Assembly: GCF_988243305.1 (NCBI RefSeq)
Contig: NZ_OZ547136.1
Strand: one strand, 5' to 3'
DNA length: 64,000 nucleotides
Each line of letters begins with the position of its first letter. Within the stretch, counting starts at the first letter, position 1. The notes beneath the pieces were generated by a model that had not been told where the DNA came from, did not search any database, and saw only the letters and a list, made by a program, of their open reading frames with translations. A program made the translations under genes and the position numbers. Shown here one piece after another: positions 1 to 64,000 of this stretch.

Positions 1-2603
<2,603 letters not shown>

Positions 2604-2629
<26 letters not shown>

Positions 2630-3149
2630 TCAGCAACCCCGGTATCAGTTCATCCAGCGCGGCTGCTTTGTTCATGGCTTTGATGATATCCCGTTTCAGG
2701 AAATCAACATGTCGGTTTTCCAGTTCCGGAAAACGCCGCTGCACCGACAGGGGGATCCCGTCGAGAATACTGGCAATTTCACCTGCGATCCGCGACAGCA
2801 CGAAAGTACAGAATGCGGTTTCCACCACTTCAGCGGAGTCTCTGGCATTCTTCAGTTCCTGTGCGTCGGCCTGCGCACGCGTAAGTCGATGGCGTTCGTA
2901 CTCAATAGTCCCTGGCTGGAGATCTGCCTCGCTGGCCTGCCGCAGTTCTTCAACCTCCCGGCGCAGCTTTTCGTTCTCAATTTCAGCATCCCTTTCGGCA
3001 TACCATTTTATAACGGCAGCAGAGTCATAAAGCACCTCATTACCCTTGCCACCGCCTCGCAGAACGGGCATTCCCTGTTCCTGCCAGTTCTGAATGGTAC
3101 GGATACTCGCACCGAAAATGTCAGCCAGCTGCTTTTTGTTGACTTCCAT
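2604..3149 (-). CDS. nu1: Terminase small subunit Nu1
   Basis: 181-aa ORF MEVNKKQLADIFGASIRTIQNWQEQGMPVLRGGGKGNEVLYD..., matches lambda Nu1; overlaps start of A as in lambda. Confidence 0.95.
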
Positions 3150-3326
3150 TGTTCATTCCACGGACAAAAACAGAGAAAGGAAACGACAGAGGCCAAAAAG
3201 CTCGCTTTCAGCACCTGTCGTTTCCTTTCTTTTCAGGTGGTGTTTTAAATAAAAACATTAAGTTACGGCGAAGAAGAACGGAAACGCCTTAAACCGGAAA
3301 ATTTTCATAAATAGCGAAAACCCGCG

Positions 3327-3338
3327 AGGTCGCCGCCC
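3327..3338. other. cos: cosN cohesive-end site within cos region (~3150-3420)
   Basis: Plus strand reads aggtcgccgccc, the reverse complement of the lambda 12-nt cohesive end GGGCGGCGACCT, flanked by lambda-like left-end and right-end sequence. Confidence 0.85.
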
Positions 3339-3537
3339 CGTAACCTGTCGGATCGCCGGAAAGGACCCGCAAAATGATAATAATTATCATCTACATGTCA
3401 CAACGTGCATCTACGCCATCAAACCACGTCAAATAATCAATTATGACGCAGGTATCGTATTAATTGATCTGCATCAACTTAACGTAAAAACAACTTCAGA
3501 CAATACAAATCAGTGACACTGAATACAGGGCAACCTC

Positions 3538-3732
3538 ATGTCAACGAAGAACAGAACCCGCAGAACAACAACCCGCAACATCCGCTTTCCTAACCCAATG
3601 ATTGAACAAATTAACATCGCTCTTGATCAAAAAGGGTCTGGGAATTTCTCAGCCTGGGTCATTGAAGCCTGCCGTCGGAGACTAACGTCAGAAAAGAGAG
3701 CATATACATCAATCCAAAGTGATGATGAATAA
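3538..3732 (+). CDS. Small basic protein of unknown function (recalled as DUF3950/YlcI-like)
   Basis: 64-aa ORF MSTKNRTRRTTTRNIRFPNPMIEQINIALDQKGSGNF...; family assignment from memory only. Confidence 0.5.
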   Translation: MSTKNRTRRTTTRNIRFPNPMIEQINIALDQKGSGNFSAWVIEACRRRLTSEKRAYTSIQSDDE

Positions 3733-4094
3733 ACATCCCGGTTTCTTCCACCATCGCACCGGAAAAGCAACTATGAGGGTAACCCTGCGTCTGTCAGCAC
3801 AGTAAAACCCGGTGTGCATCGTTTTTGATTATTCCCGCACACTCACGCAGAAGGAATTCCCCGTCGGGCTACGGTCATGGTTAATGCGGGAATACGGCGA
3901 CGATACAGCGCAGCTAAAAGGGTAATGGACAGAAAGAGCGGTTTATTTCATTCCACAGGATTCTGAGTGTCCCCAACTTCCTCCAATAGTCTGAGCGTAC
4001 ACCTATATAGTTTTAATTTTCATCAATCCATTTAACTATCGTTTAATTGTTGTCACATAGGATTCCGCCGTTTTTAACAATGCAGGATAATAAG

Positions 4095-4388
4095 ATGAAA
4101 AAAATGTTGTTTTCTGCCGCTCTGGCAATGCTTATTACAGGATGTGCTCAACAGACGTTTACTGTTGGAAACAAACCGACAGCAGTAACACCAAAGGAAA
4201 CCATCACCCATCACTTCTTCGTTTCGGGAATTGGACAGGAGAAAACTGTTGATGCAGCCAAAATTTGTGGCGGCGCAGAAAATGTTGTTAAAACAGAAAC
4301 CCAGCAAACATTCGTAAATGGATTGCTCGGTTTTATTACTTTAGGCATTTATACTCCGCTGGAAGCGCGTGTGTATTGCTCACAATAA
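4095..4388 (+). CDS. bor: Bor lipoprotein (serum-resistance lipoprotein of lambdoid phages)
   Basis: 97-aa product from internal ATG with SD aggataataag: MKKMLFSAALAMLITGCAQQTFTV..., lipobox LITGC; matches lambda Bor. Confidence 0.9.
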   Translation: MKKMLFSAALAMLITGCAQQTFTVGNKPTAVTPKETITHHFFVSGIGQEKTVDAAKICGGAENVVKTETQQTFVNGLLGFITLGIYTPLEARVYCSQ

Positions 4389-4419
4389 TTGCATGAGTTG
4401 CCCATCGATATGGGCAGCT

Positions 4420-4881
4420 CTATCTGCACTGCTCATTAATATACTTCTGGGTTCCTTCCAGTTGTTTTTGCATAGTGATCAGCCTCTCTCTGAGGGTGAA
4501 ATAATCCCGTTCAGCGGTGTCTGCCAGTCGGGGGGAGGCTGCATTATCCACGCCGGAGGCGGTGGTGGCTTCACGCACTGACTGACAGACTGCTTTGATG
4601 TGCAACCGACGACGACCAGCGGCAACATCATCACGCAGAGCATCATTTTCAGCTTTCGCATTAGCTAACTCCTTCGTGTATTTTTCATCCAGTGCAGCAA
4701 CATCACGCTGGCGCATCTGCATGTCAGTAATTGCCGCGTTCGCCAGCTTCAGTTCTCTGGCATTTTTGTCGCGCTGGGCTTTGTAGGTAATGGCGTTATC
4801 ACGGTAATGATTAACAGCCCATGACAGGCAGACGATGATGCAGATAACCAGAGCGGAGATAATCGCGGTTACTCTGTTCAT
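4420..4881 (-). CDS. Rz: i-spanin Rz
   Basis: [50 protein letters not shown]... matches lambda Rz; start overlaps endolysin stop (ATGA). Confidence 0.9.
4479..4661 (-). CDS. Rz1: o-spanin Rz1 lipoprotein, embedded in +1 frame of Rz
   Basis: 60-aa [63 protein letters not shown], proline-rich lipoprotein nested in Rz as in lambda. Confidence 0.85.
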
Positions 4882-5375
4882 TGCTGACCCCACAAACAGA
4901 TTTCACGCTCAATCTCACGACGAGTCATGAGACCTTTCCATTGCTTACCGCCAGCATATGTCCAGCGACGTAGCTGATCACATGCGCCTTTGATATCGCC
5001 CTGGTTTATTTTGCGAAGAAGCGTCGATGTTCTGAAATTGCCAGCGCCCACGTTGTAAACGAACGAGTAAAGAGCGCCGCGCGTTGTTTCCGGTATATCA
5101 ACTTTGATGTACGGGTTAATTTGTCTGGCGACCGTGGCAAGGTCTTTATTCAGGAGGGCTTTGCATTCTGCTTTGGTATACGTTTTACCGAGCATGATGT
5201 CTTTTCCTGTATGCCCGTGACATACAGTCCATACACCAACAATATCTTTGTATGGTATGTAGCTGACACCTTCCAGACCATCGTTACCACTTGGGCCAGT
5301 AATTAACACTGATGCTATAGCAATTGCTCCGCCACCAATAGCAGCAGCAACGGCTTTTCGTAATGATGGAGGCAT
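4878..5375 (-). CDS. Endolysin (T4-lysozyme-like with N-terminal signal-anchor-release segment, phage 21 / DLP12 RrrD type)
   Basis: 165-aa [62 protein letters not shown]...; hydrophobic Gly/Ala-rich N-terminus then lysozyme-like domain. Confidence 0.85.
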
Positions 5376-5590
5376 TATTCACCTCTCGCAGCCTTGCGCT
5401 TATCTTCTTTAATCTTGAAATAAAGGTTTGTCAGGTACGTCAGCAGGCCAAATACCAGGCTACCCAGCACACCTATTGCTGCCCACTGTGAGGGCGTGAC
5501 TTTATCGAGCAGCTGTAAAAACCAGTAGCCAGCACTGCCTGCGGAGGTGCCGTAGGCAATGCCTGTTGAAATTTTGTCCATGGATTTCAT
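5375..5590 (-). CDS. Class II holin (pinholin, S21 type) with dual-start motif
   Basis: 71-aa product [71 protein letters not shown]; two TM segments, Met1/Met4 dual start; track ORF extends upstream from a non-ATG start. Confidence 0.85.
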
Positions 5591-5692
5591 AGCCTCACCT
5601 CCGCACGGAACGGATGGCATAGTTATTATGTGTAGGCTTTCAGACACATCAATCAGAGCCTTAATTGATATATATGCTGGAGACGATGCAAT

Positions 5693-5716
5693 ATAAAAAG
5701 CTCGCCATAGCGAGCT
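5693..5716 (-). terminator. Rho-independent terminator candidate between the TolA-like cargo genes and the holin gene
   Basis: Inverted repeat agctcgc/gcgagct with 4-nt loop, followed on minus strand by a T-run. Confidence 0.45.
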
Positions 5717-5841
5717 AATAAAATGTATTTCTCTGATATTATGTTTATTTGTATTAGCTCAGACTTGACATCACAGGTTTCGTATATAGAACATCATCAA
5801 ATCTGTCAGTTTGCTATGAATGAGATATAGTAATTGAAGAG

Positions 5842-6237
5842 CTAACCTCGCATGTCAAAGCCAGATTTCTGAAAATCTCTGTAGACTTCCGGATTGTTGA
5901 AGGCCGGAAATTTGGCTTTATGAGCTGCGGACTTTATCGCTTCGCAATAGGCTTTATCACCGTTACTGGTAGATATTTTTAACGCCGTGCCATCCTGAGA
6001 GAATTCCATATGCAACCTGCATTTTTTCCCTTTCCAGTTATGCGGCTCATCAAGTTTGGCATTAATTGCAGCTCTGATTCCCCGCGCTTGCGCCCCCCAT
6101 TCATCCTGATCATCCCAGCGTCCTGAACTGCAACTACCTGTAGCAGTAGTTTTGTGGCAATCTGAAGGGTGTAAAGGTGTGCATCCCGCAACAAAACCGA
6201 CCCAAAAAGTCAACATAACGATTTTCTTTAATCCCAC
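5842..6237 (-). CDS. Lipoprotein with TolA C-terminal (domain III)-like fold, diverged copy
   Basis: 131-aa ORF with lipobox FVAGC; C-terminal ...KGKKCRLHMEFSQDGTALKISTSNGDKAYCEAIKSAAHKAKFPAFNNPEVYRDFQKSGFDMRG aligns with the TolA C-terminal domain; non-ATG start with strong SD (gaggag). Confidence 0.65.
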   Translation of the reverse strand: MGLKKIVMLTFWVGFVAGCTPLHPSDCHKTTATGSCSSGRWDDQDEWGAQARGIRAAINAKLDEPHNWKGKKCRLHMEFSQDGTALKISTSNGDKAYCEAIKSAAHKAKFPAFNNPEVYRDFQKSGFDMRG

Positions 6238-6387
6238 TTCTTGCTCCTCAATCCATTAAAATCTCAGCAATAGTAGTTGTTACGTCCGCCACTGGCTCAG
6301 AGCTGACTATCCGCTAAATTTAGCTCAGTGCCGTAGCTGTGTCAGAACAAACCTAAGCCGAAACCGTTTATTACAAAACAATAAATA

Positions 6388-6816
6388 TCAGGGTTTAAAA
6401 TCCAGCACCCCATTTTGAAATACTTTATATACTTCCGGCGAAGGGGGGGCAGGTATATCAGCATTCTTTATCGCATTCATCGCTTCACGACATAAATCGA
6501 GGTCTCCACTTTCTCTTTTAACCTCCAGTAGAAGGCCATTCGGGGCCATATGCATTCTCAGTGTACACTCTTTTCCTGAATACTTACTCGCATCCCCGAA
6601 CTGTTTTTCGATGGCGCTCTTGATTTGATGGGCATACAGACGGATATTCTCACTAACATCAGAAGTACGTTCAGATGAACTCACATACTGTGTCTCTATT
6701 GCTTTATCGGAGTAATATGATGTACGGTCATGATAATTTGTCGATACAGCATCAGTGCACCCGATAATAATCCCACTAATAATCAACGTAAGAATTGATG
6801 CGCTACGAAAACCCAT
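6388..6816 (-). CDS. Lipoprotein with TolA C-terminal (domain III)-like domain
   Basis: 142-aa ORF with lipobox IIGC; C-terminal YAHQIKSAIEKQFGDASKYSGKECTLRMHMAPNGLLLEVKRESGDLDLCREAMNAIKNADIPAPPSPEVYKVFQNGVLDFKP closely parallels E. coli TolA C-terminus (recalled ...YAGQIKSAIESKFYDASSYAGKTCTLRIKLAPDGMLLDIKPEGGDPALCQAALAAAKLAKIPKPPSQAVYEVFKNAPLDFKP); SD gtgaggaaaa. Confidence 0.75.
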   Translation of the reverse strand: MGFRSASILTLIISGIIIGCTDAVSTNYHDRTSYYSDKAIETQYVSSSERTSDVSENIRLYAHQIKSAIEKQFGDASKYSGKECTLRMHMAPNGLLLEVKRESGDLDLCREAMNAIKNADIPAPPSPEVYKVFQNGVLDFKP

Positions 6817-6845
6817 TTTTCCTCACATATGTCATATAGTAAAGG

Positions 6846-6875
6846 ATTATATATACCGTTGTTTTGGACGCTCAA
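6846..6875 (-). promoter_or_regulatory. Candidate sigma70 promoter for the TolA-like cargo genes
   Basis: Minus strand TTGAGC, ~17-18 bp spacer, TATAAT-like hexamer ~30 bp upstream of the 6816 start codon. Confidence 0.3.
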
Positions 6876-7349
6876 ACAGCGAATCAGATCAAATAAAACG
6901 CACATTTGTTAACATTTACACAAAGTCTGCGTGGGATATTCTGAAAGAATATCCATAATGTGGAGAGAATCTATTGAAGTGCATGGTGCCGGGTGCCTCC
7001 CGGTGAATTCAGTACCAGCACCTGAATCCGCGATTATCCCATATACCTACTCGCTGATTGCCCCTCCGCACAGGGGGATTCACCATGCCAGTTTCTTTTA
7101 ACAAACTCCCCGCAAACCAGAGAACAGTCAACCGCCTGAATTGTGAAGTATTTAAAAATTTCTCCCGCTAACTGATACCCGGCTAACAGTCTGGCGTTTT
7201 CTTTTTCAGCAACGGGAAAGCAACAACCACCACACCCGCCACCAGCACACCGTCAGCCAGCACTGACATTATCCGGCTGCTGCAATGCCATTCACAAAAA
7301 CAGTAAGCAATCACTTTTTACCGTAACAGGTGATAATCCAGATATGTAT

Positions 7350-7703
7350 CTACCCCAGATGAGTAATCCGAAGTTCATCCATACCACAGGTCCTGGCTAT
7401 TCTGTTGTACTCCTGAACAAGAGCAAATAATTCTGAATTAGCAACCATGAACTCATCGCAAACCCTCTGTATAGCATCACTATTCAGAAGAATAACGTCT
7501 CTTCCCGAAAGACGATCAGGAGTACAGAACAAAACTGTCAAACGGCTGAAGGCCTTTGCTCGTGCTGCATTGACTATATCAATACGCTGCCTAAGGATGA
7601 AACACCCCGACGCCTCATCAATATTCACTCTACCCACACCATATGAATGATAAATATTTAATGCTGAAAAAACCATTAGACCGTATAACAAACACTCAAT
7701 CAA
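7350..7703 (-). CDS. Hypothetical protein in late-operon cargo locus; start uncertain (track start is non-ATG; ATG at ~7676)
   Basis: 117-aa ORF, no recognisable family, no clear SD. Confidence 0.3.
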   Translation of the reverse strand: MIECLLYGLMVFSALNIYHSYGVGRVNIDEASGCFILRQRIDIVNAARAKAFSRLTVLFCTPDRLSGRDVILLNSDAIQRVCDEFMVANSELFALVQEYNRIARTCGMDELRITHLG

Positions 7704-7813
7704 TACTTAACAGAACTTTTATTTTTGACAAACATATAATATTTTCAACAATATCCTGAGCCAGGTATATTCCAGTATAAGGCTCTGCCGGAAGGAATCT
7801 GGAAGAATGAATA

Positions 7814-7890
7814 TGGCGCGCTGTACTGGATTCGAACCAGTAACCGATTGCTTAGAAGGCAATTGCTCTGTCCGGCTGAGCTAACAACGC
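7814..7890 (-). tRNA. tRNA-Arg (anticodon UCU)
   Basis: Reverse complement gcgttgttagctcagccggacagagcaattgccttctaagcaatcggttactggttcgaatccagtacagcgcgcca folds as cloverleaf: 7-bp acceptor stem, anticodon loop cttctaa, T-loop ttcgaat, CCA end. Confidence 0.9.
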
Positions 7891-7994
7891 TGAATACCGA
7901 TAATGGACCGCTATCGGGGACCCGCCCCCCCCCGCACCAACAACCCTGTTATCGTGTCGTCTGCTCTTCCTGATAAGCTCATGGCGGTTTGTGA

Positions 7995-8070
7995 TGGTGG
8001 CCCTTGCTGGATTTGAACCAGCGACCTGGCGATTATGAGTCGCTCGCTCTCACCACTGAGCTAAAGGGCC
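7995..8070 (-). tRNA. tRNA with CAU anticodon (Ile2/lysidine type or Met), resembling phage ileZ
   Basis: Reverse complement ggccctttagctcagtggtgagagcgagcgactcataatcgccaggtcgctggttcaaatccagcaagggccacca; perfect 7-bp acceptor stem, anticodon loop ctcataa, CCA end. Confidence 0.9.
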
Positions 8071-8105
8071 GGGAGCAGAATAATAACGGTCCGTAATTAA
8101 TTCCG

Positions 8106-8133
8106 CAATAAAAAACCCGCTCGGCGGCGGGTT
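8106..8133 (-). terminator. tR'-like rho-independent terminator downstream of the late promoter
   Basis: Hairpin aacccgc/gcgggtt with 6-nt loop, followed on minus strand by TTTTTATT. Confidence 0.6.
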
Positions 8134-8180
8134 GTAGAAACTCTTCTAACGTCAGGCATAAAAAGCCCATCGTTATGATG

Positions 8181-8208
8181 AATTTACCACAGATTTCGGA
8201 AAAATCAA
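8181..8208 (-). promoter_or_regulatory. pR'-like late promoter candidate between Q and the terminator
   Basis: Minus strand TTGATT, 16 bp, TG-n-TAAATT (extended -10) in the 80-bp gap between Q stop and terminator hairpin; predicts a short ~60-nt leader RNA like lambda 6S. Confidence 0.4.
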
Positions 8209-8213
8209 CCTTG

Positions 8214-9035
8214 TTACCTAGTTACCTTTTTTAACTGCCGCTCAGCCCATCCTTCTTCAATATCAAACCGGGTCACCAGCGCATCATAGAATTTCTTAAC
8301 TGTTTTTTCCCATGACGCGCGTGTTATCTGGTTTGTCACCTCGCATATAGCATTAAATGCCTCCGTTGATGGTAGTCTTTCATAGCCACGACCACCACAA
8401 CGCTGGCAGTCTCTGATAACAGGCATACCACGTTTTACCGACTCTTCACGGTGAATGGCGACACCACGCCCACGGCAATCCTTACAGGCGGTGGAAACCT
8501 CACCCTTTCCGCCACACTCCGGACAGGCAACTTTTACCACCTCCCTGACTTTTTTCCATTCTTCCCAGTAAGACGGATACACACCTTTCGTACACTTTGC
8601 CCATACCGGCGGCTTACCATCCGGATACTGGACCTTGTTTGTAAAAACTACGCTTTCAATAAATTTTTCCCCATAGCAACAAGGGCACTGCTTTTTACTC
8701 GCTGCGCTGCGGGCATAATCCTCAAAAGCGTACGAAGCCATAATGCGCATCACTACCGGTTTTATTTCTGCCGGAAGTTTTCTCAACGCCGCCACACGAT
8801 CGCACCGACTGAGTGCATAATCTGCCAGTAATTCTGTTGCCCGCGCCCTGTCATTCATACTGATGCCCATTTTCCCCAGGAACGCAGAAAACCCCATCTC
8901 AGCCCGATTCTGTGTCATGCCCTGCGCGGCCATCACATCAGTGATACTCAGCGCATCTTTTGACGTTGAGGCCGATGCATCGGTCAGGCAAGGGGATTTT
9001 GGGGAGTAGTATTTCGGTAAATCTTCCAGTTTCAT
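8214..9035 (-). CDS. Late-gene antiterminator Q (Cys-rich, Qin QuuQ / phage 82 type)
   Basis: 273-aa ORF MKLEDLPKYYSPKSPCLTDAS...CPCCYGE...CPECGGKGEVSTACKDCRGRG...; position immediately upstream of pR'/tR' and lysis genes. Confidence 0.7.
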   Translation of the reverse strand: MKLEDLPKYYSPKSPCLTDASASTSKDALSITDVMAAQGMTQNRAEMGFSAFLGKMGISMNDRARATELLADYALSRCDRVAALRKLPAEIKPVVMRIMASYAFEDYARSAASKKQCPCCYGEKFIESVVFTNKVQYPDGKPPVWAKCTKGVYPSYWEEWKKVREVVKVACPECGGKGEVSTACKDCRGRGVAIHREESVKRGMPVIRDCQRCGGRGYERLPSTEAFNAICEVTNQITRASWEKTVKKFYDALVTRFDIEEGWAERQLKKVTR

Positions 9036-9409
9036 TTTTTGACCTGCTCTTCATGCATTATGGGGTAAATCTTCACCCCCAGACGTCCACCAGATACTGG
9101 CTGACCACGAACGATATTGATTTCATCAAACTGCTCATCGTCCATTAACACTCCCGCATGCGTCAGCGCATCCAGCGGTGCTTTCAGGATATTGTCCAGG
9201 TCGCGACGACGCTTATCCGGTGGCTCTGCAATCACCTTTATCGCCAGCCTTCCGGACAGGCTTAATTTCAGCCGCTGCTGGCGAACAATAAGCGCCACAG
9301 CCCGGCGATAACGCTTTCCCTCCTCCGAGATAAAATATGTGCTGCCACGGCGTCGCCAGTAAGTGTTCACCGTCGGCGGGTAAGGTAAAACCAAATCTAT
9401 GAGCATCAC
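9032..9409 (-). CDS. rusA: Holliday junction resolvase RusA
   Basis: 125-aa ORF ...LPYPPTVNTYWRRRG...DKRRRDLDNILKAPLDALTHAGVLMDDEQ... matches RusA motifs. Confidence 0.8.
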   Translation of the reverse strand: MMLIDLVLPYPPTVNTYWRRRGSTYFISEEGKRYRRAVALIVRQQRLKLSLSGRLAIKVIAEPPDKRRRDLDNILKAPLDALTHAGVLMDDEQFDEINIVRGQPVSGGRLGVKIYPIMHEEQVKK

Positions 9410-9418
9410 TCACCTCTT

Positions 9419-10468
9419 TTACCCAAGCACGCCAGTTGCAAAGGCGTGATCAAGAAAACGAAAAATTAAATCAACCTGAGAACCATGCTTTTCTTCGAAC
9501 GCCAGAGGATCCGCATGAAGCTCGTTGTGATGCTCCCGACACAGCGGTAGCGTGAAAATATCGTGAGATTTTGTCCCCATTCCGCCCTGACCATGACCAA
9601 TCAGGTGATGGGGATCGTCGGCTGGCTTACCACAATACGCACACGGCTGTGTCTTCACCCAGCGTGTGTATTTCTCGTTAACCCAGCGGCGACGTTTAGG
9701 TCGTTTCATGAAAGATTCCGGAGACTCAGGATCAACGGCAATGCTGACCACCGTCTTTTCCTGTGGTGGGTTCTGTTGCTGGTGGGCGTGAGGCAGCGGC
9801 GCAAGATTTTTTGTGCGCTGTTTCAGTATGCTGGTGGCGGTCTGCTCTCCCGGTACGATGTCGCTTTCACGGTACATTGAGCGGATTTTTTCCGCACGCA
9901 ACCCCAGCGAACGACGTAATACCGCTTCCGGTAGCGCGTCCGCCACCTGATTGCGGACCGCCCACCAGGATAATTCAGCCAGCGATAATTCCCGCTCCTG
10001 TGTGCCATTCATTGCGTGACGAATGACGTCAATCATCCATGCTGACAAGTTTTGGTGAGCAAGTTGCTCAAGTGATTCGGAGGTCTGGTCACGCAACTGG
10101 TTGTCGCAGTGCCAGCACAACACCATTGCGCCGGTACCATAACGGTGAATGACGGTTTCGCTGTGATGATAATCGCCGTGTGGCCACTGGCAGGATTTAA
10201 TATGGCGCAACAGCCAGTCAGACAATGCACCAGCACCACCAGCAGCACGAATCACCCGTGCGTTACTGAAAAACGGCAGCAATGTTTTGTCTTCCACCAG
10301 CGGCTGGCGAACGGCAGGAACGCCCCCGGACGGCAGATTACGCATGCTTTTCGGTTCCGGCTCCACCAGTACCCGGGTATTGTGGAATACCGGCATGGAT
10401 TCACGGCCCGGCTTAACGATCACCAGCCCGAGTTCCGGTACCAGAACAGGTCGAAGTAATACTCGCAC
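9419..10468 (-). CDS. DUF968 (YdfU-like) protein with C-terminal HNH-like Cys/His motif
   Basis: 349-aa ORF; C-terminal CAYCGKPADDPHHLIGHGQGGMGTKSHDIFTLPLCREHHNELH. Confidence 0.6.
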   Translation of the reverse strand: MRVLLRPVLVPELGLVIVKPGRESMPVFHNTRVLVEPEPKSMRNLPSGGVPAVRQPLVEDKTLLPFFSNARVIRAAGGAGALSDWLLRHIKSCQWPHGDYHHSETVIHRYGTGAMVLCWHCDNQLRDQTSESLEQLAHQNLSAWMIDVIRHAMNGTQERELSLAELSWWAVRNQVADALPEAVLRRSLGLRAEKIRSMYRESDIVPGEQTATSILKQRTKNLAPLPHAHQQQNPPQEKTVVSIAVDPESPESFMKRPKRRRWVNEKYTRWVKTQPCAYCGKPADDPHHLIGHGQGGMGTKSHDIFTLPLCREHHNELHADPLAFEEKHGSQVDLIFRFLDHAFATGVLG

Positions 10469-10469
10469 G

Positions 10470-10748
10470 TTACCTCCAGATGCGTTGCTGGAATGTGCGG
10501 GACGGACGCGGTGATCGTTCGGAGTAAGGAAGCCTGACGGAGATTATCCAGTGACGATAATCGAGGCTGAGGGCTTTCTTAATCTCGTATCCGTGTCTGC
10601 GGTAGCACTGAATTAGCCACTCGGCCTGTTCTTCAGTGCATGGGGGATGCTGGAACCAGTCAGATTTGAAAGTGCGGGAACGCCGCCCGTGCCTGCTGGC
10701 AAAGACGGCAGAATCATCAGAATTGTGTAATTTGGTATCGTGCGCCAT
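10470..10748 (-). CDS. Small nin-region protein (Rem-like); start assumed at internal Met
   Basis: MAHDTKLHNSDDSAVFASRHGRRSRTFKSDWFQHPPCTEEQAEWLIQCYRRHGYEIKKALSLDYRHWII...; family from memory. Confidence 0.4.
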   Translation of the reverse strand: MAHDTKLHNSDDSAVFASRHGRRSRTFKSDWFQHPPCTEEQAEWLIQCYRRHGYEIKKALSLDYRHWIISVRLPYSERSPRPSRTFQQRIWR

Positions 10749-10915
10749 CGGTTGTCTCTGCTGGCGCAGCAGGTGCCAGTTGTTCAGGCTGGCGTGCGAA
10801 TTGTAAACCAGAATGCCAGGAAAAAACAAAACCCGCCGAAGCGGGTTACGTGCGGGTGCGTTGAGGATGCCTGACACATCAGAGGTGGCGAGGGATTTCT
10901 CCCTCGCCGGGTCTC

Positions 10916-11071
10916 TTACTCCTCAGGTTCGTAAACTGTGAAGACAGCGACCTCCGTCTGGCCGGTTCGGATTCGTACCTCGCAGAGGTCTTTCCTCGTT
11001 ACCAGTGCCGTCACTATGACGGTTAAACAGATGACGATCAGGGCGATTAACATCGCCTTTTGCTGCTTCAT
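10916..11071 (-). CDS. hok: Hok/Gef family type I toxin (HokD/RelF-like)
   Basis: 51-aa product MKQQKAMLIALIVICLTVIVTALVTRKDLCEVRIRTGQTEVAVFTVYEPEE; single TM helix and conserved Cys; track ORF carries an in-frame 19-codon upstream extension. Confidence 0.9.
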   Translation of the reverse strand: MKQQKAMLIALIVICLTVIVTALVTRKDLCEVRIRTGQTEVAVFTVYEPEE

Positions 11072-11791
11072 AGCCTGCTTCTCCTTGCCTTTCGGCACGT
11101 AAGAGGCTAACCTAGATTTGCCGTTCATAGATTGAGCCTCAGATTAATGTTAAGCGTCTTGCAGGACGCGTAATGTTAACTGGGGCTTTTCTCTATCTGC
11201 CTTTGGTGTTCATGCCTGAGGCAGATAGCCTCAAGCACCCGCAGCAATTCTACTTAACTCCCGTCACCTCGCCAATATAAAATCAATCAGAAAGGCGATC
11301 CATAAGAACAACAGCAAGACAATAAATTGCCATTACAGCCGCAATAGCTAGCGCACATTTGAGAACCAGCACGACAACCTCCTGTATTGGACGTACACCA
11401 GTTCTGATAAATATGAGGCTGTCTCATCATTGATTCAATATAACTATTGGGTATAGTTTCTGTGATTTTGTTCTGTAGAAATGGAACACAACAACCAGTC
11501 ACCACCAGCACTTCTTTAAATACGCCAAGTCCGACGCAAGCTAACCTTCTAGTCCGCTTTGAGCGAGGAGCGGACCAAACCCGGCCAACTGACTCTTAAA
11601 GGGGCCGCAGGAATTTTTCGTCTGAACTTTCGAAGCTCCTCTCCCTGAAGACAGAAAACTTCTGTGTGCTGTGGGAATATTGAATCTTTGCATTAGATAT
11701 AAATAATTTTATCCCGCCTGAAGTTTACATTATTTTATTTATCTGTTTTTCTAAATCAGACTGCACTCCTTACTTAAATCAGGAGCCAGTC

Positions 11792-12991
11792 ATGCCATTT
11801 GTTATTTATGTGTTTACTATCAGTGCCTTTGCGCTCGGACTCGCGGAATTTGTCCCCATTGGGCTGACAGACGTTATGGCTCAGGGGTTGTGTGTGGGTG
11901 TGGAGCAGACCGGGGCAGCGGTTACAACCTATGCACTGGGGGCAACGTTCGCGGCACCCGTACTGTCTGCGCTGACAGCAAGCTGGAGCCGGAAAAATGT
12001 AATGCTTACAACTGCCGTTGTGTTTACTGCCGGTAGTCTGGCGGCCGCGTTTGCAGCCACATTACCTCAGCTCCTGTTAGCGCGGTTCATTGCTGGTCTG
12101 GGACACGGCCTGTTTCTGGCTGCGGCATCCAGTACCGCAGCTCGTCTTGCTGGACCGGGTAAAGCAGGCAGAGCGGTGGCTGTGGTATTTGGTGGCTTTA
12201 CTCTGGCGATGGCAATCGGCGTACCGCTGAGTACATGGTTGGGGGGGGTGGTCTCATGGCGTCCAGTTCTCGGCGCTATTGCCGCTTTTGGCGCGTTCGG
12301 ATTCCTTGGACTGTTGTTCGGTATGAAAGATCCCGTACGCAGCGTGCCCGGTGAACATAGTGACTCAGCAATGCAGAATATCGGCATGCTGTTTAACCGT
12401 AAGTTGCTGGCCGGCGCGCTGGTTACGGTGCTGGCGTATGCAGGCTCGTTTACGGCTTACACCTTTATCGCACCTATTCTGACGCAGGTGACAGGGGTTA
12501 CCGGAGCAAAGGTGAGTCTGTTTATGCTGGTTTACGGTATTACAGCTGCGGTAGGTAATATTCTTGGTGGGAAACTTACCGACAGCATGGGGGTTAATCG
12601 TGCCAATATACTCATCATTAGCGGCATTGTTGTTGTCGTGCTTGGTATGTGGCTGCTGTCATCCTCACCGGTGAGCATGGGCATTCTGGTTGCGCTGCTG
12701 GGTATGGTGACATTTGCCGCAGTGCCGGCACTGCAGGCCCGTCTGATTGGTGTCGCTGAGCAACATGCTCCTCATGCGCATGGTGTTGCTGCCGGCCTGA
12801 ATATTGCGGGCTTCAACTCAGGTATAGCGCTGGGATCAGTACTGGGCAGCATTACTATAAGCCACGCCGGTATCGTGTATACCGGTATCAGCGGTGCGAT
12901 TGTTTCTCTGCTCGGCCTGCTGTTGCTGCTTGCACAAATCCGTCGCAGCCACAGTCGTAAATTTCAACAGGTTAAAATCGTAGGCCAGTAA
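11792..12991 (+). CDS. MFS transporter (12-TM)
   Basis: 399-aa highly hydrophobic ORF MPFVIYVFTISAFALGLAEFVPIGLTDVMAQ... with MFS-like repeat organisation. Confidence 0.7.
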   Translation: MPFVIYVFTISAFALGLAEFVPIGLTDVMAQGLCVGVEQTGAAVTTYALGATFAAPVLSALTASWSRKNVMLTTAVVFTAGSLAAAFAATLPQLLLARFIAGLGHGLFLAAASSTAARLAGPGKAGRAVAVVFGGFTLAMAIGVPLSTWLGGVVSWRPVLGAIAAFGAFGFLGLLFGMKDPVRSVPGEHSDSAMQNIGMLFNRKLLAGALVTVLAYAGSFTAYTFIAPILTQVTGVTGAKVSLFMLVYGITAAVGNILGGKLTDSMGVNRANILIISGIVVVVLGMWLLSSSPVSMGILVALLGMVTFAAVPALQARLIGVAEQHAPHAHGVAAGLNIAGFNSGIALGSVLGSITISHAGIVYTGISGAIVSLLGLLLLLAQIRRSHSRKFQQVKIVGQ

Positions 12992-13002
12992 AGGGAGGTT
13001 AT

Positions 13003-13695
13003 ATGCTTACCCGTGAAAATATGCTTAATGGCACATTTGTCAGGGTGCATGAAGCGCTGCTCCCGGCGAATATGCTCTGGGACGCTGAAAAAATACGCGC
13101 ATCAATGAACTCTACTCTGGAGGAGCGCCCGACGGGTGCTCCTTTCTGGATATTTGCCTACGGGTCATTGATGTGGAATCCCGTGCTGGCAATTGAAGAA
13201 ATGCAACGGGCCCGTCTGAAAGGATGGCAGCGCAGTTTCTGCATTCGTTTGATATCCGGACGAGCGACTCCTGATGTCCCCGGCAGGATGTTATCGCTCG
13301 ACGAAGGTGGAATTACCGAAGGTATTGCGTTCAGACTGCCGGAATCGACTCTTATTAATGAGCTGGAAATTGTCTGGACGCGCGAGATGATAACCGGTCT
13401 TTACCGTCCGGTCTGGGCAGACGTTTCGCTAGGAAACGGTGAGGAAATTCAGGCGCTGGCTTTCGTATCAGACAGACTGCATCCGCATTATGAACAGGAC
13501 AATCTTACAGCGACCGTAGCGTTGAGCATCGCATCTGCCCGTGGAGACATTGGCACGAATGCAGATTATGTATGGAAACTGCAGGCCACTCTGGGTGCGT
13601 TGGGAATACGGGATGATTACGTGAGTGAACTGGCCCTTGCTCTGCATGAGGCTCCCTGTAACGATAAACTTCATCAGCGAGGCGCTTCACTATGA
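13003..13695 (+). CDS. ChaC-like gamma-glutamylcyclotransferase family protein
   Basis: 230-aa ORF with FWIFAYGSLMWNP motif and overall similarity to ChaC. Confidence 0.7.
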   Translation: MLTRENMLNGTFVRVHEALLPANMLWDAEKIRASMNSTLEERPTGAPFWIFAYGSLMWNPVLAIEEMQRARLKGWQRSFCIRLISGRATPDVPGRMLSLDEGGITEGIAFRLPESTLINELEIVWTREMITGLYRPVWADVSLGNGEEIQALAFVSDRLHPHYEQDNLTATVALSIASARGDIGTNADYVWKLQATLGALGIRDDYVSELALALHEAPCNDKLHQRGASL

Positions 13696-14573
13696 GCCAT
13701 CTGAGCCATCTGCGAACGTTTCTTGAGGCCTATCGCTCTGGCTCCTTTTCAAAGGCGGCAGAACTACTGGGCATCACTCAGCCCGCGGCGTCACAGCATA
13801 TCCAGTCTCTTGAGACTCTGGTTGGTAAGCGTCTGTTTATCAGGCAGGCCAGAGGCGTGACGGCAACCGAAGCTGCGGATGAGCTTGCCCGCTCAGTTTC
13901 ACCCTTCATTGATGGTCTGGAAGAAAAGCTGTCCTCTTTCCGGTCAGGCTCTGTACACGGGGGAACAATTAATCTGGCAGGACCGCCAGATTTTATTCAT
14001 TCCCGGCTTGGGACAGTAATGGCTCCACTAATGAAGGAGGGGTATCGCCTACGCTTTCATACCGGCAATAAGCAACGTATTTATTCCCTTTTGCATGACG
14101 GGAGCGCCGATCTCGCTGTTACCGCATCTATGCCTGATGACCGTCTGTACGGCTATGCACATCTACTGACTGAACGCATGCTCCTTGTTCATGCTCCCGC
14201 CATGTCAGAGATCATCGGATCAGAACCTGGTGCTGAAACGCTTGCCTCATTACCGCTGATTGCTTATGACGAAGAGTTGCCACTGATTAGAGCGCTCTGG
14301 GCCTCCATGTTTCAGAGAGCCCCTGAGATGCAGGCTACATTCACCATTCCGGATTTACGTATTATCCGCGACTTGGTCTGTGACGGCCACGGGTGGACAG
14401 TGCTGCCGGATTATCACTGTGACAATGACCTGAAAAGTGGTCGCCTGATTTCAGTGACACCTGCAGACCTCGCTCCGACTAATCATCTTTATCTGGTCTG
14501 GAACAAAAGGACGGCTAATAACAGCCGAACCGCCTATGTTCGGGATTACATTCTTAAAACGTTTCCGCGTTGA
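13692..14573 (+). CDS. LysR-family transcriptional regulator
   Basis: 293-aa ORF MSHLSHLRTFLEAYRSGSFSKAAELLGITQPAASQHIQSLE... (LysR HTH), overlaps ChaC-like stop by 4 nt. Confidence 0.85.
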   Translation: MSHLSHLRTFLEAYRSGSFSKAAELLGITQPAASQHIQSLETLVGKRLFIRQARGVTATEAADELARSVSPFIDGLEEKLSSFRSGSVHGGTINLAGPPDFIHSRLGTVMAPLMKEGYRLRFHTGNKQRIYSLLHDGSADLAVTASMPDDRLYGYAHLLTERMLLVHAPAMSEIIGSEPGAETLASLPLIAYDEELPLIRALWASMFQRAPEMQATFTIPDLRIIRDLVCDGHGWTVLPDYHCDNDLKSGRLISVTPADLAPTNHLYLVWNKRTANNSRTAYVRDYILKTFPR

Positions 14574-14625
14574 TGTTTGAAACGGATGATTGGCGATGTG
14601 TATCATAAGTTACGTATGTCCGCTT

Positions 14626-14641
14626 CTGGCACAAAGCAGAC
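14626..14641 (+). repeat. 16-17 bp direct repeat, copy 1 (ctggcacaaagcagac), flanking the membrane-protein/BCCT module
   Basis: Near-identical copy cttggcacaaagcggac at 18298-18314. Confidence 0.5.
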
Positions 14642-14703
14642 GCCCACTCTCACGCGAATGCTTTGCCCTTGACTTGCCAACAACCGTATCGCTTGCTCCG
14701 CAA

Positions 14704-15996
14704 CTATGGTTTTTTATTAGAACCTTCGCCACTAAATAAATTATAATAAATTGATTTTATTAGATATCTGTCAGAATCTATATGGTCAGCACGAGTAGCA
14801 TGCTCTAATGTTTCAAATGCTAGGGTTTGTGCGGCTTCAGCAAAAATTCCAGGCCAACCCTTACTCAGCATCGACAGTCCTTTAAGTACCCTTATCTGAA
14901 TTTCCCTCATACTGGCACCATCGCGCGCAACAGGTGAGAAAAAGTCTTCAAGTAGATCGTTATTCTGAAGTGGTGCAACATGTACAGAAGGATATTTCAC
15001 TTCTATTTCATCAGATTTATTCTGCGCGTAAGCGGAAAGTATACGTACACCTCTGCCAATGACATCAATGGCGGTTCCAGGATCGTTCACTGCGGGGGAA
15101 AGGGCTCGGCAGGCTATTTCGGCCATGACGCTAAGACAAAATCGGGGGTCCTGAGCAAATGAACGTACATCCGAGACAATAATCGTCTCAAGTAAATCGG
15201 TGCTGATTGATGACTCCTGGCCCTGACTCAGGTACAAAACTGGCGTGGACGGATGTATGAAACTGCCCGGCTGCGCCACGAGGTATACATGACGGGGATC
15301 ATTGGTCAGCAGCTTGCTGAGTTTCACCATATCAACATATTCAACATAGCCAATCTTTTTCGGATAAACTGCAACCGTTCCTTTCGGCTGTTCATTGTTC
15401 TCAAGCCATGGATATCCGCCGAGACAGGGATTTCTTGCTCTCGCAATAAATGTTTCGATGGCCGCCTGTTCTACTTTTGCCGTTGTCTCACCAACCCTCC
15501 CCAGAGAGGTCAAATGCTGTATCCAGCGAAGCAATGTGATGAGGATTAAGGCAATGACAACCAGTGTTACAATGAATAAAATGACTCTCCCCCTTTCTCC
15601 ATAAGCTCCCATATTGAGGGCAATAATCCCTACCAGACTGAAGAGAAAAGAACCGATGAAGGTGGCCAGTACATTTTGTGTGGTGACGTCTTCAACAACT
15701 AAACGAGTAGCTCTGGGAGTCACATTAGTAGTGGCTGAACCGTAGGCTGTGACCATGATGCTCAGCGAAAATGTGGTCACTGCCAGCATACTCGATGCCA
15801 GTATGTTCAGAATGTTATCGACTGCTTCCGCACCAACCTTCACGGAAACCGACTCAGGTATCATTGATTTAAAAAGAATTGATAAAAGGGCCGTTATTAT
15901 TGCGACAATTGCGAATAACGTTGCCCTGAACCATAGTTTTTTAAATGTCTGCTTCAGCATCCATTTCCAGCGTGAAATCATTCTGCATTCCCTCAT
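14704..15996 (-). CDS. Polytopic inner-membrane protein, family uncertain (possibly DUF2254-like)
   Basis: 430-aa ORF with N-terminal TM helices and a soluble C-terminal region; start codon uncertain. Confidence 0.5.
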   Translation of the reverse strand: MRECRMISRWKWMLKQTFKKLWFRATLFAIVAIITALLSILFKSMIPESVSVKVGAEAVDNILNILASSMLAVTTFSLSIMVTAYGSATTNVTPRATRLVVEDVTTQNVLATFIGSFLFSLVGIIALNMGAYGERGRVILFIVTLVVIALILITLLRWIQHLTSLGRVGETTAKVEQAAIETFIARARNPCLGGYPWLENNEQPKGTVAVYPKKIGYVEYVDMVKLSKLLTNDPRHVYLVAQPGSFIHPSTPVLYLSQGQESSISTDLLETIIVSDVRSFAQDPRFCLSVMAEIACRALSPAVNDPGTAIDVIGRGVRILSAYAQNKSDEIEVKYPSVHVAPLQNNDLLEDFFSPVARDGASMREIQIRVLKGLSMLSKGWPGIFAEAAQTLAFETLEHATRADHIDSDRYLIKSIYYNLFSGEGSNKKP

Positions 15997-16044
15997 ATTG
16001 CAGCCGGGATAAATAAATGCCGCCTCTGTGGCGGCATGTTGCTG

Positions 16045-18048
16045 TTAACGAACCAGATGCAGGAAGTGCAGGTGTTTTTCGTACTGGTCCAGTATGTCAT
16101 TAATCAGCTGTTCCTGATTCCAGCCCATTACATCATAATTTTGGCCGCCCTCTTTGAGATAGACTTCAGCGCGATAATATCGATGTTGTTCACTCTGCTG
16201 CTCATCATTATCCAGCGCAGCGAGCGCGAAGGTCGGTGAGTTATACCCGCGAAGCCTCACTTCATATATATAATTCAGCTCGTTGCCCAAATCGACTTCA
16301 AGGCGAATACGATCCTCGGCGGCGTCACTGATGTGGCTTATCGTTCCCTGCTTGTTAAGTTCCTCCTGAACCAGCGTCATGGCGGGTTGGATAATGTCGT
16401 CCATAAAACGTTTCACAAGAGAGCGCTTCGGCAAATACGCGATATTGCGTAACCTTCTCTGCCAGGGAATTGGGTTACGTGCAGCCGTAGGAGCAATAGT
16501 CGCCATGCTAAGGCTTTCACGCTTGGTCAAATCCCGACGCAGGGCTTTTAACAGTCCGTATATGGATATTAATAAGATAACTGAGAAGGGCAATGCACTC
16601 GCTATCGTTACGGTTTGCAACGCACTCAGCCCCCCTGCGATCAGCAGGGCAATAGCAACAACGCCCATGAGCGATGCCCAGAAAATTCGCTGCCAGACGG
16701 GCGTGTTTGCCACCCCACCTGATGCCAGAGTATCCACAACCATTGCCCCCGAATCAGCAGACGTTACAAAGAAGACGATGACCATCGCCATTGCAATGAA
16801 TGACAGCACGGAAGAGAACGGGAAATGCTCCAGGAAATTAAACAGGGCAAGCGCAACATCCTGCTGAACGGTATTGGCGAGGTCAGTGGCGCCCTGGTTC
16901 ATGATGAGATAGATGGCGCTGTTTCCAAACACCGTCATCCACATGAGCGTAAAGCCGGCGGGAACAAACAACACGCCAGTCACGAACTCACGAATTGTCC
17001 TGCCGCGGGAAACGCGTGCAATGAACATACCTACAAACGGCGACCATGAAAGCCACCATCCCCAGTATAATAATGTCCAGCCCCCCAGCCAGTTGCTCGA
17101 CTTGGGTTCATACGCGTAAAGGTTGAACGTTTTACTCACCAGTTCCGACAGATAACCACCCGTATTTTCCACAAATGACTTCAGCAGAAGCACAGTGGGA
17201 CCCAGGCACAAGACCAGCGCCAGGAGCAACACCGCCAGGCCCAGATTAAGCTCAGACAGGATGCGTATTCCCTTGTCCAGGCCGGACACCACCGAAATCG
17301 TCGCTAACCCCGTGATGACCACGATCAAAATGACCTGTACCGTTTCATTGATGGGCACGCCGAAAAGATGGTTCAAACCGGCATTCACCTGCAATACACC
17401 GTAACCCAGTGATGTTGCAACGCCAAAGACAGTGCCTATCACGGCGAAGATATCAACCGCGTGGCCTATAGGCCCGTAAATGCGATCGCCGATAATGGGA
17501 TAGAGCGCAGAACGCAGCGTTAAAGGCAGACCGTGACGGTAACTGAAAAAGGCCAGAATCAGCGCCACGATGGCATAAATTGCCCATGCGTGCAGACCCC
17601 AGTGGAAGAACGTCAGGCGCATGGCTTCCTTCGCTGCCGCAACGGTCTCTGGAGTGCCGACAGGTGGCGAAAGATAATGCATCACAGGTTCGGCAACGCC
17701 AAAGAACATCAGGCCGATCCCCATCCCTGCCGAAAAAAGCATCGCGAACCAGGAGTGGTAGCTGAAATCAGGCTGCGCATGGTCTGGGCCCAGCTTTATA
17801 TCACCGTAACGTGAGAGTCCAAGGAACGTGACGCTCAGTAAAATCAGGGCCACAGCAAGTATGTAGAACCAGCTGGCATTCGTGAAGATTTGTTGCTGAA
17901 GTAGTTTAAAATTTTTGTCGGCGACATCCGGGAATACGGCGGCAAAGGCGACAAGAAGGAAAATTAGCAAAGCAGATGTAAAGAATACCGCTTTGTTAAT
18001 CTGGCTTGTAGACTTCTTTGGGGTTGTATCATTTTCACTCATAATCAT
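16045..18048 (-). CDS. BCCT-family transporter (BetT-like choline/betaine transporter paralog)
   Basis: 667-aa ORF with BCCT hallmarks ...WTLLYWGWWLSWSPFVGMFIARVSRGRTIREF... and a BetT-like C-terminal cytoplasmic extension. Confidence 0.8.
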   Translation of the reverse strand: MIMSENDTTPKKSTSQINKAVFFTSALLIFLLVAFAAVFPDVADKNFKLLQQQIFTNASWFYILAVALILLSVTFLGLSRYGDIKLGPDHAQPDFSYHSWFAMLFSAGMGIGLMFFGVAEPVMHYLSPPVGTPETVAAAKEAMRLTFFHWGLHAWAIYAIVALILAFFSYRHGLPLTLRSALYPIIGDRIYGPIGHAVDIFAVIGTVFGVATSLGYGVLQVNAGLNHLFGVPINETVQVILIVVITGLATISVVSGLDKGIRILSELNLGLAVLLLALVLCLGPTVLLLKSFVENTGGYLSELVSKTFNLYAYEPKSSNWLGGWTLLYWGWWLSWSPFVGMFIARVSRGRTIREFVTGVLFVPAGFTLMWMTVFGNSAIYLIMNQGATDLANTVQQDVALALFNFLEHFPFSSVLSFIAMAMVIVFFVTSADSGAMVVDTLASGGVANTPVWQRIFWASLMGVVAIALLIAGGLSALQTVTIASALPFSVILLISIYGLLKALRRDLTKRESLSMATIAPTAARNPIPWQRRLRNIAYLPKRSLVKRFMDDIIQPAMTLVQEELNKQGTISHISDAAEDRIRLEVDLGNELNYIYEVRLRGYNSPTFALAALDNDEQQSEQHRYYRAEVYLKEGGQNYDVMGWNQEQLINDILDQYEKHLHFLHLVR

Positions 18049-18297
18049 TTATTCCATTAATTAAATCCGCACTGGATAGAAGGTACTACCTCTCACAGAG
18101 TAGCAAAGTTCAACTGGCTATGCGGGGTTAATCGGAATGCATGGTGGAATGAGTGCCGATACAAATCATCCTATATTCTAAGGAGTTTTAAGTTACTCAG
18201 CCTGCCAATTACTGGGGCATTTAATTTGTATGATCTGTATCAAAGCTGGGATATAAGTTAAGTGAAGTATATTAGGCACGAATTACCAGCGTCTGCT

Positions 18298-18314
18298 CTT
18301 GGCACAAAGCGGAC
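18298..18314 (+). repeat. 16-17 bp direct repeat, copy 2 (cttggcacaaagcggac)
   Basis: Matches 14626-14641. Confidence 0.5.
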
Positions 18315-18382
18315 AACCACGCTAGCTCTACCCTGTGCCACAAAATGTCAATTTGCATCTGAACTAATGCACTTTAATCTCG

Positions 18383-18805
18383 TCACTTCAATAAATACCG
18401 AACATCCCCCTGATAAAACGACAATATGCGCTGCATAACTTCGCTCTTCCGGCACTCGCGACAGATTATGTTTAGGCGACTGTCGTAGCGACGTATTTCT
18501 CCGTCAGGTAATGACCAGATAAGGTCCGGATCAACCACAACCGGTTTCTTCAGCTTTGCCCTCGATAATTTTTTGCGGGCATTTTGCCAGTCTTTACGAG
18601 CCTGTTCAGACGGGAATAACCCGTAGCCAGAATTGTATACATCGCCACTGGCAACCAGCTCTCTGGCCAGAACGCTCATCAGATATCTTGTTGCCCCAGT
18701 TTTAGCTTCCAGTTGTCGTAACGTCTCGCGCCCACTCTGGCGTACGAGTTCAAGAACCTGCCCTTTAATTTTTTCCCGCTCTTCTTGTGTAAAAACTTTT
18801 GCCAC
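18383..18805 (-). CDS. Hypothetical replication-module protein (lambda P position)
   Basis: 140-aa ORF MAKVFTQEEREKIKGQVLELVRQSGRETLRQLEAKTGATRYLM...; immediately downstream of the initiator gene. Confidence 0.4.
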   Translation of the reverse strand: MAKVFTQEEREKIKGQVLELVRQSGRETLRQLEAKTGATRYLMSVLARELVASGDVYNSGYGLFPSEQARKDWQNARKKLSRAKLKKPVVVDPDLIWSLPDGEIRRYDSRLNIICRECRKSEVMQRILSFYQGDVRYLLK

Positions 18806-18845
18806 AAGCCCTCCTGAAAATTACCTCATGACCAGAAATTAACAC

Positions 18846-19934
18846 TTACCCCCTGAAGCCCGGCGGAATTTCGTTATCCGGTTCAGAAATATGATTCACA
18901 CAACGCTGGTTGTTCGTGCCGCTTACCTGGAGCAACCAGGGGTTCTCAAAATTCCGGTCCGGTCCAAAAAACGTCGTCGCTCGCTGAACAAATTCCGTTC
19001 CCGTTTTCCCGGTAGCCGCCAAGTATCTTGCGTAACGCCTCACGCCATCCAGCATGGCCTCTGGTGGCACCCCCTCGCGTAATCTGGCCTTCCAGGCACT
19101 GAAAGCGGATTTCTTCGGGTTTGCCCCAGCACGCAACGGGTACTCCCGCCAGACCTGTTCGAACACATCCGGATAATCCACTCGTCCCACAGACTGCCCG
19201 GTGTTTTCCGGGACTACCCGATCGGCTTCCCGCTGAATGGCGGAATCGGCTTCAGGCTGCTGCAGTTGGTGTGATTGCTCCGCCCTTGCGGTCATCACCT
19301 GCTGCACAGCGCCCGAATCGGCTTTCAGCGCATACGCTGAATCGGCTTCCGGTGTCGTGCCTGCTGGCTGACCAAGATTGACGGTCTGAACATCCCCTGC
19401 CTGGTTCGTGGCGTTTTTTACGCCATGGACCATAGTGTTTTGATCTTCTTGATCTGTATCTTTATCTGTATCTTTATCTGTATCTTTATCTGTCGTGACT
19501 CGTCGTGACATGTGCGTGACATTTCGTGACGCGCCGTGACAATCGCCATTTTGTTCCCGCTTTCTTTCCCTCTCTCGCTGCGCCCTCTTGCGCTCTGCAG
19601 GAGATTTTGCGGTTTGCGAAATATTGCCGTTGTCCTCTTTAAGCACCTGGCGTTTTTCCCATCCAGTGATTAAATCACCATCAAGTACCCGCCCCTGCAT
19701 CGTCTGCAAAATTGAATCAATTACCTCTTCTGTCACGTCGAGCGCACTTGCCAAATCTTCTGTCGTGACATCAATGTGACCTCGCGTGACATTTCGTGAC
19801 GCGCTCACCAGGAGGTGGATATACACTGCCATCACTGTTGCAATTGGCTGCCCTGACACCCTGGCAATTGTTCGCCACTTAGGGTCATTTGGCATGTCAT
19901 GCCATAATCTGAGCCAGGCGTTAGCCATACTCAC
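18846..19934 (-). CDS. Replication initiator (O-like) containing the origin iterons
   Basis: 362-aa ORF; internal DKDT tandem repeat and two clusters of CGTGAC iterons inside the coding sequence, as in lambda O/ori. Confidence 0.6.
   Translation of the reverse strand: MSMANAWLRLWHDMPNDPKWRTIARVSGQPIATVMAVYIHLLVSASRNVTRGHIDVTTEDLASALDVTEEVIDSILQTMQGRVLDGDLITGWEKRQVLKEDNGNISQTAKSPAERKRAQRERERKREQNGDCHGASRNVTHMSRRVTTDKDTDKDTDKDTDQEDQNTMVHGVKNATNQAGDVQTVNLGQPAGTTPEADSAYALKADSGAVQQVMTARAEQSHQLQQPEADSAIQREADRVVPENTGQSVGRVDYPDVFEQVWREYPLRAGANPKKSAFSAWKARLREGVPPEAMLDGVRRYARYLAATGKTGTEFVQRATTFFGPDRNFENPWLLQVSGTNNQRCVNHISEPDNEIPPGFRG
19452..19540. repeat. Origin-like repeat cluster 1: ~3.5 tandem copies of a 12-bp unit (atctgtatcttt) followed by five CGTGAC iterons at 10-11 bp spacing
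   Basis: Read directly at 19441-19540. Confidence 0.7.
19764..19800. repeat. Origin-like repeat cluster 2: four (C)GTGAC iterons; shares an exact 21-bp block (gcgtgacatttcgtgacgcgc) with cluster 1
   Basis: Read directly at 19761-19810; an inverted copy gtcacg lies at ~19732. Confidence 0.65.
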
Positions 19935-19999
19935 CTCTTTTGATACCGAATCTTTTTACTCACAAATTGCCGGAAGTGATCCGGTATGAATATTGCGAG

Positions 20000-20425
20000 T
20001 CAATGCACAGCCACAATATTTCCTGCAGGGCCACCACGATTCATCTGGTTGAAACCAGCGATCGCCACTGCGACAAAATCATCAGCGTCTCTCACCAGTC
20101 GTTCCCGCGTCTCCACTAGTTCCCGAAAATAGGCTGAGCTATGGCTGCGCATTCGGGCCACCAGCAGAGGTGGCATTGCTTTTTCGATAGCTGGTAACAA
20201 CGCCTGAATTTTTTCAACTGCATCAGGGGTGTCTTTCTCTACCCAGCGGAAAATTTTCTGGGTATTGCGAGCCAGGGCTTCCGGATGGCTGTCGTCATAC
20301 AGTTCTGGGAACGTCATACCCAGTTCAAAATAAGCCCTGGTTATTTCAGCTGCCGGAACTTTTTCACCGTCCGGATGCGCCCAGGCATTCATCGCCATGC
20401 GGATGTGTTCATGCTTGATTTTCAT
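20000..20425 (-). CDS. YdaT-like protein (CII-position gene of rac-type immunity region)
   Basis: 141-aa ORF MKIKHEHIRMAMNAWAHPDGEKVPAAEITRAYFELGMTFPELYDD...; follows the cro-like gene. Confidence 0.5.
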   Translation of the reverse strand: MKIKHEHIRMAMNAWAHPDGEKVPAAEITRAYFELGMTFPELYDDSHPEALARNTQKIFRWVEKDTPDAVEKIQALLPAIEKAMPPLLVARMRSHSSAYFRELVETRERLVRDADDFVAVAIAGFNQMNRGGPAGNIVAVH

Positions 20426-20690
20426 GAATCAAGCTCCTAGAAAGTGGTTGTGTTAACATTTTGGTATCTTCCAGCTCGGGCCAAATATTCATCCAATCAA
20501 AAGGCCTTAGTTGCTGACGTGTAACTTCACCATTACTGGCTCGCTCAATAAGGACACATAACGATGCCCCTAACACTTGACCTTTACTCAATGCCTTTCT
20601 TAGATAACCGATGCTGGTACCACACTCGCATGCAAACATACGCTGTTCATCTGACGAAAGAGAATTGAGAAATATTCTTAATTCTTCCAT
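20409..20690 (-). CDS. Cro-like HTH regulator (YdaS family)
   Basis: 93-aa ORF with HTH ...CGTSIGYLRKALSKGQ...; divergent from repressor gene across operator region. Confidence 0.6.
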   Translation of the reverse strand: MEELRIFLNSLSSDEQRMFACECGTSIGYLRKALSKGQVLGASLCVLIERASNGEVTRQQLRPFDWMNIWPELEDTKMLTQPLSRSLIHENQA

Positions 20691-20718
20691 AGCTACTCCT
20701 TAGTAAACACAGCAAAGA

Positions 20719-20754
20719 ATACCCACAGGTAAACAAAAGTCAATACCCACAGGT
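20719..20754. promoter_or_regulatory. OR-like operator region: two direct copies of ATACCCACAGGT between cro-like and repressor genes
   Basis: Copies at ~20719-20730 and ~20743-20754, with inverted flanks aggtaaacaa / ttgtttacct. Confidence 0.55.
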
Positions 20755-20790
20755 TGTTTACCTTGCAGTAATCGCATCTATTATTTACCT

Positions 20791-21210
20791 ATGGACAAAT
20801 ATGAATTTAGACGACAGCAACTCATCAAAATTCGTGATGAGAAATGCGATGGTAAAGCGGTTAACGTGGCCAGAAAGATCGGGCGCGAGCCTTCTTATGT
20901 ATCAAGAATGTTGTACCCAGAGGGGAAAAAGGGAAAAAAACGGATCGCTGATGATATGGTGGAGATTATCGAAGAGTCCTTTGGGTTACCCCGGGGATGG
21001 ATGGATGGTATCGTTTCATCATCAACGAACACAGCCTCCAGTTATGAAACAAGGGTTCTAACGCCACGACAACGTATTTTTTTAGATCTCTTAGACGAAC
21101 TGCCAGAAAGTGAAGCGGATAACTTATTAAAAACTCTTGAAGAGAAAAAACAGTATTACAATATGATCTACGAAGAAATCCGTAAAAAGAAAGCACAAAA
21201 CGCATCATAG
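20791..21210 (+). CDS. Putative prophage repressor (HTH protein, cI position)
   Basis: 139-aa ORF MDKYEFRRQQLIKIRDEKCDGKAVNVARKIGREPSYVSRML...; divergent to cro-like gene, flanked by operator-like palindromes. Confidence 0.55.
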   Translation: MDKYEFRRQQLIKIRDEKCDGKAVNVARKIGREPSYVSRMLYPEGKKGKKRIADDMVEIIEESFGLPRGWMDGIVSSSTNTASSYETRVLTPRQRIFLDLLDELPESEADNLLKTLEEKKQYYNMIYEEIRKKKAQNAS

Positions 21211-21252
21211 CTCACCAAACAACTAGTCACCAGTTAAGACACCGCAAAAAGT

Positions 21253-21289
21253 TACCCATGGGTATTTACTTTTTAAATACCTATGGGTA
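21253..21289. promoter_or_regulatory. OL-like operators: palindromes TACCCATGGGTA and TACCTATGGGTA
   Basis: Two 12-bp (near-)palindromes 25 bp apart downstream of the repressor gene, sharing the TACCCA half-site with the OR region. Confidence 0.5.
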
Positions 21290-21475
21290 TCCTTCTTTTC
21301 ATACCAACCCACCCCGCCCCACAGAATGCAGGGCAATACTTCGAGTTACCAGGCAGTGGTCAGGGGTTAAGTAGCCAGCCCGAGGCGTAAGAACATGACG
21401 GCAGGGTTCAACTTTAATAACTATGCAGCAGGTTTTTGTTCCGCTACCCCGGCGTTAAGGGGAAATGAGGTCAGC

Positions 21476-21631
21476 ATGGATACTATCGATCTTGGCAACA
21501 GCGAATCTCTGGTATGTGGCGTGTTCCCCAACCAAGACGGTACGTTCACCGCGATGACGTATACCAAAAGCAAAACGTTTAAAACCGAAAATGGTGCCCG
21601 TCGCTGGCTGGAAAGAAACTCAGGTGAGTGA
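21476..21631 (+). CDS. Small early-left-operon protein (51 aa)
   Basis: ATG with SD aaggggaaatgagg; MDTIDLGNSESLVCGVFPNQDGTFTAMTYTKSKTFKTENGARRWLERNSGE. Confidence 0.45.
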   Translation: MDTIDLGNSESLVCGVFPNQDGTFTAMTYTKSKTFKTENGARRWLERNSGE

Positions 21632-21632
21632 T

Positions 21633-21761
21633 ATGGATTTCGACACAATCATGGAAAAGGCTTACGAAGAATACTTCGAAGGTCTTGCCGAAGGCGAAGA
21701 AGCTCTCAGCTTCAACGAATTTAAACAGGCGCTTTCCAGTTCGGCAAAATCTAACGGCTGA
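21633..21761 (+). CDS. Small early-left-operon protein (42 aa, acidic)
   Basis: MDFDTIMEKAYEEYFEGLAEGEEALSFNEFKQALSSSAKSNG; start 2 nt after preceding stop; too short for ORF track. Confidence 0.4.
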   Translation: MDFDTIMEKAYEEYFEGLAEGEEALSFNEFKQALSSSAKSNG

Positions 21762-21790
21762 TAAGCGAAACAGCACCGCGAGGAATCAGT

Positions 21791-22006
21791 ATGCAGAAAC
21801 GAGAACCCGTCATCATCGCGCCAGACTATACCGATGATGAACTTTATGAGTGGATGCACCAGAAAATTAATGCAGCGCAGGATCTGAAATGGGCCAATGA
21901 AGCTAGGGCTAAGCAGGCTGAAAATCTGTCCGCTCTGGAGCAGGATATCACCAATCTGGAAAAAGCAGCAGCATTAAGCATTGCCAGAATGATTACAGGT
22001 TGGTAA
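21791..22006 (+). CDS. Small early-left-operon protein (71 aa)
   Basis: ORF MQKREPVIIAPDYTDDELYEWMHQKINAAQDLKWANEARAKQAENLSALEQDITNLEKAAALSIARMITGW. Confidence 0.45.
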   Translation: MQKREPVIIAPDYTDDELYEWMHQKINAAQDLKWANEARAKQAENLSALEQDITNLEKAAALSIARMITGW

Positions 22007-22545
22007 TAAAGGAGTTCTCCACGGGTGAGGTGGAGTGCGTGTGCCGGACACGGGTGAGCATCCGGCACTGACAGTTTACTGAAAGGATATTTCCCTGAAA
22101 AGTCAGACCATAACGCGAAAGCGCACGGCGAGGTAGCTGGTTCATAGATAGCCTGTCGTTAAATTTTCGTCGACCGTGCGCTTCCGGTTGTGGCAATCCG
22201 CGAAATGGCGCGGCGGTAAGTATGGCGGGGTTATTCCTTCCCCCGTTGAGGACACCGGGTTGTCAGGTTGACCATACGCTTAAGTGACAACCCCGCTGCA
22301 ACGCCCTCTGTTATCAATTTTCTGGTGACGTTTGGCGGTATCAGTTTTACTCCGTGACTGCTCTGCCGCCCTTTTTAAAGTGAATTTTGTGATGTGGTGA
22401 ATGCGGCTGAGCGCACGCGGAACAGTTAAAACCAAAAACAGTGTTATGGGTGGATTCTCTGTATCCGGCGTTAATTGTTAACTGGTTAACGTCACCTGGA
22501 GGCACCAGGCACCGCATCACAAAATTCATTGTTGAGGACGCGATA

Positions 22546-22734
22546 ATGAAAACGTTATTACCAAACGTTAATACGTCTGAAGGTTGTTTTGAAATTGGTG
22601 TCACTATCAGTAACCCAGTATTTACTGAAGATGCCATTAACAAGAGAAAACAAGAACGGGAGCTATTAAATAAAATATGCATTGTTTCAATGCTGGCTCG
22701 TTTACGTCTGATGCCAAAAAGATGTGCACAATGA
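22546..22734 (+). CDS. ralR: RalR (Lar) restriction-alleviation protein / type I toxin
   Basis: 62-aa product MKTLLPNVNTSEGCFEIGVTISNPVFTEDAINKRKQERELLNKICIVSMLARLRLMPKRCAQ, recalled as rac RalR; track ORF has upstream extension. Confidence 0.8.
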   Translation: MKTLLPNVNTSEGCFEIGVTISNPVFTEDAINKRKQERELLNKICIVSMLARLRLMPKRCAQ

Positions 22735-22922
22735 ATTCAGCATTTGCGCTTGTTCTGACAGTTTTTCTTGTTTCCGGAGAGCCAGTTGATATTGCAGTCA
22801 GTGTTCACAGGACAATGCAGGAGTGTATGACTGCAGCAACCGAACAGAAAATTCCCGGTAACTGTTACCCGGTCGATAAAGTTATTCACCAGGATAATAT
22901 CGAAATCCCGGCAGGTCTTTAA
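22731..22922 (+). CDS. Small secreted or membrane protein (rac YdaC-like position)
   Basis: MNSAFALVLTVFLVSGEPVDIAVSVHRTMQECMTAATEQKIPGNCYPVDKVIHQDNIEIPAGL; ATGA overlap with ralR stop. Confidence 0.5.
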   Translation: MNSAFALVLTVFLVSGEPVDIAVSVHRTMQECMTAATEQKIPGNCYPVDKVIHQDNIEIPAGL

Positions 22923-23015
22923 AACAGTTCCGTAATAAATATCCGGTTTCATTCTTATATGCCAGCAATGGCAGGGATTTATTCATCCTTAAATCTGTCA
23001 TGAGGTTAAAATAAA

Positions 23016-25487
23016 ATGAGTAAAGTCTTTATTTGCGCCGCTATTCCTGACGAACTGGCAACAAGGGAAGAAGGCGCTGTGGCTGTAGCCACAGCCATTG
23101 AAGCTGGCGACGAACGCCGTGCTCGAGCAAAATTTCACTGGCAATTCCTGGAACATTATCCGGCTGCTCAGGACTGCGCTTATAAATTTATTGTCTGCGA
23201 GGATAAACCTGGCATACCCCGCCCAGCCCTCGATTCATGGGATGCTGAATATATGCAGGAAAACCGCTGGGATGAGGATTCTGCTTCTTTTGTTCCGGTT
23301 GAGACTGAATCCGATCCGATGAACGTCACTTTTGACAAGCTGGCCCCTGAAGTACAGAACGCTGTCATGGTTAAGTTCGACACATGTGAAAACATCACCG
23401 TTGATATGATTATTAGCGCGCAGGAATTGTTGCAGGAAGACATGGCAACATTCGACGGACATATCGTTGAAGCGTTGATGAAAATGCCAGAAGTTAACGC
23501 CATGTATCCGGAGCTTAAGTTGCACGCCATTGGGTGGGTTAAGCATAAATGTATTCCTAGTGCTAAATGGCCCGAAATTCAGGCAGAGATGCGCATCTGG
23601 AAAAAACGTCGCGAAGGTGAACGCAAGGAAACCGGAAAATACACGTCTGTTGTTGATCTCGCCCGCGCCAGAACCAATCAACAGTACACTGAAAATTCAA
23701 CAGGAAAAATCTGCCCGGTCATTGCTGCCATTCATCGCGAATACAAGCAGACATGGAAAACACTGGATGACGAACTGGCCTACGCTCTCTGGCCTGGTGA
23801 TGTGGGTGCCGGAAACATTGACGGCAGCATCCATCGCTGGGCAAAAAAAGAAGTTATCGACAACGACCGCGAAGACTGGAAGCGTATCTCGGCATCAATG
23901 CGCAAACAGCCTGATGCCCTTCGCTACGACCGCCAAACTATTTTTGGCCTTGTCCGTGAGCGTCCGATCGACATTCACAAAGATCCCGTAGCACTGAACA
24001 AATATATCTGCGAATACCTGACGACAAAGGGCGCGTTTGAGAATGAAGAAACAGACCTGGGCACTGTTGATGTTCTCCAGTCATCAGAAACACAAACTGA
24101 TGCAGTGGAAACTGAGGTATCTGATATCCCAAAAAATGAAACCGCGCCGGAAGCTGAACCATCTGTAGAGCGTGAGGGGCCGTTCTATTTCCTCTTCGCA
24201 GATAAGGACGGAGAAAAATACGGTCGCGCAAACAAACTTTCTGGTCTGGATAAGGCACTGGCTGCTGGCGCCACTGAAATCACAAAAGAAGAATATTTTG
24301 CCCGAAAAAATGGCACATACACGGGCTTACCGCAAAATGTAGATACCGCTGAAGATTCAGAACAACCAGAGCCGATAAAAGTTACCGCTGACGAAGTAAA
24401 CAAAATTATGCAGGCAGCCAATATCAGCCAGCCTGACGCCGATAAGTTGCTTGCTGCATCACGTGGTGAATTTGTTGAAGGGATTAGTGACCCGAATGAT
24501 CCGAAATGGGTTAAGGGGATCCAGACCCGCGATTCTGTGAACCAGAACCAGCATGAATCGGAACGGAACTACCAAAAAGCGGAACAAAACAGTCCAAATG
24601 CGTTACAAAACGAGCCAGAAACGAAACAGCCTGAACCAGTGGCGCAACAGGAAGTGGAAAAAGCCTGCACCGCCTGCGGTCAGACCGGCGGCGGCAACTG
24701 CCCTGATTGTGGCGCGGTGATGGGCGACGCAACATACCAAGAAACATTCGATGAAGAGTATCAGGTTGAAGTTCAGGAAGATGATCCGGAGGAAATGGAA
24801 GGCGCTGAACATCCACACAAGGAGAACACTGGCGGCAATCAGCATCACAATAGCGATAATGAAACTGGCGAGACGGCAGATCACCCAATTAAGGTGAACG
24901 GTCATCACGAAATCACATCCACCAGCAGGACGTGTGACCATCTAATGATCGACCTTGAAACCATGGGAAAAAATCCTGATGCCCCGATCATCTCAATAGG
25001 TGCAATATTTTTCGATCCGCAAACCGGAGATATGGGACCGGAATTTAGTAAGACTATCGATCTGGAAACTGCTGGCGGAGTCATTGATCGGGACACCATT
25101 AAATGGTGGCTTAAGCAATCACGCGAAGCGCAATCTGCCATTATGACCGATGAAATCCCGTTAGATGATGCACTGTTACAATTGCGGGAATTTATCGACG
25201 AAAACTCCGGTGAATTTTTTGTTCATGTCTGGGGAAATGGAGCCAACTTCGACAACACGATTTTGCGCCGTTCATACGAACGGCAGGGGATCCCCTGCCC
25301 GTGGCGTTACTACAACGATCGCGATGTACGCACAATCGTTGAGCTGGGGAAAGCCATAGACTTCGATGCCAGAACGGCTATTCCATTCGAAGGTGAGCGC
25401 CATAATGCACTTGATGACGCCCGTTACCAGGCAAAATACGTTTCAGTTATCTGGCAAAAACTGATCCCGAGTCAGGCTGATTCTTAA
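23016..25487 (+). CDS. Large early-operon protein with C-terminal DnaQ-like (DEDDh) 3'-5' exonuclease domain, in the recE position
   Basis: 823-aa ORF; C-terminal ~180 aa carry Exo motifs MIDLETMG (D-x-E), VWGNGANFDNTIL, HNALDDARYQAKY (H-x-A-L-x-D-A); central acidic linker with CxxC...CxxC; no recT-like gene follows. Confidence 0.6.
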   Translation: MSKVFICAAIPDELATREEGAVAVATAIEAGDERRARAKFHWQFLEHYPAAQDCAYKFIVCEDKPGIPRPALDSWDAEYMQENRWDEDSASFVPVETESDPMNVTFDKLAPEVQNAVMVKFDTCENITVDMIISAQELLQEDMATFDGHIVEALMKMPEVNAMYPELKLHAIGWVKHKCIPSAKWPEIQAEMRIWKKRREGERKETGKYTSVVDLARARTNQQYTENSTGKICPVIAAIHREYKQTWKTLDDELAYALWPGDVGAGNIDGSIHRWAKKEVIDNDREDWKRISASMRKQPDALRYDRQTIFGLVRERPIDIHKDPVALNKYICEYLTTKGAFENEETDLGTVDVLQSSETQTDAVETEVSDIPKNETAPEAEPSVEREGPFYFLFADKDGEKYGRANKLSGLDKALAAGATEITKEEYFARKNGTYTGLPQNVDTAEDSEQPEPIKVTADEVNKIMQAANISQPDADKLLAASRGEFVEGISDPNDPKWVKGIQTRDSVNQNQHESERNYQKAEQNSPNALQNEPETKQPEPVAQQEVEKACTACGQTGGGNCPDCGAVMGDATYQETFDEEYQVEVQEDDPEEMEGAEHPHKENTGGNQHHNSDNETGETADHPIKVNGHHEITSTSRTCDHLMIDLETMGKNPDAPIISIGAIFFDPQTGDMGPEFSKTIDLETAGGVIDRDTIKWWLKQSREAQSAIMTDEIPLDDALLQLREFIDENSGEFFVHVWGNGANFDNTILRRSYERQGIPCPWRYYNDRDVRTIVELGKAIDFDARTAIPFEGERHNALDDARYQAKYVSVIWQKLIPSQADS

Positions 25488-25559
25488 TGTTCAACTGTCG
25501 CCGGTTGTGACTGGTATTCTGCAACCGGCGCTCGTCTAATGTAAGAGATAAAGAAATCG

Positions 25560-25811
25560 ATGAGCGAAGTAATCATGATTGTCTCTCCCGGCAAATGGGT
25601 ATCCGAAGAGCAGTTAATTGCGCTGAAAGGAATAAAAAAAGGTACGTTAAAAAAGGCCCGGGAAAAATCGTTTATGGAAGGAAGGGAATATAAGCATGTC
25701 GCTCATGACGGTATGCCATGGGATAACAGCCCATGCTTTTACAACCTGGAAGAAATTGATCGCTGGATTGAGCGCCAGGCATCAGCGAGACCAAGACGTC
25801 ATCTTACTTGA
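25560..25811 (+). CDS. Excisionase-like protein (xis position); start may be an internal Met
   Basis: 83-aa ORF immediately upstream of integrase. Confidence 0.5.
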   Translation: MSEVIMIVSPGKWVSEEQLIALKGIKKGTLKKAREKSFMEGREYKHVAHDGMPWDNSPCFYNLEEIDRWIERQASARPRRHLT

Positions 25812-25845
25812 CTAAAAGCCACACTAACTAATGAGAGAAGTTGAA

Positions 25846-27126
25846 ATGAAATATCCGACAGGCGTGGAAAACCATGGAGGGAAATTACGTATCTGGTTTG
25901 TTTATAAAGGCGTAAGAGTCAGGGAAAATCTGGGGGTTCCTGACACAGCAAAAAACAGGCGCGTTGCAGGTGAACTACGCGCCTCTGTTTGTTACGCAAT
26001 AAAAACTGGTGTTTTCGACTATGCAAAACAGTTTCCCTCCTCACGCAATCTGGAAAAATTTGGTGAGGCCCGACAAGATTTAACCATAAAAGAACTGGCT
26101 GAAAAATTTCTGGCACTGAAAGAAACTGAAGTCGCAAAAACATCACTCAACACATACCGTGCCGTCATCAAAAATATCCTGAGCATAATCGGTGAAAAAA
26201 ATCTTGCCTCATCGATTAATAAAGAAAAATTACTGGAGGTTCGTAAAGAGCTACTGACTGGATACCAGATCCCCAAAAGTAACTATATTGTTACACAACC
26301 AGGGAGATCGGCTGTAACTGTAAATAATTACATGACAAATCTTAACGCCGTGTTCCAGTTTGGTGTTGATAACGGTTACCTGGCAGATAACCCGTTTAAG
26401 GGGATCTCGCCATTAAAGGAATCAAGAACCATTCCGGATCCTCTTTCGCGGGAGGAATTCATCCGTCTTATCGATGAGTGCAGAAATCAGCAAGCCAAAA
26501 ATTTATGGTGTGTTTCTGTTTATACTGGCGTTCGCCCTGGTGAGCTGTGTGCACTTGGATGGGAGGACATAGATCTGAAAAATGGAACAATGATGATCAG
26601 GAGAAATTTAGCAAAAGACCGTTTCACGGTACCAAAAACACAGGCGGGAACCAATCGGGTCATTCATCTTATTAAGCCAGCAATCGACGCTCTCCGGAGT
26701 CAGATGACATTAACGAGACTGAGCAAAGAGCATATCATTGATGTTCACCTCAGAGAGTATGGCAGAACAGAAAAACATAAATGCACCTTTGTTTTTCAAC
26801 CTGAAGTGTCAGCGAGAGTAAAAAATTATGGTGACCATTTTACCGTTGACTCAATAAGGCAGATGTGGGACGCAGCGATAAAACGTGCCGGACTCCGCCA
26901 TCGAAAATCATATCAGTCGAGACATACTTATGCCTGCTGGTCGCTGACTGCTGGTGCTAACCCGGCATTTATAGCAAACCAGATGGGCCATGCAGATGCG
27001 CAAATGGTATTTCAGGTATACGGAAAATGGATGTCTGAAAACAATAATGCACAGGTAGCTTTGTTAAATACACAGTTAAGCGAGTTTGCCCCAACCATGC
27101 CCCATAACGAAGCAATGAAAAATTAA
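25846..27126 (+). CDS. Tyrosine integrase (lambda family, rac IntR-like)
   Basis: MKYPTGVENHGGKLRIWFVYKGVRVRENLGVPDTAKNRRVAGELRASVCYAIKTGVFDYAK...; catalytic region with ...HTYACWSLTAGANPAFIANQMGHAD...VYGKWM; track ORF starts 5 codons earlier. Confidence 0.9.
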   Translation: MKYPTGVENHGGKLRIWFVYKGVRVRENLGVPDTAKNRRVAGELRASVCYAIKTGVFDYAKQFPSSRNLEKFGEARQDLTIKELAEKFLALKETEVAKTSLNTYRAVIKNILSIIGEKNLASSINKEKLLEVRKELLTGYQIPKSNYIVTQPGRSAVTVNNYMTNLNAVFQFGVDNGYLADNPFKGISPLKESRTIPDPLSREEFIRLIDECRNQQAKNLWCVSVYTGVRPGELCALGWEDIDLKNGTMMIRRNLAKDRFTVPKTQAGTNRVIHLIKPAIDALRSQMTLTRLSKEHIIDVHLREYGRTEKHKCTFVFQPEVSARVKNYGDHFTVDSIRQMWDAAIKRAGLRHRKSYQSRHTYACWSLTAGANPAFIANQMGHADAQMVFQVYGKWMSENNNAQVALLNTQLSEFAPTMPHNEAMKN

Positions 27127-27313
27127 TTTAATATTTATCAAATAGTTGACACGTATGACTCTTGAAATCCATAAATTCAAGCGCAGTGCCCAGCCATCCC
27201 GATACTGCTGCTTTCACCAAATCCTTAGTGCTTCTTTCGTGTTTTTCTATTGTCATAATGGTTATCTCTAAAAAAGAGGTAAGATGCGTACTACTTACTC
27301 GCCGTTATTGGTA

Positions 27314-28333
27314 TTATTCAGAAAAAGTGAGTAAGACTTTGCAGCAATGTTTTTGATCCTGTTCAAATAAACTAATGGCATCAGCAACATGCTGGAAATC
27401 AAACGTATGGGTAATTAATTTTTCTGGTTTAATTAACCCTTTACTTAACCAGTCGATAACGACCGGAAATTTATTTGCATTTAAGCGTGAAGAGAAAATA
27501 GAGAGTTCTTTTCCGGTAATTCCTTGCTGAATCACTTCAGACGGTTCACTGGAGAAGCCCATCAATACAATACGTGCCGCTGGAGAAGCCAGCGTTACGG
27601 CTTCTTTCAGGATTGAAGGATGACAAGCCGCATCGATAATTAATGTCGGCTTTATGCCTTTTTCAGCGAAAATCTCGCCAAGCGGTGTCTGGCTGTTATT
27701 AATCGCCCAGTCTGCCCCGCTCTCTTTCGCTTTTTCCAGTCGTTCATCAATGCGATCGGCAACAATCACATTCTTAACGTTATAGACGCCTTTTAATACC
27801 TGAACGATCGTCAGGCCGATTGGACCGGCACCGTAAACCAGAACGGTATCATTTTCAGTCGGTTGACCATGACCGGTAACGTTAGCCGCAATGGTAAAAG
27901 GTTCGATCATCACCGCATATTGATCGGCCACTGCTTCAGGAATTTTCCACGCATTTTTTGCCGGCACCACGGCATATTCACTGAAACCACCGTCAGCGTG
28001 CACACCTAATACAGCCAGTGTCGTACAAACGTTCGGTTTACCTATAGAGCACGGATAGCAATGCCCACAGCTGACCACCGGATCGACTGCAACACGTTCA
28101 CCGACTCTGGCGCTTTCCACGCCTTCACCCACTGCATCAATGACGCCAAAGAATTCATGACCAATGACGCGCGGATATTTCGCAAAAGGATTATGCCCAC
28201 GATAAATATGGCTATCTGAACCACAAATTCCGGCAAGTTTTACTTTTACTCGTACTTCACCCGCTGACGGGGTGGGTATTTCACGTTCGACAATCGCCAG
28301 TTGATTCGGTTTTTCAATTAATATGCTTTTCAT
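27314..28333 (-). CDS. rspB: Zinc-binding alcohol dehydrogenase family protein RspB
   Basis: MKSILIEKPNQLAIVEREIPTPSAGEVRVKVKLAGICGSDSHIYRGHNPFAKYPRVIGHEF...; recalled as E. coli RspB. Confidence 0.9.
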   Translation of the reverse strand: MKSILIEKPNQLAIVEREIPTPSAGEVRVKVKLAGICGSDSHIYRGHNPFAKYPRVIGHEFFGVIDAVGEGVESARVGERVAVDPVVSCGHCYPCSIGKPNVCTTLAVLGVHADGGFSEYAVVPAKNAWKIPEAVADQYAVMIEPFTIAANVTGHGQPTENDTVLVYGAGPIGLTIVQVLKGVYNVKNVIVADRIDERLEKAKESGADWAINNSQTPLGEIFAEKGIKPTLIIDAACHPSILKEAVTLASPAARIVLMGFSSEPSEVIQQGITGKELSIFSSRLNANKFPVVIDWLSKGLIKPEKLITHTFDFQHVADAISLFEQDQKHCCKVLLTFSE

Positions 28334-28344
28334 TATCTTACTCC

Positions 28345-29559
28345 TTACCAGTTCCACAGCGTGCCATCTTCCAGACGTGCGACTGGTAGATAAGCAGGTT
28401 CATAGGGATATTTCGCCGCCAGCTTTTCATCGAATTCGATGCCAAGACCCGGTTTGTTTCCCGGATGCATATAGCCGTTATCGAAAGTCCAGTTGTGCGG
28501 GAAGACTTCAAGCATTTGTTCGGAATAACCCATGTACTCCTGGACACCGAAATTGGGGACCCACAGATCAAAGTGCAGCGCCGCAGCCATGCAGACTGGT
28601 GACAAATCGGAAGGACCGTGTGAGCCAGTACGTACCTGATACAACGAAGCAAAATCGGCAATCCGGCGCATACCGGTAATGCCACCCGCGTGGGTCAGCG
28701 TAGTGCGGATATAATCGATAAGTTGCTCTTCAATCAGTTGCTTGCAGTCCCAGATGCTGTTGAAGACTTCACCCACCGCGATGGGTGTGACGGTATGTTG
28801 GCGAATGAGACGGAAGCATTCCTGGTTTTCCGCAGGCGTCGGGTCTTCCATCCAGAACATGCGATAATCTTCAATGCTTTTACCAAAGCGCGCCGCTTCA
28901 ATAGGCGTTAAGCGATGGTGCATGTCATGCAGCAAATGTTCATTAAAACCAAACTTGTTACGTACCGCGTCAAACAATTTCGGCATAAAATCGAGGTATT
29001 TCTCCGTCGACCACAGCTGCTCTTCCGGCCACTGTCCTTTAGTTGCGGGTTCATAAGCCAGACCTTTACCTTTCGACATGCCGTAGGTGGTTTTCATACC
29101 AGGGATTCCGCACTGCACGCGGATGGCTTTGAATCCCAGCTCCTGATGACGAGCATAATCATCCAGAGCTTCATCAATACTGTGACCGGTGGTATGGCAA
29201 TAAACCATCACCCCTTCACGAGACGCGCCGCCGAGTAACTGGTAAAGCGGCATGTTGGCAGCTTTGGCTTTAATATCCCACAGCGCCATATCAACCGCTG
29301 AAATGGCCGACATCGTAACCGGACCGCGACGCCAGTAAGCACCTTTATAGAAAAACTGCCAGATATCTTCGATACGGTGCGCATCGCGACCAATAAGCTG
29401 CGGACAAAGGTGATCCTGCAAATAAGAGGCCACGGAAAGCTCACGTCCATTGAGGGTGGCATCCCCAAGGCCCGTAATACCGTCCTCAGTGGTGATTTTT
29501 AATGTGACGAAATTACGCCCCGGACAGGTAACAAAAACTTCAGCCTTTACGATCTTCAT
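28345..29559 (-). CDS. rspA: Starvation-sensing protein RspA (enolase-superfamily dehydratase)
   Basis: [59 protein letters not shown]...; recalled as E. coli RspA. Confidence 0.9.
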
Positions 29560-29764
29560 GTTCGATTCCTTGCATCGCTTGTCATGATGCATGAAATCTA
29601 CGCAACTGAGCTACTACCATACAAGTATGAAGATCAAAAAAAGCCGGAGTGATCACAAAAAAAGGCGTATATTTGCGCCGTGAATGGTTGACAAAAGATG
29701 AAATAGAATACCTTTTGTCAGCTGACACTTCCTTGTATCTTATTGATAAAATGGATTTATGTCC

Positions 29765-30091
29765 TTACGCGCGCCCCCAGCCCGCAACAATGATCAACAT
29801 GCCGCAAAGCGCAATCAACGCCCCCGTCCAGTCATAAAGACTCAGTTTCACGCCATCCACAACGCGCAGCCACATCAACGCCGTGCAGACATAAACGCCA
29901 CCATAAGCCGCGTAAACACGCCCACTCGCCGCAGGATGCAACGTTAACAACCAGACAAACAGTGCCAGAGAAATCCCCGCCGGAAGTAACAGCCAGATAC
30001 TGGCGTTTCGTTTTAACCACAACCAGGGCAGAAAGCATCCAATAATTTCACACAGCGCAGTAGCAAAAAATAGTAACGTTGTTTTAATCAT
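29765..30091 (-). CDS. ynfA: UPF0060 inner-membrane protein YnfA
   Basis: [68 protein letters not shown]... Confidence 0.85.
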
Positions 30092-30225
30092 CTTTGTCAC
30101 TTATTGACATCATGTATAGTTATAGGACGACATAATATCATCAATATAAACATCCTCCTGGTACGTTTTGCGTTCGCAGTGGATGGTGTAGAATCACCTT
30201 TAATCATTCATACAGGGAATGAATT

Positions 30226-30567
30226 ATGAAAATTACTCTCAGCAAACGAATTGGCCTGCTCGCTTTTCTGCTGCCTTGCGCAATGGCATTGAGCACAACT
30301 GTTCATGCCGAAACTAACAAACTGGTGATTGAGTCTGGCGACAGTGCACAAAGCCGCCAGCACGCCGCTATGGAAAAAGAGCAATGGAATGACACGCGCA
30401 ATCTGCGCCAGAAAGTGAATAAACGCACTGAAAAAGAGTGGGATAAAGCCGACGCCGCTTTTGATAACCGCGATAAATGTGAGCAAAGCGCCAACATCAA
30501 TGCCTACTGGGAGCCAAATACTTTGCGCTGCCTGGACCGTCGAACTGGCCGCGTTATTACCCCCTAA
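30226..30567 (+). CDS. ynfB: Secreted protein YnfB (UPF0482)
   Basis: 113-aa ORF with signal peptide [28 protein letters not shown]. Confidence 0.85.
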
Positions 30568-30601
30568 CCTGTTATTGATTTAAGGAATGTAAGGACACGT
30601 T

Positions 30602-31162
30602 ATGCCAAGCGCCCACAGTGTTAAGCTACGCCCGCTGGAGCGTGAAGATTTACGCTATGTACATCAACTCGACAATAACGCCAGTGTGATGCGTTACTGG
30701 TTTGAGGAACCCTACGAAGCCTTTGTTGAACTCTCTGATCTGTACGATAAGCATATTCACGATCAGAGCGAACGGCGCTTTGTGGTGGAATGTGACGGCG
30801 AAAAAGCCGGTCTGGTGGAGCTGGTGGAAATTAACCATGTTCATCGCCGCGCAGAATTTCAGATAATTATCTCCCCGGAGTATCAGGGGAAAGGTCTGGC
30901 AACGCGTGCCGCAAAATTAGCAATGGACTATGGCTTCACCGTTCTCAATCTCTATAAGCTGTATCTGATCGTCGATAAAGAGAATGAAAAAGCGATTCAC
31001 ATTTACCGCAAGCTTGGCTTTACGGTTGAAGGTGAATTGATGCATGAGTTCTTTATTAATGGTCAATATCGTAATGCCATTCGCATGTGCATATTCCAGC
31101 ATCAGTATCTGGCAGAGCACAAAACACCGGGTCAGACTCTCCTGAAGCCGACCGCACAATAG
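30602..31162 (+). CDS. speG: Spermidine N1-acetyltransferase
   Basis: 186-aa [51 protein letters not shown]... Confidence 0.9.
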
Positions 31163-31164
31163 CA

Positions 31165-31875
31165 TTAATAATAATCGATAGTATTTTTGATGGTGTAAAC
31201 CCGTTCGACGGCGGGTTTTACTCCTTCATCAACAATGATTAGCTGACAGTCCACCGGATTGGCGTGACTGTCATATTCACAGCTCTGTTTTACATTACCA
31301 ACCCTTTGATTATTCAGTAAAGTAACCGCTGTGTAATCTAATTTTTTGATCGGATCCGTTGATGGCGTAGCGCTAACAGATAATGTTTTGTCGTTACTTT
31401 TCGTGGTTTTACCCAGCGGATAACCCTGATCATCATAGCGATATTCCATCTGCATCTGTTTGCTGCTGGCTTTAATCACAAAGCCATTATCATCGGTTTC
31501 CCAACTCACCCCAGCAGAAGGTAATTCTGCTAGCTGGCATTTTCCCTGCAAACGAACTCTTTTCTCCAGTGTCTGGGCATCACGGTAATAATTGGCGTCC
31601 AGTACCAGGGCAACCACGGTATTATTTTCCAGATCCAGTAATTCGAGTGAATCAAAACAGCCTTCTTCCGACAAAGTCCCCGAAACACGTTTCGTCACTT
31701 CACCTTGCTCATCCATTAATGTCTGAGTGAAATCTTTTACCGGACCACGCAGCGGATCAAAATCGAATTCATTAGAGAAACTGGCCATCTCAGGGGTAAA
31801 TGAAAGTGTTACCTCTGTGCGGTCACATCCTGTGAGGAATATCGCGAGTAAGCATGGCAGTAATTTGTATTTCAC
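31165..31875 (-). CDS. ynfC: Lipoprotein YnfC (UPF0257), GTG start
   Basis: (V)KYKLLPCLLAIFLTGC lipobox; 236-aa product from GTG. Confidence 0.8.
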   Translation of the reverse strand: MKYKLLPCLLAIFLTGCDRTEVTLSFTPEMASFSNEFDFDPLRGPVKDFTQTLMDEQGEVTKRVSGTLSEEGCFDSLELLDLENNTVVALVLDANYYRDAQTLEKRVRLQGKCQLAELPSAGVSWETDDNGFVIKASSKQMQMEYRYDDQGYPLGKTTKSNDKTLSVSATPSTDPIKKLDYTAVTLLNNQRVGNVKQSCEYDSHANPVDCQLIIVDEGVKPAVERVYTIKNTIDYY

Positions 31876-31982
31876 AACAGTCACCAGAGAGTAGAGATGA
31901 TTCTCAATCATAGTAGCAAATACAGTACTTTACACGTTAAATGCTATGCTTAAAGAAGTTATCTTCGCGTAAGGAGCTTATG

Positions 31983-32288
31983 ATGAAACTCTCAACCTGC
32001 TGTGCCGCGCTTCTGCTCGCCCTCGCCTCACCCGCGGTACTCGCCGCGCCGGGATCCTGTGAGCGCATACAGAGCGATATATCACAGCGCATTATCAATA
32101 ATGGCGTACCCGAAAGCAGCTTCACGTTAAGTATTGTACCCAATGACCAGGTTGATCAGCCTGATTCCCAGGTCGTCGGGCATTGCGCTAATGATACGCA
32201 TAAAATTCTCTACACCCGCACCACCAGCGGTAACGTCTCTGCTCCCGCGCAGTCTACCCAGGATGGCGCGCCTGCCGAACCGCAGTAA
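31983..32288 (+). CDS. ynfD: Secreted protein YnfD
   Basis: MKLSTCCAALLLALASPAVLAAPGSCERIQSDISQRIINNGVPESSFTL...; SD aaggag 6 nt upstream. Confidence 0.8.
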   Translation: MKLSTCCAALLLALASPAVLAAPGSCERIQSDISQRIINNGVPESSFTLSIVPNDQVDQPDSQVVGHCANDTHKILYTRTTSGNVSAPAQSTQDGAPAEPQ

Positions 32289-32486
32289 TACATTATCGAC
32301 TGCACGCCGGATACGACACATCCGGCGATTTGAACATACAACATAATCCCACCTTATTACTCATACCCTTCTATTGATATGGATTAATAATTCTTAACCC
32401 AAAATAGGTAGACTCCCTCTATTGTTAGCGCGCTAAATATTCAATATATAAACTTTTATATAACAATAAAGAACAGGGAGTGAGTT

Positions 32487-34913
32487 ATGTCCAAAAATGA
32501 ACAAATGGTGGGCATCAGCCGCAGAACACTCGTTAAATCTACCGCGATAGGTTCTCTGGCGCTGGCTGCAGGCGGTTTTTCTTTACCGTTCACCCTACGC
32601 AGTGCAGCGGCAGCGGTACAACAGGCCAGCGAAAAAGTGGTCTGGGGTGCCTGTTCCGTCAACTGTGGTAGCCGCTGTGCACTTCGTCTGCATGTTAAAG
32701 ATAATGAAGTGACCTGGGTGGAAACTGACAACACCGGCAGCGACGAGTATGGCAATCATCAAGTACGCGCCTGTTTGCGCGGTCGGTCCATCCGTCGACG
32801 TATTAATCATCCCGATCGCTTGAATTACCCAATGAAACGCGTGGGCAAACGCGGCGAAGGCAAATTCGAACGGATTAGCTGGGATGAAGCCCTGGATACT
32901 ATCGCCAGTAGCCTGAAAAAAACCGTCGAACAATATGGCAATGAGGCTGTATATATTCAGTACTCTTCAGGGATCGTTGGCGGCAATATGACCCGCTCTT
33001 CGCCATCCGCCTCGGCGGTCAAACGCCTGATGAACTGCTACGGCGGTTCACTCAACCAGTATGGCTCCTACAGCACCGCGCAAATTTCCTGTGCCATGCC
33101 CTACACCTACGGCAGTAATGATGGCAACAGCACCACGGATATTGAAAACAGCAAGCTGGTCGTGATGTTTGGTAACAACCCGGCAGAAACCCGCATGAGC
33201 GGCGGTGGCATCACTTATCTTCTTGAAAAAGCGCGCGAGAAATCGAACGCAAAAATGATTGTTATCGATCCGCGATATACCGATACAGCTGCTGGTCGTG
33301 AAGACGAATGGCTACCTATTCGCCCGGGCACCGATGCCGCGCTGGTTGCGGGTATTGCCTGGGTATTGATTAACGAAAATCTCGTTGATCAACCTTTTCT
33401 CGATAAATACTGCGTCGGCTATGACGAAAAAACCTTACCCGCAGATGCACCAAAAAATGGTCACTATAAAGCCTATATTCTTGGTGAAGGTGACGATAAA
33501 ACAGCGAAAACGCCGCAGTGGGCTTCGCAAATTACCGGTATCCCGGTGGACCGTATCATCAAACTGGCGCGTGAAATTGGCACAGCAAAACCCGCTTATA
33601 TCTGCCAGGGCTGGGGACCGCAACGCCAGGCAAACGGCGAGCTGACTGCACGTGCTATTGCGATGTTGCCTATTCTGACGGGCAATGTCGGCATCAGCGG
33701 CGGGAATAGTGGCGCGCGTGAATCGACCTATACCATTACCATAGAACGCCTACCGGTGCTGGATAATCCGGTCAAAACGTCAATCTCCTGCTTCAGCTGG
33801 ACAGATGCTATCGATCATGGCCCGCAAATGACGGCAATCCGCGACGGTGTCCGGGGCAAAGATAAACTGGATGTGCCCATTAAGTTCATCTGGAACTATG
33901 CGGGAAATACCCTCGTTAATCAGCATTCTGACATCAACAAAACGCATGAAATTCTGCAGGACGAATCGAAATGCGAAATGATTGTGGTCATCGAAAACTT
34001 TATGACCTCATCGGCAAAATATGCCGACATTCTGCTGCCAGACCTGATGACCGTTGAGCAGGAAGATATTATTCCTAACGACTACGCCGGTAACATGGGA
34101 TATCTCATTTTCCTTCAGCCAGTCACCAGCGAAAAATTCGAACGCAAACCGATTTACTGGATCCTGAGTGAAGTCGCGAAACGTCTTGGACCTGAAGTCT
34201 ATCAAAAGTTCACTGAAGGTCGCACTCAGGAACAATGGTTACAACATCTGTACGCCAAAATGCTTGCCAAAGATCCGGCGTTACCGTCTTACGACGAACT
34301 GAAAAAAATGGGTATCTATAAGCGTAAAGATCCCAATGGTCATTTTGTCGCCTACAAAGCATTTCGTGACGACCCCGAGGCAAATCCACTTAAAACGCCT
34401 TCCGGTAAGATTGAAATTTACTCCAGCAAGCTGGCGGAAATTGCCCGTACCTGGGAACTGGAAAAAGATGAAGTGATAAGCCCACTGCCGGTTTATGCCT
34501 CAACCTTTGAAGGCTGGGACTCCCCTGAACGTAGCACCTTCCCACTGCAACTGTTTGGTTTCCATTACAAATCCCGTACTCACTCGACCTACGGCAACAT
34601 TGATGTCCTGAAGGCAGCCTGCCGTCAGGAGGTGTGGATCAACCCTATAGATGCACAGAAACGTGGGATTGCCAACGGCGATATGGTGCGGGTGTTTAAC
34701 CATCGTGGCGAAGTTCGGCTACCAGCCAAAGTGACACCACGCATTCTCCCTGGGGTTAGCGCTATGGGCCAGGGAGCCTGGCACGAGGCCAATATGTCTG
34801 GCGATAAAATCGACCATGGCGGCTGTGTGAATACGCTAACCACTCTGCGCCCTTCACCACTGGCGAAGGGAAACCCGCAGCACACGAATCTGGTCGAGAT
34901 CGAAAAAATATAA
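32487..34913 (+). CDS. ynfE: Molybdopterin oxidoreductase catalytic subunit YnfE (DMSO-reductase family, putative selenate reductase), Tat signal
   Basis: 808-aa ORF with twin-arginine signal SRRTLVKSTAIGSLALAAGG and Fe-S Cys motif CSVNCGSRC. Confidence 0.9.
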   Translation: MSKNEQMVGISRRTLVKSTAIGSLALAAGGFSLPFTLRSAAAAVQQASEKVVWGACSVNCGSRCALRLHVKDNEVTWVETDNTGSDEYGNHQVRACLRGRSIRRRINHPDRLNYPMKRVGKRGEGKFERISWDEALDTIASSLKKTVEQYGNEAVYIQYSSGIVGGNMTRSSPSASAVKRLMNCYGGSLNQYGSYSTAQISCAMPYTYGSNDGNSTTDIENSKLVVMFGNNPAETRMSGGGITYLLEKAREKSNAKMIVIDPRYTDTAAGREDEWLPIRPGTDAALVAGIAWVLINENLVDQPFLDKYCVGYDEKTLPADAPKNGHYKAYILGEGDDKTAKTPQWASQITGIPVDRIIKLAREIGTAKPAYICQGWGPQRQANGELTARAIAMLPILTGNVGISGGNSGARESTYTITIERLPVLDNPVKTSISCFSWTDAIDHGPQMTAIRDGVRGKDKLDVPIKFIWNYAGNTLVNQHSDINKTHEILQDESKCEMIVVIENFMTSSAKYADILLPDLMTVEQEDIIPNDYAGNMGYLIFLQPVTSEKFERKPIYWILSEVAKRLGPEVYQKFTEGRTQEQWLQHLYAKMLAKDPALPSYDELKKMGIYKRKDPNGHFVAYKAFRDDPEANPLKTPSGKIEIYSSKLAEIARTWELEKDEVISPLPVYASTFEGWDSPERSTFPLQLFGFHYKSRTHSTYGNIDVLKAACRQEVWINPIDAQKRGIANGDMVRVFNHRGEVRLPAKVTPRILPGVSAMGQGAWHEANMSGDKIDHGGCVNTLTTLRPSPLAKGNPQHTNLVEIEKI

Positions 34914-34970
34914 CCCACTACAACCATAAATTCTGGCATGACATTTTGTTTGAAAAGCAATAAGTGAGTA

Positions 34971-37397
34971 ATGATGAAAATCCATACCACAGAGGCGCTC
35001 ATGAAGGCTGAAATCAGCCGTAGAAGTCTGATGAAAACCTCCGCACTTGGCAGTCTTGCGCTGGCAAGCAGTGCTTTCACTCTGCCATTTTCCCAAATGG
35101 TCCGAGCGGCAGAGGCACCGGTAGAAGAGAAAGCGGTCTGGAGTTCCTGCACCGTTAACTGCGGGAGCCGCTGTCTGTTACGTTTGCATGTGAAAGATGA
35201 CACCGTGTACTGGGTGGAGTCTGATACGACAGGTGACGACGTCTACGGTAATCATCAGGTTCGGGCATGTTTACGCGGGCGCTCTATCCGCCGACGGATG
35301 AATCATCCTGACAGGTTGAAATATCCCATGAAGCGCGTCGGCAAGCGCGGTGAAGGTAAATTTGAACGGATAAGTTGGGATGAAGCCCTGGATACCATCA
35401 GTGATAATCTTCGGCGGATCCTTGAAGATTACGGCAATGAGGCTGTACATGTCCTGTACGGAACAGGCGTAGATGGCGGAAACATCACCAACTCGAACGT
35501 CCCGTACCGTCTGATGAACTCTTGCGGTGGTTTTCTCAGTCGCTATGGCAGCTACAGTACCGCTCAAATCAGTGCCGCAATGAGTTATATGTTCGGTGCC
35601 AATGATGGCAACAGCCCGGATGATATAGCCAATACGAAACTGGTCGTTATGTTCGGAAATAACCCGGCAGAAACCCGGATGAGCGGCGGTGGTGTCACTT
35701 ACTACGTCGAGCAAGCCCGAGAACGTTCAAACGCACGCATGATCGTCATCGATCCACGTTATAACGACACTGCTGCCGGGCGTGAAGATGAATGGCTGCC
35801 AATTCGCCCAGGCACCGATGGCGCACTGGCCTGTGCGATTGCCTGGGTACTGATTACTGAAAACATGGTCGATCAGCCATTTCTCGACAAATATTGTGTT
35901 GGTTACGATGAAAAAACGCTGCCCGCCAACGCACCACGTAACGCGCATTATAAAGCCTATATTCTGGGCGAAGGGCCTGACGGCATAGCTAAAACGCCGG
36001 AATGGGCAGCAAAAATCACCAGCATCCCGGCAGAAAAAATTATCCATTTGGCACGAGAGATCGGTTCAGCAAAACCTGCTTATATTTGTCAGGGTTGGGG
36101 GCCACAACGACACTCCAACGGCGAACAAACGTCCCGCGCTATTGCCATGCTTTCCGTTCTCACCGGTAACGTCGGCATAAACGGCGGCAACTCAGGTGTA
36201 CGCGAAGGTAGCTGGGATCTGGGGGTAGAATGGTTCCCGATGCTCGAGAATCCTGTTAAAACGCAGATTTCCGTCTTTACATGGACAGATGCCATCGACC
36301 ATGGTACGGAAATGACCGCGACCCGTGATGGTGTTCGTGGAAAAGAAAAACTGGATGTCCCCATCAAGTTTTTATGGTGCTACGCCAGTAACACATTGAT
36401 CAATCAACATGGCGACATCAATCACACCCATGAGGTGCTTCAGGATGACAGCAAGTGCGAGATGATTGTTGGCATTGACCACTTCATGACTGCCTCGGCT
36501 AAGTATTGCGATATCCTGTTGCCCGACCTGATGCCAACAGAGCAAGAAGACCTTATCTCTCACGAATCTGCCGGGAATATGGGCTATGTGATCCTCGCCC
36601 AACCCGCAACCTCAGCAAAATTTGAACGCAAACCCATCTACTGGATGCTGAGTGAAGTCGCCAAACGCTTAGGACCAGACGTTTATCAAACCTTTACTGA
36701 AGGCCGCAGTCAGCACGAATGGATCAAATATCTCCATGCGAAAACGAAGGAACGTAACCCTGAGATGCCCGACTACGAGGAGATGAAAACGACCGGGATC
36801 TTTAAGAAAAAATGCCCGGAAGAACACTACGTCGCTTTCCGCGCATTCCGTGAAGATCCACAGGCAAACCCGTTGAAAACACCTTCGGGGAAAATCGAAA
36901 TTTATTCTGAACGACTGGCGACGATTGCGGATACCTGGGAATTGAAAAAAGATGAAATTATTCATCCCCTTCCTGCGTATACCCCAGGTTTTGATGGCTG
37001 GGACGATCCCCTGCGGAAAACCTATCCACTGCAGCTAACGGGCTTCCACTACAAAGCGCGTACCCACTCCAGCTACGGCAATATTGATGTGTTACAGCAG
37101 GCCTGCCCACAAGAGGTGTGGATCAACCCTATTGATGCTCAGGCACGCGGTATCCGTCATGGCGATACCGTGCGGGTATTTAACAATAATGGAGAAATGC
37201 TGATTGCCGCAAAAGTGACTCCGCGTATTCTGCCTGGCGTTACCGCCATCGGGCAAGGTGCGTGGCTTAAAGCGGATATGTTTGGTGACCGGGTCGATCA
37301 CGGCGGCAGTATTAATATTCTGACCTCTCACCGCCCTTCACCGCTGGCAAAGGGAAACCCGTCGCACAGCAATCTTGTCCAGATCGAAAAGGTTTAA
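34971..37397 (+). CDS. ynfF: Molybdopterin oxidoreductase catalytic subunit YnfF (paralog of YnfE/DmsA)
   Basis: 808-aa ORF with Tat signal SRRSLMKTSALGSLALASSAF and CTVNCGSRC. Confidence 0.9.
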   Translation: MMKIHTTEALMKAEISRRSLMKTSALGSLALASSAFTLPFSQMVRAAEAPVEEKAVWSSCTVNCGSRCLLRLHVKDDTVYWVESDTTGDDVYGNHQVRACLRGRSIRRRMNHPDRLKYPMKRVGKRGEGKFERISWDEALDTISDNLRRILEDYGNEAVHVLYGTGVDGGNITNSNVPYRLMNSCGGFLSRYGSYSTAQISAAMSYMFGANDGNSPDDIANTKLVVMFGNNPAETRMSGGGVTYYVEQARERSNARMIVIDPRYNDTAAGREDEWLPIRPGTDGALACAIAWVLITENMVDQPFLDKYCVGYDEKTLPANAPRNAHYKAYILGEGPDGIAKTPEWAAKITSIPAEKIIHLAREIGSAKPAYICQGWGPQRHSNGEQTSRAIAMLSVLTGNVGINGGNSGVREGSWDLGVEWFPMLENPVKTQISVFTWTDAIDHGTEMTATRDGVRGKEKLDVPIKFLWCYASNTLINQHGDINHTHEVLQDDSKCEMIVGIDHFMTASAKYCDILLPDLMPTEQEDLISHESAGNMGYVILAQPATSAKFERKPIYWMLSEVAKRLGPDVYQTFTEGRSQHEWIKYLHAKTKERNPEMPDYEEMKTTGIFKKKCPEEHYVAFRAFREDPQANPLKTPSGKIEIYSERLATIADTWELKKDEIIHPLPAYTPGFDGWDDPLRKTYPLQLTGFHYKARTHSSYGNIDVLQQACPQEVWINPIDAQARGIRHGDTVRVFNNNGEMLIAAKVTPRILPGVTAIGQGAWLKADMFGDRVDHGGSINILTSHRPSPLAKGNPSHSNLVQIEKV

Positions 37398-37407
37398 GGA
37401 GTAGCCC

Positions 37408-38025
37408 ATGACCACACAATATGGATTTTTTATCGATTCCAGCCGCTGTACTGGCTGTAAAACCTGCGAACTGGCGTGCAAAGATTTTAAAGATCTTGGC
37501 CCGGAAGTCAGTTTCCGCCGTATTTATGAATATGCTGGCGGCGACTGGCAGGAAGATAATGGCGTCTGGCACCAGAACGTGTTCGCTTATTATCTCTCCA
37601 TCTCCTGTAACCATTGCGATGACCCCGCATGTACAAAAGTCTGCCCCAGCGGCGCAATGCATAAGCGTGAAGATGGCTTTGTGGTGGTTGATGAAGATGT
37701 TTGTATCGGCTGCCGCTACTGCCACATGGCTTGTCCGTACGGCGCGCCACAGTACAATGCTGAAAAAGGGCACATGACGAAGTGCGATGGTTGTTATTCG
37801 CGCGTCGCCGAGGGGAAACAACCCATATGTGTCGAATCCTGCCCGCTGCGTGCACTTGAGTTCGGTCCAATTGAAGAGCTGCGCCAGAAGCACGGCACTC
37901 TGGCTGCCGTCGCGCCACTACCGCGCGCGCATTTCACAAAACCCAATATCGTTATCAAACCTAACGCCAACAGCCGCCCGACCGGCGATACCACTGGTTA
38001 TCTGGCTAATCCGGAGGAAGTGTAA
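37408..38025 (+). CDS. ynfG: 4Fe-4S ferredoxin-type subunit YnfG (DmsB-like)
   Basis: 205-aa ORF with multiple CxxCxxCxxxCP ferredoxin motifs. Confidence 0.9.
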   Translation: MTTQYGFFIDSSRCTGCKTCELACKDFKDLGPEVSFRRIYEYAGGDWQEDNGVWHQNVFAYYLSISCNHCDDPACTKVCPSGAMHKREDGFVVVDEDVCIGCRYCHMACPYGAPQYNAEKGHMTKCDGCYSRVAEGKQPICVESCPLRALEFGPIEELRQKHGTLAAVAPLPRAHFTKPNIVIKPNANSRPTGDTTGYLANPEEV

Positions 38026-38026
38026 A

Positions 38027-38881
38027 ATGGGAAATGGATGGCATGAATGGCCACTGGTTATCTTTACCGTATTGGGTCAATGCGTAGTAGGCGCGCTGAT
38101 TGTTAGCGGAATTGGCTGGTTCGCCGCCAATAATGACGCAGACCGTCAGCGTATTGTCCGTGGCATGTTTTTCCTCTGGCTGTTGATGGGCATCGGGTTT
38201 ATTGCCTCTGTCATGCACCTGGGATCGCCACTGCGAGCGTTTAACTCGCTGAATCGAATCGGAGCTTCTGGTCTGAGTAACGAGATTGCTGCCGGTTCAA
38301 TATTTTTTGCCGTTGGCGGATTATGGTGGCTGGTGGCGGTCATCGGTAAAATGCCGCAAGCGTTGGGGAAACTCTGGTTACTTGTCAGCATGGCGCTCGG
38401 CGTCATTTTCGTCTGGATGATGACCGGCGTGTATCAAATCGACACCGTGCCAACCTGGCATAACGGTTACACTACGCTGGCTTTCTTCCTGACAGTATTG
38501 TTGAGCGGTCCAATACTTGCTGCCGCAATTCTGCGGGCAGCCCGCATTACATTTAATACCACACCCTTTGCCATCATTAGCGTTCTGGCGCTGATCGCTT
38601 GTGCCGGGGTGATTGTGCTGCAAGGTTTGTCTCTGGCGTCTATTCACTCATCCGTACAACAAGCCAGCGCACTGGTACCAGATTACGCCTCCTTACAGGT
38701 CTGGCGTGTGGTATTGTTATGCACAGGTCTAGGATGCTGGCTTTGTCCGCTCATTCGTCGCCGTGAACCTCACGTTGCCGGACTTGTTCTGGGGCTAATC
38801 CTCATACTTGGCGGTGAGATGATCGGGCGTGTGCTCTTTTATGGCCTGCACATGACGGTAGGAATGGCTATTGCAGGTTAA
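38027..38881 (+). CDS. ynfH: Membrane anchor subunit YnfH (DmsC-like)
   Basis: MGNGWHEWPLVIFTVLGQCVVGALIVSGIGWF...; 284-aa polytopic protein; track ORF extends upstream in same frame. Confidence 0.85.
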   Translation: MGNGWHEWPLVIFTVLGQCVVGALIVSGIGWFAANNDADRQRIVRGMFFLWLLMGIGFIASVMHLGSPLRAFNSLNRIGASGLSNEIAAGSIFFAVGGLWWLVAVIGKMPQALGKLWLLVSMALGVIFVWMMTGVYQIDTVPTWHNGYTTLAFFLTVLLSGPILAAAILRAARITFNTTPFAIISVLALIACAGVIVLQGLSLASIHSSVQQASALVPDYASLQVWRVVLLCTGLGCWLCPLIRRREPHVAGLVLGLILILGGEMIGRVLFYGLHMTVGMAIAG

Positions 38882-38923
38882 CAAATTGGTGCGGGGCAAC
38901 CCGCACATTTCAGGATGTTAGGA

Positions 38924-39538
38924 ATGACCCATTTTTCACAGCAAGATAATTTTTCTGTCGCGGCGCGCGTGTTGGGCGCGCTGTTTTATTACGCTCCAGA
39001 GAGTGCGGAAGCCGCACCTCTGGTTGCGGTACTCACCCGTGACGGCTGGGAAACTCAGTGGCCTCTACCCGAAGCGTCATTAGCGCCGCTGGTGACGGCT
39101 TTTCAGGCACAGAGTGAAGAGACTCGCGCCCAGGCCTGGCAGCGTTTGTTTGTCGGCCCGTGGGCACTGCCGTCACCGCCGTGGGGGTCGGTCTGGCTGG
39201 ATCGCGAATCTGTGCTGTTTGGCGATTCAACATTGGCACTTCGTCAGTGGATGCGCGAGAAAGGCATTCAGTTTGAAATGAAGCAAAACGAACCGGAAGA
39301 TCATTTTGGTTCACTGCTGTTGATGGCTGCGTGGTTGGCGGAGAATGGTCGCCAGACAGAATGCGAAGAATTGCTGGCATGGCACCTTTTTCCGTGGTCA
39401 ATACGTTTTCTTGACGTTTTTATCGAAAAAGCAGAACACCCTTTCTACCGTGCACTGGGTGAACTGGCTCGCTTAACGCTGGCGCAATGGCAATCACAAC
39501 TGTTAATTCCTGTCGCGGTTAAACCACTCTTTCGATAG
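38924..39538 (+). CDS. dmsD: Tat proofreading chaperone DmsD
   Basis: MTHFSQQDNFSVAARVLGALFYYAPESAEAAPLVAVL... Confidence 0.9.
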   Translation: MTHFSQQDNFSVAARVLGALFYYAPESAEAAPLVAVLTRDGWETQWPLPEASLAPLVTAFQAQSEETRAQAWQRLFVGPWALPSPPWGSVWLDRESVLFGDSTLALRQWMREKGIQFEMKQNEPEDHFGSLLLMAAWLAENGRQTECEELLAWHLFPWSIRFLDVFIEKAEHPFYRALGELARLTLAQWQSQLLIPVAVKPLFR

Positions 39539-39731
39539 GATCACCGTAATATTGCCGGATGGTGGCGATTACGCGCAATTCGGCAATAATAGGTTACAGT
39601 GTCACGTTTTTTATCTCTTAAAGCACGCACTGCTTTTGCGTCTGGCCTCTTTTGCCGCAAAATAGTCGCCCGTGTTTCATTGCCCATTTCTGCTCATGCA
39701 TCATCTACACATCTATCCGGATCTGCGCACT

Positions 39732-40988
39732 ATGTTCCGCCGTCTGCTTATCGCAACAGTCGTCGGTATTCTCGCGGCCTTTGCCGTTGCCGGGTTTCGT
39801 CATACGATGCTGCTACTGGAGTGGTTGTTCCTCAATAATGACTCGGGCAGTCTGGTCAATGCAGCGACAAATCTTTCCCCGTGGCGACGGCTGCTAACTC
39901 CGGCGCTCGGCGGACTGGCGGCGGGTTTGTTGCTGATGGGCTGGCAGAAATTTACCCAGCAACGCCCTCATGCGCCGACCGATTACATGGAAGCGTTGCA
40001 AACCGATGGGCAGTTTGATTACGCAGCAAGCCTGGTTAAATCGCTTGCCTCTCTGCTGGTAGTAACCAGCGGCAGTGCAATTGGTCGCGAAGGTGCGATG
40101 ATTCTTTTAGCTGCCCTTGCCGCCTCCTGTTTTGCCCAACGTTTTACGCCACGCCAGGAGTGGAAATTATGGATCGCCTGTGGAGCTGCGGCGGGAATGG
40201 CTGCGGCCTATCGCGCCCCGCTTGCTGGCAGTTTATTTATAGCCGAAGTGCTGTTTGGCACTATGATGTTGGCCTCTCTCGGCCCGGTGATTATTTCCGC
40301 CGTCGTGGCGTTGCTGGTTAGCAATCTGATTAATCATAGCGACGCGTTACTCTACAGCGTACAACTCTCAGTGACGATTCAGGCTCGTGACTATGCGCTG
40401 ATTATCAGTACAGGTGTGCTGGCAGGTCTGGGCGGACCACTGTTGTTAACGTTAATGAACGCCTGTCATCGTGGATTTGTAAGTCTCAAACTTGCGCCGC
40501 CCTGGCAACTGGCACTGGGCGGGTTGATCGTGGGTCTGCTTTCCCTGTTCACACCTGCAGTGTGGGGCAACGGCTATAGCACCGTACAATCCTTTTTAAC
40601 CGCCCCGCCACTGTTAATGATCATTGCCGGGATCTTCCTCTGTAAACTGTTTGCCGTGCTGGCGAGTAGTGGTTCTGGCGCGCCCGGTGGTGTCTTTACA
40701 CCGACGCTATTTATCGGTCTTGCCATTGGCATGTTGTATGGTCGTAGCCTGGGATTATGGTTCCCTGATGGCGAAGAAATTACGCTTTTACTCGGATTGA
40801 CCGGGATGGCGACACTGTTGGCGGCAACCACGCACGCGCCGATTATGTCGACGTTGATGATATGTGAAATGACCGGGGAGTATCAGCTACTCCCCGGTTT
40901 ATTGATTGCCTGCGTAATTGCGTCGGTAATTTCGCGGACGTTACACCGTGACTCTATCTACCGCCAGCACACTGCGAAGCATAGCTAA
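39732..40988 (+). CDS. clcB: Voltage-gated ClC-type chloride channel ClcB
   Basis: [42 protein letters not shown]...; track ORF has 20-codon upstream extension. Confidence 0.9.
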
Positions 40989-41636
40989 GCGGATGTATTG
41001 CCCCAGTTCACGCTGTTCGGCGCGCGGCAGATAAGGCAGTTCACCAATGAGCGGTGCCGGAAGTTTTTTACCGAGCACATCAATGATTTCCGCATAATGC
41101 GCCAGTCCTGGATTGATTCGGTTAGCCACCCAGCCAATGAGCGGTAGCCCGTCGTTGGCGATCGCCTGAGCTGTTAGCAGTGCATGGTTAATGCAACCTT
41201 CCTGAATACCGACAACCATCAACACCGGCAGTTGTTCCTGCACCACCCATTCAGAGAGCGGACGCAAATCATTCATCAGACTGCGCCAGCCGCCAGTCCC
41301 TTCTACCACCACATGATCGACTTTATCGGTCAGGTTTGCCAGGCCGTTTGAAATGAGGGTGTAATTGATTGGGCAACTGTGCGCCACGCTACTTTCTTCT
41401 TCGCTTAACGCGATAGGATTAACTGCTTCATAAGGCAGTTCGATGGTTGAAACACTCTGCAACACCAGGGCATCTTTATTACGCAGCCCTTCGGGTGTCT
41501 CTTTGCTCCCCTTCGCTACGGGTTTATATCCCGCAACCGTTTTTCCCTGGGAGGCTAACGCTTGTAGCAATGCGCGGGAAACCACCGTTTTCCCTACAGA
41601 AGTGTCTGTACCGGTAATAAAGAAACGCTTCAGCAT
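40941..41636 (-). CDS. bioD2: Dethiobiotin synthetase paralog BioD2 (YnfK)
   Basis: [43 protein letters not shown]... (P-loop). Confidence 0.9.
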
Positions 41637-41760
41637 CACTAACTCCACCGTTATGCTTCACAAATATAAACCAGGAAAATAATTAACCTTGAAAGTCTAA
41701 GTTATGCTTTCCTGGCCCAAATTGAGATAGCGCAAATTTTGGTAGAACAGTTAAAAAATG

Positions 41761-42981
41761 TTAACCCTGCAACAGACGAATCAACAAAGAACCGTTATAC
41801 ATCGCGTCTTTTACTAGCGCAGCCCCTGCCATCGTACCCTGGTTAGAAAATTGAGTACTCTCAACGCTAATGTGCTGACTATACGCAGGAAGGGCCTGCT
41901 GACGGATGCTGTCCGAGATGACCGGGAAGAGGATATCTGCCGCTTTACTTAACGGTGAGCCAATCAGTATTTTTTGTGGGTTAAATAAATTCACCATGAT
42001 GGCAAGAATGCGCCCGACATGCGCGCCCACCCCGGTAATGATGTCTTTTGCCAGCAGATCGCCGCGCAATGCCGCCTGACACAATGAATCCACGGTTAAC
42101 GGCTGTCCATGTAACATCGAGCTCATGGATTGATTAAGACGCAGCTGCGCCAGCTCAAGAATACTGTCCACACTGGCGATGGTTTCGAGGCAGCCGTGAT
42201 TCCCGCAATAACAGCGTTTCCCATACGGGTCGACCTGCGTGTGACCTATTTCCACGAGGCTACTGCTGCCTGCGTGTAGCAGATGACCATCGGTAATGAC
42301 GCCCGCCCCCACGTTGTGATCGATAACCACCTGAATCACATCGCGCGCCCCGCGTGAGGCACCAAACAAGGCCTCAGCCATCGTCCATGCGCTGATATCA
42401 TGCTGAATATAAACCGGTACGCCGGTATGCTGCTCCAGCGCCTCGCCGAGCGGCATCTCTTTTACATCCTCGTAGAACGGCATGCGATGTACAATACCAT
42501 TTTCCGTATCAATAATTCCCGGCAAGGTAATGGCAATCGAAGTCAGACGCTCAAGTTTTTTCTGGTGGCGGATAAAAAACTGATCGATATGGGAAATGAT
42601 ACGATCCAGCAATGGCGAGTCATCTTTTAACGCCAGTTCCTGCGACTCCTCCACTACCAGTTTGCTGCTCAGATCGCGCAAAGCAAGGAAAATCTCCCCG
42701 CGACTAATGCGCAGAGAAAGATAGTGCCAGGCTTCAGTTTCAACCACCAGCCCCACTGCCGGACGGCCACGGTTCCCCGCTTCTTTGATTTCCAGCTCTT
42801 GCACCAGGTGTGCTTCGAGCATCTCACGGACAATTTTAGTGATACTGGCAGGAGCCAGCTGCGCCAGACGGGAAAGATCGATACGCGAGACTGGACCAAG
42901 CTGATCAATCAGGCGATAAACCGCGCCCGCGTTGGTCTGCTTTATTTGATCAATGTGCCCAGGCTGATTTTCAGCAACCAC
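41761..42981 (-). CDS. mlc: ROK-family global regulator Mlc (DgsA)
   Basis: 406-aa ORF MVAENQPGHIDQIKQTNAGAVYRLIDQLGPVSRIDLSRLAQ... Confidence 0.9.
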   Translation of the reverse strand: MVAENQPGHIDQIKQTNAGAVYRLIDQLGPVSRIDLSRLAQLAPASITKIVREMLEAHLVQELEIKEAGNRGRPAVGLVVETEAWHYLSLRISRGEIFLALRDLSSKLVVEESQELALKDDSPLLDRIISHIDQFFIRHQKKLERLTSIAITLPGIIDTENGIVHRMPFYEDVKEMPLGEALEQHTGVPVYIQHDISAWTMAEALFGASRGARDVIQVVIDHNVGAGVITDGHLLHAGSSSLVEIGHTQVDPYGKRCYCGNHGCLETIASVDSILELAQLRLNQSMSSMLHGQPLTVDSLCQAALRGDLLAKDIITGVGAHVGRILAIMVNLFNPQKILIGSPLSKAADILFPVISDSIRQQALPAYSQHISVESTQFSNQGTMAGAALVKDAMYNGSLLIRLLQG

Positions 42982-43115
42982 CGCATACTCCCTATATTTT
43001 CGCGCTCCGAAATAATCTGTAGGCTATGGTGAAGCACTTCAATACGTGTCGTCAAATTTTTACTTAGGCATGTGATTAACAGCACATTTTTCGGGCTTTT
43101 TCGCTGAAATTTCCC

Positions 43116-44009
43116 TCACCTGAGAGCATTCAGCAGATGAATACGAAAGTTACGCGCAGCCGGACTTTGTTCATGGTGTTTCGGCCAGACCAACCACATT
43201 TCAGAAACCGCATCCTCTTCAGCAATCGGCACCCAGCGCATTTCGTTGAGCTGAACACGTTTAAATGACGCAGGCAAAATTGAAACACCCAGACCAGCGG
43301 AAACCAGACCGATGATGGTCATTGCCTCACCCACCTCCTGAGTGATGACGGGCGTCAAATTGTAACGTCGCATCAGCCCGAGAATATCGTCATACAGCCC
43401 TGTCCCTACGTGCGGATCAAAAAAGACAAAGGGTTCTTTCGCCAGTTCAGCCAGCGTTACACTCGGATTATTTGCCAGGGGATGATCGTGCGGGATCATC
43501 GCCATAAGCGGTTCATGGACGATGACTGCGTGTTCAAGCGTCTCCGGTAACGCTGTGTTACGCAGCAATCCCATATCCAGCGTTCCTTCAATGAGCGGAG
43601 CGATTTGCTCGCGAGTGTTCATTTCGCGGGTTTGTAAATGGACATCGGGATAATCACGGCGAAACAGCGATAACGTATCGGACACCGCCCGAATAAAAGG
43701 AGCGGACGAAGTAAAACCAATGCGCAACTCCCCCGCTTCACCCTGATGCAGTCTTTCAGCGCGAGCGGCAGCGTCATCCACCATAGACAGGATTTGCCGA
43801 CTATCTGCAAGAAACTGTTTTCCTGCTGCCGTCAGCAATACACTGCGATTAGTTCGTGCCAGCAGTCGGGCACCAATTTGTTGCTCCAGCGCCTGAATCT
43901 GCTGACTTAGCGGCGGTTGCGAAATATTCAGGCGGGCAGCGGCGCGCCCGAAATGCAGCTCTTCTGCAACAGCAACAAAGTAACGCAGATGACGAAGTTC
44001 AATATTCAT
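43116..44009 (-). CDS. ynfL: LysR-family transcriptional regulator YnfL
   Basis: 297-aa ORF MNIELRHLRYFVAVAEELHFGRAAARLNISQPPLSQQIQALE...; divergent to ynfM. Confidence 0.85.
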   Translation of the reverse strand: MNIELRHLRYFVAVAEELHFGRAAARLNISQPPLSQQIQALEQQIGARLLARTNRSVLLTAAGKQFLADSRQILSMVDDAAARAERLHQGEAGELRIGFTSSAPFIRAVSDTLSLFRRDYPDVHLQTREMNTREQIAPLIEGTLDMGLLRNTALPETLEHAVIVHEPLMAMIPHDHPLANNPSVTLAELAKEPFVFFDPHVGTGLYDDILGLMRRYNLTPVITQEVGEAMTIIGLVSAGLGVSILPASFKRVQLNEMRWVPIAEEDAVSEMWLVWPKHHEQSPAARNFRIHLLNALR

Positions 44010-44115
44010 ATTTAAAACATCTTATTTGAGATTATTAATATATTAGACAGAACAATTCGATTTTCCTAATCTATTCATAAGCCTGATCCACAGGCATATT
44101 TAGCAAGGATTTCAA

Positions 44116-45369
44116 GTGAGCCGTACTACAACTGTTGATGGCGCTCCGGCAAGCGACACTGACAAGCAAAGCATTTCTCAGCCAAATCAATTTATTAAAC
44201 GCGGTACGCCGCAATTTATGCGCGTCACCCTGGCGCTGTTCTCTGCCGGACTGGCAACCTTCGCACTTCTCTATTGTGTGCAACCTATCCTTCCGGTGCT
44301 TTCGCAGGAGTTTGGCTTAACGCCCGCGAACAGTAGTATTTCACTGTCCATTTCCACGGCGATGTTGGCTATCGGTTTGCTGTTTACTGGCCCGTTATCC
44401 GATGCCATTGGTCGCAAACCAGTGATGGTCACGGCGCTACTGTTGGCCTCCATTTGTACGTTACTTTCGACAATGATGACCAGCTGGCACGGCATTTTGA
44501 TTATGCGCGCCTTGATTGGGCTTTCGTTAAGTGGCGTAGCAGCTGTTGGCATGACTTATCTTAGCGAGGAAATCCACCCCAGTTTCGTGGCCTTTTCGAT
44601 GGGATTGTATATCAGCGGCAACTCAATTGGCGGCATGAGCGGACGCTTAATTAGCGGTGTCTTCACGGACTTTTTCAACTGGCGAATTGCGCTGGCGGCA
44701 ATCGGTTGTTTCGCGCTGGCCTCGGCGTTAATGTTCTGGAAAATCCTCCCTGAATCACGCCATTTTCGCCCGACTTCGCTGCGACCTAAGACGTTGTTTA
44801 TCAACTTTCGTCTGCACTGGCGTGACCGGGGATTACCGTTATTGTTCGCAGAAGGCTTTTTGCTGATGGGGTCGTTCGTCACGCTGTTTAATTACATCGG
44901 CTATCGGTTGATGCTCTCCCCCTGGCATGTCAGCCAGGCCGTGGTTGGCTTATTATCGCTGGCTTATTTGACCGGTACATGGAGCTCACCCAAAGCCGGA
45001 ACCATGACCACCCGCTATGGGCGCGGTCCGGTGATGTTGTTTTCGACGGGGGTTATGCTGTTTGGTTTACTGATGACCTTATTTAGCTCGCTGTGGCTGA
45101 TCTTTGCCGGAATGTTACTCTTCTCAGCCGGATTCTTCGCAGCCCACTCAGTAGCCAGCAGCTGGATCGGCCCCCGCGCAAAACGCGCTAAAGGCCAGGC
45201 CTCCTCGCTGTATCTGTTCAGTTACTATCTGGGGTCGAGTATTGCCGGGACGCTGGGTGGTGTTTTCTGGCATAACTATGGCTGGAACGGCGTCGGCACA
45301 TTTATTGCTCTGATGCTGGTCATTGCTCTGCTGGTCGGGACGCGTTTGCATCGTCGTCTGCACGCCTGA
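44116..45369 (+). CDS. ynfM: MFS transporter YnfM
   Basis: 417-aa hydrophobic ORF; divergent from ynfL. Confidence 0.85.
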   Translation: MSRTTTVDGAPASDTDKQSISQPNQFIKRGTPQFMRVTLALFSAGLATFALLYCVQPILPVLSQEFGLTPANSSISLSISTAMLAIGLLFTGPLSDAIGRKPVMVTALLLASICTLLSTMMTSWHGILIMRALIGLSLSGVAAVGMTYLSEEIHPSFVAFSMGLYISGNSIGGMSGRLISGVFTDFFNWRIALAAIGCFALASALMFWKILPESRHFRPTSLRPKTLFINFRLHWRDRGLPLLFAEGFLLMGSFVTLFNYIGYRLMLSPWHVSQAVVGLLSLAYLTGTWSSPKAGTMTTRYGRGPVMLFSTGVMLFGLLMTLFSSLWLIFAGMLLFSAGFFAAHSVASSWIGPRAKRAKGQASSLYLFSYYLGSSIAGTLGGVFWHNYGWNGVGTFIALMLVIALLVGTRLHRRLHA

Positions 45370-45792
45370 AAAATAAGTCCGGACTGCGGTAAATACCCAT
45401 CCGGACTTATTGCCTGCTCAAACCAACGTTAATAGCCATCCTAAAATAGACGAAGCGCCAGCCAATTCCCGCAGCGCATCTAGTGTCATCAGGATTATAA
45501 GTACCCAAATAAACGGATTCATTTTGCTGTGTGTCATTTATTACTGATGCGCAGTTATTCTACCGCTTTGTAAGTAGTAAAATAGTTAACCCGATCAAGA
45601 CTACTATTATTGGTAGCTAAATTTCCCTTAAGTCACAATACGTTATTATCAACGCTGTAATTTATTCAGCGTTTGTACATATCGTTACACGCTGAAACCA
45701 ACCACTCACGGAAGTCTGCCATTCCCAGGGATATAGTTATTTCAACGGCCCCGCAGTGGGGTTAAATGAAAAAACAAATTGAGGGTATGACA

Positions 45793-46101
45793 ATGAAAAA
45801 AGTATTAGCTCTGGTTGTTGCCGCTGCTATGGGTCTGTCTTCTGCTGCCTTTGCTGCAGAGACTGCGACCACACCTGCTCCGACTGCGACGACCACCAAA
45901 GCAGCGCCGGCGAAAACCACACATCATAAAAAACAGCATAAAGCAGCACCTGCCCAGAAAGCGCAGGCGGCTAAAAAGCATCATAAAAATGCCAAAGCTG
46001 AACAGAAAGCTCCTGAACAAAAAGCGCAGGCAGCGAAGAAACACGCCAAGAAACACAGCCATCAGCAACCGGCAAAACCTGCTGCACAACCCGCAGCGTA
46101 A
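45793..46101 (+). CDS. asr: Acid shock protein Asr
   Basis: [66 protein letters not shown]...; low-complexity Lys/Ala/His-rich periplasmic protein. Confidence 0.9.
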
Positions 46102-46193
46102 GTTATCAATAGTAATGCTGGCGCGCCCCCTCGCGCCTGAAAATTACGGTGCTAAGCGGATAACGTTTAGCACCGCCTTTAGCGGAGGGTAGT

Positions 46194-46277
46194 ATGGTGG
46201 GCCGTTATCGCTTTGAGTTCATTCTTATCATCCTTATTTTATGCGCACTGATTGCCGCCCGTTTTTATCTTTCCTGA
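46194..46277 (+). CDS. ydgU: Small membrane protein YdgU
   Basis: M(V)GRYRFEFILIILILCALIAARFYLS; too short for ORF track; coordinates +/-2. Confidence 0.6.
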   Translation: MVGRYRFEFILIILILCALIAARFYLS

Positions 46278-46376
46278 TCGTAGTTATCTGATTTTACTCC
46301 CACTTTCATCCCGTCCCGTCTATAGTATTTATGAGGGTTTGCTTTTAATAATCATAATTACCCACCAGAGTGTGAT

Positions 46377-47198
46377 ATGCGTACAACCATTGCTGTAGTG
46401 TTGGGTGCAATTAGTTTGACGTCTGCTTTTGTGTTTGCAGATAAACCAGACGTTGCCAAATCGGCAAACGATGAGGTCAGCACCCTGTTTTTTGGTCATG
46501 ATGATCGTGTGCCAGTGAATGACACGACCCAATCACCGTGGGATGCGGTTGGCCAACTGGAAACGGCCAGCGGCAATTTATGTACGGCGACGCTGATTGC
46601 ACCCAATCTGGCATTAACGGCAGGACACTGTTTATTGACGCCGCCAAAGGGTAAAGCCGATAAAGCGGTAGCGCTGCGTTTCGTGTCAAATAAAGGTCTT
46701 TGGCGCTATGAGATCCACGACATAGAAGGCCGCGTTGATCCGACACTGGGAAAGCGGTTAAAAGCAGATGGGGATGGTTGGATTGTTCCTCCCGCAGCTG
46801 CGCCGTGGGACTTCGGTTTGATTGTGCTACGTAATCCCCCTTCTGGCATTACACCGTTGCCGTTATTTGAGGGAGATAAAGCCGCGCTTACCGCCGCATT
46901 AAAATCGGCTGGCCGTAAAGTGACTCAGGCAGGATACCCTGAAGATCATCTCGATACGTTGTACAGTCATCAAAACTGTGAAGTGACTGGCTGGGCGCAA
47001 ACGTCGGTGATGTCACATCAGTGCGATACCTTGCCGGGTGACAGCGGTTCGCCTCTGATGTTGCATACCAATGACGGCTGGCAATTAATTGGGGTGCAAA
47101 GTTCGGCTCCTGCCGCGAAAGATCGCTGGCGCGCCGATAACCGGGCCATTTCTGTTACCGGTTTTCGCGACAAGCTGGATCAACTGTCGCAAAAATAA
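46377..47198 (+). CDS. ydgD: Secreted trypsin-like serine protease family protein YdgD
   Basis: 273-aa ORF with signal peptide and catalytic-triad motifs (LTAGHC, DFGLIVL, GDSGSPL). Confidence 0.85.
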
Positions 47199-47236
47199 TG
47201 TTCAAACGCTGCCCGACAGTGCGGGCAGCGTGTTCA

Positions 47237-47566
47237 TCAGGCAAGTTTCACCATGATCATTCCAGCCAACAGCAAGACCAGGCCAATCCAGCCTTTACGA
47301 TTTAACCGTTGACCAAACAAGATCCAACCTGCGGCTAACGTGGCGGCAATACCAAACCCGCCCCACAATGCATAAGCGACAGACAAGTCGATCCCTTTAA
47401 CGGCCTGAGAAAGCGCACTAAAGGCAGCCAGCACCGCCGCCAGGGAGAGCAAGCCAAATATTTTGCGACGAAAGCCGTCAGAAAATTTCAAAAAAACGTT
47501 AGCAACGATTTCCAGCACGATTGCCAATGCCAGCCAGGCGGCGTGAACCCATTCAAACTGCGCCAT
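47237..47566 (-). CDS. mdtI: SMR-family spermidine exporter subunit MdtI
   Basis: 109-aa [41 protein letters not shown]... Confidence 0.9.
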
Positions 47567-47918
47567 GGTTCACCTCCAGTTCAGGTTTACGCGCTTTACG
47601 GGTACCTGATTTGATCAATACAATCCCGGCCACCAGGGTGGTTAACCCGGCAATTTTCATCAGCGATAAACTTTCGTCGAATAACAAAACGCTAAACAAG
47701 GTAATAAATAAAATACCGATACCTTCCCACAGCGCATAAGCCACGCCTAAGGCGATTTTTTTAACGGCGAAAGAGAGAAATATATACGACAGAGAAATCA
47801 TCACCAGCATTAAAATAAAGCCGCCATTTCCCTCACTGACGCTCGCCCATTTCATTGACAGCGTACCGGTAATTTCCGTAGCAATAGCCAGGCCTAATAA
47901 AATCCAATAAATATACAT
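47553..47918 (-). CDS. mdtJ: SMR-family spermidine exporter subunit MdtJ
   Basis: 121-aa [43 protein letters not shown]... Confidence 0.9.
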
Positions 47919-48329
47919 TGTCCTTCTCCTGCAAGAGAATTATTTTAATTTTCGCTTATTTCAGCGAAACCAAAGTAAAGTGGTCAAGCCCCGCGCATAG
48001 CGCAAGCTTAGGCAGAAGAAAGGACTAAAGCGCGTTGCGCCAGTGCTGCTCACCTACGAGCAAGATAGTGGATGAGGTACGAAGATGGGTAAATGTAGAA
48101 AATAACGTCCTGAACAAATTGTCCATAATATTACAATTATCCGCAGTGTTGCTTCTCGTCATCGCGGATGATAATTGTCCTCGGTAGTTGAACACGCCTG
48201 ATTTGTATCATAGCTTAAGAATTAACTCAAAATATTTTCACTTCTTTACCTGAGCAGTTTGATTTTCGTTATGATGACGGAGCGAAAAAGACATTATTAT
48301 TAGCAAAGGAAGAAAAAACGGGGACAAGC

Positions 48330-48494
48330 ATGGCAAAGCCGATCATCACGCTCAATGGCCTAAAAATCGTCATTATGTTGGGAATGCTGGTCATTATTCT
48401 CTGCGGTATCCGTTTTGCCGCCGAGATCATCGTGCCGTTTATTCTCGCATTATTTATTGCTGTTATATATAACTTATTTCACATAACACGTTGA
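48330..48494 (+). pseudogene. tqsA: tqsA (AI-2 transporter) 5' fragment, truncated by island insertion after codon ~46
   Basis: [46 protein letters not shown] then island sequence (YNLFHITR*); remainder of tqsA resumes at ~63787. Confidence 0.85.
48458..48466 (+). repeat. attL core (TGCTGTTAT)
   Basis: Identical 9-mer at 63787-63795; sequence to the left is tqsA, to the right is island. Confidence 0.7.
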
Positions 48495-48538
48495 TTTAAT
48501 TAAATAATTTTCACCGCAAAAAGTGCCAAAAATCGCAA

Positions 48539-48597
48539 AATGACTACACCAGTGACTACACCGTTCGGTGCACTGTATGAAACAACGTGGAACAAAT
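48539..48597 (+). repeat. Arm-type direct repeat block, left end: tandem (A/G)TGACTACACC x2 followed by GAACAA-type repeats
   Basis: atGACTACACCaGTGACTACACCgttcggtgcac...gaaacaacgtggaacaa; homologous block at 63636-63708. Confidence 0.6.
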
Positions 48598-48827
48598 AGA
48601 CACAAGAAATATACAGGCGGATCATCTTTCCAGGGGGAAGCGCACCAATTCATGAGGGGCGTTAATGTCGATATGGGGATCCCCACCTACCGGAATTTTT
48701 TTCCGGTTAAACGTTAATCAGGCTGGTGGGCTTTACCTGTTCGGTAGGTGTTATGATTATCGTAATACCTTTCCCCCAATGGGGTAAAAGCATCAACCGT
48801 AACGAAAGTCGTTATGGTTGCCACTGA

Positions 48828-48899
48828 TACCCCAAATTTGGGTATCACGAGTAAGACCCAAAATCTGGGTGTTACTCTTACTACCCAAACTACGGGTAG
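48828..48899. repeat. Three consecutive inverted repeats with TACCC/GGGTA arms, plus a 20-bp perfect palindrome gagttgcagatctgcaactc at ~48919-48938
   Basis: taccccaaatttgggta, acccaaaatctgggt, ctacccaaactacgggtag read directly; function unknown. Confidence 0.5.
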
Positions 48900-49231
48900 T
48901 TTCCGTAGTTTCATGGTCGAGTTGCAGATCTGCAACTCCCCCATTAACCACAGGCGAATTTCCGCCTTCGGTCATTCCTTAATCATCTGCGTAATCATAA
49001 TGATTATTCAGCAAGCGCAATTTTGCACTTTGCTTAAAGTTCAGCGAGTTACCGCGCCGACTTCCTCAAATTGAGGTTTCCGAAAATATCAGCGGGTTAG
49101 CGATTAAGCTGATCATTAATTAAACTGCGAAAATTTCGTAGTTTGTGACTGTCTTTCAGGCAGCTTGTTAACAGTCCTCAGAAGCGAGGGATGTAGCCAC
49201 CCATTTTTGGTCCGTCGGGAATATCAACCAG

Positions 49232-49513
49232 TTACCGCCGCAACCGCTCCGGCTTCTTCCAGTGGTACGTTATTTTCTCCTTCTCCCGATACATCTCCAC
49301 GCGGCGACGGTAGGCCAGCAACTCAAGAACTCTGGTTCGTATGTTGCGCATATCCACGCCATTAAGTTCTATACCATCACGGCGCATCACCTCAGCAACA
49401 ACACGCGCATAGTTTTCGGCTGTCACGCTGTCCGGCTGCGTGGCCTGTTCGTCAGCCTGCTGGCTGATTCCGGCAACGCGGCGGATTAATCCCGTTATTT
49501 CGGCTTCTGTCAT
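49232..49513 (-). CDS. Hypothetical protein downstream of terminase
   Basis: 93-aa ORF MTEAEITGLIRRVAGISQQADEQATQPDSVTAENYARVVAEVMRRDGIEL... Confidence 0.4.
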   Translation of the reverse strand: MTEAEITGLIRRVAGISQQADEQATQPDSVTAENYARVVAEVMRRDGIELNGVDMRNIRTRVLELLAYRRRVEMYREKEKITYHWKKPERLRR

Positions 49514-49526
49514 GCTGCTGACCTCA

Positions 49527-51188
49527 TTACACCCCGCTAAATTCTTCCAGTTTCTGGCGGTGGCTGTCGCTTATATCAAAAGCAAAATCCTCATGCTCTG
49601 CCTGGAATGTACCAAACGCCATCAGCGCCGCCACGCTCGGGTCTATCTTGTTCGGTGATTTTTTCTTGTTCGGCTTGATATTGGCGTTCGCGTCACTCTG
49701 CATCACGACGTTACTCATCGACCAGGACAACACCGGATCGCCACGATGCACAATCACCCTGCGGTTAACAAAAACTTCGAACGATTTCGCCGCCGGACTG
49801 AATCTGAGGTAGGTTTGCGGGAACGGCTCCACCTCAAAACCTGCCCCCTGTAATTGCGTTCTGAGATGCGTGGCGTTCCACGTATCAAAGCCCACCAGCC
49901 TGATATTAAATTTCTCCGCGTCCTGCATGATGTCATCTCTGATCCGGTCGTAATCAATGCAGTCGCCAGGCGTTGTGCGTATCCAGCCTGCTTTAGCCCA
50001 CTGACGATAGATGGCGCGGTTTTTATTGGCGGGGTTCTGTAGCTGAAATTCCGGCAGATAGTGACGGGAAACCAGCATAATGGTTTTACCGACCGGAAAG
50101 GCATAGCACACGCTGGAAATATCGCTGGTTGATGATAAGTCCAGCCCCGCGTAACACTCCTGGCCGTGTAAATCTTCCTCCGTGAACGTTCCGGCACACT
50201 CAGCCCATGCGCCGTTACCCATCCACGGGGTAGCCCCCAGGCACCAGATATTAAATCGCTTTGTCATCATCTCCACCCACTGCGACGGAATACCCCGCGC
50301 TTTCTGGATGGTTGAGGCCAGTTTTTCACGATCCACGGAAACATCAATATTAGGGTTCGCCTTTATCCACATCGCCGGATCATCAACCTCGTTTTCGTCG
50401 TCCAGTTCGTAAATCAGTACAAAAATTGAATCGTTGACCTCTTCGCCGTCCAGGATCTGGCAGCAATAATCATAGTGCTGCTTACAGGCTGAAACGACGT
50501 TACTGCCTGATGTGGTAATAGCAAATAACAGCCCTTCGGGACGTGCGCCCATCCCCAGCTCAAGCGCGGAATAAACGCCGTTATCGGGGTGCAAGTGGTA
50601 TTCGTCCACGATGGAAAGGCTGGGGTTTGTTCCCTCGATGGTTGCCGCTTTTGCTGCCAGCGGCTTTAACAGGCTGTTGCTTTTCGGGTGTATCACCTTA
50701 TGCGCCTGAATATTCACCCGCCTGCGTAACGGTCGGGATAAAAGGCACATCTGACGCGCATCATCAAAGACGATCCGCGCCTGGTCACGGCTCACCGCTG
50801 CGGTGTAAATATCCTGCTGACCGTTCTCCATAATCAGAAACCAGTTAGCCAGAATCGCGGCGGTCGTGGATTTCGCATTTTTGCGCGGCACTTCGATAAA
50901 GGCGCTCGTGTATTTGCGCCGTCCGGTGGCCTTAACCTTAAAGCCGAGGATGCACGCAAAGGCGAACTGCTGCCACGGCTCCAGCTCAATGGGTCTGCCA
51001 CGCATCGGCCCTTTTACGTGCGGGCACACCCTGGAAAAGGCAATAAACCGCTCCACAACCTCACGATCGAACGTGTAAAGGGGGCTTTCAAGGTCCGAAA
51101 AGTACCGTTTAACGGCCTGTTTCAGCCGTTTACAGGCCGGAATTTTGCCCGTTTTTACGTCTTCTGCGTACTTATTCCAGGCGGTCAA
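49527..51188 (-). CDS. Terminase large subunit
   Basis: 553-aa ORF with ATPase Walker A-like region ...VPRKNAKSTTAAILANW... and C-terminal nuclease region; typical TerL size. Confidence 0.85.
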   Translation of the reverse strand: MTAWNKYAEDVKTGKIPACKRLKQAVKRYFSDLESPLYTFDREVVERFIAFSRVCPHVKGPMRGRPIELEPWQQFAFACILGFKVKATGRRKYTSAFIEVPRKNAKSTTAAILANWFLIMENGQQDIYTAAVSRDQARIVFDDARQMCLLSRPLRRRVNIQAHKVIHPKSNSLLKPLAAKAATIEGTNPSLSIVDEYHLHPDNGVYSALELGMGARPEGLLFAITTSGSNVVSACKQHYDYCCQILDGEEVNDSIFVLIYELDDENEVDDPAMWIKANPNIDVSVDREKLASTIQKARGIPSQWVEMMTKRFNIWCLGATPWMGNGAWAECAGTFTEEDLHGQECYAGLDLSSTSDISSVCYAFPVGKTIMLVSRHYLPEFQLQNPANKNRAIYRQWAKAGWIRTTPGDCIDYDRIRDDIMQDAEKFNIRLVGFDTWNATHLRTQLQGAGFEVEPFPQTYLRFSPAAKSFEVFVNRRVIVHRGDPVLSWSMSNVVMQSDANANIKPNKKKSPNKIDPSVAALMAFGTFQAEHEDFAFDISDSHRQKLEEFSGV

Positions 51189-51528
51189 GCTCGTCCTCTT
51201 CTTCTGTTTCCGGTGGATTTTTACGGCGGCTTATCGGGTCAAAACCGAGCAAGGAGGCCATTTTTATCATCACCCTTTCAGCGTCGGATTTTGCGCTTAA
51301 TGCGGGGTTTCTGCTCTCGCCGCCCTGACTGTTAACAATGCTGAACCCGCGCGCCGCAAGGTCTGCAACGGCTTTCCGGTAAATGGAGTAGTTGACACAA
51401 TACAGTTCCAGATTGCTCCAGTCGGCGGGGGTCAGGTCTCCCCGTTCCGCAAGCTGCCGCGATTTTTCCCGCCACTGCTTCACGGCGATGTCATCCAGGT
51501 AGGCGGGGGCTTTCGGTGGTCTTGCCAT
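51172..51528 (-). CDS. Terminase small subunit (P27-family-like)
   Basis: 118-aa ORF immediately upstream of and overlapping TerL. Confidence 0.55.
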   Translation of the reverse strand: MARPPKAPAYLDDIAVKQWREKSRQLAERGDLTPADWSNLELYCVNYSIYRKAVADLAARGFSIVNSQGGESRNPALSAKSDAERVMIKMASLLGFDPISRRKNPPETEEEDELDRLE

Positions 51529-51651
51529 ACTTATTTTTTCGCCAGATTATTTTTCAAAAAATTCCCGTGCATAAAAATTTGAGGAGGCGTTCGGTGCCCG
51601 GCGGGGTCGGGTTTGTCCTGAAAACGCCCCCCACCCCGTCATACAGCCTCA

Positions 51652-51834
51652 TCAGCGATTGCGGAAACATTCCATAACCTCGCGGTCACGGTCGGTTAAT
51701 CGCTTCGCTGTGATGCGTTCTGCGCGTCCTGACGCTTTATCTTTATGCCCTGTTTCCTGTGTCTTCCATGCGTCACGCTGCCTTATAAGTCCACGGATAA
51801 GGCGGTTTTGTTCCCGCTCATTCATCAGCGTCAT
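51652..51834 (-). CDS. Small hypothetical protein between HNH and TerS (start assumed at internal Met)
   Basis: MTLMNEREQNRLIRGLIRQRDAWKTQETGHKDKASGRAERITAKRLTDRDREVMECFRNR; fills otherwise empty 290-bp gap. Confidence 0.3.
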   Translation of the reverse strand: MTLMNEREQNRLIRGLIRQRDAWKTQETGHKDKASGRAERITAKRLTDRDREVMECFRNR

Positions 51835-52258
51835 ACATCCAGTTATTGCGGTTAGCGGACCGTTCTTCCTCTTCACGAAATCCACCTGCGGCACGCTTGC
51901 TTTTTGTTGCCGGATCAAGCCATTTCGTTTTCTGGTTATGACACGCCTGACACAATGGCTGATGGTTCCATTCGGGCCAGAAGAGAACATCATCGCCGCC
52001 ATCGATGGGGATAATGTGATCCACCACCACGGCGGGCGTATATATCCCCTTCTCAAGGCATCGCACGCATAACGGGTTTTTACTCAGATACATGGCGCGG
52101 TATTTGTCCCACTGTCTGGAGTACCCACGCGCGCGGCGGTGTCCTCGTCTGGCATCCTCTGCACGCCATGCCGCCCGCCTGTGCTCCTCACACTTACCGG
52201 ACTTAACGCGCCTGTTACAGCCTGGTTCTGTACATCGTCTTAATGGTTGCCACGGCAT
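51818..52258 (-). CDS. HNH endonuclease (terminase-associated)
   Basis: 146-aa ORF with Cys-rich N-terminus and HNH motif ...VVDHIIPIDGGDDVLFWPEWNHQPLCQACHNQKT. Confidence 0.8.
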   Translation of the reverse strand: MPWQPLRRCTEPGCNRRVKSGKCEEHRRAAWRAEDARRGHRRARGYSRQWDKYRAMYLSKNPLCVRCLEKGIYTPAVVVDHIIPIDGGDDVLFWPEWNHQPLCQACHNQKTKWLDPATKSKRAAGGFREEEERSANRNNWMYDADE

Positions 52259-52554
52259 CAGTACACCCCCACATCACGGTAAGCCGTCCAGAGTGCGCCT
52301 ATCGTCATGGGTACGCGCGTTTTTGCGTTATCCGCGACAATCTGGCGATTTTCATACAGGTGAGCGATAAACATCATGCAGCCAATCTTTATGGCTGGCG
52401 TGAACTCCAGCCCGTCATCAAAGCGCCTGCCTATGTGTATCTGGCACGCCTCAAGCGATGCGGCAATGTATCCGCTGATTAACTGGTCTTCATCGTCGCC
52501 ATCGATGCGGCAATGGAGTTTCACTTCTTCCAGGGTGATAAGTTCTTCTGTCAT
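52258..52554 (-). CDS. Head-tail connector protein (gp6-like)
   Basis: 98-aa ORF MTEELITLEEVKLHCRIDGDDEDQLISGYIAASLEACQIHIGRRF... Confidence 0.55.
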   Translation of the reverse strand: MTEELITLEEVKLHCRIDGDDEDQLISGYIAASLEACQIHIGRRFDDGLEFTPAIKIGCMMFIAHLYENRQIVADNAKTRVPMTIGALWTAYRDVGVY

Positions 52555-52889
52555 TTTTCCGCGCCCTCACGACAAAGAATTTCAAGGCGTGTCCTGGCGG
52601 CATCCGGCAACGGTTGCCCGATGATATTCAGTACACGCCCCGCCAGCGGCCCTGTATTGACCTTTATCCGACTGGTGGCGTTGATGTCCTTCCGGTAGCG
52701 TATCCATATCCTTACCGTTCCAGTCGCCAGCTCTGCACCTGATGAAATGGCCTCCTTGCTGCTGATCATGTTCACGCTTGCCCAGAGTGTGTGACCGTCC
52801 ACCCACGTTTCGAGTATTTCGCCGGTTATATCCCTGGTCTGTTTCAGGGTCTGAATCGTTACCCTGTCACGCAGTCGCCCTATGTTCAT
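52551..52889 (-). CDS. Head closure / head-tail adaptor protein
   Basis: MNIGRLRDRVTIQTLKQTRDITGEILETWVDGHTLWASVNMISSKEAISSG...; start placed at Met overlapping portal stop. Confidence 0.55.
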   Translation of the reverse strand: MNIGRLRDRVTIQTLKQTRDITGEILETWVDGHTLWASVNMISSKEAISSGAELATGTVRIWIRYRKDINATSRIKVNTGPLAGRVLNIIGQPLPDAARTRLEILCREGAEK

Positions 52890-54097
52890 TCCGGTTTTTC
52901 TCCCTCGCTGATTTTTACTTCCTGTTTCCATGCCTGGCTGAACTCATCACCACCATCACGCGGGGACAGCCCTTCACGTTCGCGGGCTTCGTTCGGGCAC
53001 ATAACGCCGGATTTGATGCCGCGTTCATAGGTGGCAAAGCGTTCGCCAGGTGTGGCCCGTAACAGGTCCGCGCTGTCAAACTCCACCTGATACCGGATAC
53101 CAGGTACAGGCGAGGCCACCAGCAGGGCGTTTTTTATCTGCTGCTCAAAGTTCGCCAGCCACGGGCGCATCGTCATGGTGAGAAATGCGCGGCTTGCCTC
53201 GCTGAAGTTGCTGTAGGTGCTGTTGCTGTATTCCTGCAAAAAAATCGGCGAGACGTTGAACATTCGGGCGATGTCTTCAATGGTGAAGCGACGGGAGGCC
53301 AGCCATTCGGCATCCTGATTACTCATGCCCAGCTGCTGATAGCTCATCCCCCCTTCAAGGATGGGCGTTTTTCCGGCGTTTCTGGCCCCTTTGTAGCGTT
53401 CCAGTGCGGCTAATGCCTGTTTGCCCTTCACGCCGTCCAGCCATTCGCCTGACGTGATAACCCCTGCCGCCATCATGCCATCACGCATCACGCTCGCGCC
53501 GTGGCGTTGTTGGGCCAGCCCAAGCCCCAGCGATTCGCGGCAGATGGTTACAGGTGAGCGCCCCATAAAACCGTCATCCGTGGAGTAACGAAGGTGGAGA
53601 ACCTCCCACGGTAAATAGTTGCGGGTGTTTCCGGTGTAGGCGTCAGTGATGCAGTAGCGCCAGTTATGATCACCTGTCTGCTCCACGTTCACCGACTGCG
53701 GCGGGTAAGGATGTAAAGCCACCGGAAAACCATCACGCCCCCACTGAATCACCGCATAAGCATTACCGTTTAACAGGCAGTGGCGGATCATCATTCGCTT
53801 AAACTGGTAGGGAGTCTGCCACGCGTTCGGGCGCTCGTTGAGGATGTGATCGACCGGATGAGAATCAAGCCACTCGCGGGCCTCCTTCCCCTTCTCATTG
53901 CGTACCAGGTACAGGTAACACGGCATGGTAGCCACCGCCTCAGAGATGACCGTCACGGCGTTCATGACGGCGGGCAGTGATTCCGCTGTCCCCGATGATA
54001 CGTACTCACCCGCCCCCGTGTTCGATGTGCCAGCCAGCGCCATAAACTCATCAAGCGTCATGCTGCGCTGCTCTTTTTTTCTTCTGAAAGGCCACAT
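52886..54097 (-). CDS. Portal protein (HK97 family)
   Basis: 403-aa ORF of typical portal size in a terminase/portal/protease/capsid cluster. Confidence 0.8.
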   Translation of the reverse strand: MWPFRRKKEQRSMTLDEFMALAGTSNTGAGEYVSSGTAESLPAVMNAVTVISEAVATMPCYLYLVRNEKGKEAREWLDSHPVDHILNERPNAWQTPYQFKRMMIRHCLLNGNAYAVIQWGRDGFPVALHPYPPQSVNVEQTGDHNWRYCITDAYTGNTRNYLPWEVLHLRYSTDDGFMGRSPVTICRESLGLGLAQQRHGASVMRDGMMAAGVITSGEWLDGVKGKQALAALERYKGARNAGKTPILEGGMSYQQLGMSNQDAEWLASRRFTIEDIARMFNVSPIFLQEYSNSTYSNFSEASRAFLTMTMRPWLANFEQQIKNALLVASPVPGIRYQVEFDSADLLRATPGERFATYERGIKSGVMCPNEAREREGLSPRDGGDEFSQAWKQEVKISEGEKPE

Positions 54098-54098
54098 A

Positions 54099-54671
54099 TC
54101 ACACCCCCGCTAAATCCACCCACCAGCGGCGATTATCCGCACGCGGCATTTTTTCGGGGTGCTGCTCATACAGGGAACGGCGGGCCAGCTCCACGCCGGA
54201 ATCGGGGTAAGCCGGTACCGATGTAACGGTAATTTCGTACAGTTCCGCCACCAGCACGGTGCGCACGCATGGATCTGTTGTGGTATCCCATACATCCTTA
54301 CGGGAGCGAAAGCCAAAGCTCATCCCCGAGATGTCCCCACGCTTAACCAGTTCGATAACGTCGCGCCCTGTACTGGTATCCGGTGGGGTCAGTTCAAAGC
54401 GTAACCCTGTTTCGTCCTCTTCCAGTTTCAGCGTGCCGGAACGGGTGCGCCCCAGTAACATGCTGTGGTCATGCTCATACAGGCCGCGAACGTCATTACC
54501 CGCCGCAAGCCACTCAGTAAACGCCCCCCGCTGGAATTTTTCGTAAAACTCCCCCCATAGCAGTTCTGAAAGCTTATCCCAGCGAACAACGTAGCCCGTC
54601 AGCGTACCGGCTCCGCTGGTAGTGATTTCCGATGACCGGATTTCCATACTCTTCATAATTTTTTCACCCAT
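54099..54671 (-). CDS. Prohead maturation protease (HK97 family)
   Basis: 190-aa ORF between capsid and portal genes. Confidence 0.7.
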   Translation of the reverse strand: MGEKIMKSMEIRSSEITTSGAGTLTGYVVRWDKLSELLWGEFYEKFQRGAFTEWLAAGNDVRGLYEHDHSMLLGRTRSGTLKLEEDETGLRFELTPPDTSTGRDVIELVKRGDISGMSFGFRSRKDVWDTTTDPCVRTVLVAELYEITVTSVPAYPDSGVELARRSLYEQHPEKMPRADNRRWWVDLAGV

Positions 54672-54710
54672 AAAACACTAAAGGGGCTTTTAAGCCCCTT
54701 CTGTATGCTG

Positions 54711-55868
54711 TTAATCGTCGTCCTGTGGCAGTTCCAGAATCTTGATCGCGTTCGAATCCACCACGCCACCGCCTAAATATTTCTGCGTGAAAATTTTGAT
54801 GAAGCCCGGCTCTGTGAGGTTGTCCGGTCTGGTGCGAACACCTGTTTCGTGATCAACAATGTAGTAACCGCGTTTGAAGTCACCCAGGGCAATAACGTTA
54901 TCCGGCATAAACTCCAGATATTCGACCGGAAGGCCCAGTAACGTATCAGGATCACCCGCCTGTAAACGGTCGCGCCAGATGTAATCACCGTTCGCGTTCT
55001 TCACCTTCTGAAGTTTTGCCGCCGTCGTGGAGTTAACCACCCAGACCGCGTTTTTGCGGTATTTTTTACGTAATGCAAATTTCAGGTCGATCAGCGGGTC
55101 CGCAGATGTCCACGCCAGAGATTCGGAAGGTTTAATTACCTGCAACGTACCAAAATCACGCTCTTTGTCGTTCTTCTCTGCACGGGGTACGGATAAAAAA
55201 CCTTTTGCTTTTTTGTCACCGTCGCCCACAACCAGATCGCTTTCTTCGGTTTCCGTGAAGGTGTCGCCAATCTCGCCCGTCAGCCATGAAAGGATGTCCA
55301 CATCGGAAAAATCCACGATTTCCTGTGTGGTGCGCGGGTACGCATAGACCGGATACAGCTTAATGCTCACCTCGTTAATCTGCGGGGTGCTGGTCTGTTC
55401 GCGTGTCTTACCCTCTTCACCGTGGTTAACGGTCGCACCGCCAGCGGAAACAAGCTGCTTAAACTCGTTGCTGCTGATTTTCTTCACGGTACAGATGCGG
55501 CGCATGGTGGACTCATCCGCCAGCATTCGCATGATTTCGGTGTTCAGTTCGGGGATAACGGTATAACCACCATCAGCGGGAACGCCTGTACTTAATGCGC
55601 GGGTTTCACCTGTCAGAATGTAGTTGCGTAGTTCTGCGGGGTCAGTGGTCTGGCTGCTTTTACCTGGCTTGCTGCGCTCTTCGTCTGCAATGGCTTCAAG
55701 GCGGGAAATGTCTTTATCGAGGGATTCAGCTTTAGCGCGTAATTCGTCAAATTTTGCGCCCTCAGCATCGTTAAGACTGCGGTTTTCTTTTTCCGCGTTC
55801 TCCAGCATGTCGCGCATCTGATTTTTAATGGCGGTTTTCTGCTGGCGTAATTCGATTATTCTCGGCAT
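54711..55868 (-). CDS. Major capsid protein (HK97 fold) with N-terminal coiled-coil delta/scaffold region
   Basis: MPRIIELRQQKTAIKNQMRDMLENAEKENRSLNDAEGAKFDELRAKAESLDKDISRLEAIADEE... then capsid domain; track ORF starts 15 codons upstream at a TTG. Confidence 0.8.
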   Translation of the reverse strand: MPRIIELRQQKTAIKNQMRDMLENAEKENRSLNDAEGAKFDELRAKAESLDKDISRLEAIADEERSKPGKSSQTTDPAELRNYILTGETRALSTGVPADGGYTVIPELNTEIMRMLADESTMRRICTVKKISSNEFKQLVSAGGATVNHGEEGKTREQTSTPQINEVSIKLYPVYAYPRTTQEIVDFSDVDILSWLTGEIGDTFTETEESDLVVGDGDKKAKGFLSVPRAEKNDKERDFGTLQVIKPSESLAWTSADPLIDLKFALRKKYRKNAVWVVNSTTAAKLQKVKNANGDYIWRDRLQAGDPDTLLGLPVEYLEFMPDNVIALGDFKRGYYIVDHETGVRTRPDNLTEPGFIKIFTQKYLGGGVVDSNAIKILELPQDDD

Positions 55869-56120
55869 AAAAAAAAGTCCTGGGGTTAAGTAAGGAACTC
55901 CAGGACGCGGCAAACACTCAACCGTTTTTCATAAGGAAATCAGCAATCGCACCGATCGTTTTCCCGCCTGGTAATGAATATTGGCGAGCACATTAACAGG
56001 CGGGAAAGTGGCCCCAGCGTCCTGGCACCACGGGCGAGAATAATCATGATTCAGTTCGGGTAAAATATGCCGATCCGCTCAGTGAACAACGTGGAACAAC
56101 CACGAACAAATAATTTACAA

Positions 56121-56150
56121 AAAATAACAAAAAGCCGGATTGCTCCGGCT
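56121..56150 (-). terminator. Rho-independent terminator
   Basis: Hairpin agccgga-ttgc-tccggct followed on minus strand by TTTTGTTATTTT. Confidence 0.6.
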
Positions 56151-56169
56151 GTATGTGCTGTATGGGTGC

Positions 56170-56394
56170 TCAGTCTCTGATCCCTTTCAGAAATTCTATC
56201 AATGCATCTGTCTGTTCAGGATTTACTGCCAGCATTTCACCGGATAGCGCGCAACGAACAAAACCATGATGATCCTTTTCAATCAGTGCGCCCGTCTCCA
56301 GGAATGCGCGGTAATCATTGATGCTCATCGTCTCCATGTTGTCAGCATGGTATTTATCACGCTGTTTTAATATCTCATCAAATTTCATCGGCAT
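56170..56394 (-). CDS. Small hypothetical protein (start at internal ATG)
   Basis: MPMKFDEILKQRDKYHADNMETMSINDYRAFLETGALIEKDHHGFVRCALSGEMLAVNPEQTDALIEFLKGIRD. Confidence 0.45.
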   Translation of the reverse strand: MPMKFDEILKQRDKYHADNMETMSINDYRAFLETGALIEKDHHGFVRCALSGEMLAVNPEQTDALIEFLKGIRD

Positions 56395-56489
56395 TGTTTT
56401 TTCCTCTGTTGTGTCTGTTTGTTTCAGATAGTAACTATGCCTGACCGTGACGAAAACCCGGTAATGCGCCATACCGTTTCAACTGGTGC

Positions 56490-56513
56490 AAAAAAAGCCG
56501 GATTTCTCCGGCT
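56490..56513 (-). terminator. Rho-independent terminator
   Basis: Hairpin agccgga-tttc-tccggct preceded on plus strand by AAAAAA (T-run on minus). Confidence 0.6.
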
Positions 56514-56563
56514 GTGTGATTAGCTGTCCTGGTAATTGCGCCATATTTCATCACCAGCACCAT

Positions 56564-56791
56564 CTATCCCCATTTCGGCATAAGTGCGATCGACTGCCTT
56601 TTCAGGTCTCCGTAATTATCCGGTGGCTCCGGTGGCCTCTGTGCCTTCCTGGAACATTCCAGCCGTCGCATCGTGATGTGATGCCGTTCCTTGTCTGTCT
56701 CCACCAGCAGCATGACTTCACCCCATCGCGCCGACGCCCTCCGGTAAAATCCTTTAGCCTCGAGTTCCTCCGCTATGCGGTCATGTACCAT
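56564..56791 (-). CDS. PerC-family-like transcriptional regulator (start uncertain)
   Basis: ...AEELEAKGFYRRASARWGEVMLLVETDKERHHITMRRLECSRKAQ... resembles PerC; track ORF overlaps the SSB gene so a downstream start is assumed. Confidence 0.4.
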   Translation of the reverse strand: MVHDRIAEELEAKGFYRRASARWGEVMLLVETDKERHHITMRRLECSRKAQRPPEPPDNYGDLKRQSIALMPKWG

Positions 56792-56801
56792 CCTCACCCC
56801 C

Positions 56802-57212
56802 TCAGAACGGAATACCGTCACCGTAAGGGTCATCGCCTCCCGCTGGTGGCTGATTACCCTGTGTGCCTGTGGTTTTGCGTCTGTTCCCGCCAGGACGTGC
56901 CGCACGGGCACTGATTACGCTGTCTGCAATAACCTGCCAGCCCTGCCGCGTTTCTCCGTTCTGTCCGGTCCACTGGCTTACCTGCATCGTGCCGGATACG
57001 CTGGCAACATCGCCTTTTTGATGTTTAGCCAGGAAGTCGGCCTGTTTGCCAAATGCGATGACCGATAACCATAACGTCGCCTGTCCGTCCTGTGCCTGGC
57101 TGCATGGCAAAGATACCGCCATACGCGCCAGCGTCATCGGTGTGCCCTTGCTGGTCTGTTTTACCTGCGGGTCGTCCACCAGCCGCCCGTAAGCGGCTAT
57201 CTGTGCCGTCAT
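56802..57212 (-). CDS. Single-stranded DNA-binding protein (phage type)
   Basis: 136-aa ORF with OB-fold-like N-terminus, Gly/Gln/Pro-rich linker and acidic C-terminal tail DDPYGDGIPF. Confidence 0.7.
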   Translation of the reverse strand: MTAQIAAYGRLVDDPQVKQTSKGTPMTLARMAVSLPCSQAQDGQATLWLSVIAFGKQADFLAKHQKGDVASVSGTMQVSQWTGQNGETRQGWQVIADSVISARAARPGGNRRKTTGTQGNQPPAGGDDPYGDGIPF

Positions 57213-57409
57213 AATTCCACCTCTCCGGTTTTAACGTTGATGGTTGTTACCTGTTCCGCTTCGGCAATCTCCCGTTCTGTCAGCGTGGCAAAGTTTGCCG
57301 CCGCCGTGGTCATGAATGCGCTTATCAGGTCGGGATGTTCCTTCGCGTATCCTTCCCGCGTGTGGCGGTCTATCGTTCTGATTGCCACCTTTAAAGCGTG
57401 CTCAGTCAT
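57209..57409 (-). CDS. Small hypothetical protein (start at internal ATG to avoid the iteron region)
   Basis: MTEHALKVAIRTIDRHTREGYAKEHPDLISAFMTTAAANFATLTEREIAEAEQ... Confidence 0.35.
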   Translation of the reverse strand: MTEHALKVAIRTIDRHTREGYAKEHPDLISAFMTTAAANFATLTEREIAEAEQVTTINVKTGEVEL

Positions 57410-57469
57410 GTCTAACGCTTTATATTTTGGCTCTGTTCTGTCTCTGCGTTTTTGGGTCATTTCTCGCAA

Positions 57470-57665
57470 CCTCTCACTTTTTCGCCTCACTTTTTCAAGC
57501 GTCTCACTTCGTCGCAGTTGGGATTTTCGGTTTTTCTATGTGTGTGTTTCATAAGTATTTTTTTACCCCTCACTTTTGAGGATGTATACAGGTCGAAAAG
57601 TGAGGGAGAGCGGGCTAATTTTGGCCCTCTTTCTATCCCCCTCGCTTTTGCTCCTCACTTTTATA
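57470..57665. repeat. Island replication origin candidate: six or more CTCACTTTT iterons (one inverted) with an AT-rich stretch, directly downstream of the helicase gene
   Basis: cctctcactttttcgcctcactttttcaagcgtctcacttc...cccctcacttttgagg...cgaaaagtgaggg...ctcgcttttgctcctcactttta. Confidence 0.7.
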
Positions 57666-59061
57666 GCGGCGCTACATCATCCCCATCGATACGAATAACC
57701 CCATCTTTTTCCAGCTTGTACAGCCAGCGCCGGAAGTTTTTCATTTCATACCCCAGTTTTTTCATGTCATCACGTAACAGCGGGATCGTGCACTTGTCGC
57801 CGTTCTGTGTGCGTGAACGGATGCACCCCCATAGCGCGGTATGGTTTTCCGTCTTGTTCCCTGCCTCCTCGATGCGCTCCAGTTCAACAGGAGGGCGCGG
57901 ATCATCCACCACTACCAGCGACGTGATTAATTCACCGTCAGCGTCGGTAAAAAGCTCCACCACGCGTAAGTCATATGCGGCTTCTTTGAGTTCCTCCGCG
58001 TCCTTCATTTTGGTGCATGAGATAACCAGCGCTTCGCTTCCTGCGTCCTCCCTGCGTATCCGGTATTCAGCATCCAGCGAAGCACGAAATGCACTGGAAC
58101 CGCGCGCGCCTTTCGTCTCATCCTTGCCGGAATGGTGAACCACCAGCACCGTGGCCCCTGTGCGTCGTTTCAGTTCGTCACAACCACGGATAAACGCCCC
58201 CATATCACGGGAATCATTTTCATCATTCCCACCAAAGCAACGCGCCAGCGTATCCAGAATAATCATGCGTACAGGTTTACCCGTTTCCCGCTCCACCTGA
58301 CGGGCAGCGATAACCATTTCATCAACATCAAGCGGGGCAGCCGGAAAGATGGGGCGGTTTACCAGATACAGATTTTTCACCTGCTCATCGTGCACAACCT
58401 CCCAGGCTTTTACACGACGCGGAACACCTATACCGCCTTCACCAACCACATAGAGAACCGCACCATGTGCAACCCTGCGGCCTCCCCACTGGCGACCAGT
58501 GGCAACATGGCACGCCCACGATCCGGCAAGGAATGATTTATAGGACCCGCTAGCCCCGTATATGCTGCATAGCGATACCGCCGGAATAATCCCCTTAACC
58601 ACGTAATCCAGTTGCGTGTCGTATCCGGTAGATCCAACGCTCATCGGTAGCGTGGTTTTTCGCTGGTGGTTTTTTTCTTCCACCGGCTCTTTCCCGCGCA
58701 CCCGTTCCAGGTATTCGCGCCAGTTCTCCCGCATATGGCTGTGCATCCCTTCGGGGTAATAATTCGCATCAGTTACACCCGCCGCCGCCAGCTTGTGCGC
58801 AATGGCATTAATATTTGATGGCCTGATGTGGCCTGCCTTGTACAGCCGGACACAATAGCGCCCCTCGTCGATGATTCTCAGGTCTGCCAGTTCATCCAGT
58901 TGATCATCAGCCAGCACAACGGGAGGCACATTATCGCCAGCCAGTCGCCCGTCCTGTTCCTGCCACTGTTTCGCATGTGCCCAGGCATCACTACCCGCAA
59001 AAATAATGACTTCGGTCATCTTGTCGTAAGGCTGTTTTTTTAAGTTCGGTGCGCTTTTCAT
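57661..59061 (-). CDS. Replication initiator / helicase-like RecA-fold ATPase (RepA/DnaB-like)
   Basis: 466-aa ORF with Walker A GASGSYKS and RecA-like C-terminal domain; followed by iterons. Confidence 0.65.
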   Translation of the reverse strand: MKSAPNLKKQPYDKMTEVIIFAGSDAWAHAKQWQEQDGRLAGDNVPPVVLADDQLDELADLRIIDEGRYCVRLYKAGHIRPSNINAIAHKLAAAGVTDANYYPEGMHSHMRENWREYLERVRGKEPVEEKNHQRKTTLPMSVGSTGYDTQLDYVVKGIIPAVSLCSIYGASGSYKSFLAGSWACHVATGRQWGGRRVAHGAVLYVVGEGGIGVPRRVKAWEVVHDEQVKNLYLVNRPIFPAAPLDVDEMVIAARQVERETGKPVRMIILDTLARCFGGNDENDSRDMGAFIRGCDELKRRTGATVLVVHHSGKDETKGARGSSAFRASLDAEYRIRREDAGSEALVISCTKMKDAEELKEAAYDLRVVELFTDADGELITSLVVVDDPRPPVELERIEEAGNKTENHTALWGCIRSRTQNGDKCTIPLLRDDMKKLGYEMKNFRRWLYKLEKDGVIRIDGDDVAPL

Positions 59062-59357
59062 TTCTTGCCCCTGAATCCGTTAATCATGGTTTTCAGCTTC
59101 TGGATGTTTGCCCGTGCCCTGGCGTTGCTGGTGGGCACGTTATGCGGCGCGGTCTGTACCAGAGAAAAATCACGCCGGAACTGATAAACAGGCATCACGC
59201 AATCATATTCGTAACCTTCACGGCGGTAGGTTACGCGCCGTTCTTCCACGCCCTTAATCATTACCGTGCCGCCGTACTGGTCGCGGTAAATATCACCGCG
59301 CGTAAATTTAGGGTGAGTGTTGCCACTGGCAGTTAAGCCAGAATATTTAAGTTTCAT
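59058..59357 (-). CDS. Hypothetical protein
   Basis: 99-aa ORF translationally coupled to helicase gene. Confidence 0.4.
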   Translation of the reverse strand: MKLKYSGLTASGNTHPKFTRGDIYRDQYGGTVMIKGVEERRVTYRREGYEYDCVMPVYQFRRDFSLVQTAPHNVPTSNARARANIQKLKTMINGFRGKK

Positions 59358-59362
59358 TATTT

Positions 59363-59596
59363 TTATTCTCCGGTGTGCTGTTCTTTATATCTGTCGTGCA
59401 ATAGATCTATTTCTTGCAGTTCCATTATTACAGGCTCAAGAAGCGTTATTAATGCCGTGGCAATTCTTGATTTTTGTTTGTCGCGTTCATTGTCGCCAAG
59501 TGTTTCAAGCCATATGCGCAATATTTCCAGCATGTTTTCACTGTGAGAAAGTGCAAGAAATACGCGGTCTATTGTTTCGTGGTAAATATCACGCAT
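59363..59596 (-). CDS. Hypothetical protein
   Basis: 77-aa ORF in same-strand small-gene array. Confidence 0.4.
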   Translation of the reverse strand: MRDIYHETIDRVFLALSHSENMLEILRIWLETLGDNERDKQKSRIATALITLLEPVIMELQEIDLLHDRYKEQHTGE

Positions 59597-59597
59597 A

Positions 59598-59819
59598 TTA
59601 ATCCCCGTCCGTCGTTTTTCTTAAAATAACCTCTGTCACGAAATCAGCATAATCGGCGGCGATATTCAGTACATCAAGCCCCGTTGATTTATATTCTCTC
59701 GTGGAAAGTAAGAAAAAAGCCGCTCTAATAAGTTCTGGCATTGACGAAAGCGCATCAGCCGCATCATCAGGAACGCCGGAAAATTCCTGTTTCAGGGAAT
59801 TAAAACGATCATCACGCAT
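59598..59819 (-). CDS. Hypothetical protein
   Basis: 73-aa ORF in same-strand small-gene array. Confidence 0.4.
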   Translation of the reverse strand: MRDDRFNSLKQEFSGVPDDAADALSSMPELIRAAFFLLSTREYKSTGLDVLNIAADYADFVTEVILRKTTDGD

Positions 59820-60034
59820 AACCCCCCCCCATTTTCACAATCAGCAACAAGAATATTTTTAGCGTCATTCAGCGACCGCGTTGCGATGTATCGGATACAT
59901 TCCAGGGCGAACTGTGTCCGGTCTTTCTGTTCTTCTCCCTGCGCAAGCTCTGCAGTGCATTCAATATCGATAAGCGCGTGCATCAGCGTAGTGAGCGCGG
60001 CGGCTGCTGCGTCCGGTGTGGTTTTATTGCACAT
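59792..60034 (-). CDS. Hypothetical protein (start at internal Met)
   Basis: MCNKTTPDAAAAALTTLMHALIDIECTAELAQGEEQKDRTQFALECIRYIATRSLNDAKNILVADCENGGG... Confidence 0.35.
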   Translation of the reverse strand: MCNKTTPDAAAAALTTLMHALIDIECTAELAQGEEQKDRTQFALECIRYIATRSLNDAKNILVADCENGGGLCVMIVLIP

Positions 60035-60314
60035 GGCACACCTCCTGACGAATACGGGCGGCGAATACAGCAACACAACCGGACGGGCAACGGCTACGCG
60101 CTTCGCGTTCCGTCCAGGCGGTTACGTGGATGATTTGAGATTCTCCGGCACTTAGTGCCAGAAAACGCCACACAAAGGCCGTTTGTGTGTGTATAAGGCG
60201 TGGTATATGATTTACGGCAACCATAACGGCTCCTAGTTTACGTTGTTGGTTAGACGCCCCGTATGTGTTCCCAGCACTGCGGGGCGTTGATTTTTGTGTA
60301 ATGGCAAGTACAAT

Positions 60315-60358
60315 GGTAATTACCATGTAGGTATAGTAATGAAGGGTAATTACCATGT
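60315..60358. promoter_or_regulatory. Two copies of operator-like palindrome GGTAATTACCATGT, the second overlapping the RHH gene start codon
   Basis: caatGGTAATTACCATGTaggtatagtaatgaaggGGTAATTACCATGtca. Confidence 0.6.
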
Positions 60359-60528
60359 CAACACCATTAGAAAAACGTTCGCCTCCATACCAAATGCGAT
60401 TACCGGAAGACTTCAGAGCGCAGCTAGAAGAAGCAGCTAAGGCCGATGGCGACACATCTTTAGCCACTTGGATTAAACGCGTTCTCCGCAAAGAATTACA
60501 GCAACGCGGCATAGAGCCAAAAGGTTGA
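60355..60528 (+). CDS. Ribbon-helix-helix (Arc/CopG-like) DNA-binding protein
   Basis: 57-aa product MSTPLEKRSPPYQMRLPEDFRAQLEEAAKADGDTSLATWIKRVLRKELQQRGIEPKG; RHH-like beta-strand (MRLPEDF) then helices; too short for ORF track. Confidence 0.55.
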   Translation: MSTPLEKRSPPYQMRLPEDFRAQLEEAAKADGDTSLATWIKRVLRKELQQRGIEPKG

Positions 60529-60549
60529 ATTTCAGAAGGAGATAAAATA

Positions 60550-60702
60550 ATGAACTGGCTGTTACATACCCTCCCAGGTCGCATTCTCATTGCACTAATT
60601 ATTTTATGGATTTTGTACCAATTCGGTTTTTTCGATTCGCTTTGGAAGCCTGACTGTTCCGTTAACCCTGGCGATGTACTGAAAGGCTGTAAAAATGGCT
60701 GA
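60550..60702 (+). CDS. Small membrane protein (50 aa)
   Basis: MNWLLHTLPGRILIALIILWILYQFGFFDSLWKPDCSVNPGDVLKGCKNG; SD aggagat; followed by hairpin ccctctt/aagaggg terminator. Confidence 0.45.
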   Translation: MNWLLHTLPGRILIALIILWILYQFGFFDSLWKPDCSVNPGDVLKGCKNG

Positions 60703-61057
60703 TCAGGGTTACTCCCTGTAATGCCTTTAACTGGCCCTCTTAAAGAGGGTTGGTTATCTTCGCAGCTCTCTACGTTTTTCGTCGGAACCTCTGAACCTAA
60801 GCAGTGTTGATGTTCAGGAGAACCCGAATACTGTTCGTGTTCGTTGCTCGCCAATTCTCGCGTTTCGCGATAATCAAAATGATTCAATGGGTTGAGATGT
60901 CCGTACGTTAAACGTACGCGGTTAATTTGTACATGCGAATTTCGTCGGCTCAAATTCTGCGCAACCCTGCTTGAGTTATGCAAATAGCACGCGGCTAACT
61001 CACAAGGATTTGAGCGCCCCCAAACGGGGGAGCGCAAAATTTTAGGCATAAGACGCA

Positions 61058-61771
61058 TCAGCGAATCTCCAACACTGACGATGAAGTGATCAGGCTGGCG
61101 AACGCATCCATACGGCGGGCAACCTCACGCACCGCATCGCCTGGACTCATGTCATTACGCACCGCCTCATTAAAGGCCGCCTGTTCGATTTTCTGCATCA
61201 CTACCAACAGCCCCAATTGCTGTTCGTCTGCGGTACCGCGTTCACCATCAGACAAACCAGCCACGCGGTTTTCAGCGCGGGCCAGATTGATGTAATGGTG
61301 CCGTTGTGCGCCCAGAGCTTTTAATCTGTCGCGGCTTTCGTGATAGCCAGGCAGGTACTCACGGCGGATAGGTTCTGCGGCGCGGCGCTTAGTGAATGCC
61401 TTCGTAACATCCAGTTTGAACTGGTTAATACGCTCAGGATCACGCCCTCGGGTGATACGCAGCAGATAGTCGAGCTGCGGCTCATTCAGCAGATAACTAA
61501 TCTCAGGACGCCCACGCTTTCGGCCGGATTTTCCCGATTTCAAATCGGTTAATTCCTTGAGTGACTGACGAGGCAGTGATCCCAGCTCGCGCAATCTGCT
61601 CTGGTGCGATTTAATCGTCGCGCTTAAGCTTTCATGTTGTATTCCGGCTCGCTCTGAAATAACGCGGGAATCGATACGCGGCTCCGATTTGTGATTAATT
61701 AAAATATCGCTCTGGCTGGCTTCAGGGCGAACGAATCCCCGCCCACGTTCTGGCGTATATTCAATCTTCAT
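61058..61771 (-). CDS. Phage regulatory protein (Rha-family-like), assignment tentative
   Basis: 237-aa ORF; N-terminal ...ILINHKSEPRIDSRVISERAGIQHESLSATIKSHQSRL... resembles Rha-type regulators. Confidence 0.4.
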   Translation of the reverse strand: MKIEYTPERGRGFVRPEASQSDILINHKSEPRIDSRVISERAGIQHESLSATIKSHQSRLRELGSLPRQSLKELTDLKSGKSGRKRGRPEISYLLNEPQLDYLLRITRGRDPERINQFKLDVTKAFTKRRAAEPIRREYLPGYHESRDRLKALGAQRHHYINLARAENRVAGLSDGERGTADEQQLGLLVVMQKIEQAAFNEAVRNDMSPGDAVREVARRMDAFASLITSSSVLEIR

Positions 61772-61828
61772 GGTTATAGCTCTGTGTTCAGATGATTGAT
61801 GTGTGGCGGCTGCGTGCCGCCAGCGTGA

Positions 61829-62017
61829 TTAATGAACTGCCTTGCAGCTATCCTTCCAGGCCAGAACCTCGGATAAAGACCAGCCAACGGAACGACCGCC
61901 AAGTTTACGACGTGATGGGAATTGTCCGGCCTTTTCCAGGCGGTAGCGACACGTACGGCTAAGGCCGGTTAGTTTTTCGCATTCTTTTTCACGTATAAAC
62001 CGATCAGTGCTTAACAC
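61829..62017 (-). CDS. alpA: AlpA-family transcriptional regulator / excisionase
   Basis: 62-aa ORF ...EKLTGLSRTCRYRLEKAGQFPSRRKLGGRSVGWSLSEVLAW... (AlpA HTH pattern). Confidence 0.7.
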   Translation of the reverse strand: MLSTDRFIREKECEKLTGLSRTCRYRLEKAGQFPSRRKLGGRSVGWSLSEVLAWKDSCKAVH

Positions 62018-62290
62018 TATTGCCCCCTTTCGTTTCTTAAAGAGTCATCAGGTGTCTTATTGTGTCGTATTGTTCCCGCTAGAGTGATAAATGGCAAATA
62101 CTGAGGATGTATGATTTACAGAAAATGAAACAGTAAGAATAAAATCTTTTAAATTCATGTTAATACAAAGGCATAAAATATTGTTTCATGCCTTTTTTCT
62201 CGCTCTTTAAAGAGTGATTCGCTAGTGTATAAAAAACCAGTAACGCATTAAAAATCAGCTACTTATAAATCCGTACGCTTTTTCGCCTCT

Positions 62291-62340
62291 TGTTCGTAGT
62301 TGTTCCACATTGTTGCTCATTGTTGCACGTTGTATCTGTT
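62291..62340. repeat. Five tandem 10-bp repeats TGTTnnnnnT (GAACAA-type on minus strand) between int and alpA
   Basis: tgttcgtagt tgttccacat tgttgctcat tgttgcacgt tgtatctgtt read directly. Confidence 0.55.
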
Positions 62341-62381
62341 CGCATATACAGTATGCGCATACTGAAAAAACACGAAAAAAA

Positions 62382-63599
62382 TTATTTTCTTCTGGCTACT
62401 GGTAGCGTGGTTACGTTTTCATGTGTTCCCGCCAGTATCCCTAACCGCTCCGTCCACATATCCAGCGCATTGCGTTTAGCATCCAGATAACGGGAATGAT
62501 TATAAACTCGCTGCATTCCTGGCATCTGGTGGCCTGTAAGCTGCTCCACGACATGCGGATCAACGCCTAAATCGTTCAGCATGGTTGTAAAGGTGCGCCG
62601 GATGTCATGCAGTGACCAGTGAGGATGATTAAGCCTCCTGTGCGCTAATCTTCCATACTGCGATACGCTGGCCTCCTGTTTCACTTCCCCCAGCAATAAG
62701 CCCGTGTGCCTGTTCTGCTCCACCAGCTGCGTGACGAACGGCAGGATCGCTTCCGGTATGGGCCGGAATATTGCGACCTTCGTTTTGCTGTGCTCCTTCG
62801 GAACGGTCCATAGCATTTCCGTAAAATCCCACTCCCCGATCTCCGATAACCTCAGTTCTACCGTTCTGGCTCCGAAGACAATCAGGAGGCGGATTAACGC
62901 GACGTAGTAAGGGGAGAATATTTTTTTGTCCAGTGCCTGCAATAATTCGCCAAGTTCTTTGTTACTTAAGACACGTTCGCTTATATCCGGTTTTTTCCCA
63001 ACGTCCGCCACGTTCAGATCGTCCAGAACGTTGCTGATTGCATAGCGCCGCCTACGGCAGAACTTAAGCGCCTGTTTGCACGCCTGTAGCACGAATCCGG
63101 CAGTAACAGGCGTTCGCTTTGCCACCTGGTCAAAACAGGCCAGCCAGTGCCGTAGCTCGCATTTATCCAGCGGCATAGCACCAATCTGCTGTATTACGTG
63201 ATTATTAAGTCGCCTTTTCAGGGCGATATAATCCACGCGGTTTTCCTTTACGTAATACTCAAGCCAGTAGGTGAGCGCATCGCCAACCGTTACGGGCTTT
63301 AACGCTTCCTGTACGGTGTAATTCATCTCATGACGTGGATTTTTCCCCTCAGCCAGCCATGTGCGACACTGTGCGGCTTTTTCCCTGGCTGCTTTCAGGC
63401 TCAGATCAGGATAACTTCCCAGCTTAATGCGTTCGGGTCGTGTCTCCCTTCCCGTTCCGGCCCTGTATGTGAAATACCAGGTCAATTTCCCTGATGTTAA
63501 ATATTTCACGCTCAGGTTTCCGCCATCACTATAAAACGTGTTTTTCTCCGCTGGCTTACCATGAAGTTTCCTTAGCAAGGTATCGCTCAGTTTGTTCAT
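62382..63599 (-). CDS. int: Tyrosine integrase (P4-like, PICI-type)
   Basis: MNKLSDTLLRKLHGKPAEKNTFYSDGGNLSVKYLTSGKLTWYFTYRAG...; C-terminal ...HDIRRTFTTMLNDLGVDPHVVEQLTGHQMPGMQRVYNHSRY; track ORF starts 4 codons earlier at GTG. Confidence 0.9.
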   Translation of the reverse strand: MNKLSDTLLRKLHGKPAEKNTFYSDGGNLSVKYLTSGKLTWYFTYRAGTGRETRPERIKLGSYPDLSLKAAREKAAQCRTWLAEGKNPRHEMNYTVQEALKPVTVGDALTYWLEYYVKENRVDYIALKRRLNNHVIQQIGAMPLDKCELRHWLACFDQVAKRTPVTAGFVLQACKQALKFCRRRRYAISNVLDDLNVADVGKKPDISERVLSNKELGELLQALDKKIFSPYYVALIRLLIVFGARTVELRLSEIGEWDFTEMLWTVPKEHSKTKVAIFRPIPEAILPFVTQLVEQNRHTGLLLGEVKQEASVSQYGRLAHRRLNHPHWSLHDIRRTFTTMLNDLGVDPHVVEQLTGHQMPGMQRVYNHSRYLDAKRNALDMWTERLGILAGTHENVTTLPVARRK

Positions 63600-63635
63600 T
63601 GCTCTGCTCACGTTTTACCCCCTCTTTACGAAAAA

Positions 63636-63708
63636 GTGACTACACCAGTGACTACACCGATCGTTGCACAAAGGGCTACAACGTGAAACAAGCTGGAACA
63701 AGGAAAAT
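63636..63708 (+). repeat. Arm-type direct repeat block, right end (GTGACTACACC x2 plus GAAACAA/GGAACAA)
   Basis: gtGACTACACCaGTGACTACACCgatcgttgcac...gtgaaacaagctggaacaa; matches left block at 48539-48597. Confidence 0.6.
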
Positions 63709-63786
63709 CACAAATCTGTTGATAATCAAAAACATAATGCACAGCCTGAAACATTATGAAACAGCAAAAAACACTAAATGATAAAA

Positions 63787-63795
63787 TGCTGTTAT
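63787..63795 (+). repeat. attR core (TGCTGTTAT)
   Basis: Identical to 48458-48466; tqsA sequence resumes here. Confidence 0.7.
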
Positions 63796-64000
63796 TCTTA
63801 ACCCGCTGGTGCAACACATGGTCCGCTGGCGAGTGCCGCGTGTACTGGCGGTGTCGATTTTGATGACCATCATCGTGATGGCGATGGTGTTGCTGTTAGC
63901 TTATCTGGGTTCCGCACTCAACGAGTTGACGCGGACGTTACCGCAATATCGCAACTCTATTATGACGCCGCTGCAAGCGCTTGAACCGTTGTTGCAACGC
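63787..64000 (+). pseudogene. tqsA: tqsA 3' portion (continues beyond window end), separated from its 5' end by the island
   Basis: In-frame [69 protein letters not shown], contiguous with the 48330-48466 fragment once the island is removed. Confidence 0.85.

Follow-up and report, generated by a model that had tools for sequence, protein, structure and literature searches.

The tip of TolA is the structure that colicins and filamentous phages must seize in order to enter the cell. Levengood-Freyermuth, Click and Webster are said to have found in 1993 that a free TolA C-terminal domain, when exported to the periplasm, confers tolerance to group A colicins on wild-type E. coli and also makes the cells leaky. 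Exclusion at the envelope is achieved by Cor (phages phi80, N15 and HK022) and Llp (T5), small phage-encoded outer-membrane lipoproteins that disable the entry component FhuA. Full-length TolA, as represented by the NCBIfam models NF007065 and TIGR02794, consists of a membrane anchor that couples to TolQR, a helical domain II and domain III (TolAIII). Strand β3 of TolA is the shared binding site of colicin N, the g3p N1 domain and the TolB N-terminus, and the binding is abolished by D418P or K420P (PMC4339652; PMC7391070). The affinities for TolA are 1 µM for ColN, about 12 µM for g3p-N1 and 40 µM for TolB (PMC4339652), and the residues of the colicin A site that we compare below are taken from PMC3365938.

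The window analysed here, which is the whole stretch of 64,000 nucleotides, includes an mEp460-like lambdoid prophage with two neighbouring minus-strand genes, A and B, each encoding a short lipoprotein that ends in a TolAIII domain (Table 1). The sequence-only reading had described the pair as two diverged tandem lipoproteins with the lipoboxes IIGC and VAGC and a C-terminal domain matching TolA domain III, and had placed them in the cargo slot between the tRNA genes and the holin, where Stx phages hold stx. The open reading frames and lipoboxes, a TolA profile search, superposition of structural models on TolAIII, the gene order and a survey of other prophages bear this description out. Because A and B are copies of the tip that colicins and filamentous phages need, we consider them most likely to be decoys. 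We put the probability that they are uncoupled, outer-membrane-tethered TolA decoys conferring tolerance to colicins and filamentous phages at roughly 0.45.

Table 1. Features of the two-gene cassette and its borders (positions in the window; AF2, AlphaFold2-type models as used throughout)
Feature	Position	Strand	Basis
Gene A, 142-aa lipoprotein with TolA domain III	6388..6816, including stop codon	minus	ATG-start ORF, Pfam, AF2
A signal peptide and lipobox, MGFRSASILTLIISGIIIG-C20, Thr at +2, Asp at +3	6757..6816	minus	translation
A tether, ~35 residues, predicted disordered	6652..6756	minus	AF2 pLDDT, dN/dS
A TolAIII domain, residues 56-142	6391..6651	minus	alignments, pLDDT above 95
Gene B, 131-aa lipoprotein with diverged TolA domain III	5842..6237	minus	GTG-start ORF, Pfam, AF2
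B signal peptide and lipobox, MGLKKIVMLTFWVGFVAG-C19, Thr at +2	6181..6237	minus	translation
B-specific N-terminal module, conserved Cys-x8-Cys loop and acidic SGRWDDQDEW	6106..6180	minus	cross-genus conservation
B TolAIII domain, residues 45-131	5845..6105	minus	phmmer, alignments, AF2
Q antiterminator, late operon start	8214..9035	minus	phrog_127/25523; RefSeq 'antitermination protein'
STnc100-like RNA/repeat element, upstream border of cassette	6927..7117	minus	Rfam RF02076
Promoter-like site TTGAGC-18-TATAAT	6846..6875	minus	consensus scan, 10/12
Terminator-like hairpin GCUCGC-UAUG-GCGAGC then UUUUUAUAUU, between B and holin	5699..5716	minus	fold
Holin, first lysis gene downstream of cassette	5375..5647	minus	phrog_20/9876; RefSeq essD

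The homology of both C-terminal domains to TolA is far beyond chance. Pfam PF06519 matches A at model positions 4-96 of 96 (E 4.9e-23) and B at positions 10-92 of 96 (E 1.5e-14), and the solved E. coli TolAIII aligns with A at E 2.1e-27 and with B at E 5.2e-9 in phmmer. The identity is 59% between A and E. coli TolA residues 335-421, and 31-34% between B and E. coli TolA domain III. When the AF2 models were compared with the PDB in Foldseek, the top match was E. coli TolAIII in each case (2x9a_B, rmsd 0.6 Å and TM 0.96, for A; 3qdp, rmsd 1.1 Å and TM 0.92, for B), with domain pLDDT above 90 in either protein and above 95 in A. The disulfide pair, C363-C388 in E. coli numbering, is retained in A and in B, and both Cys are invariant in a 72-sequence alignment. 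Purifying selection acts on the A-type and B-type domains, with dN/dS of 0.06-0.26. Searching with the domain of A alone gave no closer full-length TolA relative, and tblastn found no other TolAIII copy elsewhere in the 64-kb window.

Neither protein has the architecture of TolA itself, their lengths of 142 and 131 aa comparing with about 400 aa, and both match the full-length profile only at positions 294-386 of 387. The NF007065 scores of A (106 bits) and B (54 bits) are below the cut-off of 213; A does exceed the TIGR02794 cut-off (75.1 vs 59.45), by way of domain III only, and for this reason carries the RefSeq label 'TolA'. The genes also lie outside any tolQRA-tolB-pal cluster, between the Q/tRNA genes and the prophage holin. 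Since domains I and II are missing, A and B would be uncoupled from the TolQR motor.

In place of those domains, each protein begins with a lipoprotein signal composed of a positively charged n-region, a hydrophobic h-region and a lipobox of the form [LVI][ASTVI][GAS]C, read from the translation as ..SGIIIG-C20-TD in A and ..GFVAG-C19-TP in B. The true start of B is most likely the GTG at 6237, because GAGGAG lies 6 nt upstream and a KK n-region is gained; RefSeq starts the gene at an internal ATG, which leaves it without the n-region. With Thr and no Asp at +2, both proteins are predicted by the Lol rule to be sorted to the outer membrane, and Asp is found at +2 in none of 51 lipobox-bearing relatives. 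Residues 1-47 of A have pLDDT values of 49-59, and dN/dS is 0.50 in its tether vs 0.26 in its domain. The N-terminal module of B is modelled with low AF2 confidence and is conserved across genera, with dN/dS of 0.08-0.14. We set aside its SGRWDDQDEWG as a TolB-binding epitope like that of colicin E9, a superficial resemblance, since helix 1 of the domain contains the second Trp and more distant relatives lack the motif.

The two domains differ at the surfaces that TolA ligands use. In the alignment, the C-terminal strand of A (L417 D418 F419 K420 P421, LDFKP) is identical to that of TolA, and F412, E381 and A391 are also kept; of the colicin A site, K379 and K396 are retained and LLEVKR replaces LLDIKP. 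In B the strand reads FDMRG, and the colicin A contacts are lost (K368E, K396H, ALKIST for LLDIKP). As judged from these residues, A is a faithful TolAIII copy and a stronger decoy candidate than B. The decoy reading is reasonable for A because its ligand-binding strand L417-P421 is unchanged, and it is weaker for B because of FDMRG, the lost colicin A site, the Cys-x8-Cys module and a chromosomal copy in Enterobacter. B is best explained as an older, diverged relative with an N-terminal module of its own, and the changed β3 strand together with the lost colicin A contacts means that its binding of E. coli TolA ligands cannot be assumed.

On the minus strand, the gene order is Q antiterminator, two tRNAs, A, B, holin, lysozyme and Rz/Rz1. 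The pair had been suggested to carry moron-like signals of its own, and such signals are present as consensus-level matches. The candidate promoter ends ~30 nt upstream of the A start codon, and a -10-like (G/T)ATAAT stands at a comparable distance in four diverged A-type loci. The candidate terminator has a folding energy of -11.2 kcal/mol (z -3.8), and none of 200 shuffles was equally stable. The ribosome-binding sites of both genes are good. We rejected an internal terminator between A and B since their 150-nt spacer has no significant structure (z -0.8), and on this ground we read the two genes as one transcription unit. The STnc100-like element at the upstream border scores 114 bits vs a gathering score of 47, and copies of it also flank A-type genes in other prophages. 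The GC content is 0.36-0.48 in the cassette vs about 0.50 in the Q and Rz/lysozyme genes. Our favoured explanation is that A and B make up a moron, a self-contained cassette of cargo genes within the late region of the lambdoid prophage; two marks of a moron, one gene in different phage backbones and a deviating composition, are found here.

The cassette occurs in 772 of 5426 complete E. coli genomes (14%, about one in seven), and the locus sequence is 100% identical across hundreds of genomes. Other lambdoid prophages carry variants of A with 65-68% identity behind different Q genes, with no B alongside, and A-type genes recur at the stx slot of other prophages; in a related prophage contig (L113) such a gene has the tRNAs on one side and the AsxR sRNA/NanS-p esterase on the other, the exact place of stx2. 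B-type genes are present on about 611 plasmids, including pO157, and neither there nor on chromosomes are lysis genes found nearby. In I-complex conjugative plasmids the gene lies between nikB and trbC, and the pO157 copy adjoins a nikB remnant. Plasmid R64 has no B-type gene, nikB abutting trbC there, which rules out an IncI backbone gene and identifies the B-type gene as an accessory insertion in I-complex plasmids. The chromosomal copies are orphans: that of Enterobacter is conserved, single-copy and in an ordinary neighbourhood, and that of Serratia adjoins a GmrSD/HEPN defence-like pair. The pO157 homologue, L7092, has 88% amino-acid identity to B, and its protein was detected in an EHEC lipoprotein-enriched fraction, with the site VAGC31A (PMC3210124). 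Among 1.84 billion representative proteins, 69 matches of 100-170 aa were obtained, and the presence of a lipobox in 51 of them indicates that short TolAIII lipoproteins are an old, diverse class.

The cassette proteins match PHROG 5772, of 'unknown function', PADLOC defence models gave no match at E up to 1, and in the full-text literature we found no functional study of prophage or plasmid TolAIII lipoproteins, several apparent matches there being to the chromosomal tolA gene or the surname 'Tolar'. One gene, EDL933_2012 (CP-933O, ciprofloxacin-induced), is tied loosely to 'TolA' in a transcriptome paper; we did not take it as expression evidence because the table of the same paper names its product a tail fibre protein.

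If A and B are decoys, the short tether would position TolA domain III in the outer periplasm, where the proteins would act as dominant-negative coreceptor decoys. Ligands emerging beneath the outer membrane would be caught there, namely the epitopes by which group A colicins (A, N, and probably E1 and K) bind TolA and the N1 domain of g3p from filamentous phages. Such binding would be unproductive, and the lysogen would be tolerant. B may be directed at different ligands, such as bacteriocins from other Enterobacterales. The parasitic ligands bind TolA more tightly than its physiological partner TolB does, so that a decoy could titrate invaders preferentially. For both proteins we infer ligand binding, expression in this lysogen and a protective phenotype.

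Two features of the B-type genes favour decoys. Their location away from phage lysis genes speaks for a function independent of lysis, and I-complex plasmids, which make pili used by filamentous phages, carry a B-type accessory gene. On the other side, the ordinary neighbourhood of the Enterobacter gene hints at a housekeeping envelope role, and a decoy that also bound the TolB N-terminus could impair Tol-Pal, at a cost to the cell. The tandem diverged pair is likewise unexplained by simple decoy logic, unless the ligand ranges differ. The absence of a PADLOC match also counts against decoys. We note a wider and more tentative form of the proposal, in which Enterobacterales mobile elements would spread outer-membrane-tethered decoys of the TolA coreceptor domain as a 'coreceptor mimicry' immunity. 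Carriers would become broadly tolerant of Tol-dependent bacteriocins and of filamentous phages without needing a cognate immunity protein; tandem copies would supply different ligand ranges, and on conjugative plasmids the decoy would offset the phage liability brought by the pilus. The mobile elements meant are lambdoid prophages, I-complex conjugative plasmids and pO157.

The same strand that would catch invaders is the one that binds TolB, and it is exact in A. The tethered TolAIII domains might thus be modulators that weaken the Tol-Pal cycle of the host by engaging the N-terminus of TolB at the outer membrane, a reading that we regard as unlikely. Loss of TolA-TolB binding alone gives the full tol phenotype (PMC4339652), and vesicle production could be controlled through changes in TolB interactions (2020 Tol-Pal review, PMC7391070). 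Modulation would raise vesiculation or outer-membrane fragility, and Rcs/capsule responses in lysogens could alter phage susceptibility. Within the late operon, the cassette immediately precedes the holin, lysozyme and spanin genes, and since Q-driven late transcription reads through it, modulators could aid the release of progeny or cargo at lysis. However, the plasmid and chromosomal homologues are unlinked to lysis genes, and the cassette has promoter-like and terminator-like signals of its own. The low TolA-TolB affinity (40 µM) also counts against modulation, as strong interference would need a high copy number. A constitutive tol phenotype would moreover burden the host, whereas 14% of complete E. 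coli genomes retain an identical locus.

An envelope function of their own, for B-type and perhaps A-type proteins, is likewise improbable to us. Here the TolAIII/TonB-like fold would be reused as a strand-augmentation module for another partner, and mobile elements would carry the gene as a general fitness passenger and not as a decoy. The strong conservation of the extra Cys-x8-Cys module, the diverged predicted ligand surface of B, the stable orphan gene in Enterobacter and the age and diversity of the class all fit. There is no known partner, however, and A, with its 59% identity and identical β3, is too TolAIII-like to miss the known TolA ligands. Prophages, I-complex plasmids and pO157 have captured such genes time and again, a pattern like that of accessory or conflict genes, which the defence-like neighbourhood in Serratia also fits.

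The position directly 3' of nikB in I-complex plasmids, and by the nikB remnant in pO157, could point to a function in transfer, either entry exclusion or help in moving DNA across the envelope, but this is very improbable. The prototype IncI1 plasmid R64 conjugates normally without a B-type gene, the gene is retained on the non-conjugative pO157 and in chromosomes, no mention of it was found among the conjugation genes in the main text of an I-complex transposon-screen paper, and around the prophage copy there are no transfer genes. That A and B are functionless hitch-hikers, decaying remnants of a captured tolA 3' end, would suit the plain tolA 3'-end origin of A and its RefSeq name, but is already disfavoured, to the point of being hardly credible, by intact ORFs with good ribosome-binding sites, the acquisition of lipoprotein signal peptides, dN/dS well below 1, 100% identity over hundreds of genomes with diverged variants still intact in other prophages, and detection of the pO157 homologue as a protein (PMC3210124).

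If the cassette encodes TolA decoys, it would be a transferable tolerance factor independent of immunity proteins, whose reach would be ~1/7 of complete E. coli genomes, with relatives on pO157 and many resistance plasmids. Natural colicin insensitivity is common in E. coli and only partly explained, and it limits how far colicins and engineered bacteriocins can serve as narrow-spectrum antimicrobials. Decoys would also represent a new principle of prophage exclusion, the imitation of a periplasmic coreceptor in place of the blocking of a surface receptor, and would offer Tol-Pal research natural tools that act dominant-negatively on the TolA-TolB step. If A and B tune Tol-Pal instead, they would matter in lysogens for vesicle formation and for the release of toxin.

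Among known systems, A and B have the fold and disulfide pair of E. coli TolA domain III (residues about 325-421; PDB 1TOL, 2X9A, 3QDP/3QDR, 1S62; rmsd 0.6-1.1 Å), and A shares the C-terminal strand used by TolB, colicin N and g3p-N1, whereas the binding surfaces of B are altered. Unlike TolA, they have neither transmembrane domain I nor the long helical domain II, and are hence uncoupled from TolQR and from the proton motive force; they are lipid-anchored and predicted to reside in the outer membrane, whereas TolA is an inner-membrane protein, and they are encoded by a prophage and not by the tol-pal operon. The free periplasmic domain of 1993 is the same kind of uncoupled TolAIII and would work by the mechanism proposed here, but it was a soluble, overproduced laboratory construct, whereas A and B are natural, lipid-tethered and borne on a mobile element. 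With Cor and Llp, the proposed role has the logic of exclusion at the envelope in common; the likeness is one of function, and a sequence relation is not expected. Cor and Llp block a host receptor and act on FhuA-dependent phages, whereas A and B would mimic a host coreceptor and sequester the ligand of the invader, with Tol-dependent colicins and filamentous phages as targets. L7092 of pO157 and the nikB-trbC ORF of many I-complex plasmids are B homologues with the same lipobox and domain, and are likewise uncharacterised; they differ from the cassette in being plasmid-borne single genes without an A-type partner. The Bor/Iss lipoprotein moron, found in this window at 4047..4388 on the plus strand, is also small lipoprotein cargo beside the lysis genes that alters the host surface, but its fold and function (serum resistance) are unrelated to those of A and B, and it is transcribed opposite to the late operon.

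Two tandem genes of a lambdoid prophage in the window, here gene A and gene B, encode lipoproteins whose C-terminal parts are TolA domain III (TolAIII). The late region of this prophage lies on the minus strand of the window (see the table), and the ORFs and translations agree exactly with the coordinates and lipoboxes that an earlier, sequence-only reading gave for both genes; its placement of them between the tRNA genes and the holin is likewise borne out by the gene order. The first tRNA is presumably a lysidine-modified ileZ-type tRNA, like that of the Stx phages. The 117-aa ORF is a candidate gene that carries no annotation in the RefSeq genome record NZ_CP030331.1. The family of the DUF3927 ORF, phrog_1470, is labelled 'TciB-like inhibition of cell division or resistance to colicin', and a colicin label so close to TolA-domain genes is suggestive.

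Features of the prophage late region around genes A and B
Feature	Coordinates	Strand	Remarks
Q antiterminator	8214..9035	-	first in order in the late region
Terminator-like hairpin	8133..8114	-	after Q
tRNA gene	7995..8070	-	ARAGORN: Met, anticodon CAT; RefSeq: tRNA-Ile
tRNA gene, second	7814..7890	-	
117-aa ORF, TTG start	7350..7703	-	between tRNAs and DUF3927 ORF; phrog_2873 (unknown function), E 6e-70
43-aa membrane ORF	7183..7314	-	RefSeq DUF3927 family; phrog_1470, E 8e-13
STnc100-like RNA element	6927..7117	-	Rfam STnc100, 114 bits vs gathering score 47
Gene A	6388..6816	-	142 aa
Gene B	5842..6237	-	131 aa from GTG at 6237
Holin	5375..5647	-	
Lysozyme	4878..5375	-	
Rz/Rz1		-	after lysozyme
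Bor/Iss lipoprotein gene	4047..4388	opposite to late region	

Protein A begins MGFRSASILTLIISGIIIG-C20-TD, and protein B, translated from the GTG, begins MGLKKIVMLTFWVGFVAG-C19-TP. A Shine-Dalgarno motif precedes each start (GAGGA, 4 nt upstream of the ATG of gene A; GAGGAG, 6 nt upstream of the GTG of gene B). RefSeq places the start of gene B at an internal ATG, with loss of the charged n-region, and the GTG is the better start model. Neither protein has Asp at position +2, and both are predicted to be sorted to the outer membrane. The N-terminal tethers were modelled by AF2 at low confidence: that of A spans ∼35 weakly conserved residues, and that of B has a Cys-x8-Cys module and, after it, an acidic stretch with Trp, both conserved. 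We note that SGRWDDQDEWG, within residues 20-44 of B (6106..6180, minus strand), loosely resembles the TolB-binding epitope of colicin E9 (DGSGW...NPWG). The likeness is probably superficial; if it were real, B could contact the TolB propeller as well as the TolB N-terminus.

The TolA homology claimed from the sequence alone is significant by profile for both proteins (Pfam PF06519, E 4.9e-23 for A and 1.5e-14 for B), and phmmer against the solved E. coli TolAIII gives 2.1e-27 and 5.2e-9, respectively. Identity to TolA 335-421 is 59% for A and 31-34% for B; between A and B it is 29%, and the C363-C388 disulfide pair (E. coli TolA numbering) is invariant. Structural comparison, which had been proposed as a check, agrees: the confident stretches of the AF2 models (A residues 48-142, pLDDT >95; B residues 46-131, pLDDT >90) have as top Foldseek PDB matches the TolAIII structures 2x9a_B (rmsd 0.6 Å, TM 0.96) and 3qdp (rmsd 1.1 Å, TM 0.92). 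Both proteins cover just the last ∼95 positions of full-length TolA models and have neither the membrane anchor nor the helical domain II. Against NF007065 (full-length TolA), A scores 106 bits, far under the cut-off of 213; owing to domain III alone, it passes the older TolA model TIGR02794 (75.1 against a cut-off of 59.45), and for this reason RefSeq names it 'tolA: cell envelope integrity protein TolA' (NZ_CP030331.1, 8689-9117). This name over-annotates the 142-aa gene. A and B belong to the TolA C-terminal domain family and stand outside the TolA protein family.

In TolA, the β3 strand is augmented by colicin N, phage g3p-N1, and the TolB N-terminus, with affinities for TolAIII of ∼1, 12, and 40 µM, respectively; with either D418P or K420P, all three interactions are lost and a tol phenotype results (PMC4339652; PMC7391070). 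Colicin A uses the opposite edge, residues 375-380 with K368, K379, and K396 (PMC3365938). Aligned to TolA, A retains L417-D418-F419-K420-P421 exactly, together with F412, E381, A391, K379, and K396, and its colicin A edge reads LLEVKR instead of LLDIKP, with H at K368. B, in contrast, ends in FDMRG where TolA has LDFKP, has ALKIST for LLDIKP, and replaces K368 with E and K396 with H. From these residues, A very probably binds the ligands of TolAIII, whereas binding by B cannot be assumed. That the B-type fold serves a separate envelope role with another partner is improbable in our estimate.

We favor, at a probability of roughly 45%, the reading that A and B are uncoupled, outer-membrane-tethered TolAIII decoys that confer tolerance to colicins and filamentous phage. 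A tethered TolAIII without coupling would intercept ligands bound for the energized inner-membrane TolA, namely the translocation domains of group A colicins and filamentous-phage g3p, and their capture would leave the lysogen tolerant. These parasitic ligands have a higher affinity for TolAIII than TolB has, so moderate amounts of A and B could protect without collapse of Tol-Pal. What the evidence establishes is the anatomy, the fold, the conserved ligand sites of A, mobility, selection, and the expression of a homologue; localization, binding, expression from the prophage in the window, and the tolerance phenotype are inferred. Deliberate damping of Tol-Pal, for vesicles, as a lysis aid, or for Rcs induction, is an unlikely alternative purpose.

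The sequence-only reading gave the locus its own candidate promoter and a terminator; a promoter-like TTGAGC-18-TATAAT (10/12 consensus) does end ∼30 nt 5′ of the gene A start codon, and a stable terminator-like GC hairpin with a U-run lies between B and the holin (-11.2 kcal/mol, z -3.8), both being consensus-level matches. In diverged A-type loci a -10-like hexamer lies about as far upstream, in otherwise dissimilar sequence, and the A-B spacer is without significant structure (z -0.8). The GC content of the cassette is 0.36-0.48, whereas Q and the Rz/lysozyme genes have ∼0.50. Taken together, these traits would suit a moron with putative transcription of its own in the lysogen and by Q-modified polymerase late in infection.

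The survey of other prophages suggested earlier places the 1.3-kb cassette in 772 of 5426 complete E. coli genomes at ≥80% query coverage, with 783 records matching at ≥99% identity. Phage mEp460_ev081 and dozens of IMG/VR contigs also have it. The mEp460_ev081 record has an annotation problem at the holin position, where a 216-nt ORF (3892-4107) is called 'Phage tail fiber protein'. A-type variants (65-68% identity) occur without B in other lambdoid prophages, where the tRNAs upstream are the same and the Q genes differ. One such prophage contig, L113, has no stx and reads A-type gene, STnc100-like element, AsxR, NanS-p-type esterase, holin; AsxR, the anti-stx2 sRNA (4811-4863, minus strand; Rfam RF02703, at gathering score), lies just downstream of the A-type gene, which sits in the place of stx2AB, as the stx-position claim held. 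The STnc100-like element (∼200 nt) adjoins the cassette upstream in the window, and one to five copies lie near A-type genes in other lambdoid prophages (L113, 4599-4807; L119, 4536-4748 and 6508-7487, four copies almost adjacent; L131, 4599-5062). Instead of an sRNA gene, or besides being one, the element may act as a repeated boundary, or as a recombination element, of the Q-to-holin cargo slot.

B-type genes are distributed differently and more widely, with 611 plasmid records at ≥99% identity among themselves. In many I-complex conjugative plasmids (e.g., L001, L012, L013) the gene lies between nikB and trbC, where R64 lacks it, and is an accessory insertion; in pO157, the non-conjugative EHEC virulence plasmid, it follows a 657-aa nikB remnant (6001-6432 in the pO157-type plasmid NZ_CP028701.1). 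A role in transfer or exclusion is very unlikely. Enterobacter has a single orphan chromosomal B-type gene (L004-L007, 8001-8435) in an ordinary neighborhood, flanked by genes for a glutathione peroxidase and a RidA-family protein, and in Serratia marcescens (L008-L011) an orphan has nrdDG on one side and, on the other, a GmrSD-N/HEPN pair resembling a defence module. Among 1.84 billion representative proteins we found 130 relatives, 69 of them 100-170 aa long; 51 of these 69 have a lipobox, none of the 51 with Asp at +2. Short TolAIII lipoproteins thus make up a broad, uncharacterized class. Pairwise dN/dS (A domain 0.26, A tether 0.50, B 0.06-0.11) indicates purifying selection on A and B. 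The pO157 protein, 'uncharacterized protein L7092' (143 aa, 16,108 Da, VAGC31|A), was found by shotgun proteomics in an EHEC strain 86-24 fraction enriched in lipoproteins (PMC3210124, Table 1); cultured cells therefore make a protein with 88% identity to B. Selection and expression together contradict the idea that the genes are junk, which we consider barely credible.

Public annotation already reveals the TolA homology as such. The family of A and B, PHROG 5772, is labelled 'unknown function', PADLOC has no model matching them, and we found no functional study in the published literature on prophage or plasmid TolAIII lipoproteins. An artificial periplasmic TolA C-terminal domain, made by Levengood-Freyermuth and colleagues in 1993, reportedly caused colicin tolerance and leakiness, and is a precedent for the decoy mechanism. 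The logic of A and B is akin to that of Cor and Llp, phage lipoproteins that protect the cell at the envelope; Cor and Llp, however, block a receptor, whereas A and B would imitate a coreceptor.

Follow-up and report, generated by a model that had tools for sequence, protein, structure and literature searches.

The interval between the tRNA genes and the TolA-like genes in the window, the 64,000-nucleotide stretch of DNA from contig NZ_OZ547136.1 that was analyzed here, is most probably a patchwork produced by deletion and cassette exchange, in which an intact gene of 92 codons (ORF92), a stub of tciA, a pseudogene fragment of tciB and an STnc100 small RNA (sRNA) element without its terminator are found together. 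Two open reading frames (ORFs), one of 117 aa and one of 28 aa, had been pointed out in this interval from the letters alone (hereafter the sequence-only reading). Both were present on the minus strand, and neither was a chance ORF, as homology was found for the shorter (PF13064 and phrog_1470) and for the longer (phrog_2873). The 28-aa peptide had been proposed to be a type I toxin, and this claim was unsupported: the peptide corresponds to the C-terminal half of TciB, a protein with two transmembrane (TM) helices, and lacks the start, the first TM helix (TM1) and the TerB partner.

The late region of the lambdoid prophage in the window lies on the minus strand, and its genes follow the order Q (9035..8214), tRNAs, ORF, DUF3927, two TolA genes, holin, lysozyme, Rz and bor/iss. 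The Q antiterminator gene is located upstream of the interval on the minus strand, together with tRNA(CAT) at 8070..7995 (minus strand; tRNA-Ile according to PGAP), which precedes tRNA-Arg(TCT) at 7814..7890 (minus strand; detected by ARAGORN, Rfam and PGAP). The latter forms the left edge of the cargo slot. Beyond the interval, toward the holin gene, two genes with TolA-C domains occupy 6816..6388 and 6237..5842 on the same strand. The region 9100..5374 showed 99% identity to phage mEp460_ev081. When 6817..7813 (997 nt) was used as a query, matches were obtained in 3240 of the 5426 complete E. coli genomes, the query coverage was at least 80% in 1181 of the 5426, and the best matches listed showed 100% identity. 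The prophage is lambdoid and mEp460-like, and the interval occupies its cargo ("moron") slot, downstream of Q and two tRNA genes. The sequence-only reading had correctly described it as cargo between the tRNAs and the TolA-like genes; within its overall interpretation this placement stood, and the type I toxin reading of the 28-aa peptide found no support. A bona fide hokD/sok locus is also present in the window, at about 10916..11240.

The 28-aa peptide (MSVLADGVLVAGVVVVAFPLLKKKTPDC; 7269..7183, minus strand, ATG at 7269) is nested in a 43-aa ORF (7183..7314, minus strand, GTG at 7314), which was annotated by PGAP as "DUF3927 family protein" (WP_000562553.1). The 43-aa ORF matched the Pfam family PF13064 (DUF3927) with 95.6 bits and an E-value of 1.7e-27 (cut-off 25 bits), and also phrog_1470, "TciB-like," with an E-value of 7.8e-13. 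The homology to DUF3927/TciB was confined to residues 12-43, which cover the loop, the second TM helix (TM2) and the basic tail, and residues 1-11 showed no relation to the family. In the protein database, DUF3927 occurred in forms of 28, 43 and 54-57 aa. The intact DUF3927/TciB protein has 50-57 aa and two TM helices, laid out as a basic N-terminus, TM1, a conserved VDF..SR(I/L)MSVLADG loop, TM2 and a basic tail, whereas the 28/43-aa ORF contains one hydrophobic helix with a KKK tail and is missing TM1 and the VDF motif. These alignments indicated that the 28-aa peptide is the second TM helix and the basic tail of a DUF3927/TciB-family protein.

The start of the intact DUF3927 gene overlapped the stop of the TerB gene (143 aa) by 4 nt in all 10 lambdoid loci fetched for two proteins, and this start/stop coupling of DUF3927 to TerB was present in every intact locus examined. 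The TerB and DUF3927 pair is annotated as tciA/tciB in phages JLK-2012 and P1 and adjoins phage tRNA genes in both. The name tci derives from similarity to tellurite, colicin and cell-division loci. In the literature searched on DUF3927 and tciA/tciB, no experimental function of the intact module was found. Like the tciA-tciB(-tciC) module of P1, the small ORF of the window shows TciB/DUF3927 homology that includes the SRIMSVLADG loop, TM2 and the basic tail, and it is situated downstream of phage tRNA genes as tciA/tciB of P1 and JLK-2012 are. It differs from the P1/JLK-2012 module in that tciA has been deleted save 19 nt, and in that tciB is frameshifted and has neither start codon nor TM1.

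The remains of both genes were traced on the minus strand. The terB/tciA stub, 19 nt of the 3' end (7324..7342), aligned to the last TerB codons (..LENHL*), with L013, L010 and tciA of phage JLK-2012 as references; with these 19 nt being all that is left of terB, a tciB start abutting or overlapping an upstream TerB stop was not found in the window. Pairwise and multiple alignment showed that the tciB/DUF3927 pseudogene (7183..7327) has lost its start and contains a frameshift, and that its 3' two-thirds are intact. The ancestral GTG start has become GTT at 7327..7325, and the TM1-coding part contains several small deletions, amounting to a net loss of 20 nt relative to the 54-codon form, which shift the frame so that the ancestral one stops after 11 codons. 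In the surviving 3' two-thirds, the frame happens to reopen at GTG 7314. No Shine-Dalgarno sequence (SD) was present before the ATG of the 28-aa ORF or the GTG of the 43-aa ORF, and the earlier remark that the 28-aa ORF had no convincing SD was correct.

At the DNA level, the window was homologous to TerB-DUF3927 loci over 8110..7801 and 7282..6980, with a gap between. The block 7282..6980 showed 88% identity to these loci and includes the 65-nt spacer from the tciB stop to the sRNA element (7118..7182, minus strand), which is conserved along with both. No HMM match to the TerB domain (PF05099) was obtained in the six-frame ORFs of the window. The ORF92 clade to which the window belongs was represented by 80 copies on viral contigs; none of them gave a TerB match either, and 79 carried the DUF3927 remnant. 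These results suggested that the decayed form spreads as a unit. Because terB is reduced, the start GTG has changed to GTT and the TM1 region is frameshifted, the 28-aa peptide is, on the alignment evidence, a pseudogene fragment, namely TM2 and tail of a decayed two-TM gene.

The polymorphism of the remnant was evaluated in 79-80 near-identical copies. The frame was open in 79 of 79 copies, with no frameshifts and no stops. In the whole 43-codon ORF, 9 synonymous and 7 non-synonymous variant sites were counted, and codons 16-43, the 28-aa part, contained 7 synonymous and 6 non-synonymous sites, with an expected synonymous fraction of 0.24. The synonymous excess in the whole ORF (9 of 16 sites) corresponded to a binomial p of 0.005; two of these synonymous sites, however, are located in the N-terminal codons that are not homologous to the family, and the GTG start is destroyed by one of the two. 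GTG 7314 was GTT in 3 of the 79 viral copies. The density of variant sites in the remnant was about threefold that of the flanks, and only 2 variant sites were found in the spacer (7118..7182) in 74 copies. The bases at the variant sites of the remnant were mostly absent from the six intact paralogues examined. The synonymous bias could mean that the remnant is still under selection. Such an excess could be due to selection on a translated peptide, but equally to a mutational hot spot in GT-rich sequence or to gene conversion by intact paralogues that reside in other prophages of the same host.

It was considered unlikely that the remnant has been neo-functionalised, that is, that the 28-aa TciB half is translated from ATG 7269 and selected as a small membrane peptide acting, for example, in holin timing or membrane stress. 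The frame that is open in every copy, the 7 synonymous against 6 non-synonymous sites in codons 16-43 and the variant bases, most of which the six intact paralogues lack, speak for such a peptide, but the variant counts are small, and the segment is a GT-rich, slippage-prone repeat with in-frame duplications in P0028 and P0121. Many paralogues exist in co-resident prophages, and gene conversion from selected intact copies could mimic the signal. The truncated form is very widespread, with 28-aa clusters on 500 to >1000 contigs, a distribution that hitch-hiking with a successful prophage module explains equally well. The missing SD and the loss of the upstream GTG in 3 copies also count against translation and selection of the remnant.

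The pseudogene reading of the 28-aa peptide was extended by the gene order of related loci. A homologue of ORF92 was located directly upstream of intact TerB-DUF3927 in L018/19 (64% identity) and in L020-23 and L112/113 (37% identity), and ORF92 held the same position in 10 of the 19 P0130-clade viral loci. As ORF92 homologues adjoin intact TerB-DUF3927 elsewhere, the window would be a deletion derivative of an ORF92-tciA-tciB arrangement. A simple cassette replacement was considered as well, and was dropped once the terB stub and the degraded TM1 had been aligned and the intact three-gene arrangement had been found. From the alignments, deletion and decay within ORF92-tciA-tciB appears preferable to replacement of a cassette.

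In the loci that were inspected directly (L018, L120, L129 and L112), a terminator-like hairpin followed the 3' end of ORF92, and in L018, L120 and L129 it consisted of AGCTCGC-TACG-GCGAGCT and T7. Co-transcription of ORF92 with tciAB was rejected on account of this terminator between them in intact loci. Furthermore, ORF92 was missing beside tciAB in P1 and in all 10 lambdoid loci that were examined, and ORF92 occurred without tciAB in clade 2, in 9 of the 19 P0130-clade loci, and in other surroundings, with tail genes of Mu-like type or fimbrial genes as neighbours. The association of ORF92 with tciAB is facultative.

These observations bear on the idea that ORF92, TerB and TciB form a functional three-gene module, for example with ORF92 as regulator or adaptor of a phage-encoded system for membrane stress or exclusion, of which the window keeps the orphaned first gene. 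Its attraction is that ORF92 stands upstream of TerB-DUF3927 in three divergent ORF92 clades (those at 64% and 37% identity, and that of the window with its own remnant). However, the intrinsic terminator parts ORF92 from TerB in intact loci, and each partner is found without the other: TerB-DUF3927 in P1 and the lambdoid loci, and ORF92 in clade 2, in nearly half of the P0130-clade loci, and also beside the fimbrial or Mu-like tail genes. The module was judged unlikely. Taken together, the proposition that the 28-aa TciB half is translated and selected across >1000 E. coli/Shigella genomes, that ORF92 is a third partner of the TerB-TciB module, or both, has a small chance of being right. If true, either reading would provide the first functional handle on the uncharacterised tciAB/DUF3927 cargo at the stx position in non-Stx lambdoid prophages.

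The stretch of about 390 bp that had been described as lacking long ORFs turned out not to be empty. An STnc100/PasD-family sRNA element (Rfam RF02076) was detected on the minus strand at 6927..7117, with a score of 114 bits over model positions 1-206 of 206 (gathering score 47 bits). PGAP placed a pseudo-CDS, "hypothetical protein, incomplete," on the plus strand at 6958..7098 (4142..4282 of L001), antisense to the sRNA element; its 56-aa ORF gave no family match in Pfam, PHROG or NCBIfam. This pseudo-CDS, which overlaps the Rfam match, is probably a spurious call.

The core of the STnc100 element (7117..6980) was common to other loci, and its 3' part was not. At 6979..6927, the window contains an AU-rich hairpin without a U tract, GGAUAUUCUUUCAGAAUAUCC, then CACGCAG, in place of the canonical GC hairpin and U tract. 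In 67 of 80 related viral-contig loci, the sequence after 6980 was the AGCCCCUCUCCGGAGGGGC hairpin with a U-rich tail, and of the 80 copies of this ORF92 clade on viral contigs, 69 ceased to be homologous to the window at 6980. The downstream sequence of the window type, that is, the AU-rich hairpin, a promoter-like site and then the start of the TolA-like gene, was found in 6 of 80. The locus L027, with a canonical terminator, scored 131.7 bits. A search of the minus strand at the STnc100 element of the window gave no site resembling a terminator. On these comparisons, the window copy has the sRNA core and not the canonical terminator. Among the fetched loci, STnc100 copies followed unrelated cargo, namely a TolA-like gene, ORF92 and tciAB.

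STnc100 is a multicopy prophage sRNA with 11 transcribed copies in EDL933, one of which (STnc100_4) was confirmed by northern blot (PMC5331693), and one copy is located 75 nt downstream of stx2 (PMC12370729). The PasD sRNAs of EPEC are Hfq-dependent and related to STnc100 (PMC8550237; bioRxiv 10.64898/2026.05.13.724894). The copy in the window shares with STnc100 and PasD1-PasD2 a full-length covariance match. Like STnc100 downstream of stx2 and PasD near Q, it is situated in the region from Q to the lysis genes, downstream of a cargo gene (PMC12370729; bioRxiv 10.64898/2026.05.13.724894). Unlike canonical STnc100, it has had its GC-rich terminator hairpin and U tract swapped from 6979 for the AU-rich hairpin without a U tract, and in this respect it resembles the terminator-less "PasA-3" variant, possibly a pseudogene according to the preprint (bioRxiv 10.64898/2026.05.13.724894). 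With a core that lacks a terminator, transcripts probably run on toward the TolA-like genes, and the ability of this copy to act on its own as an Hfq-binding sRNA is probably reduced. A discrete RNA may nevertheless be produced from it, because the full Rfam model was matched, including the substitute 3' hairpin.

The type I toxin question was assessed against known systems. The 28/43-aa ORF would encode a small (<60 aa) hydrophobic membrane peptide, and what it has in common with hok/sok, ldr/rdl, ibs/sib and tisB/istR is the short, hydrophobic product with one TM helix and charged residues in the tail, located in a prophage. It differs from them in lacking a known RNA that is antisense to it or overlaps it, an mRNA leader of the toxin type and start signals of its own, and in that the peptide is a fragment of a larger protein. 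No antitoxin RNA family matched at the locus at E<=1 in Rfam. In the same search, sok was detected at 11066..11240, as part of a genuine hok/sok pair of the same prophage. Nor did the small ORF behave as an independent, conserved gene: it is what remains at the 3' end of a larger, frameshifted gene, it is not preceded by an SD, and the GTG upstream of it varies. PADLOC gave no match for the DUF3927/TciB family, and intact members of the TciB family showed translational coupling to TerB and no pairing with an antisense RNA. The neighbouring sRNA is not antisense to the small ORF, because it lies on the same strand and downstream.

It is therefore very improbable that the single-TM, Lys-tailed peptide of 28 aa is a type I toxin whose translation is repressed by an RNA antitoxin and which depolarises the membrane when made. 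Small size, hydrophobicity and a basic cluster are what such a toxin would have, an sRNA gene lies 66 nt off, and the prophage does possess a real type I system in hok/sok. However, the peptide derives from a protein with two TM helices, the intact homologues of which are TerB-coupled and not antisense-paired, and the adjacent sRNA, on the same strand and downstream, belongs to a family of trans-acting Hfq sRNAs (PMC8550237). Moreover, the search that detected sok elsewhere in the window gave no match to an antitoxin RNA family here, the small ORF has no SD, dedicated promoter or structured 5' UTR, and PADLOC is without a match for DUF3927. The reading of the peptide as a decayed piece of TciB was retained.

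The long ORF proved to be a gene of a catalogued family. The 117-aa ORF (7703..7350, minus strand, TTG start) had been said to have no recognisable family, which is true for Pfam and NCBIfam; the homology search gave a match to the phage family phrog_2873 with an E-value of 6.1e-70. Pfam, NCBIfam and PADLOC gave no match for the long ORF or ORF92, and a Pfam scan of all ORF92 family members yielded only scattered single matches. ORF92 matched the whole 108-position profile of PHROG 2873, which includes a 16-residue N-terminal extension that is missing in distant homologues; the conserved unit has 92 aa. A word-indexed search returned 23 relatives, most of which by far came from E. coli or Shigella, and a full HMMER scan of 1.84 billion representatives returned 21. 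The distant homologues have 91-95 aa, share 30-39% identity and start with MNID or MINP.

The length of 117 aa was revised accordingly to a conserved coding unit of 92 aa from GTG 7628, which forms the conserved core of the longer frame (ORF92; 7350..7628, minus strand; PHROG 2873). All distant homologues begin at the position of this GTG, and the extension is absent from each. A stop interrupts the frame of L110 at 5 codons before the GTG, and in L018 AGGAG stands 4 nt upstream of it. For these reasons, the gene most likely runs from 7628 to 7350. Between clades, the extension was 46% identical, with indels, compared with 61% for the core. The upstream in-frame extension (7629..7703, minus strand; TTG 7703, ATG 7676) is probably a 5' UTR or promoter region and not coding, and TTGATT-17-TCTAAT can be read from the letters as a possible promoter.

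In comparison with a clade-2 homologue at 67% nucleotide identity, the 93-codon core was free of indels, changes at third positions were twice as numerous, and dN/dS was 0.27 (0.30/1.13), compared with about 1 in other frames without the mirror effect. Among the 79-80 near-identical copies, ORF92 had 5 synonymous and 10 non-synonymous variant sites, and its core within the clade had 4 and 7, close to neutral. An AF2 model of ORF92 reached a pLDDT of 88 and predicted a soluble antiparallel hairpin of helix, short beta hairpin and helix. A PDB sequence search with the family profile gave a best E-value of 0.057 (GapR/UPF0335), which was not significant. The divergence between clades indicated that ORF92 is a real gene under purifying selection. 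That the 117-aa ORF is a non-coding accident, as might be thought of a frame with an atypical start, a weak SD and no Pfam or NCBIfam match that is skipped by PGAP/RefSeq and by the mEp460 record LR597641, is hardly credible in view of the dN/dS of 0.27 with the doubled third-position changes and no indels at 67% nucleotide identity, the equally long HMMER homologues with identities as low as 30%, the confident AF2 model and the PHROG 2873 match.

According to the history favoured here, the ancestral order would have been ORF92 with its own intrinsic terminator, terB (tciA), and an overlapping tciB of 50-57 aa with two TM helices. A deletion would have removed the ORF92 terminator and terB save its last 19 nt. 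The change of the tciB start from GTG to GTT and the net 20-nt loss in the TM1 part would have left the loop, TM2 and the Lys-rich tail open. At 6980, the STnc100 terminator would have been replaced by a junction with a TolA-C lipoprotein cassette. ORF92 would then be the sole functional protein-coding unit, perhaps a small cytoplasmic binding or regulatory protein; the proposed role is a guess, because structure searches with ORF92 returned nothing beyond coiled-coil hairpins of a generic kind. A weak promoter of its own and Q-antiterminated late transcription would both drive its expression, and transcripts would probably continue across the sRNA core, which has no terminator, in the direction of the TolA-like genes. 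The tciB fragment is probably not translated to a useful level, because it lacks both an SD and an upstream ORF to which its translation could be coupled. The promoters, transcript ends and translation starts of the locus were all deduced from the nucleotide sequence.

Every family in the interval is already catalogued, and the interval is ordinary prophage cargo, partly decayed. Our work leaves the current understanding of prophage biology unchanged, and its value lies mainly in annotation housekeeping. The 28/43-aa "DUF3927 family protein" calls on hundreds to thousands of E. coli/Shigella contigs correspond to the 3' piece of a tciB gene with a frameshift, and PGAP has missed the adjacent gene of 92 aa, a conserved one that is under selection. 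STnc100/PasD-type elements stand at the 3' borders of exchangeable cargo cassettes (stx2, tciAB, TolA-like, ORF92), and recombination can cut between the sRNA core and the terminator, giving rise to terminator-less copies, which sRNA surveys based on sequence or covariance-model matches would count as functional.

The conserved 92-aa gene ORF92 (7350..7628, minus strand) was unannotated in the RefSeq record NZ_CP030331 and in phage mEp460_ev081, and in both records small CDSs of the opposite strand (window 6958..7098 and 7643..7759, plus strand) were annotated instead. These plus-strand CDSs overlap the STnc100 sRNA or the region upstream of ORF92, and no family support was found for either of them. 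In the clade-2 loci of ORF92 homologues (L004 2762..3990; L005-L007), an IS3-family element was inserted directly upstream of ORF92, and the chimeric ORF92 N-terminus of protein P0017 was created by this insertion. Loci of both clade 2 and the P0130 clade also often had an AraC-family (HTH_18) gene upstream of ORF92.

In the copies carried by the viral-contig loci L027-L106, the density of polymorphic sites in the tciB remnant (7183..7269, minus strand) was about 3 times that of the flanks, and the variants showed an excess of synonymous changes (7 synonymous, 6 non-synonymous). In-frame tandem duplications within the TM segments were detected in the DUF3927 proteins P0079, P0117, P0028 and P0121 (VVM repeats; GVLVAG repeat), and these indicated that the coding sequence is prone to slippage.

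A genuine type I toxin-antitoxin system, hok/sok, is present in the same prophage at 10916..11240 (minus strand). Its sok RNA (11066..11240, minus strand) scored 111.7 bits in Rfam, and hokD is encoded by an ORF inside 10916..11128 (minus strand); PGAP uses the name hokD in the identical E. coli locus. The DicF sRNA was identified at 22320..22371 (plus strand; Rfam 76.7 bits). In the stretch between Q and the tRNA genes (8107..8213, minus strand), a strong terminator-like hairpin (8133..8114, minus strand; AACCCGC..GCGGGTT followed by a T run) probably represents the late-operon tR', and Rfam gave a weak Trp_leader-like match over this stretch.

Two tandem genes for TolA C-terminal-domain proteins (Pfam PF06519) were found at 6388..6816 (minus strand, E 3.6e-23) and 5842..6237 (minus strand, E 1.3e-14), both encoding lipobox-like N-termini (..IIIGC.. 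and ..VAGC..). As prophage cargo, the pair could interfere with Tol-dependent entry of colicins or phages.

The TolA-like, ORF92 and tciAB cassettes, which are unrelated, all end at the 3' side in STnc100 (loci L004, L010, L013, L026, L027 and L110), and the stx2 cassette likewise carries STnc100 at its 3' end (PMC12370729). Because homology between loci breaks repeatedly at one point, the junction of sRNA core and terminator (window 6980), the alignments suggested that the STnc100 element serves as a recombination seam between cassettes. The tRNA genes, tciA (TerB) and tciB (DUF3927) are linked in phage P1 (L025 1142..3012), and the same linkage was found in the lambdoid phage JLK-2012 (L026 2599..3593). 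The tRNA-tciAB block is therefore mobile between very different phage types.

Follow-up and report, generated by a model that had tools for sequence, protein, structure and literature searches.

The question raised by this locus is whether the short hok-type gene of a 64-kb stretch of DNA (64,000 nucleotides, called the window) is a lone toxin ORF or one part of a complete type I toxin-antitoxin module. The analysis indicates, with a probability of roughly 0.9, that window ~10822-11275 holds an intact hok/mok/sok module of the hokD/hokW-sokW lineage, carried in the nin region of a Qin-like E. coli lambdoid prophage and controlled by an R1-like mRNA switch together with Sok. The locus is an ordinary, already described kind of element. 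The hok/sok family and its presence in lambdoid prophages are documented, in the form of hokW-sokW, which is in the 933W record and was tested in 2021.

The hok toxin gene (10916..11071, minus strand) encodes 51 amino acids and a stop codon in the ORF list, with the peptide MKQQKAMLIALIVICLTVIVTALVTRKDLCEVRIRTGQTEVAVFTVYEPEE. This peptide matches Pfam HOK_GEF (PF01848) over profile positions 1-42 of 42 with 77.3 bits against a cut-off of 22 (E=6.4e-22), which is far above the chance level and upholds an earlier sequence-only reading of a complete Hok/Gef toxin. The Hok/mok product also matches PHROG_251, 'MokW-like host killing' (E=8e-32). A recent survey found the HokD coding sequence to be toxic and hok to be enriched in prophages (bioRxiv 10.1101/2025.08.07.668861). 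By analogy with R1 hok/sok and hokW-sokW, the Hok encoded here is probably toxic too. Many complete E. coli chromosomes contain a 100% identical copy of a 541-nt query (window 10880..11420), and in them RefSeq/PGAP marks the toxin ORF alone, under the label hokD. In E. coli AR_452, for example, the leader at the identical locus (NZ_CP030331.1 2278797-2278956, equal to window 11086-11245) carries no RefSeq/PGAP feature, neither mok nor a Sok RNA. Because PGAP leaves the leader blank, the antitoxin half of a very common module is invisible in standard annotation, and the marking of the toxin ORF alone is one point that the present analysis corrects.

The codons of Val46-Tyr47-Glu48 (GTT TAC GAA, window 10928-10936, minus strand) place the Tyr47 codon in a UACG context, the motif for A-to-I editing by TadA. 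Editing of hokB and similar Tyr-to-Cys recoding in hokC, hokD, and hokE are reported in a 2026 preprint. Relative to K-12 HokD, the A46V substitution alters the base that lies 3 nt 5' of the edited A, where a predicted G-C pair with the hok start region would become G-U.

Rfam RF01794 matches the minus strand at 11066..11240 over model positions 1-157 of 157 with 111.7 bits, where the gathering score is 59 (E=4e-26), and has no other such match in the 64 kb. Although the family bears the name 'sok', the RF01794 consensus has the hok AUG at its end, so it models the hok-sense leader and not the antisense RNA. A candidate sigma-70 promoter of the hok mRNA (11247..11275, minus strand; 9/12 matches in a consensus scan) is composed of -35 TTGGCG at 11275..11270, a 17-nt spacer, and -10 TAGAAT at 11252..11247. 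The first position of the RF01794 model points to the G at 11240 as the +1 of this mRNA; this base and the -10 are kept in 933W, HannyBb, and Tritos. From the Rfam leader start to an intrinsic terminator, the full-length hok mRNA would be ~415 nt long (10826..11240, minus strand), and mRNA position m corresponds to window position 11241-m.

The elements of this mRNA are all on the minus strand. The tac element occupies 11229..11240 (nt 1-12, GGGUGCUUGAGG), and the ucb or anti-SD box, which is unchanged across 67 hokD-type loci, occupies 11180..11188 (nt 53-61, AAGCCCCAG). The mok Shine-Dalgarno sequence, GAGG (11137..11140, nt 101-104), is read from the sequence 8 nt before the mok AUG. The mok frame of the ORF list has 70 codons (10916..11128), begins with ATG at 11128, and is in frame with hok and ends at the same stop codon; this layout equals that of the annotated mokW of 933W. 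mok is here an overlapping reading frame whose start region would be the Sok target, and its coupling to hok is expected by analogy. The Sok-target hairpin of the processed mRNA (11103..11140, nt 101-138) would pair the mok Shine-Dalgarno sequence with dcb (AGCCUC, 11108..11103, nt 133-138) and hold the mok AUG in its stem. The hok Shine-Dalgarno sequence, AAGGAG (11081..11086, nt 155-160), is likewise read from the sequence. Both the full-length and the 3'-truncated folds predict pairing of the hok SD/AUG region with nt 298-308, which is consistent with translation coupled to mok. In the 3' UTR, the hairpin GGCGAGGGA-GAAA-UCCCUCGCC (10887..10908) is seen in the minimum free energy (MFE) structure, and in 933W and other loci it has undergone compensatory exchanges of A-U for G-C; judged from R1, it may protect the processed mRNA as its 3' stem. 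It is followed by fbi (10854..10866, nt 375-387, CCUCAACGCACCC) and by the intrinsic terminator found in a terminator scan (10826..10847, AACCCGC-UUCG-GCGGGUU with a U tract), which is kept in most related loci.

The 3' UTR hairpin and terminator (10826-10907, minus strand) also resemble isrK, a Salmonella prophage sRNA, with 27.8 bits against a threshold of 50 (E=0.0013). This likeness may reflect a distant relationship or mere hairpin and terminator similarity. The Rfam matches to isrK, rsmX, CsrC, ceN48, and a fungal SRP RNA are far below their gathering scores and were taken as chance matches or hairpin echoes.

The antisense half of the module is encoded on the plus strand. The Sok promoter (11085..11113), with -35 TTGCCT at 11085..11090, a 17-nt spacer, and -10 TAACCT at 11108..11113, is a base-for-base match to the sokW promoter region of 933W. 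A generic promoter scan did not flag it, since its -10 matches the consensus at only 3/6 positions; it is accepted solely on the strength of its identity to the sokW promoter, which has been mutated experimentally. The predicted Sok antisense RNA of ~70 nt is placed at 11120..11192 by transfer of coordinates from the annotated sokW (2571..2641 of the 933W record, L001), and its ends are therefore putative. Its predicted fold has a long hairpin between a single-stranded 5' tail and a U-rich 3' tail (-31.5 kcal/mol, z=-5.3). The hairpin and the U-rich tail equal those of sokW save one loop base, and the first 11 nt differ from sokW at six positions. These differences in the 5' tail leave the cis complementarity intact, but the kinetics could differ. 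The expectation that a mok leader and a sok RNA lie upstream of the toxin gene is thus borne out by the mok ORF, the full RF01794 match, and the sokW-like promoter, body, and terminator.

Fold prediction of the hok mRNA had been proposed as a check, and it yields a tac/fbi and anti-SD switch. The 415-nt RNA has an MFE of -173.6 kcal/mol (z=-8.8 against shuffles). For an RNA of this length, an MFE prediction is only indicative; the ensemble frequency of this MFE structure is 0.0006. In both the MFE and the centroid of the full-length RNA, tac (nt 1-12) is predicted to form 12 bp with fbi (nt 375-387). The tac/fbi duplex has an energy of -21.5 kcal/mol compared with -14.9 +/- 2.1 for shuffled 5' ends, one of 200 of which equalled it. 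In the same predicted fold, the mok SD region (nt 99-106) is held by ucb (nt 54-61). After removal of ~40 nt from the 3' end, tac (nt 1-8) is predicted to pair with ucb (nt 53-59), and GAGGCU (nt 101-106) pairs with AGCCUC of dcb (nt 133-138) to give the Sok-target hairpin with the mok AUG, which is seen in the truncated fold only. In nascent transcripts of 30-50 nt, tac is predicted to lie on nt 19-29 in a metastable hairpin of -19.6 kcal/mol. The same three states have been described for the R1 hok mRNA, in which the mok SD is sequestered by the anti-SD in the same arrangement (PMC9841398). In the predicted structures, all R1-type elements are present: tac/fbi, ucb, dcb, the metastable 5' hairpin, and the terminator.

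The tac/fbi pairing covaries in divergent plasmid hok loci, such as the Vibrio and R1-type loci. The IMG/VR scan with the Hok protein gave 98-100% identical peptides alone, which are too close for covariation, so divergent plasmid loci located by their Rfam leader match were used. R1-type loci have GGCGCUU/AAGCGCC, and a Vibrio plasmid has GGGUGCUCUUGGU/ACCAACGAGCACCC. Because MAFFT misaligned the fbi of the divergent plasmid rows, pairing was assessed by duplex folding of each locus. One plasmid locus (L087) is disrupted by IS150 and has a leader score of 35 bits, and another (L091) gave no match in the Rfam scan.

Together, these elements suggest the following course of events. Transcription from the promoter at 11275-11247 would produce a stable hok mRNA of ~415 nt, in which tac-fbi pairing and the holding of the mok SD by ucb would shield the full-length form from both translation and Sok binding. 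Gradual trimming of the 3' end would then take off fbi, and the resulting tac/ucb and mok SD/dcb pairings would form the hairpin that presents the mok start region. As long as the module is transcribed, short-lived Sok (plus strand, ~11120-11192) would bind the mok start region through its 5' tail and block translation of mok, and hence the coupled translation of hok, and RNase III would cut the duplex. Once Sok is no longer made, whether the element is lost, transcription is shut off, or the prophage is induced, the stable processed mRNA would be translated, and Hok would depolarise the inner membrane. The 3' processing, the mok-hok coupling, and the RNase III cleavage in this scheme are modelled on R1 hok/sok and hokW-sokW.

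The neighbourhood of the module is that of a lambdoid prophage. The gene beside hok (10470..10748, minus strand; 92 aa) belongs to PHROG_1212 and has no assigned function. It had been described as Rem-like with hok downstream of it, and this does not stand: BLASTP of its product against K-12 Rem (b1561) gave no alignment at E<=100, and rem is absent. The homologue of this gene in K-12 MG1655 is an intact, unannotated ORF between ydfU and rem (L005 3307..3585). In K-12, rem sits in a 422-bp segment, in place of which 56 bp are found here. The identity of this neighbour is a second correction made by the analysis. On the other side of hok, a five-gene cargo (~11576-18200) encodes an MFS transporter, a ChaC-like gamma-glutamylcyclotransferase, a LysR regulator, a DUF2254 protein, and a BCCT transporter. 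It is situated between a prophage DUF977 gene and hok, three of its five genes are opposed to the phage early operon, and it joins the phage backbone at ~11575, a hok-side junction found in 285 of the 5,426 complete E. coli genomes. The earlier gene order needs reversing, as hok is on the minus strand and, by direction of transcription, lies upstream of the 92-aa gene and downstream of the cargo. Other RNA genes above the Rfam gathering scores are the STnc100 sRNA (6927-7117, minus strand), two tRNAs just downstream of Q (7817-7890 and 7998-8070, both minus strand), and DicF (22320-22371, plus strand), which fit a Qin/DLP12-like lambdoid prophage.

A small hydrophobic ORF of 29 aa (11283..11372, minus strand; V/MLVLKCALAIAAVMAIYCLAVVLMDRLSD) is found just upstream of the hok promoter. 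It has a GTG start with AGGAGG 5 nt upstream and ends 8 nt before the hok -35. In each of the 31 related loci that extend over this region the ORF is intact, with mostly conservative substitutions. No family was found for it in Pfam, PHROGs, or NCBIfam; PGAP gives it no annotation, and one 'hypothetical protein' record is present on 146 contigs. The ~230 bp upstream of the toxin start had been described as free of protein genes, which is right for 11072..11282, where no independent gene is found, and wrong for the far edge of that interval, inside which this ORF ends at 11283.

The payoff of the module for the prophage is likely to be earlier lysis and better phage release upon induction, by analogy with the hokW-sokW of Sp5; prophage addiction and exclusion of other phages are possibilities. 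A rival reading is that the module is structurally intact but silent for addiction through post-segregational killing and works as a phage accessory that speeds membrane damage and lysis upon induction. This is a real possibility, albeit the less probable one. In Sp5, deletion of hokW-sokW delays growth arrest by ~40 min and halves phage release, and HokW is seen on RecA-dependent induction only, ~1 h before endolysin (PMC8621323). As quoted in later literature, the chromosomal hokA, hokB, and hokC gave no killing after loss or rifampicin. The module here also occupies the early-to-late region, upstream of Q, with which it shares its orientation. However, three oppositely oriented cargo genes stand between the replication genes and hok, so that read-through from the early promoter is not assured, and the sequence gives nothing to discriminate a lysis role from an addiction role. 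The lysis-accessory interpretation departs from the intact, Sok-controlled module favoured here in its biological role only, and the parts and the control by Sok are the same in both.

It is far less probable that the locus is a decaying remnant, in which the toxin ORF is no longer under its own regulation or expression. Such a remnant is known from the nearest named relative, hokD (relF) of the K-12 Qin cryptic prophage. HokD of K-12 is identical to the Hok encoded here at 50 of 51 positions, and DNA identity is 98% over a stretch that begins 14 nt before the start codon and takes in the 3' UTR and terminator. K-12 Qin also shares the neighbourhood, with DUF968/ydfU and Q downstream, although rem is inserted downstream in K-12 and is lacking in the window. 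The homology of K-12 to the window runs from 11085 downward only and covers the hok SD, the ORF, the 3' UTR, and the terminator. The mok start, the Sok gene and its promoter, ucb, tac, and the hok promoter are all missing from K-12, and relBE is present instead. Because relE occupies the place of the leader, K-12 hokD is a truncated copy without the regulatory half. By direction of transcription, relBE is upstream of hokD, contrary to the earlier statement that relBE follows the K-12 homologue. The truncated form behind relBE is also met in IMG/VR loci and in 1,166 of the 5,426 complete E. coli genomes examined for the relE-hokD junction. In the window, by contrast, the full leader stands where K-12 has relE. 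Every element is present and scores like those of functional relatives, including the full-length Rfam match, the open mok frame, and the sokW-identical promoter; the tac/fbi, ucb, and dcb pairings are intact in the predicted folds, and the leader is strongly conserved outside one patch. An intact module therefore remains the preferred reading.

The spread of the two forms also bears on what is regarded as the normal state. The leader is found in 4,248 of the 5,426 complete E. coli genomes, at 9,401 places, with a median of 2 and up to 10 per genome. The breakpoint of K-12 is common to 4 of the 79 alignable IMG/VR loci, which were chosen by Hok similarity; relBE adjoins hok in a handful of loci, and in most contexts the module extends from ~11260 to ~10822. 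The earlier remark that this hok is 'without relBE' holds in that relBE is found nowhere in the 64-kb window, and it misleads in implying that this is unusual, given the numbers of genomes with the leader and with the relE-hokD junction. The leader-bearing module is the more widespread form, and relBE-hokD is not the reference state. The arrangement in K-12, which is often taken as the reference, is the truncated one, and this is a further corrective outcome.

The weakest alternative, that the upstream 230 bp encode something else, such as a 35-aa ORF (11173..11280) or another sok-like RNA, either of them on the plus strand, draws on that ORF, a 54-aa plus-strand ORF, and a weak plus-strand RF01794 match at 11182..11304, and is very nearly negligible, since the ORFs are antisense to a stretch in which RNA structure fully accounts for the pattern of conservation and the match, at 19.9 bits against a gathering score of 59 (E=0.085), overlaps the symmetric hairpins of the real leader. 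This match was rejected as a real element and regarded as a chance match or hairpin echo.

The conservation of the leader is interrupted by a hypervariable patch of 24 nt (11113..11136, minus strand; mRNA nt 105-128). It contains the mok AUG with the 8 nt before it, mok codons 2-5, the 5' tail of Sok, and the interval between the Sok -10 and +1. Outside the patch, the leader hardly varies across 67 hokD-type loci, with an entropy of at most 0.34 bit per site, compared with a mean of 0.88 bit per site over mRNA nt 111-120. Pairwise divergence is 0.30 in the patch; elsewhere in the leader it is 0.04, and at the third codon positions of hok 0.019, so that the patch diverges ~15-fold more than the latter. 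When the patch was compared across the collected loci (L006-L213), 195 IMG/VR copies gave 21 variants, with ~8 common types; the major types include those that encode MNGKS, MLYTR, MSHKC, MRHIE, MLDTC, and MLNTC. The target hairpin is predicted at -11.5 to -16 kcal/mol in 17 of the 18 sequence variants and at -6.6 in one single-copy variant, and the 70-codon mok frame is usually retained. One common type, CATATCTATGCGACACATAGAGAT (24 copies; for example L006, L017, and L031), has a mok of 19 codons whose UGA overlaps the hok AUG (AUGA), which is another coupling geometry within the same lineage. In the viral contig L141, two hokD-type leaders with different patch types (2883-2936 and 4253-4306) are on the same strand ~1.4 kb apart, as tandem hok loci.

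The 5' tail of Sok, which is part of the patch, is said to initiate Sok/hok recognition in R1, according to work by Franch and colleagues in 1999. It can be hypothesized that the patch defines at least eight discrete Sok/hok recognition classes that were diversified by selection, so that each co-resident hok obeys its own Sok alone. This hypothesis is tentative and, on balance, rather unlikely in this full form. If it is true, the Sok of one prophage would be unable to disarm the toxin of another prophage, and selection for orthogonal antitoxin specificity would explain the coexistence of many hok copies per genome. Patch types differ in 13 of the 14 co-resident IMG/VR pairs, but random pairing already gives 87% different pairs, and there is no evidence in these pairs for avoidance of a shared patch type within a genome (the probability that all 14 differ is 0.15). 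Selection for orthogonal specificity is plausible but unproven. An earlier description of a hypervariable Sok patch was not found in the literature searched. Pedersen and Gerdes, in 1999, reportedly covered the chromosomal hok loci, including the rearrangement of K-12 hokD.

Among the closest known systems is mokW/hokW/sokW of 933W and Sakai prophage 5 (Sp5; AF125520), with 93% DNA identity over window 11260..10844. HokW is identical to the Hok encoded here at 47 of 51 positions (92%), and the four differing residues are C-terminal. The 70-codon in-frame mok and the 51-aa hok are shared, and tac, ucb, dcb, and fbi are identical in the two loci, as are the Sok promoter, hairpin (one loop base apart), and terminator. 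The two loci differ in mok codons 2-5, where the frame begins MNGKS in the window and MLNTC in 933W, in the 5' tail of Sok, and in the hok terminator and -35 flank. Their positions are also different: the module of the window lies in the nin region upstream of Q, whereas that of 933W is near the right end of the genome. In 933W/Sp5, HokW arrests growth, and sokW expressed from its own promoter neutralises it; a -10 mutation abolishes this protection, for which RNase III and Hfq are partly required (Takada et al. 2021, PMC8621323). Northern blotting revealed the sokW transcript in Sp5, where addition of mitomycin C causes sokW to vanish and HokW to accumulate in the inner membrane, and hokW-sokW roughly doubles phage release upon induction (PMC8621323).

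The R1 hok/sok system (parB), the paradigm of type I modules, is more distant at the protein level, as its Hok is ~40-44% identical to the Hok encoded here. R1 is a plasmid system for which post-segregational killing has been shown, whereas the carrier in the window is a prophage. The mok of R1 lies in a different frame from hok, and in the window the two are in frame. Both systems belong to Rfam RF01794 and have the same architecture and predicted RNA switch, with tac/fbi, ucb, dcb, a metastable 5' hairpin, and a Sok RNA antisense to the mok start region.

Follow-up and report, generated by a model that had tools for sequence, protein, structure and literature searches.

The block described here is flanked by hokD/sok on one side and by a Ren-like DUF977 gene on the other, in a lambdoid prophage at rspB (the Qin site), within the window, that is, the whole stretch of 64,000 nucleotides that was analysed. 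Five host-like genes had been noticed there in an earlier reading of the letters alone (hereafter the sequence-only reading) and regarded as non-phage cargo within the prophage. All five were confirmed with their coordinates and strands, RefSeq gives the same gene calls for a stretch of 100% identity, and the cargo as such holds, with an extent of 11552-18314. The block consists of two cassettes in tandem, A and B, inside a ren(DUF977)-to-hok hotspot. The features are as follows.

10916-11071, minus strand: hokD toxin gene (NCBIfam Hok family; RefSeq hokD in the identical stretch), conserved left hotspot backbone
11066-11240, minus strand: sok/hok regulatory RNA region (Rfam RF01794, 111.7 bits against a gathering score of 59)
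11552-11575, minus strand: site S1, TCGCTC centre, GTCCGCTCCTCGCTCAAAGCGGAC on the minus strand; exact pattern match, 3' end towards the hok backbone
11576-14617, plus strand: cassette A, including a promoter-like region at 11680-11707; 92.3% identity to K. pneumoniae plasmid NZ_LR890357
11792-12991, plus strand: MFS transporter, 12-TM, drug/metabolite exporter-like (NCBIfam models, all below cut-off)
13003-13695, plus strand: ChaC-family gamma-glutamylcyclotransferase (Pfam PF04752, E=5.7e-35)
13692-14573, plus strand: LysR-family regulator (NCBIfam LysR-type models; RefSeq annotation)
14618-14641, plus strand: site S2, TGGCAC centre, junction of cassettes A and B; exact pattern match
14642-18290, minus strand: cassette B; E. 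coli plasmid pCRST049_1 has 14616-18315 at 99.8% identity between single-site flanks
14704-15981, minus strand: DUF2254 polytopic membrane protein (Pfam PF10011, E=1.9e-92; phrog_27913)
16045-18042, minus strand: BCCT-family osmolyte transporter (NCBIfam NF007399, BetT subfamily, 752 bits against a cut-off of 695)
18291-18314, plus strand: site S3, TGGCAC centre; exact pattern match, 3' end towards the DUF977 backbone
18383-18805, minus strand: DUF977 / Ren-like exclusion protein (phrog_142, E=4.7e-45), conserved right hotspot backbone
18846-19934, minus strand: phage replication initiation protein (phrog_3729, E=2.8e-254)

As a type of cargo the block is ordinary, namely morons in a hotspot where conserved phage genes flank contents that are unrelated among relatives. 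In fact at least eight different contents were found between the hok and DUF977 flanks in related prophages and sequenced phages, for example QueH, two hypothetical genes, MTase+SMEK, DUF5677 and relBE-ydfV-flxA, the last of which is held in the same slot by K-12-type Qin. The slot was filled in every relative examined, and the view that a lambdoid phage normally runs straight through this region has to give way to that of a standing cargo hotspot. The proposal of a single prophage rather than two elements stands, for the same hok-side and DUF977-side flanks enclose other cargo in related prophages as well as in the sequenced phages mEp460_ev081 and Tritos, and no integrase remnant was found at 11100-11790 or 18050-18380, where the ORFs have no PHROG match and Rfam detects sok alone. 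The prophage has one intact integrase, at 25831-27126 and adjoining rspB. The whole block is present in 296 of the 5,426 complete E. coli genomes compared (~5%), and base composition gives it no distinct mark, the GC content being 0.52 and 0.48 in the cassettes against 0.51 and 0.48 in the flanks.

Gene content of the two cassettes

The MFS transporter of cassette A matches the NCBIfam Cmx/CmrA, sugar-efflux, AraJ and NepI models with E values from 1e-31 to 1e-61, the best of these below-cut-off matches being of the Cmx/CmrA type at 207 bits. In the ChaC-like protein the PF04752 match covers model positions 2-171 of 176 and the YGSL motif is seen in the translation, while the LysR gene overlaps the ChaC gene by 4 nt. 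Judged by family membership, cassette A would be a LysR-controlled unit that pairs ChaC-type cleavage of gamma-glutamyl peptides (glutathione-like) with an exporter-like MFS protein. It occurs in 310 of the 5,426 E. coli genomes, nearly all copies with at least 99% identity and almost always alongside B. Outside E. coli, the homology of the K. pneumoniae IncF plasmid NZ_LR890357 to the window covers exactly 11551-14642, that is from site to site, and plasmid and prophage have nothing else in common; the same Klebsiella flanks elsewhere carry a DUF4268 gene in place of cassette A.

The BCCT protein of cassette B matches the BetT-subfamily model over its full length (residues 10-667) and is probably a member of the BetU group, though the databases name it only BetT or BCCT and nowhere BetU. 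Of the 5,426 E. coli genomes, 1,958 have its gene, and the median number of places in a genome is one. Besides the plasmid copy, there is a chromosomal allele of cassette B at 93-94% DNA identity (~1,550 records), in which the site is kept at the DUF2254 end only and the other end is cut by IS600/IS3. Compared with this allele, the amino-acid identity is 98.2% for BCCT and 97.6% for DUF2254, and such protein identity at a DNA identity of 93-94% argues for purifying selection on both genes. The orthologues in Serratia and K. aerogenes are without flanking sites. The suggestion that the DUF2254/BCCT pair was acquired separately is borne out, since the pair is seen with different left neighbours (two other left-hand cassettes), on a plasmid in a site that is left empty in K-12-like Qin, and at the chromosomal locus just described. 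An osmoprotection role of the block, also raised in the sequence-only reading, is plausible: going by family, cassette B may give lysogens secondary uptake of a quaternary-ammonium osmolyte (glycine betaine, proline betaine or choline).

A palindromic site at the cassette junctions

All three junctions, namely backbone/A, A/B and B/backbone, bear a 24-nt palindrome, GTCYGCTnnTSGCnCAAAGCRGAC, to which the window has three exact matches against 0.01 expected by chance. The direct repeat of 16-17 bp that had been reported around the membrane-protein/BCCT pair is thus real, but its size was understated: 26 of 33 positions agree between 14618-14650 and 18291-18323, the core of both stretches is the 24-nt palindrome, and a third, inverted copy lies at 11552-11575 on the left edge of the block. 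We rejected a target duplication as the nature of this repeat, which is one of three recombination-site-like palindrome copies that bound the MFS-ChaC-LysR unit as well. With an AAY/ATT extension the site reaches 30 nt, and it has arms of 9-12 nt around a 6-nt centre that is asymmetric and reads TGGCAC or TCGCTC; 11-15 central bases are identical between copies. It has no T-tract and stands on either strand relative to the neighbouring genes, and of the traits of REP/RAYT-type repeats it shows no GTAG head and no covariation at positions 4/21, its hairpins are weak (-3 to -7 kcal/mol), and no gene recurs in its neighbourhood.

The homology boundaries fall on these sites. At S1, the backbone homology to prophages with other cargo stops at 11566-11575 and that to the Klebsiella plasmid begins at 11551; at S2, the homology to the plasmid and chromosomal copies of cassette B begins at 14616-14622 and that to the Klebsiella copy of A stops at 14642; at S3, the backbone homology restarts at 18291-18296. 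At the edges of the hotspot the two centre types are represented once each and point outward; S1(-) and S3(+) flank the whole block as inverted repeats of one shared sequence. Cassette B has a TGGCAC site on either side, the two in direct orientation. Both site types also enclose the other cargo in phages mEp460_ev081 and Tritos, and whole cargos are swapped between such outward-facing pairs of differing centres.

In plasmid pCRST049_1, cassette B is inserted into a single site copy that is unoccupied in K-12-like Qin, and the insertion, which is in ydfV, duplicates nothing but the site. Comparison of the empty site (L008) with the occupied one (L002) shows that B went into one TGGCAC site and that the crossover lies inside TGGCACAAAGC, and in the junction copies position 21 tracks the 3' flank and the left arm tracks the 5' flank. 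A fixed exchange interval and an orientation rule are seen in statistics that derive from a few backbone families and pattern-selected site copies: among 255 pairs that share the 3' flank but not the 5' flank, 36-65% differ at positions 4, 8 and 9 and 0-4% at positions 11, 14 and 21, and neighbouring sites of the same centre are direct by 15:1, those of different centres outward-inverted by 8:1.

The site is also conserved, almost base for base, in many bacterial phyla. At least 120 IMG/VR stretches carry it, with a variable 5' flank and a few conserved 3' flanks, and good copies are located in the G-FI hotspot of P2-like phages and prophages. In Alphaproteobacteria it is scattered among ordinary genes; for example one Hyphomicrobiales MAG has at least 20 copies, often paired with a second, related palindrome. 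Moreover an IS110-family element abuts the site. Altogether, cargo bounded by the site is known from two unrelated temperate-phage families and from Klebsiella plasmids; it is this widespread, recombination-site-like palindrome that is the under-described and more interesting part of the locus. Swappable slots bounded by it in other phages and plasmids point to what may be a shared cut-and-paste mechanism.

Proposed recombination at the site and rival explanations

We consider it likely that the cargo represents two independently mobile cassettes, placed in tandem in a single lambdoid prophage hotspot and moved by recombination inside the 24-nt site. Under this scenario cassette B would have entered as a one-site circle and cassette A by double exchange, the reaction being catalysed in trans by a putative site-specific recombinase. 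The empty/occupied pair, the fixed exchange interval and the orientation rule speak indirectly for such site-specific movement. No recombinase gene was found within the cassettes or next to them, and in 120 diverse genome loci none is a recurrent neighbour within 3 kb of the site. The precise excision product of B (LysR/site/DUF977) is seen in none of the 5,426 complete E. coli genomes; together with the near-constant company of A with B, at an identity of at least 99%, this means that the A/B arrangement may go back to a single event and have spread along with the prophage. As a more tentative extension, the 24/30-bp palindrome could be the core site of an unrecognised integron-like cassette system without a linked integrase, a possibility to which we give limited credence. 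Such a system would act in trans across lambdoid phages, P2-like phages, plasmids and chromosomes of many phyla; the outward pairs with different centres would define exchange slots, as in a natural recombinase-mediated cassette exchange, and a direct pair of one centre type would be the trace of an inserted circle.

A possible though rather doubtful alternative is that the palindrome is a REP-like repeat and that the exchange took place over its 24-30 bp by RecA-type, phage Red/RecT-type or illegitimate recombination, with no dedicated recombinase. This would agree with the missing recombinase and excision products, and the 11-15 identical central bases would also permit short-homology recombination; the Alphaproteobacterial dispersal, the many copies in the Hyphomicrobiales MAG and their pairing with a second palindrome resemble repeat families as well, and IS110-type elements, one of which abuts the site, abut REP-like targets. 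The orientation ratios of 15:1 and 8:1 count against it, since symmetric short homology imposes no such rule, and so does the clean sorting of the variable positions to one flank or the other. Moreover, the near base-for-base conservation across phyla argues for sequence-specific recognition, and positions 4/21 without covariation and the weak hairpins indicate that the site is not a structure-selected REP hairpin.

It is improbable, and already disfavoured by the data, that the palindrome is no more than part of the phage backbone, for instance a terminator or operator at the hotspot edges, the exchange being homologous recombination in the hok and DUF977 genes. Long flanking homology is indeed common to related phages, and most prophages have the site next to conserved backbone with a few conserved 3' flanks. 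Such an explanation conflicts with the Klebsiella IncF plasmid, which has cassette A alone in common with the prophage, with the insertion of B in ydfV that duplicated the site alone, with the internal S2 that divides the two cassettes, and with a site that lacks a T-tract and takes either strand. Far less probable still, and already refuted as far as the sequence can tell, is a junction of two independent integrated elements or a delivery by an IS or composite transposon. Host-like genes are present and IS elements border cassette B in its chromosomal allele elsewhere, but no integrase, att-like repeat, IS end or target duplication was found at 11100-11790, 14574-14703 and 18050-18380, the flanks are contiguous in sequenced phages, and the lone integrase is at the rspB end. 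An IS or composite transposon was rejected because 10900-18500 holds no transposase ORFs or IS homology and the duplication comprises the site alone, and a second prophage or integrative-element boundary because the block edges have neither an integrase remnant nor att repeats.

Comparison with known systems

The closest precedent is the Z/fun region of phage P2, cargo flanked by inverted repeats; according to PMC8987985, Nilsson, Karlsson & Haggard-Ljungquist (2004, Mol Biol Evol 21:1) inferred site-specific recombination from the repeats on either side of fun. In the P2 genome (NC_001895) we found degenerate, inverted copies of the site at 15335-15358 and 17432-17455, with 2-3 mismatches, and these are the only inverted repeat that brackets fun(Z); the repeats of 2004 are probably the 24-nt site. 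Both systems have a variable cargo slot among conserved phage genes with inverted repeats at its bounds, and the same cargo and repeats in other replicons (for A the Klebsiella plasmid, for B the E. coli plasmid and a chromosome with one site). The slot here differs in being lambdoid, from the ren-like gene to hok, in holding two tandem cassettes with an internal third site, and in a cargo for transport and metabolism rather than phage exclusion.

Like integron cassettes, the units are promoter-poor, each bounded by a recombination site, form arrays with the same site orientation and leave a one-site-circle insertion signature; like integrase-less attC clusters, they would depend on an enzyme acting in trans on dispersed sites. 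In contrast to attC, the site has 24-30 bp instead of 57-141 bp and neither RYYYAAC/GTTRRRY boxes nor extrahelical bases, the exchange falls in the middle of the palindrome rather than at the stem base, and the outward pairs of different centres are without an integron counterpart. An integron cassette proper was rejected, as the site lacks attC features and no intI or other integrase is present in the cassettes or near the sites. The pdif (XerC/D) modules of Acinetobacter plasmids are discrete gene modules with short two-arm sites and a 6-nt centre, and the recombinase that moves them from replicon to replicon is encoded elsewhere; the site geometry here is similar in having arms and a 6-nt centre. 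The arms AATGTCYGCTT, compared by eye, are unlike the dif arms, GGTGCGCATAA / TTATGTTAAAT, for which reason a 28-bp XerC/XerD-type module was rejected; unlike those of pdif, they are palindromic to each other, a hint at a single protein species.

The twenty-year-old suggestion of Nilsson et al. hence gains a concrete, testable mechanism for how the content of phage cargo and defence slots is exchanged, and the site can serve as a simple sequence marker for finding cargo slots and their content in genomes. If the integron-like reading is true, the enzyme, once identified, would account for the refilling of phage cargo and defence hotspots.

For the transporter, the comparison is with the BetU/BetT BCCT proteins of E. 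coli (Ly et al. 2004, J Bacteriol 186:296, as cited in PMC13300293). BetU is the glycine/proline betaine transporter of uropathogenic E. coli. The gene here shares with the group the full-length BetT-subfamily match; it is missing from K-12 and occurs in about one third of E. coli, a distribution that would fit that of betU, and it has no betAB adjacent. As the BCCT cassette is found mostly in genomes with the gene at one place, a prophage or plasmid could supply the osmolyte uptake, and such strain variation in osmoregulation would be relevant to urinary and intestinal fitness. The same genomic slot is used by the lambdoid early-right morons, such as relBE-hokD in Qin and trkG in Rac; the latter likewise encodes a transporter linked to osmoregulation and comes after the DUF977-like ydaW. 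No site copy lies within 12 kb of Rac trkG, whereas the cargo here is bounded by sites and common to plasmids.

Gene content of the block and its prophage

The cargo block lies in a lambdoid prophage between hokD with its sok RNA on the left and, on the right, the DUF977 gene (a Ren-like exclusion protein in PHROGs) and the phage replication initiator. In the ORF listing and the Pfam, NCBIfam and PHROGs searches, all five host-like genes claimed by the sequence-only reading were recovered intact. Moreover, the direct repeat it had noticed around the DUF2254/BCCT pair is real, and is in fact the core of a 24-nt palindrome, GTCYGCTnnTSGCnCAAAGCRGAC, with only 0.01 copies expected by chance per window. 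Since copies of this palindrome are located at all three junctions, the layout is backbone / S1 / cassette A / S2 / cassette B / S3 / backbone.

Genes and palindrome copies of the cargo block (window positions)
11552-11575, inverted, palindrome copy S1
11792-12991, + strand, MFS transporter, intact, non-phage (cassette A)
13003-13695, + strand, ChaC-family gamma-glutamylcyclotransferase, intact, non-phage (cassette A)
13692-14573, + strand, LysR regulator, intact, non-phage (cassette A)
14618-14641, + strand, palindrome copy S2
14704-15981, - strand, DUF2254 membrane protein, intact, non-phage (cassette B)
16045-18042, - strand, BetT-subfamily BCCT transporter, intact, non-phage (cassette B)
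18291-18314, + strand, palindrome copy S3

The GC profile, which had been proposed as a check, does not set the cargo apart from the phage, being 0.48-0.52 throughout. In the gap that separates the BCCT gene from DUF2254, the minus strand has a GC-rich stem-loop ending in a T-rich tail (16017-16037), which may dampen read-through into the latter gene.

E. coli F9792 matches window 11000-18500 at 100% identity, and strains such as AHS8C65RI match window 1-25000 at 99.8%; by the annotation of these matching strains the prophage is lambdoid and adjoins rspB, that is, the Qin site. Its genes run in the order head/tail/terminase, lysis, Q, RusA, DUF968 HNH, hokD, cargo, DUF977, replication, immunity region, dicB, exo, xis and int, with the exonuclease and integrase (25831-27126) intact in the window. 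Since the spacers at the block edges hold neither an integrase remnant nor an IS or att-like repeat, the flanking segments do not appear as two independent elements, and the earlier view of a single prophage stands. The five-gene block is present in 296 of 5,426 complete E. coli genomes, only 41 of which agree with the window over the greater part of its first 25 kb, and thus the block is found in prophages with differing late regions. On the terminase side, 3.8 kb (1-3780) are missing from F9792, which matches the window otherwise. The annotation of a 99.8% identical genome places the serum-resistance gene iss at 4095-4388, and tRNA-Arg and tRNA-Ile at 7814-8070 between Q and the lysis genes. 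Just downstream of hokD (10826-10907, minus strand), the prophage sRNA family isrK is matched weakly, at 27.8 bits (E=0.007) against a gathering score of 50.

The interval between hok and DUF977

The hok-DUF977 interval is a standing hotspot. Backbone homology stops at window 11566-11575 and restarts at 18291-18296, and between the same flanks related prophages have QueH, two hypothetical proteins, a hypothetical protein with a SAM methyltransferase and an SMEK protein, DUF5677, or, in the K-12 type, relBE-ydfV-flxA-ydfW, while the sequenced phages mEp460_ev081 and Tritos have one hypothetical gene. The expectation that a lambdoid phage normally runs straight through here is therefore not borne out. 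As the PADLOC matches for the alternative cargos are only weak, we refrain from classing the hotspot as a defence island. About 250 bp from sok to S1 (11300-11551) are conserved in all related prophages without an annotated gene; they gave no Rfam match, and their 74-aa ORF no PHROG match. An analogous slot is seen in the Rac prophage of K-12 (NC_000913 1422752-1425239), where trkG, a potassium transporter gene that has long been seen as foreign cargo, directly follows the DUF977-like ydaW; no copy of the palindromic site is located within 12 kb of this trkG.

Sequence and occurrence of the palindromic site

The site logo reaches out to AAY...ATT, with arms of 9-12 nt and a 6-nt centre of either TGGCAC or TCGCTC. 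When copies that agree in the 3' flank but not in the 5' flank are compared (255 pairs), positions 4, 8 and 9 follow the cargo side, and positions 11, 14 and 21 stay with the backbone. Neighbouring sites with the same centre are direct by 15:1, and those with different centres face outward by 8:1; this orientation rule is kept in all hok/DUF977 hotspots examined, sequenced phages included, as well as in the Klebsiella plasmid slot and in P2. To judge from its sequence, the site looks like a palindrome that a protein binds as double-stranded DNA. There is no covariation between positions 4 and 21, and folding gives weak hairpins, both of which speak against a structural hairpin element; a sigma-54 promoter at TGGCAC-N5 was also discarded, there being by eye no GC at the -12 position. 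The half-site presumably resembles the Tn3/gamma-delta resolvase consensus TGTCYNNTA, and the centre what we take to be the GTGCCAA spacer of the R64 shufflon; both are leads. No Rfam family matches the site in the window or in the alphaproteobacterial loci, and full-text literature searches gave nothing relevant on the site sequence, on DUF2254 with prophage or on palindromes of lambdoid hotspots. In the moron region from Q to lysis, a weak copy with 3 mismatches, GTCCGCCACTGGCTCAGAGCTGAC (6284-6307, plus strand), is flanked by two TolA-like genes (5842-6216 and 6388-6816), and may be the decayed site of a second cargo slot.

At least 120 IMG/VR stretches have the site. Once these copies are oriented, the 3' flank belongs to a few conserved backbone types, among them those of the DUF977 and hok sides and the P2-like one located upstream of FI, and the 5' flank is highly variable. 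A taxonomic scan with one genome per species gave at least 120 matches, about 1 being expected by chance according to our own calculation; among the matches listed are Enterobacterales, many Alphaproteobacteria, other Gammaproteobacteria, Nitrosomonadales and single MAGs of other phyla. For example, one Hyphomicrobiales MAG has at least 20 copies scattered among ordinary genes. In alphaproteobacterial loci (L135-L152, L206, L207; Hyphomicrobiales, Hyphomicrobium MAGs), a second related palindrome, aatGTCCGCTTTCGGGGGTAAAGCGGAcat, usually follows about 18 nt after the site. In three Klebsiella plasmids whose downstream sequences differ, an IS110-family element abuts the outer edge of a TCGCTC-type site, and the palindrome may be a specific target of this element.

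IS110-family copies in the Klebsiella plasmid loci
6669-7975, locus L009
2493-3802, locus L253
2501-2714, locus L252

Cassettes on other replicons and their probable mode of exchange

Both cassettes are found outside this prophage. A K. pneumoniae IncF plasmid has MFS-ChaC-LysR at 92% identity, where the homology covers exactly window 11551-14642, bounded by the outer edges of S1 and S2, and nothing else is common to the two; another Klebsiella plasmid has the same two flanks and site types around a DUF4268 gene instead of cassette A. Klebsiella plasmid versions that have diverged to about 65% identity still keep the three-gene order, and other versions at about 75% are without the cyclotransferase. 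As for cassette B, an E. coli plasmid with a captured Qin fragment has exactly window 14616-18315 at 99.8% identity, and two further left-hand cassettes accompany B in IMG/VR prophages. At the place of B, the K-12-type Qin has a single site, ...ttagcaat GGCTGCTCCTGGCACAAAGCGGAC agtgatcaccg.... In the occupied version the left arm of the site is joined to cassette B (…AAAGCAGAC gcccactc…) at one end, and at the other the cassette arm is joined to the right end of the site (GTCTGCTCT TGGCACAAAGCGGAC agtgatcaccg). The duplication is limited to the site itself, and these junctions therefore place the crossover inside TGGCACAAAGC.

We consider the palindromic site to be probably the point of exchange, at which B would have come in as a circle with one site, and A by exchange between a pair of sites with different centres. 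The main rival is short-homology recombination at a repeated landmark, which we regard as rather unlikely. It is favoured in that no enzyme is linked to the site, clustering of the ORFs within 3 kb at 120 genome loci having revealed no recurrent recombinase and LysR regulators (11 loci) as the sole recurrent neighbours, and in that the A-only junction, the precise excision product of B, is absent from the 5,426 complete E. coli genomes.

The block is best placed in the P2 Z/fun class of repeat-flanked cargo, because the site is located in the G-FI (Z/fun) slot of P2-like prophages, and in P2 fun(Z) is bracketed by degenerate inverted copies of the site and by no other inverted repeat. According to the account in PMC8987985, Nilsson et al. 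(2004) inferred site-specific recombination from the inverted repeats around fun. Unlike the Z/fun cargo of P2, the present block belongs to a lambdoid phage and consists of two tandem cassettes with metabolic cargo. P2-like phages (locus L025, 3880-3920; P2 NC_001895, 17456-17495) have, immediately 3' of the site and upstream of FI, an imperfect palindrome of 40 nt, TGTCAGATTTGATAGC...GCTATGTAAATTGTCAG.

The BCCT protein matches the BetT subfamily over its full length, is under purifying selection, and can probably be assigned to the BetU group (Ly et al. 2004). In most carriers its gene is at a single place. A chromosomal allele of B (93-94% DNA and 98% protein identity; about 1,550 records) is located in an IS-rich region near fec, and keeps the site at the DUF2254 end only. 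No flanking sites are found at the BCCT orthologues of Serratia ureilytica and K. aerogenes. In S. ureilytica (CP070508, 72315-86312), the BCCT-DUF2254 pair, with a BCCT protein 94% identical, sits in a P4-like island (primase, AlpA, integrase) adjoining two Usp genes and without the palindrome, and the cargo pair has thus been acquired there by another type of mobile element. DUF2254 is thus syntenic with BCCT in Serratia as it is in E. coli.
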